64,000 nt of DNA from Candidatus Atabeyarchaeum deiterrae (GTDB lineage: Archaea > Asgardarchaeota > Atabeyarchaeia > Atabeyarchaeales > Atabeyarchaeaceae): positions 256,001 through 320,000 of the forward strand of contig CP147780.1 of NCBI GenBank assembly GCA_037310415.1. Direction: 5' to 3'. A model generated the notes under the pieces. It was given only the letters and a program-made list of their open reading frames with translations. It ran no database searches and was not told the origin of the DNA. Of the stretch, positions 1-64,000 are shown piece after piece (position 1 is the first letter of the stretch; every line of letters starts with the position of its first letter). The translations under genes and the position numbers were made by a program.

Positions 1-1
1 A

Positions 2-571
2 ACCGGCAAGACCATGACTTTGGCCAAACTTGCTTACTTTCTTCGAAAGAAAGGGTTCTCATGCGTCTTCGCAGCAGCAGATACGTTCAGAGCCGGAAGC
101 ATAGAGCAACTTGAAAAACATGGTCAAGCTCTAGGGATAAGAGTAATAAAGCACACATACGGAGCTGACGCCGCTGCCGTTGCATGGGATTCTGTGGAGC
201 ATGCGAGAGCACATCATGTAAATATAGTACTCATTGATACCGCAGGGAGAATGCAGACCAACAAGAACTTGCTCGATGAAATGTCCAAAATCCATCGTGT
301 CGTGACCCCTGACCTCGTCTTGTTTATTGGTGATGCTCTAACAGGCAATGATGCAGTCGAACAAGCAGAGAAGTTCAACCAGACGGTCGCCATAAGTGGA
401 ACAATCTTGACAAAGGTAGACGCTGATGTCAAGGGTGGAGCCGCCATCTCGATAACATACGTAACAAAGCGACCAATACTCTTCGTCGGGGTTGGACAGA
501 GGTATCAGGATTTGGAGACCTTCCACCCAGAGTGGTTTATTGACAAGATCTTTGGGAAGACATCCGAGTGA
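2..571 (+). CDS. ftsY: Signal recognition particle receptor FtsY (5'-partial)
   Basis: GKT-TLAKL Walker A end at the window edge; DTFRAG, DTAGR and TKVDAD-KGG SRP-GTPase motifs; C-terminal GVGQ-Y-DL. Confidence 0.95.
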
Positions 572-757
572 TGGATGAATCAGTGCAAGTTCACTCACAT
601 GAGCCATCTTACATCAAAGAGAACTAGGAATTTCGATCCCAAGAAGCCAAGGAAGAACATTTTCCAGTTATTTCTGAAACTGAGGTTTGTGGTAAACCAA
701 TAGGTAGGTTTAATTTCTGCAGGGGCACTACTTCCAAGTAATACCTGCGAGAGGATA

Positions 758-1708
758 TTGGAGGTCGTCACCCAGATGAATCTGAAAGGTAGACATCTCA
801 TAACAATGGAAGAATTCAGCAAGGAAGAGATCTATCTAATTCTGGATCAAGCTTCTGAATTCAAGAGAAGAAGGTATCTTGGTGAGAACTACGCAAATGT
901 CCTTAGTAACAAGGCTGTCGCCATGATATTCGAGAAACCTTCGACAAGGACCAGAGTAAGCACAGAAGTTGCGATTACCGAACTCGGCGGAAGACCATTG
1001 TACTTGAGTTCGAACGAGATGCAGCTTAGCAGGGGAGAAACTGTCGAGGACACCTCGAAGGTTCTAAACAGGTATGTCTATGGGATCGTGGCGAGATTGG
1101 CTTCACACGATACTATGGTCAAACTCGCAGAGCACTCCAAGGTTCCTGTCATCAACGCGTTAACTCCAATTCACCATCCAATGCAGATACTGGCAGATCT
1201 GATGACGATCAGAGAAAAGAAAGGCAAACTTGAAGGCTTGAAACTTTCATTCGTCGGAGATGGCAACAACATATGTCATTCTCTCTTGATCGGGTGCAGC
1301 ATGGTTGGGATGGACATCAGCGTCGGAACCCCCTCTGGTTACAAGCCCAATAGTGATATCGTAAAAGCAGCAGAAGATATCGCCAAGATCAACGGATCCT
1401 CCGTCAATGTTTTGAACGATCCTGAAGAAGCTGTGAAGGATGCTGATGCGGTCTATACAGATGTCTTCGTATCAATGGGACAGGAAACAGAAGCAAAAGA
1501 AAGACTAAGAGTCTTCCCGCCGTTCCAAGTAAACAAGAAACTCATGTCGAACGCCAATGAAAGATACATATTTCTGCACTGTCTGCCAGCACATCGTGGG
1601 CAGGAAGTAGCAGCCGACGTAATAGATGATCCCTCTCACTCTGTTGTCTGGGATGAAGCGGAAAACAGACTTCACATAGCCAAGAGCATTCTTGCACTAC
1701 TAATCTAG
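758..1708 (+). CDS. argF: Ornithine carbamoyltransferase (start probably ATG 776)
   Basis: FEKPSTRTR, HPMQILAD, DVFVSMG and FLHCLP motifs. Confidence 0.95.
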   Translation: MEVVTQMNLKGRHLITMEEFSKEEIYLILDQASEFKRRRYLGENYANVLSNKAVAMIFEKPSTRTRVSTEVAITELGGRPLYLSSNEMQLSRGETVEDTSKVLNRYVYGIVARLASHDTMVKLAEHSKVPVINALTPIHHPMQILADLMTIREKKGKLEGLKLSFVGDGNNICHSLLIGCSMVGMDISVGTPSGYKPNSDIVKAAEDIAKINGSSVNVLNDPEEAVKDADAVYTDVFVSMGQETEAKERLRVFPPFQVNKKLMSNANERYIFLHCLPAHRGQEVAADVIDDPSHSVVWDEAENRLHIAKSILALLI

Positions 1709-1951
1709 GAGAAGCATAGACAAGTAAAAACCATTTCTGACTCAGATCGAGAGGATTCCAGCAAGCTTAATAATCATTTCAGGTAATCCTTCAGCATACC
1801 CAGCTGACAGTGTGTTAGTGAGGGAAAAACTACTCCCATTATTTAAATACACTAATCGCAGTATTATGGAAATAATAGGGGATACGAGAAACAGAAGTGG
1901 ACAGTTGTCTAACGGCAGATGCCAGGCGAGCAAAAAGGTGATGAGTAACCC

Positions 1952-2137
1952 ATGGGAATAAGAAGTTTCTTCAGTAATGCGAGGCGCATCTTGAAAATAG
2001 CTTCAAAACCCAAAAGGAAAGAAGTTTGGACCACCACAAAAGTTGTTGCACTCGGAGCACTTCTCATAGGACTTTTCGCATTTGTAATTCACCTAATCTT
2101 CATGGTCTTATGGCTGAGACCCACTGGTACAGCGTAA
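1952..2137 (+). CDS. secE: Protein translocase SecE/Sec61-gamma
   Basis: 61 aa, RILKIASKP-RKE followed by a single TM helix; directly upstream of spt5. Confidence 0.92.
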   Translation: MGIRSFFSNARRILKIASKPKRKEVWTTTKVVALGALLIGLFAFVIHLIFMVLWLRPTGTA

Positions 2138-2148
2138 AGCTATGCAAT

Positions 2149-2179
2149 GGATGAAAACATAGAGAGTCTGTTTTCATCC
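2149..2179. other. 11-bp perfect hairpin between secE and spt5
   Basis: GGATGAAAACA-9nt-TGTTTTCATCC; function unknown. Confidence 0.4.
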
Positions 2180-2255
2180 CGACCGACCTCGTCTATGTTA
2201 GTGAAGACTTAGTCTCTGCAATGTCAGGACTTTCCACGTCTAACTATATCCACTT

Positions 2256-2801
2256 GTGAGGAATCGATCCTATATGTCAAAGAAAGGTGATGGTGAAACC
2301 ACGGTTTTCGTGGTAAGAACAACTATAGGACAGGAGGCTGGCGTAGCGGCGCTTATCGAAGTTCAGGCTAAGGCTAAGAAGATTCTGCTGAAAGCGATTC
2401 TTGTCCCGGAGAATGTCAGAGGTTACCTTTTCATTGAGGCACCTGAGCATCGACTCGTTGAACAAGCTGTTTCGGGCCTTGCTCATGTTAGGGGAGGAAC
2501 CATAGGCAGGATAAGCGAAAAGGAACTTGATGGTTTCCTAGTTCCAAAGAAAATTACAGAGGGGCTCTCGATCGGAGATATTGTCGAAATCACTGGAGGA
2601 CCATTCAAAGGAGAGAAAGCGCGTGTTGGAAAGGTAGACATCGAGAAAGAGGAAGTCGTGCTCGAACTGCTTGAAACACCCTATAACCCAATTCCTGTCA
2701 AAGTTAAAGCCGATTACGTGAGAGTTATAGAAAGAGTACAGCCCTCCGCAAAATCAGCTGAAGAGGAAGAGGAGGAAGAAGAAAAAGAGAAATTCGAGTA
2801 G
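2256..2801 (+). CDS. spt5: Transcription elongation factor Spt5/NusG (start probably ATG 2274)
   Basis: NGN domain (VRTTIGQE, GYLFIEA), KOW motif (GDIVEITGGPFKGE), acidic tail. Confidence 0.95.
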   Translation: MRNRSYMSKKGDGETTVFVVRTTIGQEAGVAALIEVQAKAKKILLKAILVPENVRGYLFIEAPEHRLVEQAVSGLAHVRGGTIGRISEKELDGFLVPKKITEGLSIGDIVEITGGPFKGEKARVGKVDIEKEEVVLELLETPYNPIPVKVKADYVRVIERVQPSAKSAEEEEEEEEKEKFE

Positions 2802-2831
2802 ACCTTGAACCAAGTACGACTTTTCCCAAGG

Positions 2832-2846
2832 GAAAAGCTTTTTTAT
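2832..2846 (+). promoter_or_regulatory. Putative BRE/TATA for the uL11 operon
   Basis: GAAAAGCTTTTTTATT about 100 nt upstream of rpl11, overlapping the hairpin CTTTTCCC-AA-GGGAAAAG. Confidence 0.4.
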
Positions 2847-2946
2847 TCACTTGTGCATTCAACATCAGCACCACAAGGCGGTCGCATCCACAGAATTCAT
2901 CTCAGATTCATTTCACAGGATCAAGCATTCTACTGAGTGATCTGGT

Positions 2947-3441
2947 ATGGCTAAACTAGTAAACGTCAACGCACTGGTAGAAGGAGGAAAGGCCTCTGCA
3001 GGCCCTCCAATCGGACCAGCTTTGGGACCTACTGGAGTCAACCTGTACCAGGTGGTTCAGAAGATTAACGAGACCACAAAGGACTTCGCTGGTCTTAGGG
3101 TTCCAGTCAAGATAACTGTTGACACGGAAACCAAGTCGTTCCAAGTAGAAGTAGGCTTACCGCCTACCTCTGCTCTTGTGCTGCGCGAAGTGAACCAGCC
3201 TAAGGGTAGTGGAAAACCAAATGAGCAAAAGGTTGGGGACCTCAGCTTCGCCAGCTTGGTTAAGGTTGCCACCATTAAGAAAGAGTCGCTTATGACCAAA
3301 GACATCAAGCAGGCTGCTAGGGCAGTTCTTGGCACCTGTGTAAGTTGTGGGGTGACAATCGACGGCAAGGATCCCAAAGTCGTCCAGAAAGAGATAACCG
3401 AAGGAAAGTATGATGACCAGTTTTCAAAAGAGGGTAAATGA
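2947..3441 (+). CDS. rpl11: 50S ribosomal protein uL11
   Basis: GGKASAGPPIGPALGP, VLGTCVSCG. Confidence 0.97.
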   Translation: MAKLVNVNALVEGGKASAGPPIGPALGPTGVNLYQVVQKINETTKDFAGLRVPVKITVDTETKSFQVEVGLPPTSALVLREVNQPKGSGKPNEQKVGDLSFASLVKVATIKKESLMTKDIKQAARAVLGTCVSCGVTIDGKDPKVVQKEITEGKYDDQFSKEGK

Positions 3442-3483
3442 GAACTCTGTCAACGCAAAAGATGACTGGGGGTTGTTCAAACA

Positions 3484-4149
3484 TTGCCAATAGACGCTGA
3501 AGCCATCAACAAAGCAATAAAGAAAGTTAGAGACACTACGAAGAAGAGGAAATTCAAGCAATCCATCGACATGTCCATCAATCTGAAGGATCTAGACATG
3601 AGCAAACCCGAATCCAAGATAAACCTTGAAGTAGTGTTACCGAAGCCTGTGCCTAAACAGGTCAAAATCTGTGCCCTTGCATACGGAGAGATGGTGCTGA
3701 AAGCCAAGCAAGCTGGGGCTGACAAGATCGTGGAACGCGAGGAAATCGAGAAGCTCGGGGGAGACAAGAAAAAAGCCAAGAAACTTGCCTCGCAGTATGA
3801 CTTCTTCATAGCTAGGTCGGATCTAATGCCATTGATCGGCAAAAACTTGGGACCTGTACTTGGTCCCAGAGGGAAGATGCCTACACCAATGGCTCCGAAT
3901 GCCGACCCTGCACCTGTGATACAAAGGCTGAGGCATGTTGTTAGGATTAAGCTCAGTCGTTCTCCGACAGCTGCTGTCAGAGTTGGAACGGAGGACATGA
4001 AAGACGCAGAAATTGCAGAGAATATGCAGAAGGTAATTGATGAGCTTACAGGCAAACTTGAGAGAGGAGATAGAAACATAAAATCAGTGTATATAAAGAC
4101 GACAATGGGCTCCCCCGTTAAGTTGGAAACCGGAAGACGATCTCAATAG
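3484..4149 (+). CDS. rpl1: 50S ribosomal protein uL1
   Basis: KRKFKQSID, LGPVLGPRGKMP, YIKTTMG. Confidence 0.97.
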   Translation: MPIDAEAINKAIKKVRDTTKKRKFKQSIDMSINLKDLDMSKPESKINLEVVLPKPVPKQVKICALAYGEMVLKAKQAGADKIVEREEIEKLGGDKKKAKKLASQYDFFIARSDLMPLIGKNLGPVLGPRGKMPTPMAPNADPAPVIQRLRHVVRIKLSRSPTAAVRVGTEDMKDAEIAENMQKVIDELTGKLERGDRNIKSVYIKTTMGSPVKLETGRRSQ

Positions 4150-4188
4150 GAAGTAACAGATTGGGCTGAACAGGGAGGAATCACAAAA

Positions 4189-4995
4189 ATGGCAGTGGCC
4201 ACGAGAGCATCGAAGACATATCCGAAAAAGAAAGTTCAGCAAGTAGATGAATTAAGGGAACTAGTCAAAAAGTACAATGTGATAGGCATAGTCAAGATCA
4301 GTGGAATCGGGACTAGACAGTTGCAGGGGATCAAACGAAGTCTGAGCGATAAGGCCGTGATCAAAGTCGTAAAGAATACGTTAGTCAGAAAGGCCATTGA
4401 GGGTGTGGGTGGAAAGAAAACTGGTGTAGAAAAAATCCTCCCGTTGTTGAGTCAACAGAATGCCATCATATTCACGGACATGGTTCCTCATAGACTGAGC
4501 ATAATATTCTCCAAGAACAAGGCCAAAGCGCCGGCCAAACCTGGAAGCATTGCCCTGAACGATGTTCTCGTGTCAGCTGGCAATACCGGTTTTACTCCTG
4601 GTCCCATTATAAGTCAATTGGGTGAGGTTGGGTTGCCAACCCGTGTCGAATCAGGGTCCATCGTGATCACTAAAGACACTGTCGTCGCAAAGAAAGGGAA
4701 CAAGATTTCACAGAATCTAGCTATCGTTCTGTCAAGGTTAGGGATAGAACCTTTCGAGGTTCAACTTCGCTTGGCTTCCGCGTATGAGAACGGTGAAATA
4801 ATATCTGGCAATGTGCTGGACATAGACGAAGAGAAAGTGCTGAATCAACTTCGCGAAGCATACCAGTCAGCAATCAACCTATCCGTCTTTGCCGGAATAG
4901 TGAATTCCGACACAATAAAGACAATGATAGCAAAAGCAGAAATGGAAGTCAAAGCAATCCAGAACGCAATCGAAAGCAAGAAGAAAACCAAGTAG
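4189..4995 (+). CDS. rpl10: 50S ribosomal protein uL10/P0
   Basis: KVVKNTL, APAKPG, AGNTGFTPGP, LSRLGIEP; lacks the acidic tail. Confidence 0.95.
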   Translation: MAVATRASKTYPKKKVQQVDELRELVKKYNVIGIVKISGIGTRQLQGIKRSLSDKAVIKVVKNTLVRKAIEGVGGKKTGVEKILPLLSQQNAIIFTDMVPHRLSIIFSKNKAKAPAKPGSIALNDVLVSAGNTGFTPGPIISQLGEVGLPTRVESGSIVITKDTVVAKKGNKISQNLAIVLSRLGIEPFEVQLRLASAYENGEIISGNVLDIDEEKVLNQLREAYQSAINLSVFAGIVNSDTIKTMIAKAEMEVKAIQNAIESKKKTK

Positions 4996-5070
4996 GCAGT
5001 ATGGATAGCCTTAAATGCGAAATATCAAATCCTTCAGGATTCAATCAAGAAAGAAGGTGAAAAATCCAAA

Positions 5071-5358
5071 ATGGAAAGCGTCTACGCCTCGTTGCTCTTG
5101 CACAAAGCTGGTCAGAAGATTTCAGAAGACAAGATTGAGAAGATTCTTCAAGCTGCAGGTGCGAGTGTCGACAAGACACAAATCAAGGCCACTGTTGCAG
5201 CCCTAGAGGGCATTAATATCGCTGATGCGATAAAGACAGCGGCAATCACTGCTGTTGCCGCGCCAGAAGCAGGTGCAACAAAGAAGGAAGATAAGAAGAA
5301 GGAAGACGAGAAGAAAGAAGAGGAAGCTGTCGCTGGTCTCGGAGCACTCTTCGGCTAG
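5071..5358 (+). CDS. rpl12: Ribosomal stalk protein P1 (aL12)
   Basis: [11 protein letters not shown] ... [13 protein letters not shown]. Confidence 0.97.
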
Positions 5359-5387
5359 GATCTGACACCGAAGGTCTATATGGTGAA

Positions 5388-5445
5388 AGGGCATTGCAGT
5401 TTAACATGGGGATCACTCGTTTGTCTTGATCCCCCCATGCCCTGC
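5388..5445. terminator. Long GC-rich hairpin between convergent rpl12 and alaS
   Basis: CATGGGGATCA (5405-5415) pairs with TGATCCCCCCATG (5427-5439); terminator role is inferred from position only. Confidence 0.3.
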
Positions 5446-5495
5446 GGCAGTCGATTGACGTGTTTTCAGAACTTGCTTCTAGGTTACTGAGCATG

Positions 5496-8171
5496 CTAAA
5501 TCAATTTGAAACCCTTTGCTTCTTTCTTGTCTCCATCGACAACTCTGCAGAATCTACTGAGTTCTAGTCTGATATCCACTTTGTCATTAGCTGAGACACC
5601 ATATGCGAATGTTACAGCTCTGATGATGAGAGCGCGGCGATCCAATTCCTTATTGATCATCTTTGATGCGATCGCAGCAACTACCTTGAGATCATCAATG
5701 GTCGTGTTGACCTTCACTAGGGGCTCAGTTGTAGATGACGCAGCCTTGAGAATCTGCATTGTGACCATTTCGCCTTGGAACTGAAGTAACGTCCTGTTTT
5801 GCTCCTTCCTCTCTTCTAGGCTTTTCTCAATAGTTTTGACAACTGTGTCCAAGGAGGAGCCAGTAAGAGCGCCAAGTGACTTGACCACATCGTCAAGCTT
5901 CTGCATATGTTCGATCGCTGGTTCGCCTGCGACAAAGTTCAATCTGACGACACCATCTTGGATGCGTTCAGTTGATAGAATCTTGATTAATCCCACTTCG
6001 CCAGTCGATGAGGCGTGCGTCCCACCGCATGCTTCCACGTCGAAGTCCTTGATTTCCACAACCCGTATCTTTCTGCCAGGGACGGCACCACCTTGATACA
6101 ATCTAAAGCCATATTCTTTCTCAGCTTGATCTCTGCCCATTATAGTTACTGTGACCGGTCGATTCTCCATAACTACCTTGTTTGCAAGGGATTCAATCTT
6201 CTTCTCTTCTTCAGGTGTGAGTCCTCTGAAATGTGTGATGTCTAGCCTTGATCTCTTTGTGGTTTTCTCTGCCCCAGCCTGCCATATGTGCGGTCCCAGA
6301 ATCTCACGAGCTGAAGCGTTCAATATGTGGGTAGCCGTGTGGTGTCTCATTAACGCATGTCTTCGTTCCAAGTCTATCTTTCCCTTGACGATTGTCCCTT
6401 CCTCAATTTGAGCCTGTTTGCTCAACTCATGAACGATAATGTTGCCACTTTTTGCTACCCCGACGACTTTCACGCCATTTATCGTTCCTGTGTCAAACTC
6501 TTGACCACCAGAAGTTGGATAGAACATTGTCTTGTCCAAAATCACGAACTTACCGTTAATTATCTTAAGAACGCGAGCATTGAACTCAATGCCACGAGGC
6601 TGCTCGTAGTACAACTGTATGGTTTCGGGGATGCCAGTGATCTGCGTGGGCGAAAAAGCAGGAACCTCACGTCGAGGCGTATTCGATTCCTCGGCTTTCG
6701 AGAAGTGTTTCTCTTCCACCATACTGGTGAAATCCTCGGGTATCGAGACTTGGCACCCATAGCCACTAGCGATCTCCTTGACCGTCTGAGGCGTGATGCC
6801 ATGAGAATCATAAAGTTCCACAAGATTGGCCGCGCTAACAACCTTCTTGGATTTGACAAGTCTTTCAACCAATGTTCTGCCTTTTTCGAGACTCTGCTCG
6901 TATCTAGACTTCTCGAGTTTCAGAATCTCAAACAAAGACCCAACATCTCGCAGCTCTGTAAACCATGGCCCGAATTCATCGATGTGCCATTGAACGACGT
7001 CCCCAAACTCAACGTTGAGTTTGTATTCGCTGATCAGACTGAGAGCCCTTCGTAAGATATATCTAAGGTTGTAACCGCCACCAACATTACTGGGCAGCGC
7101 TCCATCGTGAACCGCTACGAGAAGTGAACGGGCGTGCTCAGCCACTGAATATAGGGCTCTAATAGAACTAATCTCCTTCTTCAACGTCTCAACGTCCCAG
7201 CCCGTATACGACGCGGCCGACCGCCACATCAGTTCTGGATCATCTATCTCAGTTACATCGAACCTGCCAGAGAAGAGCGCAAACTTCTGCAGAACATTCA
7301 TGTTAGGTTTGATTCCTGTTTGATGGAACAACTTATCGAGAACCTTGGGAAAAACAACGTCGTAGCTTGTTGGAGTGCCATTACAGATCCATGGATATCT
7401 TTCAAGTCCAGTTCCGTGGTCAATGACTGTTGTGTCCAACGTCCTAGTGCTCCCGTCAGGTAGCTGTTCATATTGCATGAAAACCTGGTTTCCGAGTTCT
7501 AGACCTCGCACGAAATATTCGATGCTTGGACCGAAGTTACCTCCTCCAGCCCAGACATCTTCAACAAAAGTCACTTCTTCGCCAGGGATTCCAAGCCCGC
7601 TTGTCAACCGTTCGTAGTTATAGCGGACGCACTCGTCCTTGAAGTATATGAATTTTCCAGGTTTGTTGAATACGTGCTGACCAACCATTATGAATCCCGT
7701 ATAGTGCCTGCCAGTCAAGCCTACGTTATCAACGTCATTAAATCTCAAAACGAATTGCGGAACTATCAGAGGATTGGCGGGTGGGTCAACTTCACCTGAA
7801 ACTACGTGAGGTTGAAAGTCGTAGATTGACGCCTCAACGAAATAAACGTCATCTCTCCAGCGAGCGACGACGGGATAACGATTTATCGGAGTATGACCAG
7901 ACTTGGTGAAGACTTTGACAAACTCATCCCAACATTCCTTGTAAGATAGTTTCCGATTCGTGGGCGGGGAGCCTATGAAGCGATATCCCCCGACGCAGGA
8001 TGGATCCCCACAAGTCTCAGTATCAGGGTTGATCGTCCAGAAATTATTGCCACATACCCTGCACATCTTTCGAGCAAACCCAAGTTCTTTGAGGGTTTCC
8101 GTCGGATAGAACTTAGTGTAGTCTTTTGAGAACTGCTGTTTCAATTGCTTTTTGAATGACTTTAAACTCAT
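5496..8171 (-). CDS. alaS: Alanine--tRNA ligase
   Basis: Archaeal N-terminal Zn knuckle, ASIYDFQP, WAGGGNFGP, editing-domain HTATH and EACGGTH. Confidence 0.97.
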   Translation of the reverse strand: MSLKSFKKQLKQQFSKDYTKFYPTETLKELGFARKMCRVCGNNFWTINPDTETCGDPSCVGGYRFIGSPPTNRKLSYKECWDEFVKVFTKSGHTPINRYPVVARWRDDVYFVEASIYDFQPHVVSGEVDPPANPLIVPQFVLRFNDVDNVGLTGRHYTGFIMVGQHVFNKPGKFIYFKDECVRYNYERLTSGLGIPGEEVTFVEDVWAGGGNFGPSIEYFVRGLELGNQVFMQYEQLPDGSTRTLDTTVIDHGTGLERYPWICNGTPTSYDVVFPKVLDKLFHQTGIKPNMNVLQKFALFSGRFDVTEIDDPELMWRSAASYTGWDVETLKKEISSIRALYSVAEHARSLLVAVHDGALPSNVGGGYNLRYILRRALSLISEYKLNVEFGDVVQWHIDEFGPWFTELRDVGSLFEILKLEKSRYEQSLEKGRTLVERLVKSKKVVSAANLVELYDSHGITPQTVKEIASGYGCQVSIPEDFTSMVEEKHFSKAEESNTPRREVPAFSPTQITGIPETIQLYYEQPRGIEFNARVLKIINGKFVILDKTMFYPTSGGQEFDTGTINGVKVVGVAKSGNIIVHELSKQAQIEEGTIVKGKIDLERRHALMRHHTATHILNASAREILGPHIWQAGAEKTTKRSRLDITHFRGLTPEEEKKIESLANKVVMENRPVTVTIMGRDQAEKEYGFRLYQGGAVPGRKIRVVEIKDFDVEACGGTHASSTGEVGLIKILSTERIQDGVVRLNFVAGEPAIEHMQKLDDVVKSLGALTGSSLDTVVKTIEKSLEERKEQNRTLLQFQGEMVTMQILKAASSTTEPLVKVNTTIDDLKVVAAIASKMINKELDRRALIIRAVTFAYGVSANDKVDIRLELSRFCRVVDGDKKEAKGFKLI

Positions 8172-8363
8172 TTTCCAGTCCCCACCTGAACTGGCACAAA
8201 GCTAGTACCGAATCAACTCCAACTTCCTGAACCGGTCATCATAAGACAGCGATAGCTCACGATGTGGAGAGTCTGCCTAGGAATCCTTTTTACACTAAAT
8301 GGCGAAGACGAGTTAATATAGCTTATTAGCAGATTCTGAGGCAGGAAGGAGCAGGTAGAGACC

Positions 8364-9023
8364 ATGCTTATGACTGAGGACTTGACCAAAGCCATTCAGG
8401 ATGTCCGATACTTGCTGTCCCGCGGCTATAATCGTGTCGTGACCATTAGGTTTGTAGCGGATAGCCGCAGAGTCACTTTGAGCGAAAGATATGTACTGAT
8501 TCGCGGTGTCTACGACGAGACCGAGGCTGAAAAGAGAAGAAAAAAACTCGTAAAAACCAGGAGTATAGCTGACCAGATTGTCTCAGTAGATGGGTACAAC
8601 CTCCTAATTACTGTTGAAAGCATGTTAGCTGGCAAACTTCTCATCCAATGTGACGACTCTACTACTAGGGACATCTCAGCAGTTTTTGGAAAACATAAGA
8701 TAACCAAGAGAACGTTTCAAGCCCTTCAGATGATTCTTCAAATCTTCAAAGAGAATAATCCGAAGGAAGTCCGCTTCTACTACGACAAACAAGTGAGCAA
8801 GAGTGGACAACTCGCTTCTGTAACACGCAGAATGCTGGAAGAGGTCGGACTGAAAGGAACTGCGGCAACGGCCCAGAAATCTGACATGGCAACATTGAAA
8901 TCGGGAGGAATAATCGTGAGTAGTGACAGTGTCGTGGTACAGAAAGCCGAAAATGTACTGGATCTCGCAGGCGAGCTGGCAGAGCGTGCATCCTACAAGA
9001 ACATGATTAAGCTACCCCGTTGA
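8364..9023 (+). CDS. DUF434-family (PIN/NYN-like) protein
   Basis: D-RYLLSRGY, VDGYNLLITVE, D-STTRDIS, IVSSDSVV. Confidence 0.8.
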   Translation: MLMTEDLTKAIQDVRYLLSRGYNRVVTIRFVADSRRVTLSERYVLIRGVYDETEAEKRRKKLVKTRSIADQIVSVDGYNLLITVESMLAGKLLIQCDDSTTRDISAVFGKHKITKRTFQALQMILQIFKENNPKEVRFYYDKQVSKSGQLASVTRRMLEEVGLKGTAATAQKSDMATLKSGGIIVSSDSVVVQKAENVLDLAGELAERASYKNMIKLPR

Positions 9024-9301
9024 TCGTTCTTGGAAAAAAGATTATACCATATAGAGAGCTATCCCAACCGTTTAATATGCTCGAAGCGCATATAAGACAC
9101 ATAATGTTATGCGCTTGTTCGGTTATCTTCGTAAGAAACCCGAACTGGGGGAAGGCTTGAAAATGTCTCGCAGAAACAAGAAAGGAGAATAGACTAATCG
9201 AAAGAGTATGTCAATTCTCTTGGATAAGCAGAGCCAACTGAAAGTTCTGTATAACCCAATAAAACTGAGTTACCGGTTGACATCAATGTAGGGCGATTGC
9301 A

Positions 9302-9664
9302 ATGACGCTTGATAAATTGGTGAGAAATGATCCTGAGATTGTTGCCGCTTGCGTTATGAAGGATGGTATATCAGTGGTTTCTTGCGCGCCTAATGTTGAT
9401 CCGAATGTTCTACGAGATATTTGTAGATCAATTGAAAAGGTAACTGTTGTCGCAGAAGGAACCGGAAAGGTCCCTCAATTGATGAACTATGGTAAATGGC
9501 AAATATACGTTGCTGTTGTTATGCAAGATCCTCATCTTGTTGGCTGGGTTCTGGTGAAGCGTATCTTATTTAGTAACTCGGAGGAGGATCGCAAGAAGAA
9601 GGTAACCGAGATAAATGCAATTCTCTCTGATCTCGTAGCCGAGATAGCAGTAAAGATCATGTGA
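9302..9664 (+). CDS. Roadblock/LC7 (MglB/LAMTOR-like) domain protein
   Basis: 120 aa with alpha-beta-beta-alpha-beta-beta-beta-alpha pattern; IVAACVMKDGISVVS resembles the Roadblock 'AAxVxxDGLxIAS' hairpin. Confidence 0.55.
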   Translation: MTLDKLVRNDPEIVAACVMKDGISVVSCAPNVDPNVLRDICRSIEKVTVVAEGTGKVPQLMNYGKWQIYVAVVMQDPHLVGWVLVKRILFSNSEEDRKKKVTEINAILSDLVAEIAVKIM

Positions 9665-9893
9665 TGTGATTTAGGAGCCGACTAAGCTCAGGGTTTATTC
9701 TTGGCAGGCAATAGGACGGTTATGTGACGAGTTATATGCCAAGCTTATCTGTGACAACTCTGATCCCTACGTTATGGTCATAGCAAACGGCCAAAAACAG
9801 CTAGATCGAGATATCTGGACTCTTGGGGTATCAGGTATGACTCTTTCTGTCACTTCTAGCCAAGAAGCACGATCCGCAATTTCCCGTTCTCTA

Positions 9894-10127
9894 TCATGGT
9901 ACCCAGTAGAATTCAGTGTACTTGCAGGTCACACAGATTATGATGTTGAACTCTCGGCCGGTTGCTAACAACGCCCTGCTTTGACCTGCTACCGTCACTA
10001 CTTCCATCTCGGATTTTGATGACTCACATTTGGGACATTTCACGGGCCTGGGCACGCCAAGCTCGCTTATTATCGCCATCTCACTTTCGAAATCCTCTGC
10101 TTCTTTCTCTTCTTTGCCCTTGTGCAA
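9894..10127 (-). CDS. Zn-ribbon protein (DUF2082-like)
   Basis: CPKC ... CVTCKYTEFY; AAGGAGG RBS upstream of the TTG start. Confidence 0.75.
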   Translation of the reverse strand: MHKGKEEKEAEDFESEMAIISELGVPRPVKCPKCESSKSEMEVVTVAGQSRALLATGREFNIIICVTCKYTEFYWVP

Positions 10128-10214
10128 AATGCTGAACCTCCTTTCTCCAGACGAGTTTCACGGCTCCTTCTTCCTCGATCCTCAAGAACATGGAAATCAT
10201 TATATGAAGACAAT

Positions 10215-10451
10215 CTATAGAAATGGCAGCATGGATCTCAAGGCAAATGAGAACACAAAAAGGAAACATGCAATGAGAAGGTAGGTAACCATGTTTGCGC
10301 GAATCAGCGACAGCATGTTCGGCTTGCTTGAGAGGACATCTTTGACCTCCTTCTCAGGAGGACTCCTAGGAACTGGATATGTGGGTTTCCAATCGTCCTC
10401 TACTGGCTCCTCAAACCCGCCGTCAGCTAATACACCCCACAACGCGCCCAC
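10215..10451 (-). CDS. Small hypothetical membrane protein
   Basis: Acidic/Pro-rich N-terminus and C-terminal hydrophobic helix; GGTGA upstream of GTG. Confidence 0.4.
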   Translation of the reverse strand: MGALWGVLADGGFEEPVEDDWKPTYPVPRSPPEKEVKDVLSSKPNMLSLIRANMVTYLLIACFLFVFSFALRSMLPFL

Positions 10452-10699
10452 TCACCCACCAATTGATCAGTCTCGAATCGACTTCAATAAACACTACGGT
10501 AATCTCATACATGTAGGGTAATCGATTACACAAAGCAAAATACTTCTGGCAATGCAACGTCGAGAAACGAGAGGCAATGAGCGCAGTGAATTCGAGCGGA
10601 TAACTGGCAGAGCACCCAGAACTTGGGCTCGCGCTCACTGATGAGGTGTTTGCTAAGACATTCTGTACAATCAACAGTCTTGCTTTGGAGCACCAGCAT

Positions 10700-10717
10700 G
10701 AAAAAAAGATTTTAATA
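10700..10717 (+). promoter_or_regulatory. BRE/TATA of tRNA-Arg
   Basis: GAAAAAAAGATTTTAATA about 43 nt upstream of the tRNA. Confidence 0.55.
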
Positions 10718-10759
10718 GTGACGTGAGACTACTACTTACCTCGATATCATGTCAAGGGT

Positions 10760-10856
10760 GGGCCCGTGGCCTAGTCAGGATAGGGCGTCAGCCCTCTATG
10801 AACAATAATGCAGGGAAAGCTGATGGTCGTGGGTTCAAATCCCACCGGGCCCGCCA
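10760..10856 (+). tRNA. tRNA-Arg(TCT) with 19-nt intron at 37/38 (10799-10817); encoded CCA
   Basis: Acceptor GGGCCCG/CGGGCCC, D-loop GGA (A20 Arg identity), anticodon stem TCAGC/GCTGA, anticodon TCT at 10795-10797, T-loop TTCAAAT, G73-CCA. Confidence 0.9.
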
Positions 10857-10923
10857 TATTCGCTCGTGTGGAAATCAGAGACTTCTACCTTGCTGAGGCA
10901 AAAGACAACAGGGTTTTCGCTCT

Positions 10924-11724
10924 ATGAAGAGAAAAGTCGGTGAAGAAGCGTATAGGATAGTAGAGGTAGACGAAAGTAATATCGATTATTACGGTCTTTT
11001 CTGTCAGAAGTCGAAGAAGAACTCTGAAGGTTATAGAAGCAAGGTCAGATGGGTGAAGGAACGTTTCAAAGAAGGCTTGCGAACAAGACTACTTCTTGTG
11101 AACGAGGGGCCAAAACGTGGTCTCACGTCGAGAGGCTTTATCGAAAACATTCCAGGCGAGTATACATGGCGAGGCATCGACGCGAAGGGGTACATGGTTA
11201 TCCATTGCATTTGGGTAGTGGGTAGAAATAGGGCCCACGGATATGGCACAATGCTGCTTGAGCAGTGTGAGAAGGATGCAAAAGGAATGAGTGGTGTCGC
11301 TGTTGTGACTTCAGACATGCACTGGCTACCAGGCAGGGATCTATTCCTAAAACATGGTTTCGAAACAGTCGACACGATGCCCCCTTACTTTGAACTTCTT
11401 GCAAGACGATTCTCAGATCATGCCTCGCTTCCCAAATTTAGTCATGTCCCAAAGCAGAGGTTCGAGAAATACCAGTCTGGGATAACTATCTTCAAGTCAG
11501 ATCAATGCCCATACACTGCTGATAGTATGAAGGAGATTACAGAATTCGGGAGAGAGCATGATCTTCCTGTACGAATAGCGAATGTAAGGAACTGCAGAGA
11601 AGCGCAGAACGGCATTCATCCATATGGAACATACTGCATTCTACTGAATGGAAAAGTGGTTACGTATCGTCCCATTGGCAAAAACCGAATGAATGAAATC
11701 ATTACCGAAGAAATGAAAGCATGA
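10924..11724 (+). CDS. GNAT N-acetyltransferase with YoaP-like C-terminal domain
   Basis: IHCIWV-G-NRAHGYG acetyl-CoA motif; DQCPY ... EAQN--HPYGTY. Confidence 0.8.
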   Translation: MKRKVGEEAYRIVEVDESNIDYYGLFCQKSKKNSEGYRSKVRWVKERFKEGLRTRLLLVNEGPKRGLTSRGFIENIPGEYTWRGIDAKGYMVIHCIWVVGRNRAHGYGTMLLEQCEKDAKGMSGVAVVTSDMHWLPGRDLFLKHGFETVDTMPPYFELLARRFSDHASLPKFSHVPKQRFEKYQSGITIFKSDQCPYTADSMKEITEFGREHDLPVRIANVRNCREAQNGIHPYGTYCILLNGKVVTYRPIGKNRMNEIITEEMKA

Positions 11725-11790
11725 TGACATTCAATTTGACTTGTAGCGTTTAATCTGGCAAACCGAGAGCGTACCCAATAACCGAATCCG

Positions 11791-13533
11791 CTAGATCTCG
11801 ACCATGTTTTTTACTTGGTCGAAAGTTCCTCCATGAAGTAGTTCCTTGAGTTCATCGATGCTGGTTATCGGCCGCTTCCTCATCACGTCGAAAACTTCCT
11901 TCTGAGACATTCTCGGCAATGCTTTGAGCAACCTAGACGAGGCAGTATTCAGATTGAGAGGAAAAGGTATGCCCGTCACTGAACGATAACCGTGACCGAC
12001 AATCGACACGTCCAGCCACATGTTCAGTTGTATGGCATCAGGCACGGTAACGAGAAGAGGGTACGTCCCGACTTGGCGTGCATGAGTCATATTGCCCTCT
12101 CGAATCTCAGTCCTTACACGTCGGACGACAGTCCCGATTGGAACAAGTCTTCTCAGCATAGGAAGGTCAACTTCGCGTCTCATCTTTTCCTTGTATGCCA
12201 AAAATACGCTCTTGTTCTTTCTAACTATCCTGTTACCAATGCTACTCATCTTGGTGTTGGCGAATGGTATTACTTGGCGTATGTTGATTCTTCGGACGAG
12301 AAGACCTCTCTTCAGAACGTCTTTCATGAATTCAAGGTTCAATCTATAGGTTTCTGGAGTCTCGCCCATTAGCCCGTGTAAGAAGTTTATTCCTGGAAGT
12401 AGCTCGGGTAGACCATTGCTTCCTCGTGCAGACCCAACCTTGTTGATTAGTTCGACCGCAGAGAGCGTCTGTTCGGGTTGAGCCTTAAGATTGTTCATTC
12501 TTATGACCAAAGGATCAACACTTTCAACTCCGAAGGCTGCCACATCTCCAGGCGTGTGGTATTGAACTATTATTTTGGCGATTTCTTCACACTCTTTCGG
12601 GTGCCTTGCGATGACACCTGGATTAGCATTGTCTATGTGGAGCGTCTCTATGTCTGGGCATTCAGATCTAATACCCCGGAACAACTTTCTCAGCGCTTCT
12701 GGGTTGGGTTTGGGAAATTCATCCTCGCCAATTCCAGTGGCCATATATGTGAAGATGTCAGGCTGACGACCTATGCGGAAATGCTTAACACCTAGCATGT
12801 TGAGAGTTCGAGCTTCAGCGACGACATCATCTATTGGTCTGAAGTCTGGTAAGCCGTATAATGGCTCTATGCAAAAAGAGCATCCTCCCGTGACAGATCT
12901 AGCGCATCCCCGATAAGTCTCAATTTCACAGATTAGAGTCTCAGGGTAATTTGGGTGTTGTTTGACTATTTCTGCTCCTTTGATAGCATACTGGGCGATC
13001 TCAGCAGCTCCACCGCGCCTTGACGCTCTGTCCACTTTACTCTCAGATAGTTTCTCCTTAACTAATTCAGCTACCACAACTTCGACATCTCCACTGACTA
13101 TCACGTCGAACAGAGATGAAATCATCCTGTCAGGTCGTTCGGCAAGTTCCCCTCCTTCAACTCCACAACCAAATGCAGCGGCCGGTCCACCCAATACCAT
13201 GACAGGCTTACTGATGAGACGCATATAGCGAGCAATCTCTCGAAGATCTGCAGGTGTTCCACCTAGGTACTTTCCGGGAACGGCAACACCAGCTATAACT
13301 ACTAGCAGATCAGAGTCATCAAGCTGAGGCAGAACCTTCGAGGCATTTTGTCTCAGCTGGTCGATCGTGAAATACCTGACCTTGCCCTCTGGATTTCGTT
13401 GGAGTATGGCTCCCGTAACATAACGCGGATAGGGCGACAGGTAAGGAGGAACTCCAAGACAAGCTGGCTCATCAACGTAGCAATCAAGGATTGCTGCTTT
13501 CACAGTCACTGCACCTACAACCAAGAGAATCAT
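11791..13533 (-). CDS. Radical SAM protein with C-terminal TRAM/HhH (COG1031-like); start probably GTG ~13506
   Basis: ILDCYVDEPACLGVPPY, ETYRGC-x7-CSFC, LHIDNANP, LNLNTAS HhH region. Confidence 0.85.
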   Translation of the reverse strand: MILLVVGAVTVKAAILDCYVDEPACLGVPPYLSPYPRYVTGAILQRNPEGKVRYFTIDQLRQNASKVLPQLDDSDLLVVIAGVAVPGKYLGGTPADLREIARYMRLISKPVMVLGGPAAAFGCGVEGGELAERPDRMISSLFDVIVSGDVEVVVAELVKEKLSESKVDRASRRGGAAEIAQYAIKGAEIVKQHPNYPETLICEIETYRGCARSVTGGCSFCIEPLYGLPDFRPIDDVVAEARTLNMLGVKHFRIGRQPDIFTYMATGIGEDEFPKPNPEALRKLFRGIRSECPDIETLHIDNANPGVIARHPKECEEIAKIIVQYHTPGDVAAFGVESVDPLVIRMNNLKAQPEQTLSAVELINKVGSARGSNGLPELLPGINFLHGLMGETPETYRLNLEFMKDVLKRGLLVRRINIRQVIPFANTKMSSIGNRIVRKNKSVFLAYKEKMRREVDLPMLRRLVPIGTVVRRVRTEIREGNMTHARQVGTYPLLVTVPDAIQLNMWLDVSIVGHGYRSVTGIPFPLNLNTASSRLLKALPRMSQKEVFDVMRKRPITSIDELKELLHGGTFDQVKNMVEI

Positions 13534-13573
13534 AGAAGATATTGTTCGGAATAAAGGAAGAAGCGAATATGCC

Positions 13574-13903
13574 TTAATTCTCTTCGATCTTGAATAGTGG
13601 GGAGGTGATTCTTTCGCTTTTGCACTTTGGGCACCTACCTGGGACTTTGGGTTTCTCCAGTTTCTTGAATGTGAAGTTGCATACTCTGCAAGTCGGAGGG
13701 ATCATGATAACATGTTCCTTACCTCTGGACTCTCCATAGACAGTCTTCGCCACGTGATGCAAGTCCTCGTAGACTGATTTCAAGTCTGTCCGCTCACCGA
13801 GTAGTGCTGCTATGTCTTCTGCACTAACAGGGTTCCTGCACTCTCTCAGCAACTGTTTGATTCGTTCTCTTCTACTTGGAAGCACCATGGAAGCCCCAAC
13901 CAT
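13574..13903 (-). CDS. HTH + Zn-ribbon transcriptional regulator (COG3357-like)
   Basis: RRERI--LL, YEDL-HVAKT, CRVC ... CPKCKSERI. Confidence 0.85.
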   Translation of the reverse strand: MVGASMVLPSRRERIKQLLRECRNPVSAEDIAALLGERTDLKSVYEDLHHVAKTVYGESRGKEHVIMIPPTCRVCNFTFKKLEKPKVPGRCPKCKSERITSPLFKIEEN

Positions 13904-13935
13904 TAAATACCCCGCGGAAGAATAGCAATATGCGT

Positions 13936-14940
13936 CTATTTGAAGTGCTCGTAACCCTTAGGCTCTATTTCTCTGTTCTCTTCCTTTGTCTCAAGAATTA
14001 TCTTACGTTCTTTTGTTACTTGCCCTATTCTGAAGAGGGTTCCTCCCGCCTTGCTGATTGCTTTCTCAGCCTCACTCCATAAGTCACGTTTAACCGTAAC
14101 TACCAACTCATATTCCTCTCCCCCATAGAGCGCCAAGTCTATGGGATTAAGATTGTTCATTCCCGCAAACTTGACCACTTCCGCTGGTATTGGAATATCT
14201 TCAACCTCGAATCCCACTTTGCTTGCTCTTGCCAGCTCATATATTGACCAAGCCAAACCATCTGAGCTGTCTATAGAAGATGAGAGAACCCTTGAAGAAG
14301 CCAGTGCGACACCTTCACTGACCTTGGCTCTAGGCTCGTAGACCGCTTTGATCAAGCGCTCTCTTATTGGCGGCTCAGATTTCATTCCCTGAAGCAGAAG
14401 CTTCAAGCCAGCGCCAGTTAACCCGAACGGACCAGTAACAGCCAACACATCCTCAACCGCAGCGCCACTTCTCTTGACTAGCCTTGACTCGTCGGTCAAC
14501 CCGAATGCCATCCCCGAAACGATCAGGTCCGAAGCCTCGCCCGTATCGCCGCCCATCATACAGGCATTATATTGCCTGCACTCGCTAACAATCCCCTTCA
14601 TTAAGTTGAGAGCCTCTTCCACATCGAAGTCGCGAGGCAATCCCAAAGATGCCAAAAAGCCTGTCGGTTTTACTCCCTTGGCTGCGAGGTCACTGAAGTT
14701 CATCGTGACGACCTTTCTTCCTATCTGTGTGTTTGACATGCCTGGAGGAACATCCGTTGTACCAACCAACATGTCGGCTTTAAGAACAAGCGCTAACCCA
14801 TTACCCAGACTGAAACCAGCAGCATCGTCACCAATGGGCAGGGCTTCCCTCGGACAGGGACTCAGAAGTTTAAGAATCCTCTCGACTACTTCCCGCTCTC
14901 CCACGTCACTCAAAGACAGACGGCGCAAATCGATATTCAA
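13936..14940 (-). CDS. thiL: Thiamine-phosphate kinase
   Basis: IGDDAA, N-SDLAAKG, GGDT, IDSSDGL, GGEEYEL. Confidence 0.95.
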   Translation of the reverse strand: MNIDLRRLSLSDVGEREVVERILKLLSPCPREALPIGDDAAGFSLGNGLALVLKADMLVGTTDVPPGMSNTQIGRKVVTMNFSDLAAKGVKPTGFLASLGLPRDFDVEEALNLMKGIVSECRQYNACMMGGDTGEASDLIVSGMAFGLTDESRLVKRSGAAVEDVLAVTGPFGLTGAGLKLLLQGMKSEPPIRERLIKAVYEPRAKVSEGVALASSRVLSSSIDSSDGLAWSIYELARASKVGFEVEDIPIPAEVVKFAGMNNLNPIDLALYGGEEYELVVTVKRDLWSEAEKAISKAGGTLFRIGQVTKERKIILETKEENREIEPKGYEHFK

Positions 14941-15153
14941 TTCCCTCTACACCACATTAAGACATTGATCTGCTCATACTATATATTAGTAGATAAGAGA
15001 ATTGACGCAGAGCACCATGACTATTCACACTCACGCGCAAGCTAGAAATAGCCAAGACTGACCAAAAAAGGAGGACTATGACCGGTGCAAAAGATTAGAA
15101 GCTTGTTGATTCAGACTTACTTGAGCCGGAGAACAAATGTGGGGGGAGAAGGG

Positions 15154-15168
15154 TAAAAGAGATATATA
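15154..15168 (+). promoter_or_regulatory. Putative BRE/TATA of tRNA-Leu
   Basis: TAAAAGAGATATATA about 50 nt upstream of the tRNA. Confidence 0.45.
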
Positions 15169-15216
15169 CGTGAACGATCATCAGGAAAAACCAAGAAAAA
15201 CAGGATCTGAAGACGT

Positions 15217-15392
15217 GCGGAGGTAGCCAAACAGCGAAGAGCGCTGGGCAACGCCTGGTCAAAGGCGCAGGAATGAGGGTCCTGTTCCGTAGGGATTATG
15301 GTCCGCTCAACTAGCGGATAATCCCGAATCGAGGGTTCAAAACCCGAGGCAAAAACTCTACCTCGATGGTGAAACTCCCTTCCTCCGCACCA
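15217..15392 (+). tRNA. tRNA-Leu(GAG) with three introns (15231-15252, 15297-15328, 15342-15375); encoded CCA
   Basis: Removing the three inserts gives an 88-nt archaeal-type tRNA-Leu: GCGGAGG TA GCCAA|GCCTGGTCAAAGGC G CAGGA AT GAG GG TCCTG TTCCGTAGGGAT|TC GAGGG TTCAAA|T CCCTT CCTCCGC A CCA; each insert forms a BHB-like motif. Confidence 0.9.
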
Positions 15393-15640
15393 AGACTTCT
15401 CGAGAACAGGTCTGCTATACTCTTCTATGATTGCCTGAGAACACTTGTTCACGGTCTTCTCGGTCAATCGCGATAATTAGCTATTCTATTCTTTCAGATA
15501 AAGCAAGATTAATGACACTGAATAACTGTTATCTGCTGAAGATGATCATTCCATTAGAAAACTACGTTCTCGCAAATACTCCATGCGAGTTGGATACACG
15601 CAGGGAACTAGTCCAACAGATCTGAGGTGCGGGTCTCCCA

Positions 15641-17338
15641 ATGGCTTTCGAACTCAAATGTAAGGATGTCGCCGGAAGAATAGGAAAGCTCACCACAAAG
15701 ACTGGTGTGATTGAGACACCTGTCTTGCTCCCTGTTGTCAACCCTTTTGCTTCTCAAGGGATCCCCCCATCGGTTCTAGAGGGTGAATTCAAATGTGAAG
15801 CGATAATTACTAACGCATATTTGCTGTGGAAGCAGGCCCGACAAGAATCTATTCAGTTAGGCCTTCACCGACTGCTCAATTTCTCGAGAAGCATCATGAC
15901 CGATTCAGGAGCATACCAATTGCTAACGTATGGTACCGTGGAAGTCACACCGGACGAGATAATAGCTTTTGAAGAGGATATCAAGAGCGATATAGCGGTC
16001 ATCCTCGATGTGCCAACAGGGGGTCATGAGAAACGTGGGAGAGCTACTTATACAGTCGAAGAAACACTGAAACGTGCCCACGCCTGGGAAACAACAAAAA
16101 GAGAAAGTGATGTGCTTTGGGTTGGACCAGTTCAAGGGGGAACTTACTCGGATCTGGTTGAGCGTTCGGCCAAGGAAATGGGAAAAATCGGTTTTGACAT
16201 CTTTGCAATTGGTAGTCCGACGCAAATTATGGAGAATTACAGATTCGATAGACTTGTTGACTTGATAGCAACTGCTAAACTAAACCTTCCCATAGAGAAA
16301 CCCACCCACTTATTCGGCGCCGGTCATCCAGCAATGTTTTCTCTTGCGGTAGCAATGGGATGCGACATTTTTGACTCAGCTTCGTATGTCCTTTACGCCA
16401 AGAATGATCGATATATGACCAACTTTGGAACGCGAAGGCTCAACGAATTGAGGGAAAAAGTCTGCTTTTGTCCTGCATGTGAGAAATTCACACTGCATGA
16501 AATGGTAAGTCTGTCTAAGGAAGAACGGTTTAATGTTGTCTCGAAGCATAATCTTTACGTCTGCTTGAACGAGATCCGAGTAATTAAACAGTCGATTTAT
16601 GAGGGGAGACTCTGGGAACTTGTAGAGACCAGAGCCAGAACCCACCCTCAACTTCTGGAGGCACTGAAGAGGCTAAAGAAATACCGTGAATACCTCGAAA
16701 AGTATAGCCCCGTTGTCAAGACACGCGCGGTCTTCTACAGTGGCCCAGAGTCACTTACAAGACCTGAAGTAACAAGACACCTCACGAAACTCAGGTCGAT
16801 GCCAGTTCCGTCCCCTGCAGATCTTCTCATAATTCTTCCTGAGCCAGGCAAGAGACCATTTAGCAAGTCAAAAGACCAGAGGAAGTATAGAAAGATCATA
16901 CGAAGCGTCATCAATGATAGAAACGAGTTGAGAAGAGTTCACATATGCACTGTTTCAAAGTTATTCGGACTGATCCCAATGGAACTCGACGAGACCTACC
17001 CACTGGCTCAACATGAGGTTCCAAAAACGCCAGACCTAGAATCGAGGAAACTGATACTCCACACGATCAAATCCTACATCAGAAACCATAGTTACAGGGC
17101 ATTAGTGATCCATTCAGATCACAAGATGACTGGAAAAAACGCCTTAGCGAAGATACTAGACCAATGCAAGAGACTTGGATTGTACGCCGCTGCAACGCCA
17201 AAAGAATCTATGAAACCAATAAGCAGGCAGGCGCTGCGGGAATTCGCGGAAGCGGTATCAGAGGCTCATAAAGCGATAGCGGGCTCATCCCAGCAAAGCT
17301 CTATTCGGATCAAAACAGAGGAGTGGGAGACGAAGTGA
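15641..17338 (+). CDS. tgtA: Archaeosine tRNA-guanine(15) transglycosylase
   Basis: IETP-LLPV, MTDSGAYQ, GPVQGG, HLFGAGHP, D-FDSASY, C-CP-C Zn site, HNL. Confidence 0.95.
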   Translation: MAFELKCKDVAGRIGKLTTKTGVIETPVLLPVVNPFASQGIPPSVLEGEFKCEAIITNAYLLWKQARQESIQLGLHRLLNFSRSIMTDSGAYQLLTYGTVEVTPDEIIAFEEDIKSDIAVILDVPTGGHEKRGRATYTVEETLKRAHAWETTKRESDVLWVGPVQGGTYSDLVERSAKEMGKIGFDIFAIGSPTQIMENYRFDRLVDLIATAKLNLPIEKPTHLFGAGHPAMFSLAVAMGCDIFDSASYVLYAKNDRYMTNFGTRRLNELREKVCFCPACEKFTLHEMVSLSKEERFNVVSKHNLYVCLNEIRVIKQSIYEGRLWELVETRARTHPQLLEALKRLKKYREYLEKYSPVVKTRAVFYSGPESLTRPEVTRHLTKLRSMPVPSPADLLIILPEPGKRPFSKSKDQRKYRKIIRSVINDRNELRRVHICTVSKLFGLIPMELDETYPLAQHEVPKTPDLESRKLILHTIKSYIRNHSYRALVIHSDHKMTGKNALAKILDQCKRLGLYAAATPKESMKPISRQALREFAEAVSEAHKAIAGSSQQSSIRIKTEEWETK

Positions 17339-18003
17339 AACACTTGAAACTAGACTTGCACGTTCACACTTGGTACTCCAAGGATGGCATCCACTCGCCT
17401 GAACTAGTTTTGAGATCGGCTGCTTCGAAGGGATTACATGTTGTTGCGATAACAGACCACAATACTGTCCGTGGGTCAAAAGAAGCAAGAAAGTGTAAAA
17501 CTGGCGTATTGGTAATACCTGGGATCGAGGTAGATACAAAAGAGGGTCATATCATAGGACTCGGGATTGAAGATGTCATAAAGCCATGGCTCTCCGCGGC
17601 AGAAACTGTTGATTTAATCAGAGACGCTGGGGGAACTGTTGTAATCCCCCACCCATTTGACTATATTAGACGAGGAATTGGGTCAATGGCGAAGATCCTG
17701 AAGGCAGACGCCATTGAAGTGATGAACTCCAAGACAAACACACCTCTCTCAAATACCTTCGCCAAAAGGCTGGCAAAAAAAATCAATAGCCCAATTACCG
17801 CGGGAAGCGATGCCCACCTAGCTGAGGATGTCGGAAATGCTTACATGATCATTCAGCCAAGAGAGAACCCCAACGTTAACATGATACTCAAGATGCTGAG
17901 AACGCAAAAAAGCAACACTGTGGAAATTGTAGGGAGAATAACGCCACTGAGTAGCAGGGTCAAAAAGATAGCATTACAAGCAGTAAAGAAAAGCGTTCAC
18001 TAG
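17323..18003 (+). CDS. PHP-family metal-dependent phosphoesterase
   Basis: DLHVHT-YS-DG, AITDHN, PHPFD, AGSDAH. Confidence 0.9.
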   Translation: MGDEVKHLKLDLHVHTWYSKDGIHSPELVLRSAASKGLHVVAITDHNTVRGSKEARKCKTGVLVIPGIEVDTKEGHIIGLGIEDVIKPWLSAAETVDLIRDAGGTVVIPHPFDYIRRGIGSMAKILKADAIEVMNSKTNTPLSNTFAKRLAKKINSPITAGSDAHLAEDVGNAYMIIQPRENPNVNMILKMLRTQKSNTVEIVGRITPLSSRVKKIALQAVKKSVH

Positions 18004-18015
18004 CTAAGAAAGCCC

Positions 18016-19248
18016 TCACATTTTTCTAAGTCCCAGATCTATCTCACCGTTTCTCTTCTTCTGTTGCTGTTGAAGCGTGCCGCTTCTTGCTACACTAAGA
18101 TCGCCAACTCGCACATCACGTCTCTTGAGATCTTCTATCCTGCCAGTAGTTTCGATCATGCTCTCCTCCACATCGACTCCAAGCTCCCTCATCTCGGCAA
18201 GCTCATGGAATCCTGCCTGGAATCCGGTGAGATCGGCGTCCGGACCAAGAACTGAATCTCCTTTAATCCCAGTCAACACCAATATCGTTCGAATTATCCC
18301 ATTGAGAGTTGGAGTGACTCTTGCACCCCAGATGACTTTAGAGCTTGGAGCCATCCTGCTAGTAACAAGTTCAGCAACATGGGTAGCCTCGGAAAGAGTC
18401 ATATCGGGGCCACCTGACACATGAACCAACGCACCAGTAGCACCATTGATGTCGATCGATAACAGATGATTGTTCAGCGCCTCGTTGACTGACCTCTCAG
18501 CTCTATTCTCCCCTTCAGCCTCACCTATGCCTATTATTGCCACTCCACCTATGCCCATGATCGACTTGATGTCAGCGAAGTCGAGGTTAATCAATGATGG
18601 GAGCTTAATTGTCTCGGTTATCCCCTTGACCATAGTCGCCAGGACTTCATCAGCCACAGCGAAAGCCTCTTCAATTGGGTAGTCTGGCGCGACCTCCAAC
18701 AACTTGTTGTTGTCCACGACGACAACAGTGTCAACGTGTTCCCGCAGCTTGCTGAGCCCTTCACGAGCCCTCGCGTTCCTGAGCTCACCCTCAACCCCAA
18801 AAGGTAAAGTGACAACGCCAATTACTATTGCGCCGATCTGCTTCGCGACTTCAGCGACAATAGGAGCCCCACCTGTACCTGTCCCGCCGCCCAGTCCACA
18901 GGTAACGAAGACCATGTCAGCGCCCTCCAGCGCTTGAGACAAGATCATTCGACTTTCCTCAGCCGCGACGGCACCCAACTCAGGATCTCCCCCTGCGCCG
19001 AGACCCCGAGTGGTCTTCTCCCCGATCAGTATCTTTCTATGAGCCGGAACCGAATCCAGGTGTTGTTTGTCCGTATTAACGGCTATGCACTCGGCCCCTT
19101 GAATGCCGAGATGCATCATTCTCTTGACAGTGTTGTTCCCGCCACCACCGATACCAAGGATTATGATAACAGCTTTGCCAGGTTCCCGAATGTTGGCTGA
19201 TCTCTCTTCTTTCGCATGTTTGATGGCGTTCTGGATAATCGACTTCAT
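18016..19248 (-). CDS. ftsZ: Cell division protein FtsZ (FtsZ2-like by context)
   Basis: GIGGGGNN, NTDKQHL, GLGAGGDP, GLGGGTGTG signature, INLDFAD T7 loop. Confidence 0.95.
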   Translation of the reverse strand: MKSIIQNAIKHAKEERSANIREPGKAVIIILGIGGGGNNTVKRMMHLGIQGAECIAVNTDKQHLDSVPAHRKILIGEKTTRGLGAGGDPELGAVAAEESRMILSQALEGADMVFVTCGLGGGTGTGGAPIVAEVAKQIGAIVIGVVTLPFGVEGELRNARAREGLSKLREHVDTVVVVDNNKLLEVAPDYPIEEAFAVADEVLATMVKGITETIKLPSLINLDFADIKSIMGIGGVAIIGIGEAEGENRAERSVNEALNNHLLSIDINGATGALVHVSGGPDMTLSEATHVAELVTSRMAPSSKVIWGARVTPTLNGIIRTILVLTGIKGDSVLGPDADLTGFQAGFHELAEMRELGVDVEESMIETTGRIEDLKRRDVRVGDLSVARSGTLQQQQKKRNGEIDLGLRKM

Positions 19249-19299
19249 TGGCCCCCATTCCTTAACGTGATTGAACCCATCTTCTCACGTGAGACCTAG

Positions 19300-19500
19300 T
19301 CACCTTAAACTACTACCAGCAGAGATAGATGGACGCTCCCACAACTCATTCTTCAGCAAATCCCTTACTGCGATCCTAATTGCCTCTGAACGGTTAGGGT
19401 ATATTCTAGACCTAACAAGTTCCTCAATGCCTTCCAAGAAGGCTTCAGGAAGGTGTATTGTAACGAGTTTTAGACCTCTATGTTCCATGATTACACTCAC
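19300..19500 (-). CDS. Ribbon-helix-helix (CopG/CdrS-like) regulator
   Basis: LVTIHLP---LEGIEELV---YPNRSEAIR-AVRDLL; immediately upstream of ftsZ. Confidence 0.88.
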   Translation of the reverse strand: MSVIMEHRGLKLVTIHLPEAFLEGIEELVRSRIYPNRSEAIRIAVRDLLKNELWERPSISAGSSLR

Positions 19501-19899
19501 CCCACATCAATAAGGGTAGTCCCTGCATATAAGCTTAGGTAATCTCAGCGACATACAGAGGTATTACACCTTGCCATCTCTTTATAACATTAACTATTCT
19601 CTGGCTTAATGCAGAAAATCTTGGGTTCAGATCTGGACAGAAAAGTGCTGCTTCACAGGAATGCAGTTCTGAACGCCGATCGATGTGCCCACCTGGTCTT
19701 TCTCACAGAATTCTCCGCTTGAAAATAGTTGATAATCTGGGAATAGTTGTTCCCAGATTTGGGGTTATTTCCATTGGCATAAGATATGGGACGGAACTTG
19801 GCGTTGGTATAGAGGTGAGAACGCCAGAAGAAGAACCAGTGAGGATGAGAACGGGAAGCACCATCATGCAACCAAACCGTCGGGTTAACAATGGAGCTT

Positions 19900-20208
19900 T
19901 CATCCACCCGATATTGGAGGGAGTATCGCTATCACGTCATTGTCCCTAACCATAGTGTTCAGGTTTTCAAGGTTTCTTATGCTCTGCCCGTTGATCATTA
20001 TTGACACCTGAGATCTCGTCGATTTGCAGTCACGTCCTTCGAACATGTAGTCTCTGAATTCCTTCCCGAGCGCTTTTGAGAGGTCTTCAAGGATCTCAAG
20101 TACCGTTGTCTTCTTCCTTGGTAACCGTACTTTCATCTCCCTTTTTCCAGCTATGTCTCTAAGGGCTGCGAAGAATTTCACTGTTGCGGTTTCCATCATC
20201 TTCACCAT
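19900..20208 (-). CDS. MoaD/SAMP ubiquitin-like sulfur carrier
   Basis: VKFFAALRDIAG ... IMING ... AILPPISGG C-terminal diglycine. Confidence 0.92.
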   Translation of the reverse strand: MVKMMETATVKFFAALRDIAGKREMKVRLPRKKTTVLEILEDLSKALGKEFRDYMFEGRDCKSTRSQVSIMINGQSIRNLENLNTMVRDNDVIAILPPISGG

Positions 20209-20231
20209 TACTGCCCAGTTTCAATATTCAC

Positions 20232-21791
20232 CTATTCGGGTGTCTTCTTTCTCTTTTTGTTAAGCATACGCCATGTTAGGCAAAGTGTTCTCGGATGAGC
20301 TGCTTTCGGTTCATCTAGTCTTCTTCTCGATGTGTTGAAGGGTGCTTCGTGAAGCTTTTGCGGGCAGCTGTGGGCCTCTTTCACTGTTTCCTCTATTACT
20401 TCTACGAAGTTGTCAAGGTCTTCCCTGGTTGCTGATTCTGTGGGCTCCACCATCAGTGCTTCATCGACTATTGAAGGGAAGTATATGGTAGGTGCATGAA
20501 TCCCATGGTCTAGGAGGTTCTTTGCGACGTCTAGGGTTGTGACTCCCGTTTCCTGCTTGAGTTTCGCCCCGCTAAGGACTGATTCATGCTTCCTAGGTTT
20601 TGCGTCCAACGGCGGTTTCAATGTCAGCAGTCTTGAGAGTCCCGAAGCAAGGTAATTGCTATTTAGCACGGCAATATCACCTGCGGTGGATAGACCCTCC
20701 GCGCCCATCGTAAGGATGTATGTGAATGCCCTTACCAGAACTCCGAAGTTTCCGTAGAATCCTTTCATTTTTCCTATTGATTGAGGACGGTTATAGTCGA
20801 GAAAATAGCGCCCTTCTTGAAATTCGACTGTTGGAATCGGTAGGAATTTCTCAAGTGGTTGGGTAACACCTACTGGCCCCGCTCCTGGTCCGCCTCCGCC
20901 ATGCGGTGTAGAGAAGGTTTTGTGAAGGTTCATGTGAACTATGTCAAATCCCATGTCGCCTGGACGAATTCTTCCAAGAATCGCGTTTAGATTTGCTCCG
21001 TCGTAGTGCAGTAATCCTCCAGCTTCGTGGACTACTTCGACTATCTCTTCAATGTCTTCCTCGAATAGCCCCAAGGTGTTCGGGTTGGTGATCATTAGCC
21101 CCGCAGTCTTCTCTGACACCGCCTGTCTTAGTGCTTCTACGTTCATACATCCATTCTCGTTAGATGGAATTGTTATTACGTCAAAGCCACCCATTGCCGC
21201 ACTCGCGGGGTTTGATCCGTGTGCCGAGTCCGGTATTAGCATTTCAGTTCTTCTGTCAAGCTCGCCGTTGAGTTTGTGGTATGCTCTAATTGTTCGGATT
21301 CCCGTAAATTCCCCATGCGCACCGGCTGCGGGCTGAAGAGTCACTCGACTCATCCCCGTTATCTCGGCGAGCCACTTCTCCAACTTGTACATTATTTCCA
21401 AGGCACCTTGAACCGTGTCTGGATCTTGGTACGGGTGTATCTCTCTTAATTTCTCTAGACCAGCCACGACTTCATTGATCTTCGGGTTATATTTCATTGT
21501 GCAGGAGCCAAGTGGGTAGAACCCGCAGTCTACGCCGTATGTCATTTGTGATAAACGGGTGAAGTGCCTTACGACCTCAACTTCAGAAAGCTGTGGCAAC
21601 TGCGGCGGTGTCTTTCTGCGCATCGTTGGTGGAACTAGCGTGTCAACTTCGCCTACTAGCTTTCCTATTTCTTCGGGGATCTGAGGTACCTTGAAACCAG
21701 TTCTTCCATCACCACCAAGATCGAATATCAAGGGTTCACACCATTTTGCCTGTCTGAATCCACTTCGGTTTCCCGTCATGACGATCACCAA
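20232..21791 (-). CDS. gcvPB: Glycine dehydrogenase (P protein) subunit 2
   Basis: YPLGSCTMKYNP, QPAAGAHGE, NLHKTFSTPHGGGGPG (PLP Lys). Confidence 0.96.
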   Translation of the reverse strand: MVIVMTGNRSGFRQAKWCEPLIFDLGGDGRTGFKVPQIPEEIGKLVGEVDTLVPPTMRRKTPPQLPQLSEVEVVRHFTRLSQMTYGVDCGFYPLGSCTMKYNPKINEVVAGLEKLREIHPYQDPDTVQGALEIMYKLEKWLAEITGMSRVTLQPAAGAHGEFTGIRTIRAYHKLNGELDRRTEMLIPDSAHGSNPASAAMGGFDVITIPSNENGCMNVEALRQAVSEKTAGLMITNPNTLGLFEEDIEEIVEVVHEAGGLLHYDGANLNAILGRIRPGDMGFDIVHMNLHKTFSTPHGGGGPGAGPVGVTQPLEKFLPIPTVEFQEGRYFLDYNRPQSIGKMKGFYGNFGVLVRAFTYILTMGAEGLSTAGDIAVLNSNYLASGLSRLLTLKPPLDAKPRKHESVLSGAKLKQETGVTTLDVAKNLLDHGIHAPTIYFPSIVDEALMVEPTESATREDLDNFVEVIEETVKEAHSCPQKLHEAPFNTSRRRLDEPKAAHPRTLCLTWRMLNKKRKKTPE

Positions 21792-21843
21792 GAGGTTTTC
21801 TTATTCTCGTATCCTAGTATCCTCAGTTTTGATGCTGCTCCTG

Positions 21844-23253
21844 TTACTGCTCCGCTTCCATGATTTCCTCAGCAGCAAGTATCAGTTTGTCTATATCTTC
21901 TTTCGAGTGTGTCTCTGTTACACAGAGTAGCGCAGTGTTTCCAAGCTCTGGGAACTCACTGTCGATTGGGTGCCCTCCCTGTATTCCTCGATTCAGTAGC
22001 TCCTTGTTGAAAGTGTGAATGGACTTTCTTGACTCATCAATATTAACAGTGAACTCCTTGAAGTGTGAAGACTTGAAAACCGGAGTTCTTAAGCCCTTGA
22101 CCCTGCTGAGTTTCCTGATTGAATAGTTCGTTTGTGTAAGAATTGTTTCGCCAACTTCTCTGATTCCTCTTGCCCCTAGAAGGGAACAGTAGATTAGCGC
22201 GGCTAAGGCACAGAGCGCTTCATTGCTTGTGATATTTGAAGTTGCTTTCTCTCTTCTTATGTGCTGTTCCCTGGTCTGCAGAGTCAGCACAAATCCAGTC
22301 TCATTTCCGTCCAGTGTAGTAGTCAGACCAGTTATTCGCCCCGGCATCTGTCTCATCATTTTCTGGTCATCTCTGCAGCTGAATATCCCGAGAAGCGGTC
22401 CACCAAAATTCATGTGGTTTCCAAGAGGTTGGCCTTCTCCAATGGCCACGTCAGCGCCATAGTCTCCCGGAGGGCGAATAACCCCAAGCGATATTGGGTC
22501 TACCCCTGCAATGAACAGACTCCCTTTCTCATGGGCTATTCTTGAAATCTCGTCAGCTTGTTCCTCAATGAATCCAAGATAGGACGGGATTTCAACGTAG
22601 ACTGCTGCTACGTCGTCTGAAGATTTGTCTCTCAGCTTCTGGAGAGAGAGTTGCCCACTTTCTTTGTCACAGGGTATTCTGTGTATCTTCATACCCGAGG
22701 CTTCTGTGTATGATTCAAGTACCTTGAGTCTATCCGGGTGGATTACGTATGGGACTAGAATATTGTTTCTCTGCGTCACCCTCTTTGCCAGCAAGGCTGC
22801 TTCTCCAAGCGCAGTGGACCAATCATAAAGAGAGCTATTGACTACATCCATGTCCAGTAGCTCTGCAATGACACTTTGGTATTCGAAAAGGGCTTGCAAC
22901 ATTCCCTGTGATATCTCAGCTTGGTATGGTGTATATGACGTCAAGAACTCGCCGCGGCTAACGATGGCATCTACTACTGCAGGCACGTAGTGAGGCCAGA
23001 CTCCCGCCCCAAGAAAAGTCTGCATCTCGCGTGTGCTTTTGTTCTTCTGGACTATTGACTGCACGGTGCGGAGGACTTCAATTTCGGATTGTGGAATCGG
23101 CAATCCCTTGAGTTCATGCCTGGGGATCCTCTGAGATATGTCTCGGTATAGCTCATCCATTCTGTTGATACCCATCTTCTTTAGCATATCTTCAACAGCT
23201 TTCTTGGAAGAGTTTGGGACATAAGGATTTGAGTTATCGTTCATGTTATTCAC
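21844..23253 (-). CDS. gcvPA: Glycine dehydrogenase (P protein) subunit 1
   Basis: FLGAG, YTPYQAEISQG, LQTREQHIRREKATSNI. Confidence 0.96.
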   Translation of the reverse strand: MNNMNDNSNPYVPNSSKKAVEDMLKKMGINRMDELYRDISQRIPRHELKGLPIPQSEIEVLRTVQSIVQKNKSTREMQTFLGAGVWPHYVPAVVDAIVSRGEFLTSYTPYQAEISQGMLQALFEYQSVIAELLDMDVVNSSLYDWSTALGEAALLAKRVTQRNNILVPYVIHPDRLKVLESYTEASGMKIHRIPCDKESGQLSLQKLRDKSSDDVAAVYVEIPSYLGFIEEQADEISRIAHEKGSLFIAGVDPISLGVIRPPGDYGADVAIGEGQPLGNHMNFGGPLLGIFSCRDDQKMMRQMPGRITGLTTTLDGNETGFVLTLQTREQHIRREKATSNITSNEALCALAALIYCSLLGARGIREVGETILTQTNYSIRKLSRVKGLRTPVFKSSHFKEFTVNIDESRKSIHTFNKELLNRGIQGGHPIDSEFPELGNTALLCVTETHSKEDIDKLILAAEEIMEAEQ

Positions 23254-23546
23254 GCACCTACTCTTGCCTACCTAGTCTTGGACCACCTTGCTTGGACGTC
23301 ATTTTGACGAGAATGTCAGCAACTGATCATGATACTCAGCATGATCATCGTGGTTTTTCTCGTATTCTAAATTGCTCCGTCATCTTAACGACTTTATTGC
23401 TAGTTGGTTCTTAAGTGTTATCAGTTAATGACTCACTTCAATCGCGTCTTGACATAGAGACTAGGCATTTATGTTTGCAGTGCAAAAAGCTTATTAAGTA
23501 ACTTCTCTTCAAATGAATTCTACTAACACGTGGTGGGTTTGCAGGG

Positions 23547-25337
23547 TTGAGAAGTAAAAGCTCCAGAACACTTTTGCTTGCCTCGCTGGTGTTGTGTCTA
23601 GTCACATTCTCTTGCATAGGGCATGCTGCTGTGATACCCACTTCTAGCCTCGCTACAAACAGTCCGTATCATAATGTCGATTCTGGAAATTACGCATTGT
23701 TTTCCCAGCGTGGACCTGTACCTCCCGACGAAAACGCGTCACTGCGCAATACTCATGTGGATCGAGTAATAAGCGTAGGAGACTACGGTCTTGTGACCGT
23801 GACGGATACTGTCAATGTCACCAATGTAGGAAGCTCAGTAGCGACTTCCTGGGTGTTTTACCTTCAACCCGATGTTTTTGGCAAACTGACGTACATTGCG
23901 GCATCTGCTGGAGGAACCAGCTTGGACGTGGTTGCAGCCCAGACTTTCTCGTCTTTCATTGGTATGAAGGTAAGATTAGTAGGGTTGCCTAGTGGCGGAC
24001 TCGCACCGGGCGCGTCCATCGAAATCAGTTTGGTTCAGGAGTTTTATGGACTGGTTAGAATATCATCTGGGAGCCTAGCACTGTACTACTACAAGTTCAT
24101 TGTCTCACCATACTTCACTACAATGCACAACACAACTCTCGAAGCTCCTTCTGTCGCTACTGCATTCTCTGGAGGTTCTGTATCACCTTTCAACTCTACC
24201 TTGCTAGGTACTTCCTCGGATGGTGGTTACACTATAACCGCTACTACATCCTTGATTGACGTAATCAGCATTGACCGCAGTGTTGTGCTCGACATTGGAG
24301 GCTATCTCACAACAACCGAAACACACCATGTGAAGAACCTTGGACCAAATTCCTTGCAGATTATCAATTTTACGATTCCGATTACCGAGATCAACGCGAG
24401 CCTGGAAGTTCGTGACAACTCAGGCAAACTACCGGCAACGGTAGTCGGAAATCTAGTCACGGCCCAATTCCCATACCCGGTACCAGAGAACAGTACATAC
24501 ACCTATCAAGTTACCTACAAGACACTGACAGTTGATTACAGAACTGTTGAAGGTGGACTTGAGGTCATCACAATGAGTCCCGTCACCGTGTACGGAGGTA
24601 TTGTGGATTTGGAGACAGTCTCTGTGACTTTGACGCCTGACGCAATTTTGTTTTCAGCTGGCCCAGCAGCCAATCATTACACTGTGACCAGTGGCAATAG
24701 TATAGTGATTTCCTTCACATTCAGGAACGTTACAATCCTGAATACGGGGAACATCGAATTTCGATTTGCTGAGAGTCTTGCCCAGACTCTCGCCCGTCCA
24801 ATTCTATTCACCCTAGGGGTCTACATAATAGGAATAATCTATGTAGCGATCAGAAGACTCCGTCGCAAGGCAGCTCCAGGAGGAGTCAAAAGAGAAGGTA
24901 TTGCAAAGGAACGTGAGCTTGCAGGAGCAATAAATGATTTCTGCACAGACTACGAGGAGAAAGTTGCTCTCACACTGGAAATAGAGGAACTTGGGAAAGA
25001 CAGAAGCAAGGGCAGAGTCAGCAAAAGAGCCTATGTGGAGAGAATGAATGTTGCCAGGAGACGACTCGCCATGCTTATGAATCGTCTCAGTGAACAAAAA
25101 GTGAAAATATCTGCGGTAAGCAGGAGGTATGCGACCATGATCAAGCAACTTGACACGTACGACGAAGAGCGGGAGAGCGCCAGAGCAAGCCTGGAGAATC
25201 TGGAGTTTAGAAGGCGACAAGGCAAAGTCTCAGGTGACGTGTATAACCGCCTCAAATATGATATCACAAAGAAGATTGAGAAAGCCACATCAGGAATCGA
25301 CAGGACAATAGTCGAATTACGACAGGAAGCCGTTTAG
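23547..25337 (+). CDS. Ribophorin-I (OST1)-like type I membrane protein
   Basis: Signal peptide, two beta-rich luminal repeats (V-R-I---DYG---VTDTV-V-N / IDRSV---GG----ETH-V-N), many NxS/T sequons, single TM, C-terminal cytoplasmic helical bundle. Confidence 0.65.
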   Translation: MRSKSSRTLLLASLVLCLVTFSCIGHAAVIPTSSLATNSPYHNVDSGNYALFSQRGPVPPDENASLRNTHVDRVISVGDYGLVTVTDTVNVTNVGSSVATSWVFYLQPDVFGKLTYIAASAGGTSLDVVAAQTFSSFIGMKVRLVGLPSGGLAPGASIEISLVQEFYGLVRISSGSLALYYYKFIVSPYFTTMHNTTLEAPSVATAFSGGSVSPFNSTLLGTSSDGGYTITATTSLIDVISIDRSVVLDIGGYLTTTETHHVKNLGPNSLQIINFTIPITEINASLEVRDNSGKLPATVVGNLVTAQFPYPVPENSTYTYQVTYKTLTVDYRTVEGGLEVITMSPVTVYGGIVDLETVSVTLTPDAILFSAGPAANHYTVTSGNSIVISFTFRNVTILNTGNIEFRFAESLAQTLARPILFTLGVYIIGIIYVAIRRLRRKAAPGGVKREGIAKERELAGAINDFCTDYEEKVALTLEIEELGKDRSKGRVSKRAYVERMNVARRRLAMLMNRLSEQKVKISAVSRRYATMIKQLDTYDEERESARASLENLEFRRRQGKVSGDVYNRLKYDITKKIEKATSGIDRTIVELRQEAV

Positions 25338-25381
25338 AAACGCGTCCAAGGAACAGATGTTGTTTAACTAAAAAGATGTCA

Positions 25382-25397
25382 GAAAAAGTTTTTAACC
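25382..25397 (+). promoter_or_regulatory. BRE/TATA of the ferredoxin gene
   Basis: GAAAAAGTTTTTAACC; GGAGGT RBS before ATG 25463. Confidence 0.5.
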
Positions 25398-25462
25398 ACC
25401 GACCTTTAGTCTCTTTCTCGTTGCATCTATCATACTTCAGCCAATAGGAGGTAATTGACACA

Positions 25463-25651
25463 ATGCCAAAAGTCAATGTTGACAACGACAAATGCACTGG
25501 TTGCGGAACATGCGTCGATGTGTGTCCCCAAACAGTCTTCGAGCTTGATAACGAAGCAGGTAAGACAAAAGTCATAAACGAGGGCGAATGCTTAGCATGC
25601 AGAGCATGCGAGTCCCAGTGCGAGAATCAGGCGATCAACATAGAAGAGTAA
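25463..25651 (+). CDS. 2x[4Fe-4S] ferredoxin
   Basis: CTGCGTCVDVCP and CLACRACESQC. Confidence 0.93.
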   Translation: MPKVNVDNDKCTGCGTCVDVCPQTVFELDNEAGKTKVINEGECLACRACESQCENQAINIEE

Positions 25652-25791
25652 GGAAGGGGACAGAAAATCGCACTTATCGCCCTTCTTATTTCAGTTAGTG
25701 TTTTCGCACATACGGGAAAGACGGATTCCCTCCCATGAAAGGGAATCCTCAGAAAATGATTTTAGACCGTGAGCAATATAGTCATTCAGGG

Positions 25792-25926
25792 AGCCCCGTG
25801 GTCTAGCGATCCGAAGTCTGAAGAGGACTTGGGCTGGAAGCCAATGATGGCGGGCTTTGGACCCGTTGACGGGAGTTCGAATTGTCCGACGAATTTGTGG
25901 AGACGAAATTCTCCCCGGGGCTACCA
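25792..25926 (+). tRNA. tRNA-Gln(TTG) with two introns (25809-25839 at 18/19; 25882-25909 at 59/60); encoded CCA
   Basis: Spliced 76-nt product AGCCCCG TG GTCTAGCG|GCCAATGAT G GCGGG CT TTG GA CCCGT TGAC GGGAG TTCGAA|T CTCCC CGGGGCT A CCA; A1-U72 typical of archaeal tRNA-Gln; BHB helices CTAG/CTGG and TTCG/CGAA. Confidence 0.92.
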
Positions 25927-26091
25927 TTTTTCTTCTGCCTTGATCGGTCAACTTTCTGGACGCATCACAGGTCTCTGCATAAAGCATTAAATACGGTTAG
26001 CAAAGGTACAAATTACTGTCCATCAGAAGCTCCAATCTACCGATCTCGTGGGGTTGTGATATTCGGTCAGAACCTAAGGATATGAAGCCAT

Positions 26092-27450
26092 GTGAGGTCA
26101 CCCGAGATGCTGGAGAAGAGTCTCATCGATGAGTACGTAAAGCGGACGCCTCGATCCAAAGAGCTGTTCGAAAGAGCAGTGAAACTTACTCCTAGTGGTG
26201 TAAGTCACAATATCCGTTTCTTTCACCCTTATCCCTTCTTTGTCAAGAGCGGTAAGGGGTCTCGCTTGCACGACATTGATAACAATTCCTATACTGATTA
26301 TTGGATGGTCCACATGGCCGCAATTCTCGGTCATGCGCATCCAGAGGTTGTTCGAGCCGTTTCCAAGCAAGTTACCAAAGGCTTCCACTACGGAACTGTG
26401 AATGAAGTAAGTGTGGATCTAGCAGACGTAATTTGTAGGAATCTTCTATGTGGTGACATGCTAAGGTTCTGCAACAGTGGAATGGAAGCTACGCACTATG
26501 CTGTCAGATTGGCTAGAGGTTATACGGGCAAGAAAGTTATCTTGAAAATGACTGGCGGGTGGCATGGCGGCAATGAGCTACAAGTTGCTGTCACCCCTCC
26601 TTTTGACAAAGTGGAGTCGATGGGACTTCTTGATGAGCTATCAAGGTTTGTCATAGCAGTTCCTTTCAACGATATCGATGGAACCTCATCGACTCTCAGG
26701 AGGTACTCTGGTCAGGTTGCTGCCATAATTGTGGAGCCGATGCTCGGCGCCGGGGGATGCGTACCTGCCGAGAAGGATTACTTGAAGTACTTGAGAGAGG
26801 CCGCTGACAGAGAAAGTGTGTTGCTGATCTTTGATGAGGTTATAACTGGCTTCAGGGTTTCGTTAGGATCGGCGCAAGGGTATTTCAACATTAAACCCGA
26901 CCTGACTACATTAGGAAAGGTTATTGGTGGTGGTTTACCAATCGGAGCTTTGGCAGGTGTACGTGAAGTAATGAAGTTGAGTGATCACACCAGTGGGGGT
27001 GGAAAGGGAAGCTATGTCTGGATCGGCGGAGGAACCTTCTCAATGAATCCTATGTCGATGACATCAGGTCTTGCAACACTAAGACATCTGACTCGGAATC
27101 CAGAGTCATACGATTATATCGGAAAGCTCGGGGAGGCTGCACGCATGGGCATTGATAAACAGTTTTCCGACCGCGGTATCCACACGAAAAGCATCGGTCT
27201 GGGTTCTCTCTTTCAAACCCACTTTCTGCGCGAAGAGGGATTGGATGTTAAGAACGCCGAAGACAAATCGGCAAATACTATAAGAGAGAAGCTGGCTGAG
27301 TTTCATTTCCGGCTCCTACTTGAAGGAATCTTCTTCCTTCCGGAACACGAAGGAGCCATCTCGACCGTGCATAGTAAAAAGGACATTGCAGAGCTTGCTG
27401 AGGCATCAGGAAGAATAGCTGAGGCGATGCGCGAAAAAGAGGATCGTTAA
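26092..27450 (+). CDS. Class III aminotransferase, glutamate-1-semialdehyde aminomutase-like
   Basis: FCNSGMEAT, LIFDEVITGFR, TTLGKVIGGGLP, GGTFSMNP. Confidence 0.85.
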   Translation: MRSPEMLEKSLIDEYVKRTPRSKELFERAVKLTPSGVSHNIRFFHPYPFFVKSGKGSRLHDIDNNSYTDYWMVHMAAILGHAHPEVVRAVSKQVTKGFHYGTVNEVSVDLADVICRNLLCGDMLRFCNSGMEATHYAVRLARGYTGKKVILKMTGGWHGGNELQVAVTPPFDKVESMGLLDELSRFVIAVPFNDIDGTSSTLRRYSGQVAAIIVEPMLGAGGCVPAEKDYLKYLREAADRESVLLIFDEVITGFRVSLGSAQGYFNIKPDLTTLGKVIGGGLPIGALAGVREVMKLSDHTSGGGKGSYVWIGGGTFSMNPMSMTSGLATLRHLTRNPESYDYIGKLGEAARMGIDKQFSDRGIHTKSIGLGSLFQTHFLREEGLDVKNAEDKSANTIREKLAEFHFRLLLEGIFFLPEHEGAISTVHSKKDIAELAEASGRIAEAMREKEDR

Positions 27451-27462
27451 AGAATCCTACGC

Positions 27463-28212
27463 TTACCGCGGCTTTCTTCTTTTTCTCTCGGAGATCTCTG
27501 TCTTCAAGTTGAAGGGTTTACCTTCATTCAGTACACTCTGAGGCAGTTTATTCGACCATCTCTTCAGAAATGCGATGTCTTCATCTACGTTCCTCAAGTC
27601 GTCAGGCAGCATGTGAGGAATGGTTTCGATTACGGGATACCACCTTTGACATTTGCCACAAATGATCAACCCTTCTTCAATCTCGGTCAAGAAGAAATAC
27701 CAATTCAACAAATACATTTCTGGTAAGATGTCTTGAAGGATTTTCTTTCCTTCTGCTAGGCTGATCACGTCTTTCGCTGATTGAACGACTTTGATGGTCT
27801 TGCTTACCTTATCTGTTGCTTTAGATCTCACTTGGTCCAGGACCGTGGTTGCGGATGTGTTGGTTGCGTCGGTGATGGTTTGCGCCGACCTGATTTTTCC
27901 ATTTAGATCCCCCAAGTATTCGGGAAGCGATTTCTTTTCTCGAGAAAACTCGTCCTCAATTTCGATGAACCTGTCTTCGGAGAACTTCACACATTTATCC
28001 CTTTTGCCGTTGGGGAGTGTCAATACACAGCTACTTTCAAGTGCTGATAGCTGACGACTCTTGAATGCTGATTCAATCTGGGAAAAGGCTTTTTCGTTAG
28101 TCTCCCACTTGAGTATCTCAAGATCAAGAGGGTAGTGCTTGCAGATTGGACAAGCCAATATGTCAAGAAGCCATATTCTCATTGTATGTTTCCACAACCA
28201 TCCTTTTGACAC
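27463..28212 (-). CDS. Trm112-like methyltransferase activator with large helical insertion (start probably ATG 28182)
   Basis: LLDILACPICKHYPL ... EIEEGLIICGKCQRWYPVIETIPHMLPD. Confidence 0.85.
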   Translation of the reverse strand: MSKGWLWKHTMRIWLLDILACPICKHYPLDLEILKWETNEKAFSQIESAFKSRQLSALESSCVLTLPNGKRDKCVKFSEDRFIEIEDEFSREKKSLPEYLGDLNGKIRSAQTITDATNTSATTVLDQVRSKATDKVSKTIKVVQSAKDVISLAEGKKILQDILPEMYLLNWYFFLTEIEEGLIICGKCQRWYPVIETIPHMLPDDLRNVDEDIAFLKRWSNKLPQSVLNEGKPFNLKTEISERKRRKPR

Positions 28213-28228
28213 TAGGTTTAGGAGTGCT

Positions 28229-29359
28229 TCACGTTCTTATGACTTTTCCTTGTTCTACTGTAAGACCGGGTTCCAATCTGACGCCAGGACCTATTACGAC
28301 ATTCTCGCCCAATGTGCATCCTGCACCTATTATAGCTGACGAGTCTATCTCGGTGTTGGATCCTATTTTACATCTCTCATCTAGAATACATTTGCTCAAC
28401 GAGACTCTTGTATGAATTTCGGTTGAGCCAAACACTATGGCACTGTCTAGTCTTGAGTTTTCTCCCACGTTGACCCTACGTTTGAGCATTGTTCCAGGGG
28501 TTATCTGTGTCCCCTTCCCTATCGTACATGAATCCTCGATGAATGCTGGTCCCTGAATTCTGACATCTGTTTCAAGAATCGTTCCGTCTCCTATCCAAAC
28601 CGGGCCCTTGATTGTGGCGCGATTAACGTCGGCTGTACGCGAGATCGAATGACCAAGTTTATCCAGAAGCCAAGCTGATGCCTCGAGAAATCCTTCGACA
28701 GTCCCGATATCCGTCCAGAAACCTGCTGCCCTAAAGCCATAAAGGGGTATTCCCGTTTCAATGATGAGAGGGAAGACATCATTTGCGAAGTCAAAAGGCT
28801 TGTTTCTCGGGATCAGATTGAGTACATCGGGTTCGAGAAAATACATGCCAGTATTTGCCAGATTGCTTTGACACTCCTTCGGCGAGGGCTTCTCTTTAAA
28901 GTCTATAACCTTGTTCTCTTCATCCAGCTCCACGACACCATATCTCCAAGGTTTCTCGACTGGAACAACACCTAGTGTGACCAAGGATCTCTTTTCCCTG
29001 TGATATGCCAGTTGCTCAGCTAAGTTGATATCTGTCACGCTATCGCCTTGTATCACGGCAAAGGTCTCGTCCAGATATTTCTCAGCATTCTTAACTGAAC
29101 CAGCTGTTCCAAGAGGGCTCTCTTCTCGAGGATAACGTAAGCTCACTCCAAACTTCGAACCGTTGCCAAAGTAATTCTCAATCTGCTCGCGAAGATAGTT
29201 AGCCGTGATAACTATTTCATCAAAACCCTGTTTAGAGAGTGATTCGATCAAATACTGTAGAACGGGCTTCGGTCCCACAGGTAGTATTGATTTAGGTCTT
29301 GAATACGTCAAGGGGCGGAGTCTTGTGCCAAAGCCTCCCGCAAGTATCACGGCTTTCAA
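28229..29359 (-). CDS. NDP-sugar pyrophosphorylase (mannose-1-P guanylyltransferase-like) with LbH domain
   Basis: KAVILAGGFGTRLRPLT--RPK, PLGTAG, EKP, WTDIGT, hexapeptide tail. Confidence 0.92.
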   Translation of the reverse strand: MKAVILAGGFGTRLRPLTYSRPKSILPVGPKPVLQYLIESLSKQGFDEIVITANYLREQIENYFGNGSKFGVSLRYPREESPLGTAGSVKNAEKYLDETFAVIQGDSVTDINLAEQLAYHREKRSLVTLGVVPVEKPWRYGVVELDEENKVIDFKEKPSPKECQSNLANTGMYFLEPDVLNLIPRNKPFDFANDVFPLIIETGIPLYGFRAAGFWTDIGTVEGFLEASAWLLDKLGHSISRTADVNRATIKGPVWIGDGTILETDVRIQGPAFIEDSCTIGKGTQITPGTMLKRRVNVGENSRLDSAIVFGSTEIHTRVSLSKCILDERCKIGSNTEIDSSAIIGAGCTLGENVVIGPGVRLEPGLTVEQGKVIRT

Positions 29360-29447
29360 TCGTCCACCATCTCTGCTTGTGGTTCATTGCCTTCGTGCGG
29401 TTGTCTTGATCATGGCTCAGTTGGAATAACGACCTGTTTACTTATCC

Positions 29448-29741
29448 TTATCTCTTCCTTTTGCCCTTCTTCTCGAATGGCTTTGCAGGAGTCTGATTTA
29501 GGTTTCTTAGGAAATAACCTCTAACGAGCATATTCCAAGAGTAGAGCCACACAAAAACAATGAAACCCGCCACCAACAAACCCACGATATTTGACGTAAG
29601 TCTATCTCTGAAAGTGTCTGTTAACCAACTTGCTGAGTACAACAAATAGTAAACAATATCGAGGCAAATAATCATTGTGACCCAAATTATGGGAACAGTT
29701 AGGATCAACCCGAATAGATATTTCTTGCTCGACATTGTCAT
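29448..29741 (-). CDS. Small two-TM membrane protein
   Basis: Two hydrophobic helices, basic tail, GGAG RBS, in operon. Confidence 0.65.
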   Translation of the reverse strand: MTMSSKKYLFGLILTVPIIWVTMIICLDIVYYLLYSASWLTDTFRDRLTSNIVGLLVAGFIVFVWLYSWNMLVRGYFLRNLNQTPAKPFEKKGKRKR

Positions 29742-29762
29742 GCACTCCTCTCTCCAGAGTTT

Positions 29763-30782
29763 CTATGTGATCATCATTATTGCTGTCAGTACCGACAGAA
29801 TTGAACTACATGCTGAGAGTATGAACAATACTCTGACGACTTCGTACTCACGCAGTGGTGTTTTTGCCACTATTATCCTAGTCAAGGTTATTGGAGCTTT
29901 GGGGTCGGGGTTTGCGGCAATTAGGTCCCCTTTTTGAAGGTAGGTTGGTCTTTGTTTAACCTGATGTCTTTCGAATAATCTTCCTATGCTTGCTAAGCTA
30001 TGAAATGAATTCATTATGAAAGGTATAACTGCAACGACGCAGACAACTTCAAGTCTGCCGATGATAGCTGTGGCAGCTATTACCGATCCTACAGTGAGCG
30101 AGCCGACGTCTCCATCGAAAACTCTTGCAGGGAATCTATTGAATCGATAGTACGCTATCAGAGCGCTGGCCAATATTGCTGAGAGTATCATACCTTCAGT
30201 TGATCCGAAAATAATCGAACATACGAGCAGCGCGATGGCGACTGGAATACATGTACTTGGCATGGCCCCATTGAGAACATCTAGCATATTCACAGCATTC
30301 GCTGCCATGGCCGTACCAACGGGGATCAGTAGCGCGTATAATATTGTTGGTGAAGTCGACCCTATGAAAGGAAAAACTGGATGAGGAACATACGTATCAA
30401 ACAAAAAAATCGGCCAGCAAGCGGCGGCTGTAAGAATGGGCTTTATTTTTGGTCCTAGCTTCTTTAGGTCATCAACCAAGCCGATCACAGCAACCGTGCC
30501 CAACATGAGCAGGGCCGAGATCACTTTGACACTTGTCTGTGGAATGAGGATTATGGCAAGAATATCTCCTATCATCAAGGCTACTACGATCCCTATTCCG
30601 CCCATTTCCGGGATCTCAGGTCTGGCAGCCTTGTGATAATCTACTCCAGTTATGCCTCTTCGTTTCAGTTTCTTGATCAAGTAGGGCATCGTCACCGTGG
30701 CGACGGCGAAAACGATTAGCGAGATGAGCAGAGTCATGAGAAGGGCTTGCGCATCTGGAAGACCAAGGCTTACCATGTTCAT
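29763..30782 (-). CDS. UDP-GlcNAc:dolichyl-phosphate GlcNAc-1-P transferase (GPT/AglH, MraY/WecA superfamily)
   Basis: G-D-HK----IPEMGG, GLVDD, NAVNMLD-LNG, FPARVF-GDVGS; multi-TM. Confidence 0.88.
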   Translation of the reverse strand: MNMVSLGLPDAQALLMTLLISLIVFAVATVTMPYLIKKLKRRGITGVDYHKAARPEIPEMGGIGIVVALMIGDILAIILIPQTSVKVISALLMLGTVAVIGLVDDLKKLGPKIKPILTAAACWPIFLFDTYVPHPVFPFIGSTSPTILYALLIPVGTAMAANAVNMLDVLNGAMPSTCIPVAIALLVCSIIFGSTEGMILSAILASALIAYYRFNRFPARVFDGDVGSLTVGSVIAATAIIGRLEVVCVVAVIPFIMNSFHSLASIGRLFERHQVKQRPTYLQKGDLIAANPDPKAPITLTRIIVAKTPLREYEVVRVLFILSACSSILSVLTAIMMIT

Positions 30783-30894
30783 CAGCTTTCCCTTTGAACG
30801 TGTAAACAGTCGGTTGTGACGGGCTTCTCAGCATATTTAGTTTTCTGTTTCGTGTTCGTCCTCTATGTTTAGAGAAATAAGTGCTTTGCTCAGT

Positions 30895-31914
30895 TCATTC
30901 GCTCAGGAGTCTTACACCGTACCTTCTGATGAAGGTGGCAAATTCGTTCGCTAGTCCGTTCAAGTTGGAACTGCTTGTTTCGCTGCCCAGCTCGATCCAG
31001 TCATGATCTTCACGAAAAGAATCTGGCACGGCAAATGACACTACACAGAATTTGCCAATCGCTCTGATGTCAGCACTTTTCATGAATTGCAGATCAGGCT
31101 TCCCTGAATACACTAGGTTTCCAATATCACTCTTAGTGATCACTGCTCCATTGACTGTCTCTTTTTGCGTTATTGATCTGTTTCCAATGAATTCTTCAAA
31201 ATATCTCCGAAAGTCTTTGAGTATTTCCACCGCCAGCTTGTCCATCTCTTTTGGACCGAGAGCTTTGGGATAGTCTCCGCGCCGTATGACTTTAGCCGGA
31301 ACACCCGCGACAAGCGTATAGTCAGGAACGTCCTCGGTGACCACTGATCCCCCAGCAATGGTACTTCCCTTCCCTATTGTGACACCCGGCATGACAAACA
31401 CATGCCAAGGTAGCCATGCATCATCCTTTATTTCGACTTTTCCGAACTGAAAGGGATATCCCTTGAAAGCATTCTGCCACACGCCATGTGTAAAAATCAT
31501 GCAGTAGCCGCCGATTCCAGCATTATTTCCGATAATGACTTCTCTTGTCGTGTTTATGTAGGTGTGATGTAATACCACACAACGGCTACCAATCGCAAAA
31601 TAGCTTCGCTCACTTTGCATGCCCGCAGCGACAACTCCTCGGTCGATGAGGGTATCATTACCTATTTCTATTCCCTTAAACGCGTTAATAGCGCTCCCTT
31701 CTTTGATCTGGACATGGTGACCGACCGTGACGTCACCCTTCGAGAGTATTATTGAGTCATTGATCTTAGTCTCGTGACCGATGAAGAGACTCTTAGCCTC
31801 AGCCCTGACATTCGTAAGTTTGGCGTTGTCTTCTATAGTCACAGAATCCGCAGTGATGGTTACATTTTCCAAGGACGCGTTTTCCGCTATACTCTTCGAC
31901 TTGGCGTTTATCAT
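30895..31914 (-). CDS. Hexapeptide-repeat (LbH) acyltransferase
   Basis: IFTHG-WQ, V-MPGVTIG, SVVT-DVP---VAGVPAKVIR. Confidence 0.85.
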   Translation of the reverse strand: MINAKSKSIAENASLENVTITADSVTIEDNAKLTNVRAEAKSLFIGHETKINDSIILSKGDVTVGHHVQIKEGSAINAFKGIEIGNDTLIDRGVVAAGMQSERSYFAIGSRCVVLHHTYINTTREVIIGNNAGIGGYCMIFTHGVWQNAFKGYPFQFGKVEIKDDAWLPWHVFVMPGVTIGKGSTIAGGSVVTEDVPDYTLVAGVPAKVIRRGDYPKALGPKEMDKLAVEILKDFRRYFEEFIGNRSITQKETVNGAVITKSDIGNLVYSGKPDLQFMKSADIRAIGKFCVVSFAVPDSFREDHDWIELGSETSSSNLNGLANEFATFIRRYGVRLLSE

Positions 31915-32862
31915 TCACATCTCCCCTTTCTCAATCATTTTTACTAAGTCAATGCCTCTTTTTACTTGAAGCTGCTTCCTTGACGCCAGATACTTCATTA
32001 CGTCAGAGTATTTCCGTCCATATTTCATTTTCAACGAGGAATCATGCCAAATTAGTGTCACGATCCTGCTGCCCTTATTCATTCTTTCGCAAGTGTCAAG
32101 AGTCTTTTTTACTATCTTCACCACGTCCGCTTCAGCTTTGACACCATAATTACTCTTGTATTGAAAGACTAATGCTTCCATTAATGTTATCGGAAATACT
32201 ATGATTCCCTCGCTCAATGAATACCCAAAGTCATCTTCTGAAATCCGTTCCCGTTGATGTTTCACCGATGAATCATACTTGAATCCCAATTTCCTCAGGT
32301 TCCGAAGAAGTTCTGCGCTTTGCAGTGTGTAATGGACTCTATTCCCAAAAACCTTAGTGCCTGCAATTTCCTCAAGTTCTTTCTTCTCCATTTCCAAAAG
32401 CTCTAAGCGGTTATGAGACAGAAAGTCGGAGTGAAGCCCAACCTCCCAGCCGCCAGAAATCATGGATCTTATGTCCGACCTGTACTCATTTAAGTCATAT
32501 GCTGGCGGAGGTTGCTTTGAATCTTTTACATGCGTTCTGAAGAAGAAAGTCGACTTGAATCCAAACTTTTCCTCAAGTTCCACAACTTCCGGAATGTTCT
32601 GGTAGGGGTTCGCCTCGCTTAGGCTCTTCAGGACACTCTGATCGAATCGATCTTTCCGTGCTAAGATGTGAGAAACTGGAGCGCCAGCCTTCCCCCAATC
32701 TACGTCATGACTTAGCAAGAGGAAAACAGAGGAATTTCTTTCCATCATTGCGATATCAGTCCAAGGTGAACAATCAAACCGCCAAGATACATGAAACAAT
32801 TTAAATATGTTTTGAAAGCAGTTAAGCCAAACCAAGATCTCTTTTACCAGGGGAGAAGTCAT
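31915..32862 (-). CDS. Polysaccharide deacetylase-like protein (start probably ~32748)
   Basis: LSHDVD, STFFF, EVGLH, GNRVHY, FKYDSS, LIWH. Confidence 0.82.
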   Translation of the reverse strand: MTSPLVKEILVWLNCFQNIFKLFHVSWRFDCSPWTDIAMMERNSSVFLLLSHDVDWGKAGAPVSHILARKDRFDQSVLKSLSEANPYQNIPEVVELEEKFGFKSTFFFRTHVKDSKQPPPAYDLNEYRSDIRSMISGGWEVGLHSDFLSHNRLELLEMEKKELEEIAGTKVFGNRVHYTLQSAELLRNLRKLGFKYDSSVKHQRERISEDDFGYSLSEGIIVFPITLMEALVFQYKSNYGVKAEADVVKIVKKTLDTCERMNKGSRIVTLIWHDSSLKMKYGRKYSDVMKYLASRKQLQVKRGIDLVKMIEKGEM

Positions 32863-32920
32863 CTAGTGATCACACGCTTTCATTCGAGGGAAGATGCCCA
32901 GAGTTCAAACTAACCCTCGC

Positions 32921-33006
32921 TACGACCCAACCCCCACGCAGACAGGGAAAAAGGTGAAGGCGGCTGCGCTGGTGGGTGTTCCACGCAGATATGATGTTAG
33001 GTCGTA
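32921..33006. repeat. Imperfect inverted repeat with attC-like terminal boxes
   Basis: TACGACCCAAC ... GTTAGGTCGTA (10/11 complementary); internal direct repeat CCACGCAGA twice. Confidence 0.4.
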
Positions 33007-33038
33007 AGAGGATAGGAAAAACGAAAAACAGCCCCTGC

Positions 33039-33764
33039 TCAGTGATTTGCTATCCGTAAGCCGAAGACGAGATCGTTGTATCCAACATAAGTCTGAAAAC
33101 CCATCTCAGTTAATTTCCGAGTTACTGCCCCCGCCGTTTTTGTACCATTCCTCTCATGATAGCATGCCACCACTACCTTGGATGTTTTTTTCAATGTCTC
33201 TGTGGCTCCTTCCAAGGCTTCAATCTCAGCACCTTCTATGTCCATTTTCATGAATCCGATATTCAATATTCCCAACTCATGTAGCACCATGCTGTCTAGT
33301 GTATCCGCTTCAATCTGTAAATGATCCGTCTGAGTTGTTAGCTTACCATTCACTTCTATGTCGTGAATCAAACTGTGTCCTTCACTACCAAGACCTAAGA
33401 ATAGTGGTAATACGCCTTTTCTGTCCCATGCAGCTCTCTCCATGATAACAACGTTGGTGAGATTCCGCAGGTTGTGGTGCAACGCCGACAGGTTTTTGGG
33501 TTCGGGTTCAATCGCTACCACTAAGCCAGCACGCTTCGCCACTGAAAGAGTGAACAGGCCTATGTTTGCACCAACGTCCAACACTACACTATTCTTCTCC
33601 ACGTGGAAATGTTCCTCATAGTTGTGTCCCAGAGTGGGTACTCTGTAACCCAGAATGCGGCTTCTGAGTCCATTCCTAATCTTGTTTTTATATTTAGTTA
33701 TTGATTGAGCCGGCTTGTGAACGAGGGTTCCGATCTTTCGTCTTCCTATCCTAGCGTTAATCAA
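33039..33764 (-). CDS. FkbM-family methyltransferase
   Basis: VLDVGANIG, AIEPEP-N, MKMDIEGAE. Confidence 0.9.
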   Translation of the reverse strand: MINARIGRRKIGTLVHKPAQSITKYKNKIRNGLRSRILGYRVPTLGHNYEEHFHVEKNSVVLDVGANIGLFTLSVAKRAGLVVAIEPEPKNLSALHHNLRNLTNVVIMERAAWDRKGVLPLFLGLGSEGHSLIHDIEVNGKLTTQTDHLQIEADTLDSMVLHELGILNIGFMKMDIEGAEIEALEGATETLKKTSKVVVACYHERNGTKTAGAVTRKLTEMGFQTYVGYNDLVFGLRIANH

Positions 33765-33776
33765 GGGTTTTTCCTC

Positions 33777-34649
33777 CTACGTGAGAAGTTTATCTGGGTG
33801 ATCCACTTCAAAGGAGGACATGGCTTCTGACAAGGAATCTTTCTCAAATATATTCTCCCAGGTTAAACCAGCAAAAGTGTGGAATCTCCGCTTGGTTTGT
33901 GCAACGAGCCACGCGAAGCTGAGTAACCCGTATCGCAGCCAATATTTAGAATAGCTCAAGCAGGTTTGCCTATGTTCTTGGAGGAAAACGTTGAAGGGAA
34001 GACCATAGCGCAGCCAGTCACGATAATTATGGTATTCATGCTTCAACTTGACTCTGCTCGAAGAGTAGTTAGCCGCATTGACACTCGGCAACGGCCCACC
34101 TTTTTCCTCAATTTCTCTATAGTACTCCCTGTCAAAAAGGTTTCTGTCTACACGATAAAACTTCCCCGCTTTCAACATGCGTTGATAAAGTTCACTGCCA
34201 TCACATTCTTGTACAGATTGCCATCCGCCCATCCTCAGCATGAAGGATCTACGTGAAAACACCAAGTTGGCAGCGAATAAGCAGAATGGCCCAAGTTCCT
34301 TCTCCTTCTTAATGTAATAGTAAAGACATTTCAGATGGACTGGTAGGAAAAGTTGATCAGCGTCTACTCGGTCAATAACGTATTCTCCGCTACTGTTTTC
34401 CAAAGCAACTTGCCGACCTTCACCTCGATTCGTCTTCTTAACAATGAGTTTAATCACACCTTGGGAGTCAAGTGTTTTCAAGTATTGAAGTGAGCCATCC
34501 TTGGAGCAATTATCGCAGACAACGATTTCAGCGAGCCCGGAGCGTATGTTCTTAATCGAGACTTCATGAATTATACTCTCTATTGTTTTCTTTATTGTCT
34601 GCATTGAGTTGTACGCGGTCATGCACACGCTGTAGGATGATTTCGTCAT
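33777..34649 (-). CDS. Glycosyltransferase family 2
   Basis: SVCMTAYN, VVCDNCSKDGS, RGEGRQ-A, VDAD. Confidence 0.88.
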   Translation of the reverse strand: MTKSSYSVCMTAYNSMQTIKKTIESIIHEVSIKNIRSGLAEIVVCDNCSKDGSLQYLKTLDSQGVIKLIVKKTNRGEGRQVALENSSGEYVIDRVDADQLFLPVHLKCLYYYIKKEKELGPFCLFAANLVFSRRSFMLRMGGWQSVQECDGSELYQRMLKAGKFYRVDRNLFDREYYREIEEKGGPLPSVNAANYSSSRVKLKHEYHNYRDWLRYGLPFNVFLQEHRQTCLSYSKYWLRYGLLSFAWLVAQTKRRFHTFAGLTWENIFEKDSLSEAMSSFEVDHPDKLLT

Positions 34650-34664
34650 GACACACCGACCTCC

Positions 34665-35105
34665 TTATATGTCTCTTATTCTCATTTGCAGTGAACGCTT
34701 CTGAATTTCGAGGCGCGTCATGTCTTCCAAAAGCCAGTTGCGCAGCACTTCGCTTGTTGCATGTCTGAGCCTCATGTGAGCCGTGTTGATGTTATCTTGC
34801 ATTCTCCCAAGCTGTCTCTCTAATGCCTTTTTCTCAGTCATCGTTTTCACAGTGCCGAACAGTGAGTAGACCAGCAAACCTAAGCCTATTACAGCGAATC
34901 CCATTCGGCAAAGAACGGATGCTATCCTCATTTCTCTAGCCACATCTCCAAGACTTTCAGATTCATCATACTCTTCCCGACACATTATTCCGAGAACAAA
35001 CATATTATCCTTACTCTGTTGGGAATTCTCAGCCCCTACCGCCATCTCAACTCTATAAGGATCTTCCTTATGGTCAAGGATTCCAAGTACATCGCCACTA
35101 ATCAA
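34665..35105 (-). CDS. Hypothetical protein (one TM + coiled coil), 5' end uncertain
   Basis: Hydrophobic helix followed by a heptad-rich tail; ends 15 nt before the GT2 start with GGAGG RBS. Confidence 0.35.
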   Translation of the reverse strand: MISGDVLGILDHKEDPYRVEMAVGAENSQQSKDNMFVLGIMCREEYDESESLGDVAREMRIASVLCRMGFAVIGLGLLVYSLFGTVKTMTEKKALERQLGRMQDNINTAHMRLRHATSEVLRNWLLEDMTRLEIQKRSLQMRIRDI

Positions 35106-35876
35106 ATAACAGCAAATATGATCATGAAGGAGAGCAGGGATGAAAAATTCGCATTCAACCGATCTGTTCAGTTAATTGCATCCGTATATATGACAAGCTT
35201 AGAGGTAAACTGTTCGCGCCACTCCACTGCACTCTACGTTAGGAGCCCTAACATACGTTTCTCCAGAATCATCAGCTGTCTGGGAAACCCCTAGACAGTT
35301 GTAGCTAGTCTCTAAACGAGACCGATGCTCTATTCCTTCCTAGTAATCTCTGGATGGCTTGCCAAATATTATATAAGCGGAATTGGACACAGAACATACC
35401 TCACATTGATCTCCGCCTACAAGCGCACTCTATAGAGCAAAAGCATAAAGCTGAGCATTCTGGTCGACACGAAGAACGAAGGTGACGCGACAAAACCCCG
35501 CATCGATAGAGCTCTTCGAATGTCTCCGTGTGACAAGTCATAGTGGTCCGTGGGAAATCGGGCGATGGGAGCTGAGAAGATAGTCAAGAGCTTCGGAAAT
35601 CTGTTATTTGCAGTAGAGGACAACATGGACGCGGGCTCAGCCTTTAACAACGACGTAATGAATTCGACTCGAGAAGAAATATCTAATACAAAAGGTCACA
35701 GTTCCGTATCGCATTACGCTTTCATGAAGGTACTCAACACTTCTCACGATAATTCGGACTTTGGTTAGAGGGTATTCTACCTGTTTCTGACACTTGAGGA
35801 GGCGCTTACTAGTCTAAATACTTCATTGAAAACAGAAAGATTGAGCCGAATCTAGCCATGTGGCGGCGTTACGGTC

Positions 35877-38024
35877 GTGTGTATGATGCAGAAAGAAAAG
35901 GAGATTCGTGTGAGACGCGTCGGACTGGTGTCTTTTTTTGCTAATGTGTTTGCAGCGTTTACTGGGTTCGTCTTTGTCATGCTTGTAGTAAGAAGACTCA
36001 GTGTTGGCGAGCTTGGGGCTTGGTATTGGATAAGCAGGATTGTCAGCATTTCCTTATTCCCAGGTGTTTTTCTTAATTTCTGGGTAGCCCGTTTCGTTGC
36101 AAGAGACAACTCCAATTCGAAGACTGCTCTGCTTTTGAATATCCTTATTTCACTACCAGTTTCGATTGTTTACATCCTGCTAATCCCCGAACTAGCTGGT
36201 GCTGTCCAAGCTGACATCTTTCCTTTCATGTTAGCATCGATATTCATCATTCTCTACTACCTTAATTCAGCAACGAGTTCAATCTCCTCAGGAATCGCGC
36301 CTCAGAATGTTGCTTACTCTTCAATGATATTCGAAATAATAAAAATCCTGTTTGGTTTCATTTTGGTCTATACGCTCAGTCTGACACTTGTTGGGGCAAT
36401 ATCCAGCGTCGAAATTGCCCTCGCTGTCCAATTCATCGTATACATTGCATTGCTAAGGAGATTTCTTCATTCTAGCATTAGGGTAGACTCGGCGAAAAAG
36501 TGGATTTCCTACAGTTGGCTATCCGCACTGATCAACGTAAGCACAGTTTTGCTGAGCCTCGACACTATAATAGTGGTTACCACGACAAAGCTCCAAGCTC
36601 CCACAGTTCTAGCATACTTCGCTGTCTCCGTGCCTGTGAGTATGCTGTTACAAGGAGGACCTCTTTTAGCCGGCTTGTATCCCAAGTTGCTAAAGGGTGG
36701 CGGGAAAACCCACATTGAGAACACCCTCAGCTTCGCGCTATTATTCGCTATCCCCATGCTAGTAGGTATTCTTGTATTAGCAAAACCCTTCGTTTATCTC
36801 TACGGATCCGCTTACCTAATTGCAGTCCCGATGGCCCAGCTCCTTAGTATCTCAGTATTTCTAGATATTTTTTCGGCGATCGCTAGTTCGGTCCTCTTGG
36901 GAACGGTGGACGTTGATAAGGGTAAACAGAACACATGGGGCCTGATTAGAAGCAGATTGTTTTACCTTCCAATCATAGACCTCGCAATGGGATTGAGCTA
37001 CCTCGTAGTACTTTACTTTGTTCTCAATTCCTTTAATTCAGGCTTCCCGTTGACTGCTGGTCAGATTGGCGCTCTATGGACTGCCATTCTCGTATTCATT
37101 AAGTTCCTATTCATCTCATTCAAGTTCTGGTTTTCAAGAAGAGTAGCGAAGTTCAGAACGCCTTTGAAACAAATCGCGAAGTACCTTGTTGCTGCGGGCA
37201 TCATGGCAATAGTGTTATGGTATTGTTTGCCATTCATCGTCTACGGTTTGTCAATCTACCAGTTTTTCGTCTACCCCTTGGGTCTAGTTGGCATTGGCGC
37301 TGCAACCTACTTCATGGCCCTTCTTGCAATCGACAAAGAATTCAGGCGATTAGTAAAGGTCGTACTCTTTGCAGGAATCAGTCATATGTTTGATCTTAGA
37401 GAAGTCATGTTCAAGTTTGCAACCGTGATTCATTCCTATAGAATACTATGGTTGCTACCTCATGAGAGGAGTGTCAAAGCAGTTGCCTCACGAATTCGGG
37501 GCCGTCTTTTTGTTGATGTGGGAGCACATATAGGCTTCTATAGCTTCATTCTGCATAAGAATTTTGATGACATAATCGCTGTAGAGCCGCATCCTGACAA
37601 TGTCAAAGCTATTCTAAAGGGAATAAGAAACTTCAGAATCACCAATATCCAATGCGTGGCTAAAGCCCTGTCCGATGCTGAAGGGTCTTCTAAGCTGTTC
37701 TTGACCGGTGGGCAGAGTGGAGCTGCGATAGGTAGCTGGGACCGAAAAGACAATCATATGATAGTTGAAACCACCACGCTGGATACTTTATTGCGGAACC
37801 GCAACGAAGTTAGTTTGGTCAAAGTGGATGTTGAAGGTCATGAGTTTAATGTGCTCCAAGGTGCTCGCAAATCGATGAATAAGATCAAGAGTTGGATCAT
37901 CGAGCTTCACCGATTTGAAGCTAAGAATGAACTAGAAAAGTTGATGAGTTCTCAGGGTTACGCTTGCAGATGGATTGATTGTAATCACCTTTTCGCCTGG
38001 AAGGGCAGGAGAAAAACGAATTAG
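35877..38024 (+). CDS. Polysaccharide flippase (Wzx/MOP-like) fused to a C-terminal FkbM methyltransferase
   Basis: About 500 aa of multi-TM Wzx-like sequence, then in frame (from M at ~37387) FVDVGAHIG, AVEPHP-N, VKVDVEG-E. Confidence 0.85.
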   Translation: MCMMQKEKEIRVRRVGLVSFFANVFAAFTGFVFVMLVVRRLSVGELGAWYWISRIVSISLFPGVFLNFWVARFVARDNSNSKTALLLNILISLPVSIVYILLIPELAGAVQADIFPFMLASIFIILYYLNSATSSISSGIAPQNVAYSSMIFEIIKILFGFILVYTLSLTLVGAISSVEIALAVQFIVYIALLRRFLHSSIRVDSAKKWISYSWLSALINVSTVLLSLDTIIVVTTTKLQAPTVLAYFAVSVPVSMLLQGGPLLAGLYPKLLKGGGKTHIENTLSFALLFAIPMLVGILVLAKPFVYLYGSAYLIAVPMAQLLSISVFLDIFSAIASSVLLGTVDVDKGKQNTWGLIRSRLFYLPIIDLAMGLSYLVVLYFVLNSFNSGFPLTAGQIGALWTAILVFIKFLFISFKFWFSRRVAKFRTPLKQIAKYLVAAGIMAIVLWYCLPFIVYGLSIYQFFVYPLGLVGIGAATYFMALLAIDKEFRRLVKVVLFAGISHMFDLREVMFKFATVIHSYRILWLLPHERSVKAVASRIRGRLFVDVGAHIGFYSFILHKNFDDIIAVEPHPDNVKAILKGIRNFRITNIQCVAKALSDAEGSSKLFLTGGQSGAAIGSWDRKDNHMIVETTTLDTLLRNRNEVSLVKVDVEGHEFNVLQGARKSMNKIKSWIIELHRFEAKNELEKLMSSQGYACRWIDCNHLFAWKGRRKTN

Positions 38025-38185
38025 AGCTTGCTGAATCATTTCAAGTCTAGTGAGAGGTCAGAAGAGGATATCTAGTCATCTCTTTAGGGAGGTCAAAGAC
38101 GTATCTTCTTGAAGCCGACCTAAGTAGTGGCTGCAAATAGTTCTGTTGTCGCTTTTTGAGTATTTCTGTTCTCCATCATTGATGC

Positions 38186-38257
38186 CGGCGCAGTGGTTTA
38201 GAGACCATGTTGTTAGCAATCGACAAGGAATCCAGACGGTTAGTGAAGATCATACTC
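38186..38257 (+). pseudogene. Degenerate duplicate of the flippase 3' end
   Basis: GCAATCGACAAGGAATCCAGACGGTTAGTGAAGATCATACTC vs GCAATCGACAAAGAATTCAGGCGATTAGTAAAGGTCGTACTC at 37326-37367. Confidence 0.7.
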
Positions 38258-38425
38258 CATAGCGGGTAGATTGAACCAAAAGCATGCGGTTGACACTATG
38301 AAATCTTGAGTTGTTGTAAAATCTATAAAGATGTACCCACGCGATTCATATTATGATAATCTCATATGATATTACTATAGGAGAGACATTATTCAGCAAT
38401 CACCCTCTCCAGTATTGGTGGGAAG

Positions 38426-39346
38426 ATGCCTCAACTCAGCGTGATAGTAACCACGAAGAACAATGCGTACACTATCGGACCTTGCCTTGAGAGAATTCTG
38501 AAGGCACCTCCTAAGGACAAAGAGTTGGTTATCGTCTATGGCAAGTCCAAGGATGGCACTGAGGAAATTGTAAAGAGTTACAGGCGTAAAGCAAGAATTC
38601 TCTTTGACGATGTAAGCACGGGGTCGGCGATCAATACGGGGGTTTTGAACTCCTCTGGAAAAATAATAGTTTATGTCGAAGATCATTCATTCATATCAGA
38701 AGATGCGTTTCTGCTAATACTGAAAGCCTTCAATAGCAATCCTGACATTGGATACATTGTCTTCCACCACTATTTCCCTGAGAACGTGAAAGGACTCAGC
38801 CTAGCGCAGAAGCTAATGAATCTTTGGAGGAGTGACATTCGAAACGCCACTCTGGGGCAATTCAGAGGTTTTCGGAGAAAGACCTTCTTCGATGTTGGCG
38901 GTTTCTGGGTTTTTCCAAAAGGGGTGGACGATCTTGAATTCGCGACAAGAATGTCTGACACGAAATGGAAAATGATGGTCTTAGATACCAAGAGCTGGGA
39001 TCTGCCAAGAAGATCCCTTCGCCCAATGCTTGGTCACCAAGTCTTTACTGGCGAATCCGAATCATGCTGGTTCCATGTTTACCACAATCATCCCTATGCA
39101 AGGAAAGAGTATAGAGTGAAAAAGAATACCTCACACCCAATCACAACTATTCTATTGAACATGGTTTGGGGGCGCCTAGTGTATACCTCCATTCATGGAC
39201 TAAAAGTAGCCTTAAATAAGAGGTTTCTCTCATTCTTTCCTTTCTATGCGCTCTGCAACTGGTGCTACGTATACGGCTTCTTCAAGGCAAAACTCAGATC
39301 GTGGGGTAAGGAGAAATGGGATCCAAGAGTTCGACAGAGTTTCTGA
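38426..39346 (+). CDS. Glycosyltransferase family 2-like
   Basis: LSVIVTTKN---TI--CL, SKDGT, A-NTG, FFDVGGF, DDLEF. Confidence 0.8.
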   Translation: MPQLSVIVTTKNNAYTIGPCLERILKAPPKDKELVIVYGKSKDGTEEIVKSYRRKARILFDDVSTGSAINTGVLNSSGKIIVYVEDHSFISEDAFLLILKAFNSNPDIGYIVFHHYFPENVKGLSLAQKLMNLWRSDIRNATLGQFRGFRRKTFFDVGGFWVFPKGVDDLEFATRMSDTKWKMMVLDTKSWDLPRRSLRPMLGHQVFTGESESCWFHVYHNHPYARKEYRVKKNTSHPITTILLNMVWGRLVYTSIHGLKVALNKRFLSFFPFYALCNWCYVYGFFKAKLRSWGKEKWDPRVRQSF

Positions 39347-40095
39347 TTAACAATATGCGCTTCTGGAACAAGTACCCATGCGCTCCAAGCGGAAGAAAAA
39401 ACAAAGAAAAACTGAGGAAACTACAAGAGGAGCGGTACTCAACATATTACTGGCTTGAACCATTCGTAAAATTCGATGGGTGGAGTGGGCGCGATGTTTT
39501 GGAGATAGGAAGTGGAATAGGAATCGACTCCTCAACATTCTTGGGTTCCGGTGGAAGAGTTGTCTCCCTAGACCTATCATCAAACAGCCTTCGTTTAGCA
39601 AAGACCATGTTTGATGGTAATTTCATCAACGCCTCAGCTCTCAATCTAAAGAACTTGTTTAGAAGGAAATTCGACCTAGTTTACTCCTTCGGGGTCTTAC
39701 ACCATATTCCGAATATCGAGGCAGTCATTGACCAAATCCATAGAATCTTGAAGGATGGCGGAGAAATAATCATTATGTTATATAACAAGAACTCACTGAA
39801 TTACTTCAAGAAGTTTCTTGTTAACGGACTACTTAGAGGATGGCTATCAAAAAGCAAGTCTGCTAGTGAACTAATAAAAAACACTGAAAGAGGAGCATCT
39901 GACGAGTTGAGACCATACATGTCCTGTTACACAGTCAAGCAAGTCAGAAAGCTATTCTCCAAATTCCGCAACTTGAAAACGGAGATTCATCTTCTCGCTC
40001 CATCTGATTTCCCGATCTTCAAGATCCCCGGAATATTGCTAAAATCACTGGAGTCCAAGTTGGGATGGTTCATACTTGCACGGGGTATGAAATAG
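39316..40095 (+). CDS. Class I SAM-dependent methyltransferase
   Basis: VLEIGSGIG-D, FDLVYSFGVLHH-P, IHRILKDGG. Confidence 0.9.
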   Translation: MGSKSSTEFLINNMRFWNKYPCAPSGRKNKEKLRKLQEERYSTYYWLEPFVKFDGWSGRDVLEIGSGIGIDSSTFLGSGGRVVSLDLSSNSLRLAKTMFDGNFINASALNLKNLFRRKFDLVYSFGVLHHIPNIEAVIDQIHRILKDGGEIIIMLYNKNSLNYFKKFLVNGLLRGWLSKSKSASELIKNTERGASDELRPYMSCYTVKQVRKLFSKFRNLKTEIHLLAPSDFPIFKIPGILLKSLESKLGWFILARGMK

Positions 40096-40200
40096 AACAA
40101 CATGTAGTTCAGGAGAAATTGCCAGACTAATAGGGGCAGCGCGAAAAAGGTTATTAAGAACGCATGAGATACTGTGAAAAAAGCTATGTGGTGAGAATGC

Positions 40201-41352
40201 TTGAGGAAGATCGGCGTTATTGGTCTTGGTAAGCTCGGGCTTTGCCTGGCTGCATTGTTTGCCAAGAAGTTCAAAGTGTGTGGGATGGACATAAGCGCTG
40301 AGAGAATCAAACAAGTATCTCGTGGAGAGGATCTTTTCGAACCCAGTCTAAATGAATATCTGGACAAGTACCGCAACAATTTATCCTTCTCTACTGATTT
40401 CGAATCTCTCAAGGACTGCGACCCAGTTTTCATTATCACACAGACTCCTTCACTAGCTAGCGGGAAATTCGATCTTCAGTATGTGGAATCTGCATTGAGG
40501 GGGGTACATGATGTCAACGGCTCCTGCCTGGCTGTCGTCTCCAGCACAATCAATGTTGGCGACGCAGGAAAACTCAAGGTCATACACGAGAAGATCGCCT
40601 ATAATCCGGAATTCATAAAACAGGGCTCGGTAATACACGACTTCGAAGATCCAAAATTAGTCTTAGTGGGAGCTTACACGAAGAGTGCAGGAGAGCTTCT
40701 TGCGAGTATTTGGAAGGAAATCCATAACAAACCAGTTTACATTGTGAAGCCCGTTGAAGCTGAGATAGTGAAGCTCTCGTTGAACGTGAGTTTTGTGCTG
40801 GGCATAACGTTCGCCAATATCATAGGAGAACTCTGTGAGAAGTTTAAAGCGGATCCAAACAGAGTTCTCGACGTGATCTATCAAGACCGGCGGAACTATA
40901 AACCCGGTCTAGGTTTTGCTGGTCCATGCTTCCCCAGAGATGTTGGTTGTTTCAGAGCAACTGCCAAGCAAGAGAATATAAGAAGCGCATATGACTTCTC
41001 GAACCTCCTTGAAGAGTTAAATCGGAAAACTGTCGAGAAGTGTGTTGACAGAGTGAAGCAGCATAAGAAGAAGAAGATCGCCATTCTAGGAGTAGCTTAC
41101 AAAAGCAATGTACCCTATATCTACGAATCCCAGCCAATTATGATCGCACGGAAACTGCTTGAAGAGAATTACGAGGTCTACATACATGACTTGCTGGCTG
41201 AGGAAAACGCCCGCCAAGAGCTCAAAGGATCCAATGTCCACTTCTGCGTTAGTGTGGAAGAGTGCATCAGGCTATCAGAATTGATCTTCATAGGGACGCC
41301 AAACTTCTCGAACGTAAAGACAAACAAGCCGATAGTTGATCCTTGGAAGTGA
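40201..41352 (+). CDS. UDP-glucose/GDP-mannose dehydrogenase family
   Basis: IGVIGLGKLG, QTPS, YNPEFI-QG, AE-VKL--N, GFAGPCFPRD, LGVAYK. Confidence 0.93.
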   Translation: MRKIGVIGLGKLGLCLAALFAKKFKVCGMDISAERIKQVSRGEDLFEPSLNEYLDKYRNNLSFSTDFESLKDCDPVFIITQTPSLASGKFDLQYVESALRGVHDVNGSCLAVVSSTINVGDAGKLKVIHEKIAYNPEFIKQGSVIHDFEDPKLVLVGAYTKSAGELLASIWKEIHNKPVYIVKPVEAEIVKLSLNVSFVLGITFANIIGELCEKFKADPNRVLDVIYQDRRNYKPGLGFAGPCFPRDVGCFRATAKQENIRSAYDFSNLLEELNRKTVEKCVDRVKQHKKKKIAILGVAYKSNVPYIYESQPIMIARKLLEENYEVYIHDLLAEENARQELKGSNVHFCVSVEECIRLSELIFIGTPNFSNVKTNKPIVDPWK

Positions 41353-41433
41353 GGATACAACGATCTCGTCTTGGTAATAGACCTAAGGTAAGACTCTTTC
41401 CTCAAGACTCTGTCATTTCTTGTTCAATTCTGT

Positions 41434-42315
41434 ATGAGAAGAGTGAGGAACTTGCCATCTCTAAAAGGTTATCTTAGTCACTGCGTACTGATTTGCAACT
41501 GCATTATGATTGGCAACAACTTACTTGACAAGCTGAAAATCCTTCTCTATGGTATGTTAGATTCGATTCCGAGGGCGATCAGGAAAAGAAGTAGAATCAT
41601 TGAAAGCGTCATTGCGCGCTCCGCAGAAATCCTCAAAGGTGTAACTATTGAGACGAAAGGACTCAAGTATGCCTTGGTAGATGAAGATTCGTTATACTTT
41701 TTCACACCAGTTTTTGAGCCTTGGATGGAAAACTACCTCAAACCGAAAAGAGGAGATATTTTCCTAGATGTTGGAGCGCATATAGGTCGATACGCAATAC
41801 AAGTTGCCAAAAGTGTTGGTCGTGAAGGACTGGTTGTCGCCGTGGAACCTTTTCCAGGGAACTATGTAATCCTGAAACATAACATTGACCTGAATTCCTT
41901 AGATAACGTTATAACATCAAGAGTTGCCGCATGGAAAGAGGAACGTAACACGATGAAATTGTACATCGGTCCGAGACGCGGATACAACACACTCAAACAT
42001 GACACAGGTCTAGGATATGTCAATGTTAGGGGAAAACGATTAGATAACATCCTAAAAGAGCTAAGCATAAGACATTTAGATTGGATCAAGATCGATGTCG
42101 AAGGGGCAGAACACGAGGTTCTTCAAGGCCTTATGAATACGCTGCAAACAAACAGGCATGTGAGGGTTATAGCGGAAGTTGCGGAGGCTAATAGGCCTAA
42201 TGTCTTTAGTTTCATGAGACAGATGGGATACGAGGTCTTCAATATGGTAAATGCCAAGGATAACTACTATTTCAAAAAAGAGGCGAGGTCCCCAGTGGGG
42301 AAAACACATGACTGA
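41434..42315 (+). CDS. FkbM-family methyltransferase
   Basis: FLDVGAHIG-Y, VAVEPFP-N, WIKIDVEGAE. Confidence 0.9.
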   Translation: MRRVRNLPSLKGYLSHCVLICNCIMIGNNLLDKLKILLYGMLDSIPRAIRKRSRIIESVIARSAEILKGVTIETKGLKYALVDEDSLYFFTPVFEPWMENYLKPKRGDIFLDVGAHIGRYAIQVAKSVGREGLVVAVEPFPGNYVILKHNIDLNSLDNVITSRVAAWKEERNTMKLYIGPRRGYNTLKHDTGLGYVNVRGKRLDNILKELSIRHLDWIKIDVEGAEHEVLQGLMNTLQTNRHVRVIAEVAEANRPNVFSFMRQMGYEVFNMVNAKDNYYFKKEARSPVGKTHD

Positions 42316-42930
42316 CGTAAGAAATTTAGTGTTCAGATTGGCAGCTCTGATTCATTCCTACAGATTACTCAACTTGCTGCCGCACGAGAAGGCGGTCAAA
42401 AAGTATGACGCGCATACGCGGTTCTCTCTTCGTTGATGTGGGTGCGCATTTAGGATTCTACACTTTTGCTATGCACGAAAACTTTGAGAGTAATTGCGGT
42501 TGAGCCGCACCCTCACAATATCAGCGCCATAATGAAGGCAATGAGAAACTTCAGAACGAACAATGCGAAGTGCGTACCTGAGGCTGTTGGAGATGCCAAT
42601 GGCTTCTCAAAGCTGTTTTTGGCTGGTGAGCATGGCGGTGCTGCAATAGACAGCTGGAATCGGAAAGGCGAACACACTGTGGTCAAGACCGCGACTCTTG
42701 ACACTCTGCTCTCGCGAGAACAGGAGATAAGTCTGATAAAAGTGGACGTTGAGGGACCCAAATTCGAGGTACTCAAAGGCACGCGAAGATCGATGAACAA
42801 CATTAGAAGTTGGATCATTGAACTTCATAATCCGCAAGCTAGAAACGAGTTGGAAGAATTAATGTTCTGCAGGATACTCGTTGGAGTTGATTGACAGGAA
42901 CCATCTGTTCGCTTGGAGAGGCAGACGAAT
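42308..42930 (+). pseudogene. Frameshifted FkbM methyltransferase, paralog of the domain fused to the flippase
   Basis: MTDVRNLVFRLAALIHSYRLLNLLPHE matches MFDLREVMFKFATVIHSYRILWLLPHE; frame breaks near 42400, 42488 and 42865; ends in NHLFAWRGRR. Confidence 0.8.
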
Positions 42931-42974
42931 TTTGAAAACTCAGCAGCTTTTCTTCCAACAGTCGAATTTCGTGC

Positions 42975-43832
42975 TTACCGATTTCTACTTCCGATAATAG
43001 ATGAGCGTAGCTCTGCCAAAAGCAAACCTATGTAATCTCTGTAAAGCACCTTAACCTCGTCTTCCCGAAAATGTCTCTTTTCGCCGTGCAACTTGGCATA
43101 TATCCAACCAATGACCTCGAAAAGGTATCTCTTATTGGGACTTCTTAGTTTGAGCAGAGAATGCAGAAGAGGATATCCTAATTTGTAGTAGTAGATCCCG
43201 TTGAGAAGTGGATTATCGGTAGTTGTACCAGTTGGCCTGCCTTCAAAAGCAGCCAAGGGAAAAGTCTGCGTTTTAAGCCCTGATATTGCCGCCATTCGCT
43301 CCAGCAGAACTTCTCCGTGTATTGAGTTATAACCGATCTTGCACCTTGCGTAGAAGCGCCTTCTGATTATGTGATTGCTGCTCCTAACGTGTTCTCCCCG
43401 AGCTGCTTCTAAGCCAGTAGGGGTTTTTAGGAATCTTGCTCCAGCCATTACCAGCCTCGGATTCTTCTCCATTTCTCCTATGATGACTTCGCAGTAGTTT
43501 GATGGTAGCCACGCATCACCATCCAAGAGTAAGCAGAATTCCCAATCTCGTACTAGCTCAGTGACTTTTCTGATTCCGACTTCTGTGACAAGATGTGGTC
43601 TTATCCCGTGGACTTTAGTACCTCTCTCAAGATTCGATGAGATCACCATTATCCTCTTGCCAAAGTTTTTGGCTATCTCTCTTGTTCTATCGTCTGACCA
43701 GTCGTCAACTATAAGGTGCAGGATGACTGGATAACTCTGATTAAGGACAGATGTAATACACTTGGCGATGTACCTCTCCTCATTCCTAGCAGGCGTAACA
43801 GCGACCAGCTTAGATCTCATAGTCATGCACAT
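42975..43832 (-). CDS. Glycosyltransferase family 2 (start probably ATG 43820)
   Basis: VTPARNEE--I--CI-SVLNQ, VDDWSDD-T, LDGD. Confidence 0.9.
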   Translation of the reverse strand: MCMTMRSKLVAVTPARNEERYIAKCITSVLNQSYPVILHLIVDDWSDDRTREIAKNFGKRIMVISSNLERGTKVHGIRPHLVTEVGIRKVTELVRDWEFCLLLDGDAWLPSNYCEVIIGEMEKNPRLVMAGARFLKTPTGLEAARGEHVRSSNHIIRRRFYARCKIGYNSIHGEVLLERMAAISGLKTQTFPLAAFEGRPTGTTTDNPLLNGIYYYKLGYPLLHSLLKLRSPNKRYLFEVIGWIYAKLHGEKRHFREDEVKVLYRDYIGLLLAELRSSIIGSRNR

Positions 43833-44385
43833 GTCTCACCACGGGCATTATCCTGATTCCTTTTGGAACACCGTATTTCTCAGTCATTTCCGGAATGTAC
43901 CTACATCTGATGTGAACATTTGTTAACCCGAGTCGCTTGCATGCAGTAAATGTGCCAGAATCGTAACTCCAGTGTCCACTCGTGAAATCCTTCGTCTCTA
44001 TTCCAAGATGATTAAGGTAACTCAGACCAGTTTTTATTCGCTCATATTGTCGAGCGGTATTTGGCAATGGCAATGGTGGTGAATACAAATCATCACAAAT
44101 GTGAACGTGCAGCCCAACTTGGTTTGGGAAAGACGTAATCAGCCACTTGTATAGTTCGAGAACCCTCTCAGTCGGCTTTGCAGGAGAAAAACATAACATT
44201 AACCTTGTTTCTGAGTGACGTCGCAGCCACATGGAGAGTCTCCTGTAGGTTCGCTCTACTTGTTCTATATGTATTTCTTCTCTGGGTAGAAGTTCAATTG
44301 CAATCCTTGTTCGGATAGATCCAGGTAGCTTCTTATATAGTCTTAACACCTCGACACCGCGCCTCCAGATACCCAACCAGCACAT
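43810..44385 (-). CDS. Polysaccharide deacetylase-like protein (start probably ~44352)
   Basis: IHIE, QVGLHVH, Q---I--G---L, DFTSGHWSY, HDYE. Confidence 0.6.
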   Translation of the reverse strand: MCWLGIWRRGVEVLRLYKKLPGSIRTRIAIELLPREEIHIEQVERTYRRLSMWLRRHSETRLMLCFSPAKPTERVLELYKWLITSFPNQVGLHVHICDDLYSPPLPLPNTARQYERIKTGLSYLNHLGIETKDFTSGHWSYDSGTFTACKRLGLTNVHIRCRYIPEMTEKYGVPKGIRIMPVVRHVHDYEI

Positions 44386-45088
44386 AGGGTCTATAGTACA
44401 AGAAACTGCTAATTATAGCTCTCCAAACGGGAATTCTCCTAGTCTTCCAAGAGATCAACCATCCCATCAAAAACTGGTATTTCTTGTTTTCCTTTGGGCG
44501 AAGCACCACATTCTTAACGTTTGGGACAAAGATATCATTGTATTTCTCAGTCAAGGCGGCGTGAAGATGTGTGTCTTCCCATGTTGGAATCTTTTTGAGC
44601 GACTCCTCATCTTCCGTCTCAAGCCAAGCGGACCTTGAGAATAAATATAGACCTGTGAAACTCTTGTGTGGATAGAGTCTTTGAATCAAATATGCTATAG
44701 CTCCATGCCAAGTCAAACTGAATTTGGCGAAACTAACAATTTTGACGTTGCCTTCAAGTAGATGGAAGTGTTCCCTTAGCTTTGGGTCTATCATAGTGTC
44801 TATGTCCCCAGTTAGTATGACATCATTTCTTGCAGCCCTGAAACCTATTCTCCTAACCCAAGCTTGATGAAAACGATAATCAGGGTTCCTTTCAACCTCA
44901 AGAATCCGTGTGATATTCTCTTTGCCGAGTCCGACTGCAACTCTATGAATCGTTGTCACTACATCTCTTGGAGCAGGCTTATCGAGGCACAAGATGACTT
45001 CGTCTGGGTGAATAGAATAATAGGAAGGCAGAGTTATGAGAGCCAAATCAACCTCGTCTTTAATTGGGCAGACGATCGAGAACTTCAT
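44333..45088 (-). CDS. GT-A fold glycosyltransferase (paralog A)
   Basis: MKFSIVCPIKDE, R--GF--ARND-IL-GDID, FTGLY, WED. Confidence 0.8.
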   Translation of the reverse strand: MKFSIVCPIKDEVDLALITLPSYYSIHPDEVILCLDKPAPRDVVTTIHRVAVGLGKENITRILEVERNPDYRFHQAWVRRIGFRAARNDVILTGDIDTMIDPKLREHFHLLEGNVKIVSFAKFSLTWHGAIAYLIQRLYPHKSFTGLYLFSRSAWLETEDEESLKKIPTWEDTHLHAALTEKYNDIFVPNVKNVVLRPKENKKYQFLMGWLISWKTRRIPVWRAIISSFLYYRPYVLVGYLEARCRGVKTI

Positions 45089-45469
45089 CCTATTTTGCGC
45101 CTCTCTTCACCTTCACTTTCTTTGTTTTTATTCTTATCTCCTGCTTCCCGGTCATGCCCCATGTTCTCTCGGCGACCACGGAGAACCACCCCCAACTGGG
45201 AAACACACAGCCCTTTCGTCAACCAAGACTTCAGGATCATGACAATTTGCGGTATCAATTGCAGATAAGGAAGACTTTCACCCACCGTAAAAGTATCCAC
45301 CACCGCCTGCGCGCTGTCAAGTTGCTCTCCAAGTCATTCAAGTTCTGACTCTTTGACATGGTGCTGAACTTTAGAATTCCGTTGAAAGTGATTTATAGAT
45401 ATCCTGCTGCATCGGCTGCGATGGCAGTAGTATTGTTCTTCTCTCAGCGACATGCTGCAAATGTCCCAT

Positions 45470-45516
45470 CTATTCAACTTTCCCCATTCCTAGCAGGTCT
45501 AACAGCGACGAGCTCA
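45470..45516 (-). pseudogene. Remnant of the 5' end of the 42975-43832 GT2
   Basis: ELVAVRPARNGES* vs KLVAVTPARNEERY; shared CATTCCTAGCAGG--TAACAGCGAC. Confidence 0.6.
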
Positions 45517-46272
45517 GGTGTCCCACAGAGGCTTGGCATGTCGACACCTCGCATCCAGATATCCGACTAGCATGTAGGGACGGTAGTAAAGGAGACCGCT
45601 TGTCACAGCTCGCCAGATCGGTGTCCTTGTCCTCCAACGATTCCATCCCATCATGAATTGGTATCTTATGCTTTCCTTTGGACGGACTACCATATTCTTG
45701 ACATTTGCCACAAAGACGTCTCTATACAGCTTAGTCAAGGAATCATGCAGATGAGTGTCTTCTCCTCTCGGAATCTTCCTGACGCTAGATTCGTCTTCAG
45801 TTTCAAGCCAAGCGGACCTTGAGAATAAGTACAGACCTGTGAAACTCCTTTGGGTGTAGAATCTTTGAACCAAGTATGCCAAGGCACCATGCCAAGTTGC
45901 GCTAAACTTCGCGAAGCTTACAATTTTTACGTCGCCGCGAAGAAGCTTGAAGAATTCTTTCATTTTGGGGTCTAATACTATATCTATGTCTGAAGTCAAA
46001 ATAGCATCATTTCTCGCGGATCTGAACCCTGATCTACGGACCCATGCCTGATGAAAACGATAGTTAGGGTTTCTTTCGACCTCAAGAATCCGTGTGACAT
46101 TTCTCACTTCAAGCTTGTTCACTATATTCTCAATAACGGCCACAACGTTTCTTGGGGCAGGTTTGTCTAAGCATAGAATAACTTCATCTGGCTCAACTGA
46201 ATAGAAGGAAGGCAGAGTTCTTGGAATCAAATCTACTTCGTCTTTTATTGGACAAACGATCGAGAACTTCAT
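45514..46272 (-). CDS. GT-A fold glycosyltransferase (paralog B)
   Basis: Near-colinear close paralog of 44333-45088 (identical MKFSIVCPIKDEVDL start). Confidence 0.8.
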   Translation of the reverse strand: MKFSIVCPIKDEVDLIPRTLPSFYSVEPDEVILCLDKPAPRNVVAVIENIVNKLEVRNVTRILEVERNPNYRFHQAWVRRSGFRSARNDAILTSDIDIVLDPKMKEFFKLLRGDVKIVSFAKFSATWHGALAYLVQRFYTQRSFTGLYLFSRSAWLETEDESSVRKIPRGEDTHLHDSLTKLYRDVFVANVKNMVVRPKESIRYQFMMGWNRWRTRTPIWRAVTSGLLYYRPYMLVGYLDARCRHAKPLWDT

Positions 46273-47240
46273 TTCCTGCCGCGCCCCTGCTCAACCATCT
46301 TTTTGACCCATTGATAGAGCTGCTCCATACCTTGCTTATAGCTTACCTTTGGTCTCCATCCCAATACTCTGTCTACTAGCGTCAAGTCTGCGTTTCTCCC
46401 GCGAACACCTTGAGGCTGAGTCGGATCGTGCACTTTCTTTAGTTTCTTGCCAGCGATCCCCATTATCATGTCTGCAAGTTGATTGATTGAGATGAGTTCA
46501 TCGCTTCCTATGTTCAGCGGCTCGCTGTAGTCGCCCTCCATCAGTTTATAGATGGCGTCCAAGCAGTCATCTATGTAGAGAAACGACCGTGTCTGTTCTC
46601 CGTCTCCCCATATGTCTATTGTCCCACTATCCTGTGTCTGCGCGACCTTTCTGCACAAAGCTGCCGGTGCCTTCTCTCTTCCACCGTCGTAGGTCGTGTA
46701 AGGCCCATAGATGTTGTGGAAACGAGCTATCCTGACTTGCGTGCCATAATCCTTGCGATAACCTTCATACAGTTTTTCCGAGAAAAGCTTCTCCCATCCA
46801 TAGAATGAGTCAGGCATGGCTGGGACCGCATGCTCTTCCTTCAAAGGTTCAACCAAAGGTTTCTCTTGTAGATATGCAGGATATATGCAGGCCGAACTAC
46901 TGAAGAAGATTCTCTGGACCTTGTTTTGTCTTGACGCTTCGACCATGTTGATGTTTATGAGACCATTGTCTCTCATGATTTCGGCGCCGATTCGCATTAT
47001 GAATCCAATGCCGCCCATGTTGGCTGCTAAGTTGAAAACCCAATCGATTCCTTTTGTCGCCTTCATACAATTCTTCGGATCTCTGAGATCAAGCTGTTGC
47101 ACTTCGTCTGCTTTTAGAGGAAGGTAGCATTCCTTAACCGATCTAATATCCGCAACTCTTACCCAGTGTCCCCTCTCTTTCAAGAAGTTTGCCAAGTGAC
47201 TCCCGATAAAACCGCATCCACCTGTAACCAGACTTCTCAT
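46269..47240 (-). CDS. NAD-dependent epimerase, GDP-mannose 3,5-epimerase-like
   Basis: TGGCGFIG, LAANMGGIGFI, SSSACIYP, YGWEK, REKAPAALCRK, QGVRGRN. Confidence 0.9.
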   Translation of the reverse strand: MRSLVTGGCGFIGSHLANFLKERGHWVRVADIRSVKECYLPLKADEVQQLDLRDPKNCMKATKGIDWVFNLAANMGGIGFIMRIGAEIMRDNGLININMVEASRQNKVQRIFFSSSACIYPAYLQEKPLVEPLKEEHAVPAMPDSFYGWEKLFSEKLYEGYRKDYGTQVRIARFHNIYGPYTTYDGGREKAPAALCRKVAQTQDSGTIDIWGDGEQTRSFLYIDDCLDAIYKLMEGDYSEPLNIGSDELISINQLADMIMGIAGKKLKKVHDPTQPQGVRGRNADLTLVDRVLGWRPKVSYKQGMEQLYQWVKKMVEQGRGRK

Positions 47241-47680
47241 GCCTTTTCCTCCTTACAATCCTGTTAAGTATCCCTGCAACATGATGGGAAAACCCAATTC
47301 ATCCACTCTTATTCTCTGATAAGAGCGAAATCTCCCAGCATGGCATGTTTAGATATGATTAGATTTCTCCAAGAGTTATTCAGGCGCGAATTACTATCCT
47401 CTGCAAGACTGTGATTCGTCCTTTGTTTTGTAATAGAAACCTCGTGTTTTTATGTCTTTTCTTCATTCCCATTGACCAATGTCCGCTTATCGTGCAGGAA
47501 CATACAGCTTTTCTCTAGGTATTCCAGAGATGATAAGGTTGACGATAATCCTAGCATACGAGTAATTGGAGGATCTGTGTCAGAGAAATTTTGAAATAAG
47601 TGATTAGCTTAATACGACTGCCGTAAGGTAATTCATAAAGAGGCGGCGATACAATATCTCCATGTATTAGGTGACGAAAC

Positions 47681-49927
47681 ATGTCAATAGACAGGCTCAG
47701 TGAGATCCCTGGTGTAGGGGCGAAGATTGCCGAGAAACTTGTTGAATCGCTGGGAAATGAGGAAGAGGCTCTAAAGGCCATAACTAACGCGGATGTTGCG
47801 ACGATTGCTGCCATACCAGGCATAGGTCACGCCAAGGCAGTAAGGATAGTCAGGTCTTTCTACGAGACTAAAGAGGGCGCGACTCTCGAACAAGTCATGA
47901 GAACGCCCGACACCATTGAGATCTACGAGCATATTATGGATATAATTCGATCATATGCAAAAACTGACTATGCTCAAGACAAACTCTCGCTCTATTTTCC
48001 GCTACCATCAGGCAAGATTGAAGTCATGGAGAAAAGAGCAGCAAGATTCAGTGAGGCAAAGTCCCTAGTTGAGAAACTCGGTTCCGAGAAAGCCGAAGAG
48101 ATCTCCAAGCATCTAACCAAAGTACATAATCTCAAAAGGTGGGGTGACAAGAAACGCCTGAAGGGCAGAATCGTGCTAACTGATAGTGAAGACGTGCTCA
48201 AGGAATTGGAGAAGAATAACGTGTCTCGGTACTGCGAAGTGAGACAGTTAGCAGGAGAGAGAAGTTCACTCTACGACGAATCCCCTTCATTCACTAGGCA
48301 AACGGGGGAAGAAGAAAGTGGGGCACGCCCTGAAGGGGGTATTGTTGAATTTGCCAAGGGTTACGACGTTGTCATTTTCGTCTCCTCTGGAGTGCCAAGC
48401 TCCTCCATTGAGCAGCTTGAAAACGTCGAACTCATCAATAAGGAATGGACAATTGACCAAGTTGTGCCAGAAAGTGTAATTGATTTTTACTCTGTAAACA
48501 TAGACGTGATAAGAGCAGTGTGTGATCTTTGTGAAATCTTCAGGAGCTTCCCTGATGAGTCTGCTATGAGAGAGTTCAAGTCAAAGCTCGACACGAAAGC
48601 ACTACAGGAAATCAACTCTCTAATTAGGCTACTTACGGAGAAAGGAGAGGTTGTTGAGGATGCCTACCCAGAACTAGGCAGGCTGAGGAAAGCGATAAAG
48701 AACTTCAACGCCGTCATTAATGACACGGAAGCGTGGGTTAACGAAGAGATCAGAAAACGGGTTGGAGAAAGCAGCGTAACCATACGTGGCGAACAGATAA
48801 TCAACATCCTCAAGGCCGCAAGCGATGAGGCAATACCTCCAGAAGAACTGAATCGTTATCTACCATCCGCAGTTGTAGATACGATAATGGATGCGGTCAC
48901 CAAAGGAGAAGAGAACATAGTCACCAAGCTAAGCCTGAAGGGTGACGAGGAAGCGTTAGTGGAAGGAGTCATACCGAGAAAAGTTGGGCTGCCAATTGAC
49001 ATCGACAGAAGAAAGGTGAAAGACCTCGAAGATCTTCTGAAGAGAGAATACGCTATTAGCGAATACAGGGAACTCAAGAACTTGGCCAGTAAACTCGTAA
49101 AATACGAGAACATTGTCCAGCAAGCCACGCAGGCTTTACTGGAATTCGACTTGTTCTTCGCTGTGGGTAGATTTGGGAAGGACTACGGTCTAATGCCTCC
49201 CAAATTGCTGAAGGACAAAGTGGGAGTTGGATTCAACGGCGCGGTGAACCTCTTTCTCAGAGAAGAGGAATTCAAGAAAAGGATGAATGTGAGACCCATA
49301 AACTACGTTGTTGGCAATGTGCCTGTCAAGATTCAGAATGCGACTACCAAGGGAGAACGAGTCGTTCTGCTAAGTGGTGCCAATTCAGGGGGAAAAACCT
49401 GCTGCATCCAGACGATTGCGCACATAATGATAATGAGCCAAATGGGTTTGCCGGTTCCAGCCGATGATGCCTGCATTGGGCTGTGCGATGAGCTATACTT
49501 CATCTCAAAGTCCAAGGGCGTCGCTGACGCTGGCGCATTTGAGACAACATTAAGAACATTCGCAAGAGTGATCCAAAGCCCGAATAGAAAGATGATCCTG
49601 GTGGACGAACTTGAAAGTATCACCGAGCCAGGAGCGGCCGCCAAGGTCATCGGTGGAATACTTGAGAAGCTTGCAGAGAATCAGAATACTTGTGCCGTAT
49701 TTGTAAGCCACCTTGCAGAGGAGATCTCTAAGGCAGTAAAGACGGCGATAAGGATAGATGGGATTGAGGCCAGAGGCTTGGATCAGAATCTGAACTTGGT
49801 CGTCGACAGGAACCCAATCATAAACCATCTCGCAAAAAGCATGCCACAATTGATAATAACTAGATTAAGAGAGCTAACCAAAGGTGACGAGAGAGAAACC
49901 TATGAACACATCCTCAGAAAGTTCTGA
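47681..49927 (+). CDS. MutS-family ATPase with N-terminal HhH (archaeal MutS5-like)
   Basis: IPGVGAK / IPGIG HhH motifs, LSGANSGGKT, AGAFE, LVDELESITEPGAA, VSHL; no Smr domain. Confidence 0.88.
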   Translation: MSIDRLSEIPGVGAKIAEKLVESLGNEEEALKAITNADVATIAAIPGIGHAKAVRIVRSFYETKEGATLEQVMRTPDTIEIYEHIMDIIRSYAKTDYAQDKLSLYFPLPSGKIEVMEKRAARFSEAKSLVEKLGSEKAEEISKHLTKVHNLKRWGDKKRLKGRIVLTDSEDVLKELEKNNVSRYCEVRQLAGERSSLYDESPSFTRQTGEEESGARPEGGIVEFAKGYDVVIFVSSGVPSSSIEQLENVELINKEWTIDQVVPESVIDFYSVNIDVIRAVCDLCEIFRSFPDESAMREFKSKLDTKALQEINSLIRLLTEKGEVVEDAYPELGRLRKAIKNFNAVINDTEAWVNEEIRKRVGESSVTIRGEQIINILKAASDEAIPPEELNRYLPSAVVDTIMDAVTKGEENIVTKLSLKGDEEALVEGVIPRKVGLPIDIDRRKVKDLEDLLKREYAISEYRELKNLASKLVKYENIVQQATQALLEFDLFFAVGRFGKDYGLMPPKLLKDKVGVGFNGAVNLFLREEEFKKRMNVRPINYVVGNVPVKIQNATTKGERVVLLSGANSGGKTCCIQTIAHIMIMSQMGLPVPADDACIGLCDELYFISKSKGVADAGAFETTLRTFARVIQSPNRKMILVDELESITEPGAAAKVIGGILEKLAENQNTCAVFVSHLAEEISKAVKTAIRIDGIEARGLDQNLNLVVDRNPIINHLAKSMPQLIITRLRELTKGDERETYEHILRKF

Positions 49928-50053
49928 GGAAAAACCTTTTTTCTTTGACACGGAAAAGTTGGACTATGACGAGAGATTGGAAATGGGTACTGAGTCATGG
50001 GCATAGAAGCGCCCACTACCTACAAATAAACTCTATAGCCAACAGGAGGTCAA

Positions 50054-50833
50054 GTGAAAGACATGCGAAGCTTTCCGAAGCTAATCATCAAGAAGATTTT
50101 CAGTACAATTGGGTTGGACATTGCGAGAAAATCCAGAAAAACCACTCTTTCGCCGACGGAGATCTTTCTTTCATTCAACTTTCAACGTACTGATCAAAGG
50201 AGACTTGAACACCTTGAAAGCCTAGGGCTTAACGTTCACGGCTCTAGCGTTCTCGAGCTCGGGGCTGGGATCGGTGGTCTCACGAGCTTCTTCATAGACC
50301 GCGACTGCGAGGTCGTCACTAGCGACGCAAGGAAAGAGAATTTGGAAGTTTTGCGTTCTCGATATCCTGGCGTAAGAGTATTGAGTCTGGATTTGGATAG
50401 TCCTCCTAGGAAGTTAGGTGAGTTGTTTGACATCATTCACTGCTATGGATTGCTCTATCATCTGAGAGATCCAGAAGGAGCTATAGAATTCATGTCTCAT
50501 TGTTGCCGAAAAATGCTTCTTCTGGAGACTTGTGTCTCATTTGGTGACGATGATTCCATTTTGTCTGTTGCGGAGGATGCGCTATGGCCGGCAGCATCTG
50601 TGTCGGGAGTGGGTTGTAGACCTACCAGAAGATGGGTCTACAACCGACTCAAGAAGCACTTTGGCTTTGTGTACCTCCCGACGACTCAGCCAAACTACAA
50701 AGACTTCATTCTAGACTGGACCTCCCCTCCACCAGATACATCATACATAAGATCCATATTCGTTGCATCCAGACATAGAATCACTAGCAAGTTCTTAAAA
50801 GAAAGCATACCAATGAAACAAACGCGACATTGA
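50054..50833 (+). CDS. Class I SAM-dependent methyltransferase
   Basis: RRLEHLESLGL, VLELGAGIG, FDIIHCYGLLYHL--P, LLLET. Confidence 0.85.
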   Translation: MKDMRSFPKLIIKKIFSTIGLDIARKSRKTTLSPTEIFLSFNFQRTDQRRLEHLESLGLNVHGSSVLELGAGIGGLTSFFIDRDCEVVTSDARKENLEVLRSRYPGVRVLSLDLDSPPRKLGELFDIIHCYGLLYHLRDPEGAIEFMSHCCRKMLLLETCVSFGDDDSILSVAEDALWPAASVSGVGCRPTRRWVYNRLKKHFGFVYLPTTQPNYKDFILDWTSPPPDTSYIRSIFVASRHRITSKFLKESIPMKQTRH

Positions 50834-50887
50834 CTCTCGGGGGATTGTTCGCCACACTGGATCTTTGAAATTCAGGAATGCAAAACG

Positions 50888-51760
50888 ATGGGTAGTAATC
50901 GCAACATGCCCAGAGTAATAGGCAAAGAAGCACGGGTCGCCTATGGAGGAGTAGGTGCAAAAGACTTGCCAATTGTAACGCTCCTGTCAGATTTTGGACT
51001 CAGAGATCCTTACGTTGCTTCCATGAAAGGCGTAATACTGTCGATCTGTAGGAAAGCTCAGATAGTAGACATTACCCACGACATAGCCAAATTCAACATT
51101 TTGCAAGGTGCTTATGTATTTGCTGCAACGATCCCGTATTTTCCACTAGGCGCAACTCACGTAGCGGTAGTCGATCCAGGCGTTGGCACAAATCGAAAAG
51201 CGCTGCTTGTTAGGACAAAAAGAAGTCACCTATTGGGTCCTGACAATGGGGTTTTGATGCTGGCAGGCCTCCGCGAGGGAATTGAAAGGGTCTTTGAGAT
51301 CAGCAATCGCGGTTATATGTTGGATGAAGTGTCTCAGACATTTCATGGAAGAGACGTTTTCTGCGCTGCGGCTGCGCACTTGGCAAATGGAACTCCAGTT
51401 GAAGACTTTGGCCCGGAGACAAATGATTACATCCAGCCAGAGTTCTCAAGGTCTTCTATAACCAAAGACGAGCTGTCGGGTCACGCGATTTATGTGGATG
51501 GCTTCGGGAACATCGTGACAAACATTACCTCTCGGGACGTAGCGGAGTTTGGCGTGACGTATGGTTCTACAATCAGAGTCAGAATTGGGTTTGCCGCCCG
51601 AAAGATGAAGTTCAGCGCAACCTATGGAGATGTTGATGTAGGAGAACATTTGGCATTGATAGGAAGTTCTGGATTTCTTGAGATATCAGTCAATAGGGGG
51701 AACGCTGCCTCCATTCATAATGCTGAAGAAGGAATTCGGGTGTCGGTCTCACGTAGCTGA
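50888..51760 (+). CDS. SAM hydroxide adenosyltransferase (DUF62/chlorinase-fluorinase family)
   Basis: LLSDFG--DPYV-SMKG, VVDPGVGT-R, GPDNG, TFHGRDVF, VDGFGN. Confidence 0.92.
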   Translation: MGSNRNMPRVIGKEARVAYGGVGAKDLPIVTLLSDFGLRDPYVASMKGVILSICRKAQIVDITHDIAKFNILQGAYVFAATIPYFPLGATHVAVVDPGVGTNRKALLVRTKRSHLLGPDNGVLMLAGLREGIERVFEISNRGYMLDEVSQTFHGRDVFCAAAAHLANGTPVEDFGPETNDYIQPEFSRSSITKDELSGHAIYVDGFGNIVTNITSRDVAEFGVTYGSTIRVRIGFAARKMKFSATYGDVDVGEHLALIGSSGFLEISVNRGNAASIHNAEEGIRVSVSRS

Positions 51761-51906
51761 TCACAGGAAGGAAGATATTATTAGAGCGAATGAATGGAAG
51801 AACTAGTGGGAAGTTCATCATAGCATCATGCTGCTGGAATCAGCAATATCCTCCATGAAGGGTCAGGGGATTTCAGTTCCTTTAGTTGTAGAGGTGAAGC
51901 GATAGA

Positions 51907-52434
51907 ATGGTTACTAGGGGATTGCTCATTGGAAGGTTCCAACCTTTCCACAAAGGGCATTTGCATGTGGTCCAAGATATACTAGCGAGAGTCGACGAAA
52001 TCATAATAGTTATTGGAAGCGCTCAGTGCAGTCACACAATAGAGGATCCGTTTACCGCCGGAGAACGATTAGAAATGATTAGGGGATCGCTGGCTGCCGA
52101 ACATACTGATTTTTCGAAGTATCTCCTGATACCAATCACAGATGTAAATGATAATCGCCTCTGGGTTTCACATGTGGCAACGTTGATTCCAAGGTTTGAT
52201 GTTGTGTTCAGCAACAAGCCTCTCGTCAAGATATTGTTTTCTGAAGCTGGTCACAGAGTTCAGCCAATCAAGTTCTATCACAGAGAATTGTACTCGGCTA
52301 CGGACATACGCAAGAAGATCATAAACCGCGACGAAGAATGGAGGAACCTTGTTCCCAAGGAGGTCGCCGAATTCATAATTTCAATAAAGGGGGATGAGAG
52401 GCTAAGAGCCGTGGCGGCAACCGACATATTGTAG
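51907..52434 (+). CDS. nadM: Nicotinamide-nucleotide adenylyltransferase
   Basis: GRFQPFHKGH, IGSAQ, PFTAGER, SATDIR. Confidence 0.93.
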   Translation: MVTRGLLIGRFQPFHKGHLHVVQDILARVDEIIIVIGSAQCSHTIEDPFTAGERLEMIRGSLAAEHTDFSKYLLIPITDVNDNRLWVSHVATLIPRFDVVFSNKPLVKILFSEAGHRVQPIKFYHRELYSATDIRKKIINRDEEWRNLVPKEVAEFIISIKGDERLRAVAATDIL

Positions 52435-52471
52435 TTAGAAAACTGCCCAAAATCCTGAAATTGAGTGAGCC

Positions 52472-52849
52472 TTACTTATTTCTTAACCCCTTGGCCAAAT
52501 CTTCGCCCGTAACGAGGTATTTCTGCAGATCTATTCTTCCAGAGTCATCTGTGCGAACTCCCTCTTCCTTAAGAAGCCTGATCTTCTCGTTGATCTTTTC
52601 GCCACTTAATTCTCCACCGAAGCCGCCGATTTCTCCATTTGAACGTATCACTCTGTGGCAAGGGACGGTAGGTGCATAGGGGTTATTTCTAACAGCGTTG
52701 CCCACAGCTCTGCTGAGATGTGAGTCTCCCAAAGCCTTGGCAATTTCACCGTAGGTCGTAACCTTGCCTTTCGGGATTTTGGTCAGCAGCGTTAGAACTT
52801 TCTTCTGGAAATCTTTAAGCCCTTCCAAGGAAACGCTCAATTCGATCAC
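52472..52849 (-). CDS. ogt: O6-alkylguanine-DNA alkyltransferase (single domain)
   Basis: IPKGKVTTYGEIA, RAVG-A, VPCHRV active site. Confidence 0.88.
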   Translation of the reverse strand: MIELSVSLEGLKDFQKKVLTLLTKIPKGKVTTYGEIAKALGDSHLSRAVGNAVRNNPYAPTVPCHRVIRSNGEIGGFGGELSGEKINEKIRLLKEEGVRTDDSGRIDLQKYLVTGEDLAKGLRNK

Positions 52850-52883
52850 TCCTTACCCCCAATATTCCAGCAGGTTATTTAAA

Positions 52884-53942
52884 TCAACGACCCAGCCCAG
52901 TCCCTTTGCATGATATTGATGTTAGACCGTTGTGCTCAGAGACCTCAAACTTTGTTTTTAGAAATTTCTCAGTTACCGTTATGTTGGTCTTTGCGTGAAG
53001 GGATAACTCTGAAGTCGAGATCGTGGATTCGCCTTCCGCGGTGGCCATGTAGGGTATTAGCATGTCGGATAAGTTGCTGTCCACAGTGCATTTTTTGTCC
53101 AAGTAGGCAAGCAATCTTTCAGCCACTTCTGTTCCGACTTTTTCGGCCGGCTTTCCTTTCTCACCAAGGGCATCTGCCCCAACGAGAGCGCCCTTGGTTG
53201 TTGATGCACAGAGAGTTATTCCACTGCCTGGACTTAGATAGTCTAGTTGGTCTTCCTTGTGCGATATCTCTATCTGAATGTTCCCATATCCCGACCTTGT
53301 CAAAGCATCTTTGGCGGAATCTGCCTGTCTGGTAGCGACATGACTAGGCAATCGCGTAGCATGGCTTACTCCTTTTACATTCTCCACTTCGCCGAACTCG
53401 TCAAGTGAGATTGACTTTAGCCTATCTGTGACTGGATTGAATCTGAATCTAACTATTCCGCCGCCCTTAGGATAATGCCCCCTGCGAATCAACTCGGCCG
53501 AGATCTTGCATCCCAACTTCCGAAGAGTTGGAATAAAGACTAGGTTCAAGTAATCAAAACTGGGACTCCAAGGAACATCGGTTCCGCCCGTTAACTCAAG
53601 CGCAACCTCACCGGGAGCGAAACATGCGACTGGACTGAGAGCCTGGAAGATTAGAGAAATGCTTCCTGCTGTTCCCACATCGACCTTGAATGAGCCATTT
53701 CTAATCTTCTGAGGGATAAACTCAACTGTATACGAACCTTTCTGTAGACCAGTTACTTTCGCGTCAACAAGCTTGGCCACGGCTGACACAGCTGCCATCT
53801 GCTGTGCCTGTAGTCCAGGATTGTCACGTTTTGCTCGAATCTTTGAGATCTTCACTGGCGTTCCCGTTATGGCAGACATTGCTACAGAAGTTCGCAAGAT
53901 TTGCCCACCCCCTTCAAGGATGCTCCCGTCAATCTCAATCAT
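52884..53942 (-). CDS. rtcA: RNA 3'-terminal phosphate cyclase
   Basis: IDGS--EGGGQILR, IRAKR-NPGL, GGTDV, RRGHYPKGGG, H-KTN. Confidence 0.95.
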   Translation of the reverse strand: MIEIDGSILEGGGQILRTSVAMSAITGTPVKISKIRAKRDNPGLQAQQMAAVSAVAKLVDAKVTGLQKGSYTVEFIPQKIRNGSFKVDVGTAGSISLIFQALSPVACFAPGEVALELTGGTDVPWSPSFDYLNLVFIPTLRKLGCKISAELIRRGHYPKGGGIVRFRFNPVTDRLKSISLDEFGEVENVKGVSHATRLPSHVATRQADSAKDALTRSGYGNIQIEISHKEDQLDYLSPGSGITLCASTTKGALVGADALGEKGKPAEKVGTEVAERLLAYLDKKCTVDSNLSDMLIPYMATAEGESTISTSELSLHAKTNITVTEKFLKTKFEVSEHNGLTSISCKGTGLGR

Positions 53943-53955
53943 TCTTGTATCACTC

Positions 53956-55008
53956 TCATGACTGCGCCTCCCCAGATGTCTTCTCGGGACTTCGCATGCT
54001 CAGAGTTTCAAATATCGTGTCCGTAAGTAAGTCGATGCCTTCATGTTTAGCGGCACTTATCCTGAGTACGCAACTACCGCTTGGAATTATTCCCTCAATT
54101 TTCGCTAGTTGTTCTTGCGTTAGTATATCCAGCTTATTGATGACGATGATAAATGGAACTTGGCCGAAGAGATCCCTGATCTCATTATAGACGTTGAGTT
54201 GAGTTGCGAGAGTGTAACCACAAATTTCTGATGGATCAAATAGAAACAGTATCAGCTTTGCGTGGTGGCGTAGTGCTACGATAGCCTGTAGTTCAAGCGG
54301 ATTCCTTTCACTTATCGGACGGTCAAGCAAACCGGGAGTATCTAAGACTTGGATTCTCTTCTTGCCCCACATCAGATGTCCTATTATCAGACGTCTCGTT
54401 GTAAAAGGGTAGTCTGCAACTTCCGGCTTGGCTGACGATATATCCCTGACCAGAGATGATTTCCCAACGTTCGGGGCGCCTGCGACAACTACGGTTGGCT
54501 CATCCACATTGATTGAAACGACTTTCCTCAGTTTGTCTCTAGCGCTGGCGAGCAACTCCAACCTGACGCCGGCTTTCCTGATTATGGACGATAAGCGTCC
54601 ATATGCTGCTCTCCTTAATCTTTTCACTTCGAATACTGTTTTGGCGGATCTTATTCTGCGAATGTGGTCTCTGCTCACACTCTTGACTACTTTTCTGTAT
54701 CCGTCGAGGGCTCCAAGTGCTTCCTTGAGTTTGTCTAGACCAATTATGGCATTCGTTATCTCATTATAGAATGGGTCAATGTTGTCCAGAGAAGGAAAAC
54801 CTTCCACAACATTCGTGAGTTTGTCAATCATCTGAGTTGATGCCTCGTCTAGCTTCGATGCTTCGGTTGCTCTCGTCGTTAGGAATCGATCCATTGTTCT
54901 CCTTTTGCTCCTGGATCTGATCTTGCTTGCCCTTCCAAAAGACACGTCGAGTATCTCCTGACTCGACGGCACACTCGGCACGTTTATAAACGGATTCATT
55001 TTGAGCAA
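53956..55008 (-). CDS. NOG1-family GTPase
   Basis: GAPNVGKSS, YPFTT, DTPGLLDRP, NKLD, ISA. Confidence 0.93.
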   Translation of the reverse strand: MLKMNPFINVPSVPSSQEILDVSFGRASKIRSRSKRRTMDRFLTTRATEASKLDEASTQMIDKLTNVVEGFPSLDNIDPFYNEITNAIIGLDKLKEALGALDGYRKVVKSVSRDHIRRIRSAKTVFEVKRLRRAAYGRLSSIIRKAGVRLELLASARDKLRKVVSINVDEPTVVVAGAPNVGKSSLVRDISSAKPEVADYPFTTRRLIIGHLMWGKKRIQVLDTPGLLDRPISERNPLELQAIVALRHHAKLILFLFDPSEICGYTLATQLNVYNEIRDLFGQVPFIIVINKLDILTQEQLAKIEGIIPSGSCVLRISAAKHEGIDLLTDTIFETLSMRSPEKTSGEAQS

Positions 55009-55052
55009 ACGACCTTCAAAGCAAGTAGCATGTCAAAGATAAACTCTTAAAT

Positions 55053-55721
55053 ATGATTTTAGATTATCGTCTTTCCAGAGATGATTCATTGATGAATGAC
55101 TTACCTAACTCGCTTCAGAGTCAGATTGAGATCCCTCTTGGCGCAACAACGCTGGGAATGGTTTGCAAAGATGGAGTCGTACTTGCAAGTGAGCGAAGAG
55201 TCGCCTGGGGAACCTTCGTTTTGAGCAAAGCTGGAAAGAAAGTATTCAAGATCACTAATAAGATTGGTGTTGCATGCGCTGGCTTAATGTCAGATATGCA
55301 AGTGATCGCCCACACGATGGAAGCGCAGGCTGTATTATACGAACTCGATATGAGAAAACCGATCTCAGTTAGAGCCGCAGCAAAGCTACTGGCCAACATA
55401 TTATTCCAGAGGAGAGGTTCACCTCTGTTCGCACAGACAATACTGGCAGGCATGGACGAGAATGGACCACGAATGTTCATACTCGATCTTCTTGGCTCAT
55501 TGATTGAAGACAAGTACGGCGCTGTCGGCAGTGGAGCGCAAGTAGCAATAGGTGTACTTGAAGCTGAGTATAATGATAATATCACTATTGAGAAAGGAAA
55601 AGAGATAGTCATTAAAGCCATAAAATCAGCAATTGAAAGAGATGCCGCATCGGGTAATGGTGTCGACATACTAGCCATAACCAAAGAGGGGGCTTCGGAA
55701 ATCGCCGTAAGCCTAAAGTAA
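55053..55721 (+). CDS. psmB: Proteasome subunit beta (start probably ATG 55092)
   Basis: GATTLG---KDGVVLASERR, AGLMSD, GSG--VA-GVLE, RDAASG. Confidence 0.93.
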   Translation: MILDYRLSRDDSLMNDLPNSLQSQIEIPLGATTLGMVCKDGVVLASERRVAWGTFVLSKAGKKVFKITNKIGVACAGLMSDMQVIAHTMEAQAVLYELDMRKPISVRAAAKLLANILFQRRGSPLFAQTILAGMDENGPRMFILDLLGSLIEDKYGAVGSGAQVAIGVLEAEYNDNITIEKGKEIVIKAIKSAIERDAASGNGVDILAITKEGASEIAVSLK

Positions 55722-55756
55722 CACCTTGAGATAAGGCTCTTTTGGTTCTTTGCTTT

Positions 55757-56145
55757 TAAACTACCACCTATTGAAATAGGTGGCTTTCTGTAGGGGTCGA
55801 TTGAAGGTGCACTGCACCGAAACCTGACCCCTCATCGGAACGCAGCAGTCCGTTTATTGGGACTGGTCTGTTGGTAAGCTGGAAGAGGGTACTCTGGTGG
55901 ACAGTGTGCTCGTTCTCGTTCCGCACCAACAGGGATTTTACGGCGGTGGCTAAGCTCGCTTTCCTATCGCTGAATCTGGTCAGAGTTTCCGCTTTGCTCT
56001 TCGTAGCATCTTTTTGTAATAGTATTGCGCGTTGCATGCTCTAAGCCCGCATTTATGTTATTTGCCGAACCTTAAGAACTCAACCCAAGTGGTTCCGCAA
56101 TTCCTCCACCCTTTGAAAAAGGGGGGTCTCCTTGCGGTGGTTTCT
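55757..56145 (-). mobile_element. Non-autonomous IS200/IS605-family element (internally deleted tnpB)
   Basis: Left-end hairpin CCGCAAGGAGACCCCCCTTTTTCAAAGGGTGGAGGAATTGCGG, right-end hairpin GAAAGCCACCTATTTCAATAGGTGGTAGTT; 89-aa ORF 55768-56037 with TnpB-like N-terminus and tail but no RuvC. Confidence 0.7.
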
Positions 56146-56161
56146 ATGAGGTGCGGTTCAG

Positions 56162-57133
56162 CTAGTCGAATCTTATTGGTTTTTCGAGTCGGCTTAGCAG
56201 TGCCACCCCACTCTTCATCACGTCATCTAGGATCTTATAGCCAGTCAGACGTGAGAGTTCCTTTGAGAAGCTCAGGATCTCAGAATGCCTAGGCATGTTC
56301 TCGAACCGCATTCTTCCAGTTTGGAGTCCGTATCCAACATTCATTGCAACCTTGGGTTCAACGTAGGTGCTCGCTCCCTTCTGAACTAGCTCGGCATATC
56401 CTTCCACATGTTTGAGGTTAATGTTTCGGGCCAGCGTCATCCGCATTACAGTGGGGCATTTGAAACTCTTCAGTAATTCGATGCTATCGGTGAGCCTTCT
56501 CCATCCATCTTTTTGTCTGGGTCTACAAGTCTTCTTGAATGTTTCCTCGTCGGGCGCGCAAACACTGATGTAAAGTTGAGATGGTTCGACAGATAGCTTG
56601 GACAAGACCTCGGGAAAGGTTCCGTTGCTAACTAGGAAAACTGTCTTGAAACCGTGCTTGAACGCCTCCTCGAATAGGGCGCTCAGTCTTTCGGAGCCGT
56701 ACATGGTCGGTTCCCCTACTAGCGATGCTGTGATATGTGTCGGATTCATGGCCTCTTTGAACATATCTTTGCTGACCTTGTGATTGGAACCATAACCCGT
56801 GAGTATTCTCTTGTGTTCCCGGATGCAAGCTTCGATGAGTGGTGCAGGATCATCAAATTTGTCCCATTGCAGCTCGTCCCAGTCTAGGCCAAGATCGCTT
56901 GGTTGGACTCGCCAACAGAATACGCATGCCTCAGAGCAAACAGGAACAGGTGCGAATTGTACGCATCTGTGCGATCTTATTCCATAGAATCTCTGTTTGT
57001 AGCAATGTTCGGATCCATTCGTTGTCAATGACCTCCAAAGCCACCGACAAGGTTTTAGAAGTCCAGCTTTTCCAACGAAGTGGTACCGCTGATACCGATA
57101 TGCCTGCGCTAGTTTCTCAGGGAGATGCGTCAA
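56162..57133 (-). CDS. taw1: 4-demethylwyosine synthase Taw1/TYW1 (radical SAM)
   Basis: KPCRW, CYKQRFYGI-SHRC-Q, C---CVFCWR, SLVGEPTMY, PSQLYIS, YVEPK. Confidence 0.93.
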   Translation of the reverse strand: MTHLPEKLAQAYRYQRYHFVGKAGLLKPCRWLWRSLTTNGSEHCYKQRFYGIRSHRCVQFAPVPVCSEACVFCWRVQPSDLGLDWDELQWDKFDDPAPLIEACIREHKRILTGYGSNHKVSKDMFKEAMNPTHITASLVGEPTMYGSERLSALFEEAFKHGFKTVFLVSNGTFPEVLSKLSVEPSQLYISVCAPDEETFKKTCRPRQKDGWRRLTDSIELLKSFKCPTVMRMTLARNINLKHVEGYAELVQKGASTYVEPKVAMNVGYGLQTGRMRFENMPRHSEILSFSKELSRLTGYKILDDVMKSGVALLSRLEKPIRFD

Positions 57134-57293
57134 GAGTCACACCGACAGACACTTAACCGACAGTTGTCACACTCTTTCGTAGCTGAGGTGAAATGCAGAG
57201 TTCTAGTAATGGTGACTACCTAAATATCATTTTGTCTCTCCACCAAGATGTTAGAGGGCGGAGGGTAAACATAACCGAAAACCCCGTCGATAA

Positions 57294-57962
57294 TTGGTGA
57301 TTCAACCCATGAATCTAGAGCAGATAATTGATGAAGTCAGACAGAAGTTTGACAAGAGGGATGAGGCACGTGAGAGAGTCTTCGATCTCACCAGAAACTC
57401 TATCAGACTCTCCTCAAGCGCCATCAGGTCAATTCATAGGAGGGAATTTGACCTAGCGGACGAAAACCTATCCAAGATAAGAGAATCCTTAACCGACACA
57501 GTGGAGAGTCTCAAAGATGTTCCAGAGTTGCTTTACTCTGGTATGGTGAACTCAGCATTCCAAGAATATACAGAAGCAGCACTCTTGATGTCTGTGATCA
57601 AAGATGGAAGATACGCAACTCCTGGGGAGATCTCAGTACCATTCTTCGATGCTTATGTTCTAGGCTTAGCGGATCTTATCGGTGAACTTAGAAGAAGCGC
57701 ACTTGATGCAGTATGCGAGGAGGATACTGATCAGGCTGTGAGCAAACTCGACAAGATGGATGAAATATTGTCAAACCTTGTCACCTTGGACTACCCTGAA
57801 GCGATAATTCCTGGTTTACGACACAAATGTGATGTCGCGCGTAGTCTTGTTGAAAAAACACGAGGTGACATAGCAAACTCTGTAAGCAATGAGAAGCTGA
57901 TCCACGAAATAAAGAAACTAAATGACCGACTTGCTGATACCGTAACTGGAGAACTGAAATAG
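57294..57962 (+). CDS. Translin/TRAX (C3PO) family protein
   Basis: RE----TR--IR-S--AI--IH, QEYTEA, YVLGLADLIGELRR, LRHKCD. Confidence 0.9.
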   Translation: MVIQPMNLEQIIDEVRQKFDKRDEARERVFDLTRNSIRLSSSAIRSIHRREFDLADENLSKIRESLTDTVESLKDVPELLYSGMVNSAFQEYTEAALLMSVIKDGRYATPGEISVPFFDAYVLGLADLIGELRRSALDAVCEEDTDQAVSKLDKMDEILSNLVTLDYPEAIIPGLRHKCDVARSLVEKTRGDIANSVSNEKLIHEIKKLNDRLADTVTGELK

Positions 57963-58045
57963 GCGGATCCCCTTGCTTTTCGATATCCAGCTATCCTGAA
58001 GCTAGGCTTCGTGTAATTAGAGGCGCATTTCTGGGATCTGACTAA

Positions 58046-58735
58046 GTGGAAAGACAAGACTCTGAATTGATGACTGGCAACGGTGGGATCTTGAGTCATC
58101 AGAAGACAGCTGGTTGGCGCATCATTCAAAGGAATCTTGCAAAAAAGGTAATCCGAGAAGATTCTTTCAACATGCCACCCAGGCTTGTGGCGGGAGTAGA
58201 CGTAGCTTACACCAAAGACAAAGCGTATGCTGCCGCCGTCGTGCTCGACTACGAGACTCTCGAACTTGTGGAAGAAAGAGCGAGCAAGTCTACTGTTAAG
58301 ATTCCGTACATACCATCGTTTCTGGCTTTCAGGGAACTCAAGCCATTGATCAGGGTGATCAAGAAGCTAAGGGAGAAACCAGAGATATTCCTAGTTAACG
58401 CACATGGAATTGCGCACCCAGAGAAATGCGGTTGCGCTTCGCACTTGGGGGTCACTCTGGACATACCTACAATAGGAGTTGCTAAGCAAGCTCTCTACGG
58501 AGACATCGTTGACTCGGAAAATCAGGATATCAAATACTTGAAGGACGGAGAAGTTATAGGTGCAGCGCTCGTAACTGAGATCAGCCGGAAGCCCATCTAC
58601 ATATCAATTGGACACAGAATTAGTCTAGAATCTGCAATAGGAATAGTACGAAAGACCACGCGAATTCAGATGCCTGAGCCACTGAGATTAGCACATGAAC
58701 TATCAAATGAGACAAAGAGGAAATCATCCATATGA
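58046..58735 (+). CDS. nfi: Endonuclease V
   Basis: VAGVDVAY, PYIPSFLAFRE, HGIAHP--CG-ASHLG, PTIGVAK, PIYISIGH, MPEPLRLAH. Confidence 0.9.
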   Translation: MERQDSELMTGNGGILSHQKTAGWRIIQRNLAKKVIREDSFNMPPRLVAGVDVAYTKDKAYAAAVVLDYETLELVEERASKSTVKIPYIPSFLAFRELKPLIRVIKKLREKPEIFLVNAHGIAHPEKCGCASHLGVTLDIPTIGVAKQALYGDIVDSENQDIKYLKDGEVIGAALVTEISRKPIYISIGHRISLESAIGIVRKTTRIQMPEPLRLAHELSNETKRKSSI

Positions 58736-59457
58736 ATACACTAAGGAACGGTGAAACAAGATTGGCAAAGTTAAAGGAGAACGCACTGCGCACACTGATA
58801 ACACTTGCTAGCATGGGAGCGTACAGAAATGCACTTGAAATTACAACGGCTGTGGTTGGTAAGAAGCTTGGAATAAGTCAACAGACCGCGTCTAGACGTC
58901 TAGGCGAACTTGAGAAAAACGGCTGGATAAACAAGGAAAGAACACTTAAAGGCCAAGGAGTCAGAATCAGCAAAGAGGGAGTCGAAGTTCTTCAATCCAT
59001 ATACTCTGAACTGAGAAACTTGTTCGAAGGAGAACTCGCCTCCTTGGGTATTGAGGGCACTGTGTTCTCAGGAATGCGCGATGGAGCATACTACGTCACG
59101 AGAGATGAATACCAGAAACAATTCCAAGAGAAACTCGGATTCACACCTTATCCCGGAACCCTGAACTTGAAGCTAAGAAGTAATCTAGATATTCAAGCAA
59201 AACGGACACTTGATGCTTATCCAGGAATCATTATAGAAGGATTCGAGAATGGACAGAGAACGTTCGGCTCCGTGAAGTCCTTCAAAGTAATAATCAATGA
59301 TAAGGTTGAAGGAGCAGTTCTGTTGATCAAAAGGACTCATCACGGTGAAAATGTTCTGGAGATCATATCACCGTTCTACCTAAGAGAGAAACTTGGGGTG
59401 AAGGACGGTGAAAGAGTCACAATAAAGATTAGGTTAAACTACAAGGGACAGGCATAA
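58732..59457 (+). CDS. ribK: CTP-dependent riboflavin kinase with N-terminal HTH
   Basis: SQQTASRRL HTH; G-VFSG--DG-YY, GFTPYPGTLN, RTHH---LEIISP--LR. Confidence 0.93.
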   Translation: MNTLRNGETRLAKLKENALRTLITLASMGAYRNALEITTAVVGKKLGISQQTASRRLGELEKNGWINKERTLKGQGVRISKEGVEVLQSIYSELRNLFEGELASLGIEGTVFSGMRDGAYYVTRDEYQKQFQEKLGFTPYPGTLNLKLRSNLDIQAKRTLDAYPGIIIEGFENGQRTFGSVKSFKVIINDKVEGAVLLIKRTHHGENVLEIISPFYLREKLGVKDGERVTIKIRLNYKGQA

Positions 59458-59470
59458 ACCGACATTCTAA

Positions 59471-60430
59471 TCACCCGCCAATTAAGCTCTCCAATCCCTT
59501 CTCAAGAATAGTGGCAGGTTGGTATCCCAAGATCTGACGAGCCTTGCTTATCTCGGCCAAACTATGTTTGATCTCTCCTAGTCTTGGTTCCTCGTAGACC
59601 GGTTCAGTCTTGACTCTGAGTTTCTCACGTATTAGCTGATATAGTCTGTTTATTGTCACCGAGTCTCCAGAGCCTATATTGAATGCCTGTCCTACGGCTT
59701 CATCAGCACTTGCTGACAGGAGAAGCGCCTGTACCACATCGCTTACATGGACGAAGTCCCTCGTTTGCTGCCCGTCTCCGTAGATCAGGGGACGCTTGCC
59801 CTTTCGAAGTTCCTCAATGAATTTCGAGATAACGCCACTATACAGATTATAGGTCTGTCTCGGTCCGTATACGTTAAAGAGACGTAGGATTACCGTTTTC
59901 AGGCCATGTTCTCTTTGATATTCCTTGCAGTGTTCCTCTGCTTCAACTTTGGAGTCAGCGTATGGGGACATTGGGTGATTCTCGTCAATCGGAACATATT
60001 GTGGGTTCCCGTATACTGCACATGAGGAGACGTACACAAATCGTTTCACATTCCTTCTAATACTTGCTTCAAGTAGATTTCTCGTTCCTCCGACATTCAC
60101 TTCGTTCGTCAACATTGGCTTCTCGATTGAGTATGAAACGCTCGTGAGGGCAGCTAAATGAAACACTATATCAGCATTCCTTAGCGACTCTTGAACCTGC
60201 CGCTCATTTCGGATATCACCCTTAGCAAAACAGACCTTGTCGCTCTCCAAGTGAGGCTGTATGTTCTTCAAAGTGCCTGACGACAAATCGTCAAAGACTG
60301 TAACAGTACATCCTCCAGTTGCGAGAGCGTCTACCAAGTGACTTCCAATGAATCCTGCGCCACCCGTGACAACGATCCTCCGAGAACTTGCTTGCAGCTC
60401 TTTGCTCCTCACAGCATTATCTCCAAACAC
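59471..60430 (-). CDS. NAD-dependent epimerase (UDP-glucose 4-epimerase-like)
   Basis: TGGAGFIGSH, FHLAA, SSCAVYG, YADSK, RLFNVYGP, QTRDFVHV. Confidence 0.9.
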   Translation of the reverse strand: MFGDNAVRSKELQASSRRIVVTGGAGFIGSHLVDALATGGCTVTVFDDLSSGTLKNIQPHLESDKVCFAKGDIRNERQVQESLRNADIVFHLAALTSVSYSIEKPMLTNEVNVGGTRNLLEASIRRNVKRFVYVSSCAVYGNPQYVPIDENHPMSPYADSKVEAEEHCKEYQREHGLKTVILRLFNVYGPRQTYNLYSGVISKFIEELRKGKRPLIYGDGQQTRDFVHVSDVVQALLLSASADEAVGQAFNIGSGDSVTINRLYQLIREKLRVKTEPVYEEPRLGEIKHSLAEISKARQILGYQPATILEKGLESLIGG

Positions 60431-60638
60431 TAACTGGGCTTTATTGTCGATCCTAAGTATGTAATCGTATTAGTTTTATCAATGTTTTGCGTCATGACGC
60501 CAGACCGATGAAAATGAGTGAGGGTTATCTGAGGTAGATCGCGTTACCACAGGCAGTTTATAGGAGAAGAACAATGATGAGCGTGGACTCAATCATGATA
60601 TTTTCGGCGAGTCGCAAATCGCATCGGTTTGAAGCTAC

Positions 60639-61109
60639 CTATTTTATTTTGGTGATGACTTCATAAATGCGTTTCACTACTTTTGATGTGCTGTTAAGCA
60701 CTTCATCACCATACTTAGAGAGCCTCACTACCTTTGTGCCCTGAAGACCTCTTTTCTTCAACTCTTGTTTCAAGAAGTCCTCAGATGGTTTCTCATCGTA
60801 GCCAAGCGCAATTATATCAGGTCTAAGCTCTTCAACTATTCTGAGTCTGTCTTCTCCTCCGTAACCAAGAATCGCCTTGTCAACGGATTTCAGTGACTCC
60901 ACCAAGTATCTTCGTTGTTCCTCTGGAAAAATGGGGTCTCGTCCCTTGAGGGTCTTCACGGTTGAGTCTCTTGCTATTACGACTATGAGCTCAGCCGTTT
61001 TGCCACCTAACTTTCGACTTTCTTCGAGGTACTTCGCATGTCCAGCGTGGACTATGTCGAATGTTCCAAAAGCTAGTACACGAGTTCTTTTGTTCATTTC
61101 AGCCAACAA
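60639..61109 (-). CDS. ribL: FAD synthetase (archaeal RibL)
   Basis: GTFDIVHAGH, VVIARD, PDIIALGYD. Confidence 0.88.
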   Translation of the reverse strand: MLAEMNKRTRVLAFGTFDIVHAGHAKYLEESRKLGGKTAELIVVIARDSTVKTLKGRDPIFPEEQRRYLVESLKSVDKAILGYGGEDRLRIVEELRPDIIALGYDEKPSEDFLKQELKKRGLQGTKVVRLSKYGDEVLNSTSKVVKRIYEVITKIK

Positions 61110-61193
61110 CCGTCATAAGGTAGCTCGTCAATGAATTCCTTTTTCTGGTTACCTTCCAAGAGGATGAAGAGAGGAAGCTTAAAAACCTTGGTG

Positions 61194-62051
61194 TCAGTCG
61201 ACAATAGACTTCCTTGATGATATGGATGGTGGTGCGCCAAACAACTTGACGAGCGATTCGGCTTCCATGAAATGAAGTGTTCCCGGAACTATCAATGTGT
61301 GCGGTGGCGAGCCGAAGTTCAGTTCACCAAGCCGTTTGATAGAGTCGCACCTTATGATGGGTTCAGGAGACCCAATTCGGGCAAGCCCTACCATAAGCCT
61401 ATCATCCGTAAATACCTTCATTCCCTTTGCCTTTTCCATCTTGACTAGTAGCTTTAACGCTTCACTTATGGACAAGTACTTTAGCCGTTCCACATCGAGA
61501 TCCAGCAATAGAAGTGTGTGGAGTCCGCGCGAGAGATTATCGGATACTACGCCGTAGGGCGACATGGGGAAGTACCCTTCTCGTGGGATCGAAATTGTCA
61601 CTGCCTTTCCGAACTTGTAGTGTTGGAGTCCCGTAATACTTGCAGCAACAGAAAAAATCGAAGCAGCGTGAACAACATGGGTTTTTACTCCGAGTTCGTA
61701 GGCCCTAAGTCTGAGGCTTACGTGAGTTGTAGCGGCGAGAGGGTCACCAGGAACGAACAGCACAACTCTCTTCTCCTGCGCTGATTTTAGTAGCTTATTG
61801 TCCACGTCTTCTTCAAGATCTTTTCTTTTCAAGACGGTAATCGATTTTCCTATGATCCTTTCCATCTGATTCAAGTCTAGGGCAGGCATGATGCTGGTGT
61901 ATAATTCTGCATATACTGCGTCAGCCGTCTTCGCAACTTCCAATCCAGATAGGCTTACTCCATTGTGATCCCAAAGTCCCATCCCGACCAGAATCAATTC
62001 ACCATTTCTCTCTTTCTTTGGTCCGGAGGCAGAAGGAGATTGCCCATTCAT
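61194..62051 (-). CDS. dph5: Diphthine synthase
   Basis: YAELYTS, GDPLAATTH, GLQHYKFGK-VT, GLHTLLLLD, PPHTLIVPG-LHFME. Confidence 0.95.
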   Translation of the reverse strand: MNGQSPSASGPKKERNGELILVGMGLWDHNGVSLSGLEVAKTADAVYAELYTSIMPALDLNQMERIIGKSITVLKRKDLEEDVDNKLLKSAQEKRVVLFVPGDPLAATTHVSLRLRAYELGVKTHVVHAASIFSVAASITGLQHYKFGKAVTISIPREGYFPMSPYGVVSDNLSRGLHTLLLLDLDVERLKYLSISEALKLLVKMEKAKGMKVFTDDRLMVGLARIGSPEPIIRCDSIKRLGELNFGSPPHTLIVPGTLHFMEAESLVKLFGAPPSISSRKSIVD

Positions 62052-62191
62052 AGTTGTATTTCCCGCTTCGATGGTTTTTTATCAGATATCGAAGTTAATT
62101 AAGGGCGAAGAGATATATTAATGCCCGACAAGAATTCGATCTGATAGCTGCCATCCACGATACAGAGGAAGACAGAAGGGGAGACGACCCG

Positions 62192-63400
62192 ATGAGCGAG
62201 TTCTCAGTAGATTCAGTAATGACATGGTATGACGAGAAGACTAAGGAATTGTCTGCCGACTTCGCTTCCGAAGTGAACAGGAGACTCGATAAGATCAGGG
62301 GGGCGATCAAGGACATCGGACTGGTCCTCCACCAAATGGGCACTTTAAAGCCGACTGAACAGGATGAGATTGTGAAGGCTTCGCTAGATAGGTTCATTGA
62401 GAAAATAATGTCAACGACTGAACAGATCGCGTTTCCTGACGACCTCACGTATTCAATTGTAGGCGAATTCCTGAGCAGACTCGAAAGATCAGTCACGGAG
62501 ATATACGATGCTGGGAGAAGATGGATCCCGAAGTTCAGAGGACGACAATATAAGTCAGTTCTAATCGACTTGGACAAACATTTCCGCGACCTAACAAAGG
62601 AAACCCACACACTTGATAACATCTGCAAAAACTACAGACACTTAACAGTTGTTGAAAGGGTCAGAGAAGACATCGGCGAACTCAAAGAAATGCTAACGAG
62701 GATACCTGAAGTCAATGATGAGATCGAAGAAAAGCAGAAGAAGCTCGGATCGGCTGAGAAATCAGTCAGAGCAAATGAGTCACGCATAAAAGAGTATAAG
62801 AGTCGAACGGGGGTCCATGAGAAAGAGGAAATCGATAGGGAACTTGACGGAATCCGTCAGACTCTAACTAGCCAACTTGATCTACTGAGGAAGGCAATGT
62901 CAAAACTGAGAGATTCAGCAGAAGGGGGTTCCGTCCACATAAAACCAGAGGACATAACAACAATAGAATTGTATTCCCGTGATCTCCCCGAAGCCCTTAA
63001 CAGTGAGCCCGATGGTTGCCCTGGTTTGAAAGACCTGCTATCGAGTATGCGGCACAATATCGATAGCCTAGGATTGGAAGGTAGCAAGAAGAGGAGAACA
63101 CTGAAACGCATAGAGAGTCTGCTCGAGAGTGACCTGTTGCCGCCAGTTCAGAAGAGGGTCAAACAACTTCTGCAAAGGAAAAGCGAACTACTGCAGTCTT
63201 ATAAGCCTGACGAAGAAGAGAGACTGGCCACGGAACTTGAGGAGTCGAAGAAGCATCTGCGCGATGAGGAGACTAGGACGCACCGATCTGAAGAAGAACT
63301 TGCTCAGCTGAACTCGAAGCTGAAGGATAAAGCTAAAGCGATCACTTCAGAGATAGCGAAACTCACTGGGCAGAAGATACATATTTCACTGAAGAGCTAG
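62192..63400 (+). CDS. Hypothetical all-helical coiled-coil protein
   Basis: 402 aa, E/K/L-rich heptads, no catalytic motif seen; TATA-like GATATATTAA upstream. Confidence 0.75.
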   Translation: MSEFSVDSVMTWYDEKTKELSADFASEVNRRLDKIRGAIKDIGLVLHQMGTLKPTEQDEIVKASLDRFIEKIMSTTEQIAFPDDLTYSIVGEFLSRLERSVTEIYDAGRRWIPKFRGRQYKSVLIDLDKHFRDLTKETHTLDNICKNYRHLTVVERVREDIGELKEMLTRIPEVNDEIEEKQKKLGSAEKSVRANESRIKEYKSRTGVHEKEEIDRELDGIRQTLTSQLDLLRKAMSKLRDSAEGGSVHIKPEDITTIELYSRDLPEALNSEPDGCPGLKDLLSSMRHNIDSLGLEGSKKRRTLKRIESLLESDLLPPVQKRVKQLLQRKSELLQSYKPDEEERLATELEESKKHLRDEETRTHRSEEELAQLNSKLKDKAKAITSEIAKLTGQKIHISLKS

Positions 63401-63414
63401 AAGTCGATGTTTTT

Positions 63415-63999
63415 CTAATCAATAATCGCGTCTAATGCCACCTGCCATTGATGAGGAGCAATAGATTTCACCAGCCTTCCCTGAACTATGCGGTGCAATT
63501 TTCTACCTGAAGACTCAATCTTACTGCGGAGTAGCACACTGGCTCGCTCTATAGGATTTGGTTCAACTTCAGATCGATAGAAGTGTACCTTACCGCCTTG
63601 TGATCTTAAGGTGAGACAAGCTACATCTACATACTCCAAGGACTCATATGGGAGATTCATTATTACTCTGTCAGCTGCTCCTTTAAACTCCTCAGAAACG
63701 ACTTCACGTGCGTTCCCGAGGATGGGCGATACAAGTCGCTCAACCTTGTTCAGCCCACAGTTGATTCTCAAGTACTTGATGGCATCAGGATTTATGTCAA
63801 TCGAGTGAACCTTTGCTCCACTCTTCTTGGCAATAAGTATTGAAAAGGGGCCCACGCCTGCAAACATGTCGACCACAACTTCATTCGAGTTAGTTTGAGA
63901 AGCAACCCGCAAGCGTTCGGTGGCAAGTCTGGGACTGAAATAGACTTTTGTGACATCTAACATGTATTTGCAGCCGTGTTCCTTATGTGTGGTCTCGGT
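63415..63999 (-). CDS. Trm5/Taw2-family tRNA methyltransferase (5'-partial)
   Basis: THKEHGC-Y-LDV-KVYFSPRL--ER, VDMFAGVGPF, DINP-A, DRVIMNLP. Confidence 0.9.
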   Translation of the reverse strand, partial: TETTHKEHGCKYMLDVTKVYFSPRLATERLRVASQTNSNEVVVDMFAGVGPFSILIAKKSGAKVHSIDINPDAIKYLRINCGLNKVERLVSPILGNAREVVSEEFKGAADRVIMNLPYESLEYVDVACLTLRSQGGKVHFYRSEVEPNPIERASVLLRSKIESSGRKLHRIVQGRLVKSIAPHQWQVALDAIID

Positions 64000-64000
64000 T

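Follow-up and report, generated by a model that had tools for sequence, protein, structure and literature searches.

Introns have been reported in 92–95% of the tRNA genes of the Asgard lineages Atabeyarchaeia and Freyarchaeia, several of them in over half of the genes, and many of these introns are non-canonical (Valentin-Alvarado et al. 2024; PMC11291895). A motif-free census of tRNA introns in 90 Asgard genomes is also available as a preprint (10.64898/2026.10.13.758758). The locus analyzed here belongs to the complete genome of Atabeyarchaeia-2 (Candidatus Atabeyarchaeum deiterrae). The contig that holds it is a single sequence of 2,756,679 bp (46.6% GC), and by the window we mean the whole 64,000-nt stretch of DNA that was analyzed, which corresponds to bases 256001–320000 of this contig. 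Row 5 of the table for this genome (SRVP_Atabeyarchaeota_2_curated.FINAL) in Supplementary Data 4 of Valentin-Alvarado et al. (2024; Nat Commun 15:6384, PMC11291895) lists a Leu GAG gene at 271217–271392, which is window 15217–15392, and tRNAscan-SE and R2DT each count three introns in it; the introns begin at 271231/271279/271342 and end at 271252/271320/271375, and the Infernal score is 66.7. Coordinates in this table coincide with those of the tRNAs found here (e.g., 243848–243938, 246125–246215, and 266760–266856). A gene with three introns and the same ends was, in other words, already published in 2024, and it is typical of its genome rather than exceptional. What we add is a better-supported middle intron, boundaries that are backed by the exact absence of intron 3 from a relative, and an unlisted ortholog with four introns.

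The original prediction, which was made from the sequence alone, had called this gene cryptic and had expected standard tRNA finders to miss it. The published call, made by tRNAscan-SE in archaeal mode with 66.7 bits and three introns, contradicts the first of these statements. The second holds for some programs: ARAGORN made no call on the unspliced locus, even with introns allowed, and the Rfam tRNA model did not match it at the gathering score or at an E value of 1 or less in a search of the whole genome, but tRNAscan-SE found the gene. Over the whole genome, ARAGORN with introns allowed returned 20 tRNAs and the Rfam tRNA model returned 16–22; these were often misnamed and were not used to describe the tRNA complement. 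A second "Leu(gag)" that ARAGORN placed at 792623–792753 is Met(CAT) in the published table and was rejected.

Structure of the Gene and Its Predicted Spliced Product

Removal of 15231–15252, 15297–15328, and 15342–15375 from the 176-nt locus at 15217–15392 on the plus strand leaves an RNA of 88 nt, and half of the gene (88 of 176 nt) is intron, as had been predicted. From the sequence comparisons described below, the locus is very probably a single-copy, functional tRNA-Leu(GAG) gene of Atabeyarchaeia-2 with three introns, located at 14/15, at about 46/47, and at 59/60. Its parts are as follows.

15217..15230, plus strand: exon 1, with the acceptor 5′ strand, U8, A9, and the D-stem 5′ strand, to A14
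15231..15252, plus strand: intron 1, 22 nt, D-loop, 14/15, relaxed bulge-helix-bulge (BHB) motif
15253..15296, plus strand: exon 2, with the rest of the D-arm, the anticodon arm (GAG at 15275–15277), and the variable stem-loop
15297..15328, plus strand: intron 2, 32 nt, variable region, about 46/47, 1–2 nt 3′ of the variable stem, relaxed BHB
15329..15341, plus strand: exon 3, with the last bases of the variable region, the T-stem 5′ strand, and the T-loop to position 59
15342..15375, plus strand: intron 3, 34 nt, T-loop, 59/60, strict hBHBh′ motif
15376..15392, plus strand: exon 4, with position 60, the T-stem and acceptor 3′ strands, A73, and CCA at 15390–15392

Running the spliced sequence through ARAGORN had been proposed as a check, and the program returns tRNA-Leu(gag) for the 88-mer. 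In the ARAGORN fold, the acceptor stem has 7 bp and the D-arm contains G18G19. The 5-bp anticodon stem (CAGGA/TCCTG) is perfect and closes a 7-nt loop, AUGAGGG (A32, U33, and GAG); the variable arm is long, comprising 14 nt and a stem of 3 bp; the T-arm is GTTCAAATC (T-stem GAGGG/CCCTT); and the discriminator is A73, followed by an encoded CCA. The spliced 88-mer thus shows the cloverleaf, the long variable arm, and the A73 of a class II tRNA-Leu, and the combination of long variable arm and A73 is obtained only if intron 2 is 15297–15328 and not with the tRNAscan-SE model of this intron. A32, which had been singled out as unusual, is present but is not peculiar to this locus: BLAST finds A32 in Leu(GAG) genes of other Asgard genomes, some having U32 or C32; Leu(GAG) genes with A32 from Bathyarchaeia and Hecatellales were retrieved using a pattern that itself contains A32.

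We aligned the intron-less Leu(GAG) gene of a Hecatella genome (L018) to the locus by an intron-aware procedure in which long genomic inserts extend free of cost and no splicing motif is used. It yielded three inserts, with lengths of 22, 32, and 34 nt, that follow reference positions 14, 58, and 71, respectively. These are exactly the three introns, at non-canonical sites, of the original prediction. Exon 1 matches reference positions 1–14, exon 2 corresponds to positions 15–58 with 39 of 44 positions identical, and exon 3 is identical at 13 of 13. The alignment score at the locus is 113; the best score among about 1,100 other 230-nt tiles on both strands of the window is 26 (mean 3.4, standard deviation 7.6), and the best among 300 shuffles of the locus is 36. 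The match to tRNA-Leu(GAG) is therefore far above chance. Furthermore, the spliced 88-mer is colinear with nine intron-less Leu(GAG) homologs from Hecatellales and Bathyarchaeia and aligns to them without gaps, with 74–79 of 88 positions identical, in agreement with the ARAGORN call and with the 88-nt tRNA that had been predicted.

Splicing Motifs

The geometry of each intron was recomputed with a single cut rule: the 5′ exon pairs with the intron's 3′ end in a 4-bp central helix (H), a 3-nt bulge lies on either side of this helix, and the second base of each bulge is followed by the cut. In intron 3, the central helix TTCA/TGAA has four of four pairs, the bulges are AA↓A and AC↓T (arrows mark the cuts), the outer helix is the 5-bp T stem, and the inner helices are CC/GG plus CGAGG/CCTCG. 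This is the only intron with a strict hBHBh′ motif, which is kept in the relative Atabeyarchaeia-1 (TTCA/TGAG). The central helices of the other two introns have three of four pairs. That of intron 1 is AGCC/GGCA with A.A as the outermost pair, bulges AA↓A and AC↓G, and an inner hairpin CAGCG/CGCTG, and that of intron 2 is AGGG/CCCG with A.G as the outermost pair, bulges AT↓T and AA↓T, and a hairpin TCCGCT/AGCGGA. The bulges of introns 1 and 2 are rich in A and the inner hairpins are stable, but we found no outer helix, and so no strict hBHBh′ motif, either here or in the orthologs; both introns fit only the relaxed HBh′-type class. One strict and two relaxed motifs is also what had been read from the sequence initially.

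Applying the same cut rule to the 59 published introns of the Atabeyarchaeia-2 genome, we obtained four of four central pairs in 43, three in 12, and two or fewer in 4. Of the 12 introns with three pairs, two have a purine-purine mismatch (G.G and A.A) at the end of the helix where introns 1 and 2 have theirs, and two have one at the opposite end, so that relaxed motifs of this genome do not end in such a pair as a rule. Control boundaries that were shifted by 4–12 nt had four pairs in 1.9% of cases and three pairs in 12%, at least three central pairs being present in 14%. Because of these control rates, the motif of intron 3 is informative, whereas the motifs of introns 1 and 2 are weak when taken alone; the census preprint (10.64898/2026.10.13.758758) also warns of chance occurrence in the relaxed class. 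The predicted boundaries of introns 1 and 2 are accordingly based mainly on the compact homologs and on the relatives. Nine orthologous introns share one layout, in which a hairpin that starts 1–6 nt past the 5′ site is followed by an unpaired 3′ tail carrying the H strand, and the hairpin sequences vary among the genomes.

Placement of the Middle Intron

The published tRNAscan-SE model and ours have the same boundaries for introns 1 and 3 (271231–271252 and 271342–271375), but in the published model the middle intron is 42 nt long and located at 37/38 (271279–271320, window 15279–15320). We find that this intron was probably miscalled and that 271297–271328 (window 15297–15328), the placement given by the original prediction, is better supported by the sequences compared here. 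If the published model were right, the gene would have a canonical intron at 37/38, which is the commonest intron site in archaea, and its product would be a 78-nt tRNA-Leu(GAG) that lacks the long variable arm and that ARAGORN also accepts as Leu(gag); the model is, moreover, the one that appears in Supplementary Data 4 of PMC11291895, where its Infernal score is 66.7. However, the boundaries 15279–15320 give only one of four central pairs, placing this intron among just 4 of the 59 published introns with two pairs or fewer. The segment 15279–15296, which is intronic in the published model, is 100% identical in three genomes and equals positions 38–46 of intron-less Leu(GAG) genes, and in Atabeyarchaeia-1 a separate, near-canonical 23-nt intron is present at 37/38 and is followed by the same GTCCTG...GGGAT exon. 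In the 78-nt product, an A.C mismatch interrupts the anticodon stem; this product is also 10 nt short in comparison with every compact homolog and has 64–73 identities to these homologs versus 74–79 for the 88-mer. The long variable arm that this product lacks is an identity element for archaeal LeuRS. Taking both sides together, we regard 15297–15328 as highly likely and 15279–15320 as very unlikely. Shifting intron 2 by one base (15298–15329) leaves the product unchanged but worsens the motif to one of four central pairs, and this variant was rejected.

Relatives and Intron History

The same gene is found at the syntenic place in two relatives from the same family, Atabeyarchaeia-1 (CP147779.1) and the LC30 MAG. 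The LC30 gene keeps introns 1 (22 nt) and 2 (32 nt) with several substitutions in each, and it is without intron 3, exactly to the base (TTCAAA is joined directly to TCCCT). The Atabeyarchaeia-1 gene has 30 nt at 14/15, 41 nt in the variable region, and 31 nt at 59/60, largely of other sequence, and a fourth intron of 23 nt at 37/38; at 14/15, the hairpin sequence differs in the inserts of Atabeyarchaeia-1 (30 nt) and LC30 (22 nt). Across the three genomes, the introns diverge in sequence and length and the exons are nearly identical. Apart from the extra 37/38 intron of Atabeyarchaeia-1, exons 1 and 2 are the same in all three (44 of 44 positions of exon 2 in LC30), and the exon differences are confined to the T-stem and one acceptor-proximal base. 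An encoded CCA is absent from the genes of both relatives. Because the exons are conserved, the inserts diverge, and intron 3 is exactly present or absent, the inserts are best understood as introns in a working gene.

Intron 3 is present in Atabeyarchaeia-2 and Atabeyarchaeia-1 and absent from LC30. Under any branching order, a single precise loss in LC30 accounts for this pattern more parsimoniously than two gains, provided that the copies in Atabeyarchaeia-2 and Atabeyarchaeia-1 are homologous, as their short shared ends suggest.

Two additional Atabeya-like Leu tRNA genes are located 3.8 kb apart on the minus strand of the metagenome contig L035 (Ga0315309_1000091), near 901 and 4687. Both have a D-loop insert that ends in CTGGGCGAA and that, within the ambiguity of the alignment, occupies the intron 1 site, and one of them has four inserts, after reference positions 12–14, 30, 50, and 58. 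The insert at reference position 58 is 32 nt long in LC30, 41 nt in Atabeyarchaeia-1, and 54 nt in the L035 gene L035b. Altogether, the five related Leu genes have inserts at about seven positions, and the series of loci is a compact natural set for the study of intron gain and loss and of the substrate range of Asgard EndA. Outside this group, several Bathyarchaeia contigs (L017, L020, L022, L026, and similar ones) carry a tRNA-Leu(GAG) with two T-arm inserts, one in the T-stem and one at 59/60. Thus, 59/60 is a recurrent insertion site in tRNA-Leu(GAG) across phyla.

Genomic Context and Codon Demand

The tRNA gene has the following surroundings.

13936..14940, minus strand: neighboring gene for an AIR-synthase-related protein
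15163..15170, plus strand: candidate TATA-like box of archaeal type, ATATATAC, some 50 nt ahead of the 5′ end of the mature tRNA
15641..17338, plus strand: gene for a TGT+DUF5591 protein, directly downstream of the tRNA gene

The TATA-like box belongs to a roughly 30-nt block, GGTAAAAGAGATATATACGTGAA, that is also conserved in LC30 and is flanked by a diverging spacer, and this block is plausible as a promoter. With the box about 50 nt upstream, the transcript would have a 5′ leader of about 25 nt to be removed by RNase P. The TGT+DUF5591 protein looks like an archaeosine tRNA-guanine transglycosylase, an enzyme that modifies G15. G15 adjoins intron 1, and the location of the TGT gene next to the tRNA gene may be a coincidence. 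A minus-strand ORF at 15117–15467 (116 aa) and an ORF at 15431–15625 (64 aa) had no Pfam match and were treated as mechanical. A search of sequencing runs for window 13900–17400 returned no RNA run, and 15100–15500 is covered by no contig of four metatranscriptome runs that come from the same studies, which says nothing about expression.

CUU and CUC account for 41% of the Leu codons in long ORFs, and in the published list of 43 tRNAs for Atabeyarchaeia-2, no further Leu tRNA carries GAG or AAG as its anticodon. Two of the commonest Leu codons thus have no other listed decoder, and the correct structure of the gene therefore matters for annotation and for the mapping of tRNA-seq data. The same demand speaks against a decaying tRNA pseudogene in which insertions have built up and from which a working tRNA is no longer processed. 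Such a pseudogene would be in keeping with the fact that half of the gene is insert and two of its three motifs are relaxed; however, the exons are near-invariant and the inserts diverge in three genomes, a compensating architecture is retained in all inserts, the upstream block is conserved, and most tRNA genes of this genome look alike. We consider a pseudogene extremely unlikely.

Splicing Machinery and a Proposed Pathway

Two EndA paralogs are encoded in the genome, at 215557–215811 on the minus strand and at 625628–625888 on the plus strand. The former, a 238-aa ORF, matches the catalytic alpha subunit of the Aeropyrum pernix heterotetramer (3p1z_B) with an e value of 1.9e-46 and retains the catalytic Tyr/His/Lys triad as well as a Lys that aligns with A. 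pernix Lys44. Lys44 is located in the loop that was reported to widen the substrate range. The latter (198 aa) aligns to the EndA of M. jannaschii, and in it Thr replaces the catalytic His. This pair fits the (alpha-beta)2 two-subunit type, an architecture that has been reported for most Asgard genomes. An RtcB gene is present as well.

In the pathway that we propose, the gene would be transcribed from the upstream TATA-like element, and the ends of the transcript would be trimmed by RNase P and RNase Z. The two-subunit, crenarchaeal-type EndA, made up of the catalytic and the His-less subunit, would cut after the second base of each 3-nt bulge, which we infer to be after 15230/15252, 15296/15328, and 15341/15375. 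RtcB would join the four exons (14, 44, 13, and 17 nt), and the product would be an 88-nt class II tRNA that could be charged by LeuRS and would read CUC and CUU. The minimum-energy structure computed for the precursor contains the acceptor, anticodon, and T stems and the H helix of intron 1, but it buries the 5′ site of intron 2 in an uninterrupted GGGATT/AATCCC helix instead of leaving it in a bulge. Cleavage there may therefore depend on a rearrangement of the RNA or on the earlier removal of another intron.

Gaps in the Published tRNA Lists

The ortholog in Atabeyarchaeia-1 (L056; CP147779.1, 259535–259744) contains four introns, which make up 125 of its 210 nt, and splices to an 85-nt RNA that ARAGORN calls Leu(gag). 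Supplementary Data 4 lists 40 tRNAs for that genome but not this one, and no Leu(GAG) is among them; the coordinates in the list match CP147779.1, as checked with Arg-TCT. With this gene missing from the table, Atabeyarchaeia-1 is left without a listed CUY decoder. The list for Atabeyarchaeia-2 has gaps as well: Asp(GTC), Cys(GCA), Ile(GAT), Thr(CGT), and Ser(CGA) are all missing from its 43 tRNAs. It is therefore probable that essential tRNAs are still hidden, presumably by the heavy intron load. The probably misplaced intron 2, the missing ortholog, and the missing tRNAs make it likely that heavy intron load corrupts or hides tRNA annotation even in curated complete genomes.

Two other tRNA genes of the window can be mentioned here. 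The published table gives the tRNA at 10760–10856 on the plus strand as Arg(TCT) and puts an intron at 10799–10817. Its spliced loop is CCTCTAA, with C33 where tRNAs normally have U; ARAGORN names it Glu(ctc) or Gln(ctg), depending on the settings, and the same exon sequence occurs in Atabeyarchaeia-1. The plus-strand locus at 25792–25926 is the published tRNA-Gln(TTG) at 281792–281926, for which a 59/60 intron was called and a second insert was given by R2DT; it was missed by both ARAGORN and the Rfam tRNA model.

Comparison with Known Systems

The locus is one of the multi-intron tRNA genes of Atabeyarchaeia and Freyarchaeia, with mostly non-canonical introns and with two EndA paralogs in its genome, and it cleanly illustrates how extreme the intron load of tRNA genes is in some Asgard archaea, as published in 2024. 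It differs from the published table (PMC11291895) in its middle intron, which is 271279–271320 there and 271297–271328 here. The original prediction had turned to Thermoproteales for a comparison, and likenesses do exist, but the apt comparison is with the gene's own lineage, in which 92–95% of tRNA genes bear introns. The multi-intron tRNA genes of Thermoproteales (Sugahara et al. 2008; Mol Biol Evol 25:2709, as cited by Valentin-Alvarado et al. 2024) likewise have up to three introns each, non-canonical sites that include 59/60, and a mixture of strict and relaxed BHB motifs, and they are served by a heteromeric endonuclease, as is predicted here; the catalytic subunit found here is closest to the A. 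pernix alpha subunit. The lineage of the present gene belongs to another phylum (Asgard archaea and not Thermoproteota), and its intron load is higher, at 92–95% of genes versus about 70% (Valentin-Alvarado et al. 2024). The introns probably accumulated independently in the two groups.

Split and tri-split tRNA genes, as found in Nanoarchaeum and Caldivirga, are another arrangement in which the pieces of a tRNA are joined at BHB-like motifs processed by EndA. Unlike these, the four exons of the tRNA-Leu(GAG) gene are contiguous, in order, and on one strand within 176 nt, and joining in trans is not needed.

Follow-up and report, generated by a model that had tools for sequence, protein, structure and literature searches.

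Does the locus at 25792–25926 encode a working tRNA, and where would its precursor have to be cut? Positions are those of the window, the whole 64,000-nt stretch of the Candidatus Atabeyarchaeum deiterrae genome (contig CP147780.1, 256001–320000) that was analysed. The first-pass annotation had read the locus as a cryptic tRNA-Gln(TTG) with two introns. It is confirmed here as a real gene for a CAA-reading tRNA-Gln(UUG), interrupted by two small introns. Unspliced, the locus was passed over by ARAGORN, whether or not the intron option was used, and by Rfam RF00005 (E up to 10). For these two tools the word 'cryptic' is apt; it does not hold for tRNAscan-SE, which found the gene, and a published table already counts two introns in it (Valentin-Alvarado et al., 2024).

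Gene anatomy

Within 25792–25926 the order is AGCCCCGTGGTCTAGCG, 31 nt, a 42-nt block (GCCAATGATGG ... GGGAGTTCGAA), 28 nt and TCTCCCCGGGGCTACCA. The features of the locus are as follows.

25760–25766, + strand: TATA-like box TTTTAGA, a putative archaeal promoter; read from the sequence, 26–32 nt before the start of the mature tRNA
25792–25808, + strand: exon 1, with the 5′ strand of the acceptor stem, U8, G9, the 5′ strand of the D stem, and A14, G15, C16 and G18
25809–25839, + strand: intron 1, 31 nt, separating G18 from G19, with a relaxed HBh′ motif; placed by pairing and by the register conserved in orthologs
25840–25881, + strand: exon 2, from G19 to A59, with the anticodon TTG, the 5′ strand of the T stem and T54–A59; from ARAGORN, orthologs and paralog
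25882–25909, + strand: intron 2, 28 nt, at site 59/60, strict hBHBh′ motif; placed by pairing, and equal to the tRNAscan-SE intron 281882–281909
25910–25926, + strand: exon 3, with T60, the 3′ strand of the T stem, the 3′ strand of the acceptor stem, A73 and CCA (25924–25926); from ARAGORN, orthologs and paralog
25927–25931, + strand: run of five T, a putative archaeal terminator; read from the sequence, directly after CCA

Boxes of the TTTAA/TTTTA type also precede the orthologs, by 30–40 nt, and many of the genome's other tRNA genes.

Removal of 31 and 28 nt had been claimed to leave a canonical 76-nt tRNA-Gln(TTG), and this was borne out. ARAGORN reads the 76 nt of the joined exons as tRNA-Gln(ttg) with a normal cloverleaf, as befits an archaeal class I tRNA. 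The acceptor stem has 7 bp, the D, anticodon and T arms are all formed, and the seven bases of the anticodon loop, CTTTGGA, include U33 and a purine in position 37. The variable loop is 4 nt long, and the gene supplies its own CCA. The product regains G18G19, T54-T55-C56 and A58, its D-loop being AGCGGCCAA and its T-loop TTCGAAT. The same genome holds an intron-less paralog, tRNA-Gln(CUG), at 1238460–1238535 (58.4 bits against RF00005), to which the spliced product is identical at 75 of 76 positions; the sole difference is base 34 of the anticodon. The match to this intron-less gene locates each of the four splice sites to the nucleotide. Taken singly, exon 1 (17 nt) agrees exactly with the start of the paralog, and exon 2 is 98% identical to it.

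Orthologs were compared in the family's two other species, Promethearchaeati archaeon SRVP18_Atabeyarchaeia-1 (CP147779.1; G001) and the MAG LC30 (G002). Together with the present genome they supply four copies from three species: one here, one in G001 and two contigs of G002, one of them clipped by a contig end. Exon 1 is matched exactly in both relatives.

The gene is the only one for tRNA-Gln(UUG) in the genome, and in long ORFs CAA codons match CAG codons in frequency (7298 versus 7217). CAA reading in the host, Atabeyarchaeia-2, would therefore hinge on two splicing events in this sole gene. A second candidate, called 'tRNA-Gln(ttg)' by ARAGORN at 35441–35652 of the genome, was rejected; it is Ile(TAT) in the published table. 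None of the runs that contain the stretch is on record as RNA. A run of the same study labelled as a metatranscriptome (X20) showed no match to the stretch, a result that is uninformative on expression.

Splice motifs and register of the introns

In the numbering used here exon 1 comprises positions 1–16 and G18, base 17 being absent. The D-loop of the product, AGCGGCCAA, has a single GG, which is split by intron 1, and the site is therefore 18/19. Likewise, the T-loop TTCGAAT is interrupted after A59, so that the site of intron 2 is 59/60. Both sites had been proposed at first pass (AGCG|GCCAA and TTCGAA|T), and both agree with the paralog and with the register of the orthologs.

Intron 2 has the simpler motif. 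Its central helix pairs 25876–25879 (TTCG, positions 54–57) with 25904–25907 (CGAA) in 4/4 pairs; on either side of it is a 3-nt bulge, AA|T and AT|T, the two lying on opposite strands. The 5-bp T stem serves as the outer helix, and the inner hairpin is imperfect (1 bp, one mismatch, then 3–4 bp). With a 4-bp central helix and both flanking helices, the intron falls under the strict hBHBh′ definition, as its earlier description as a strict BHB had it. In the same register, the central helix has 4/4 pairs in G001 and 3/4 pairs in G002.

The helix (CTAG/CTGG) and bulges first described for intron 1 were also found as described, and the motif can now be classed as the relaxed HBh′ form. Its central helix joins 25803–25806 (CTAG, C12–G15) to 25834–25837 (CTGG) in 4/4 pairs; CG|A and AA|G form the bulges, and the intron also has an inner hairpin. 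In 4/4 orthologous copies the inner helix has 3–5 bp and the outer helix 0 bp. Lacking an outer helix, intron 1 stays below the strict hBHBh′ definition and belongs with the relaxed HBh′ form, which a review attributes to Marck and Grosjean (PMC4090602). With the outer helix missing, the 3′ splice site would rely on relaxed-motif recognition.

Three registers are possible for intron 1 in this genome, and the intron might thus be real but cut elsewhere, with exon 1 ending at A14 and exon 2 starting with AAGCC, or one base later with AGCC. Both alternatives retain 4/4 central pairs and a flanking helix here, and the minimum-free-energy fold of the precursor prefers a helix shifted by one base, which puts the register of intron 1 off by one. 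However, neither is common to all four orthologous copies, a property that only the register of the first-pass annotation has. The alternative products would moreover carry a D-loop without GG, unlike that of the paralog, and the tRNAscan-SE intron in Atabeyarchaeia-1 lies in the register listed above. We consider a cut in either of the other registers very improbable, and retain 25809–25839.

The first-pass annotation had further argued that both partners of the tRNA elbow are disrupted in the precursor. The inference is sound: G18 and G19 lie 31 nt apart, and C12–G15 and T54–G57 are paired with intron sequence.

Conservation in relatives and in metagenomes

The exon bases are 100% identical across the orthologs in G001 and G002. 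The introns of the orthologs occupy the same two sites with 42–66% identity, 13–25 of about 30 bases being shared, and their pairings are kept by pair-preserving changes. For intron 1, the central helix has 4/4 pairs in all four copies while its second pair switches between U-G and U-A. In the inner helix the second and third pairs are altered on both sides, from C-G to U-A.

Metagenome contigs give the same picture. In contigs of three related runs all substitutions and indels fall inside 25809–25839 or 25882–25909; the variant letters at intron 1 lie within the intron, and exon 2 has zero variant letters in the contigs of relatives. In contigs from intron-less relatives, similarity drops at 25840 and just beyond 25882. 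These runs are DNA and are therefore evidence of constraint, not of splicing. An exact scan of the metagenome contig collection with the 42-nt exon 2 gave no match.

Two ORFs overlap the locus, 25691–25987 (− strand) and 25769–25990 (+ strand). Neither has a Pfam match, and neither was accepted as a gene: a coding frame would not be expected to switch between conserved exons and divergent introns.

The inserts might also be retained, or the locus might be a decaying pseudogene, so that no working tRNA is made. We infer splicing of this gene from its sequence, and a 2026 preprint on such inserts speaks of 'intervening sequences', their excision being untested (Goswami et al., bioRxiv 10.64898/2026.10.13.758758). 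Against a dead gene stand the 76/76 exon bases that are identical in three species while introns and flanks diverge, the maintenance of the splice motifs through compensatory change, and the position of the gene as the sole one able to read an abundant codon, CAA. Retention of the inserts is opposed by the site itself, since 31 nt at G18/G19 would destroy the elbow. Loss of function by either route appears even less probable to us than a misplaced register, and we continue with a working gene.

Chance controls

Free deletion of two segments might by itself turn some DNA into a tRNA look-alike. Pairs of removable segments qualified if the central helix had 4/4 pairs, the bulges were 3 nt long and one or both flanking helices reached 3 bp; all such pairs were taken out in turn, and the products were passed to ARAGORN. 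At the locus these strict criteria left three accepted products, all of them Gln(ttg) and differing only in the register of intron 1. The same procedure gave a tRNA from 0/300 random 135-mers of the genome and from 0/300 shuffles of the locus. Relaxed criteria (3/4 central pairs) behaved otherwise: at another locus 66 of 2478 combinations yielded ARAGORN tRNAs, of many identities, and two deletions that yield a tRNA are therefore unsafe evidence if taken alone. For the present locus we give a chance look-alike no credence, in view of the strict controls, the 75/76 identity to the paralog and the conserved orthologs. The predicted gene rests on independent lines: paralog, orthologs, pairing, register, metagenome contigs and the need for the gene.

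Splicing enzymes and proposed maturation

The genome encodes RtcB and two EndA paralogs of 238 and 198 aa, at about 215.5 kb and 625.3 kb respectively, each with PF02778 and PF01974 domains. For the 238-aa protein the nearest match is 3P1Z_B, the catalytic subunit of EndA from Aeropyrum pernix (E 2e-46); the alignment covers the loop region near the N terminus as well as the GPGIDHAPFIVHA and VRKKF motifs, and the segment GYYGQPISIRKPKTFDFTCP aligns to A. pernix EndA without gaps. This segment may correspond to the CSL/L1 loop of the α subunit, with its conserved lysine (Hirata 2011; Okuda 2011). In the 198-aa protein the place of the catalytic His125 of M. jannaschii EndA is taken by a threonine, whereas the tyrosine and lysine are kept. 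The host EndA is thus predicted to be an (αβ)2 arrangement, with a catalytic α subunit and a structural β subunit that lacks the histidine. (αβ)2 EndA with an L1 loop cuts non-canonical introns and is present in Asgard archaea (PMC5829648).

What was observed is the anatomy of the sequence, its pattern of conservation and the enzyme genes; from these we infer transcription, the bonds cleaved, ligation and any order of events. Transcription would give a precursor of about 135 nt that carries both introns. Within it, the 3′-terminal part of each intron would pair with tRNA bases, that of intron 1 with C12–G15 of the D arm and that of intron 2 with T54–G57 of the T-loop, each time forming a 4-bp central helix. 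The (αβ)2 heterotetramer would then cut behind the second base of each 3-nt bulge, and RtcB would ligate the three exons into the 76-nt tRNA, with G18G19 and the T-loop restored. That the locus is a functional single-copy tRNA-Gln(UUG) gene, whose two-intron precursor would be spliced by EndA and RtcB, we hold to be highly probable.

Relation to published work

The gene and its two introns are already known (Valentin-Alvarado et al., 2024; PMC11291895, Nat Commun 15:6384). The host is Atabeyarchaeia-2, and the tRNA coordinates of its genome equal the 'Atabeyarchaeota_2' rows of Supplementary Data 4 number for number. The gene is tRNA no. 6 of the entry 'SRVP_Atabeyarchaeota_2_curated.FINAL', given there as Gln TTG at 281792–281926, which corresponds to 25792–25926 of the window. 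The table lists a single tRNAscan-SE intron, 281882–281909, which is intron 2, with the remark '2 introns observed (R2DT)'. For the ortholog of Atabeyarchaeia-1 (270172–270309) it gives introns at 270189–270222 and 270265–270292, with boundaries exactly as here. Coordinates of the D-loop intron of Atabeyarchaeia-2 are absent from the table and are set here as 25809–25839. These exact boundaries, predicted from the paralog and the orthologs, are the only addition that we make.

According to the same study, introns interrupt 92–95% of the tRNA genes of these genomes, often at non-canonical positions. The gene is ordinary for its lineage and carries little weight as a discovery. It is, rather, a clean worked example, in which an intron-less twin fixes the D-loop intron and three species show compensatory change. 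Its RNA, which combines both motif types, strict and relaxed, would also be a convenient substrate for a first biochemical test of an Asgard EndA.

Two further bodies of work bear on it. Goswami et al. (bioRxiv 10.64898/2026.10.13.758758, October 2026) report that tRNAscan-SE misses about 30% of inserts, mostly in the D arm, in three focal Asgard families, of which Atabeyarchaeaceae is one. Their 'hidden' sequences resemble intron 1: a D-arm insert with a BHB-type boundary that tRNAscan-SE leaves in the 'mature' tRNA. They too were found by way of a compact relative. The second body concerns Crenarchaeota. The review PMC4090602 describes genes of Thermoproteales and other Crenarchaeota that likewise have at least two introns, the 59/60 site, relaxed HBh′ motifs and an (αβ)2 EndA, and it traces non-canonical crenarchaeal introns of the BHB, hBH and HBh′ types to Marck and Grosjean (2003) and Sugahara et al. 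(2007, 2008). The present host differs in being an Asgard archaeon, of another phylum. In the text of the review 59/60 is among the intron positions named, whereas 18/19 is not. In the literature that was searched, no usable report of an earlier archaeal intron at 18/19 turned up.

Distribution of the introns

A break at 17/18 of the Gln query was found only in Atabeyarchaeaceae when 200 other Asgard genomes were sampled; in many of these, Gln genes are uninterrupted or broken elsewhere. The distribution, which comes from a sample and is unrooted, fits a gain of the 18/19 intron within the family.

The Gln(CUG) twin, intron-less in this genome, is interrupted by introns at 37/38 and 59/60 in G001 and G002, which belong to the sister genus. 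Either two introns were lost recently here, or two were gained there.

In another Asgard family (L004) the tRNA-Gln(UUG) gene carries two D-arm inserts at other positions (G011:C176:1–126). Interruption of the D arm of tRNA-Gln(UUG) seems to have arisen more than once.

A joint reading, in which the 18/19 intron was gained only in Atabeyarchaeaceae and the Gln pair records intron loss or gain, is in our judgement rather unlikely. If it were true, introns at 18/19 and 59/60 would make splicing precede every maturation step that reads the elbow. The Gln pair could then record a very recent loss of introns from a whole gene by way of a spliced-RNA copy, or a double gain. A kinship by transposition between intron 1 of this gene and intron 1 of a tRNA-Leu gene was tried and rejected; in a global alignment they share only GAAGAG and TGGGC, which is too little.

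Other genes of the genome and the window

The 43 tRNAs tabulated for Atabeyarchaeia-2 in PMC11291895 do not include Asp(GTC), Cys(GCA), Ile(GAT), Thr(CGT) or Ser(CGA), and Asp and Ile(GAT) are likewise absent from the entry for Atabeyarchaeia-1. We found a probable tRNA-Ile(GAT) gene that is missing from the table, at 459473–459658 of the genome (+ strand; L047:94–279), scoring 15.5 bits against RF00005. It likely has three inserts, of which one splits the anticodon (GA|T, 35/36), and its exon blocks are conserved in G001 (447829–448003) and G002. One combined BHB and ARAGORN solution gives Ile(gat); relaxed criteria also give many spurious identities here. Further tRNA genes are probably still hidden.

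Two other tRNA genes of the window deserve mention. At 10760–10856 ARAGORN calls Glu(ctc), which changes to Gln(ctg) when its intron option is on; removal of the published intron, 10799–10817, leaves tRNA-Arg(tct), in agreement with PMC11291895. For tRNA-Leu(GAG) at 15217–15392, removal of the three published tRNAscan-SE introns leaves 78 nt, which is short for class II. The published middle intron, of 42 nt, may include part of the variable arm.

Just upstream of the tRNA-Gln(UUG) gene, a 596-aa ORF at 23547–25337 (+ strand) has a weak match to Ribophorin I (PF04597, 26.7 bits). By this weak match it would be a homolog of an OST subunit, of a kind reported in Asgard archaea.
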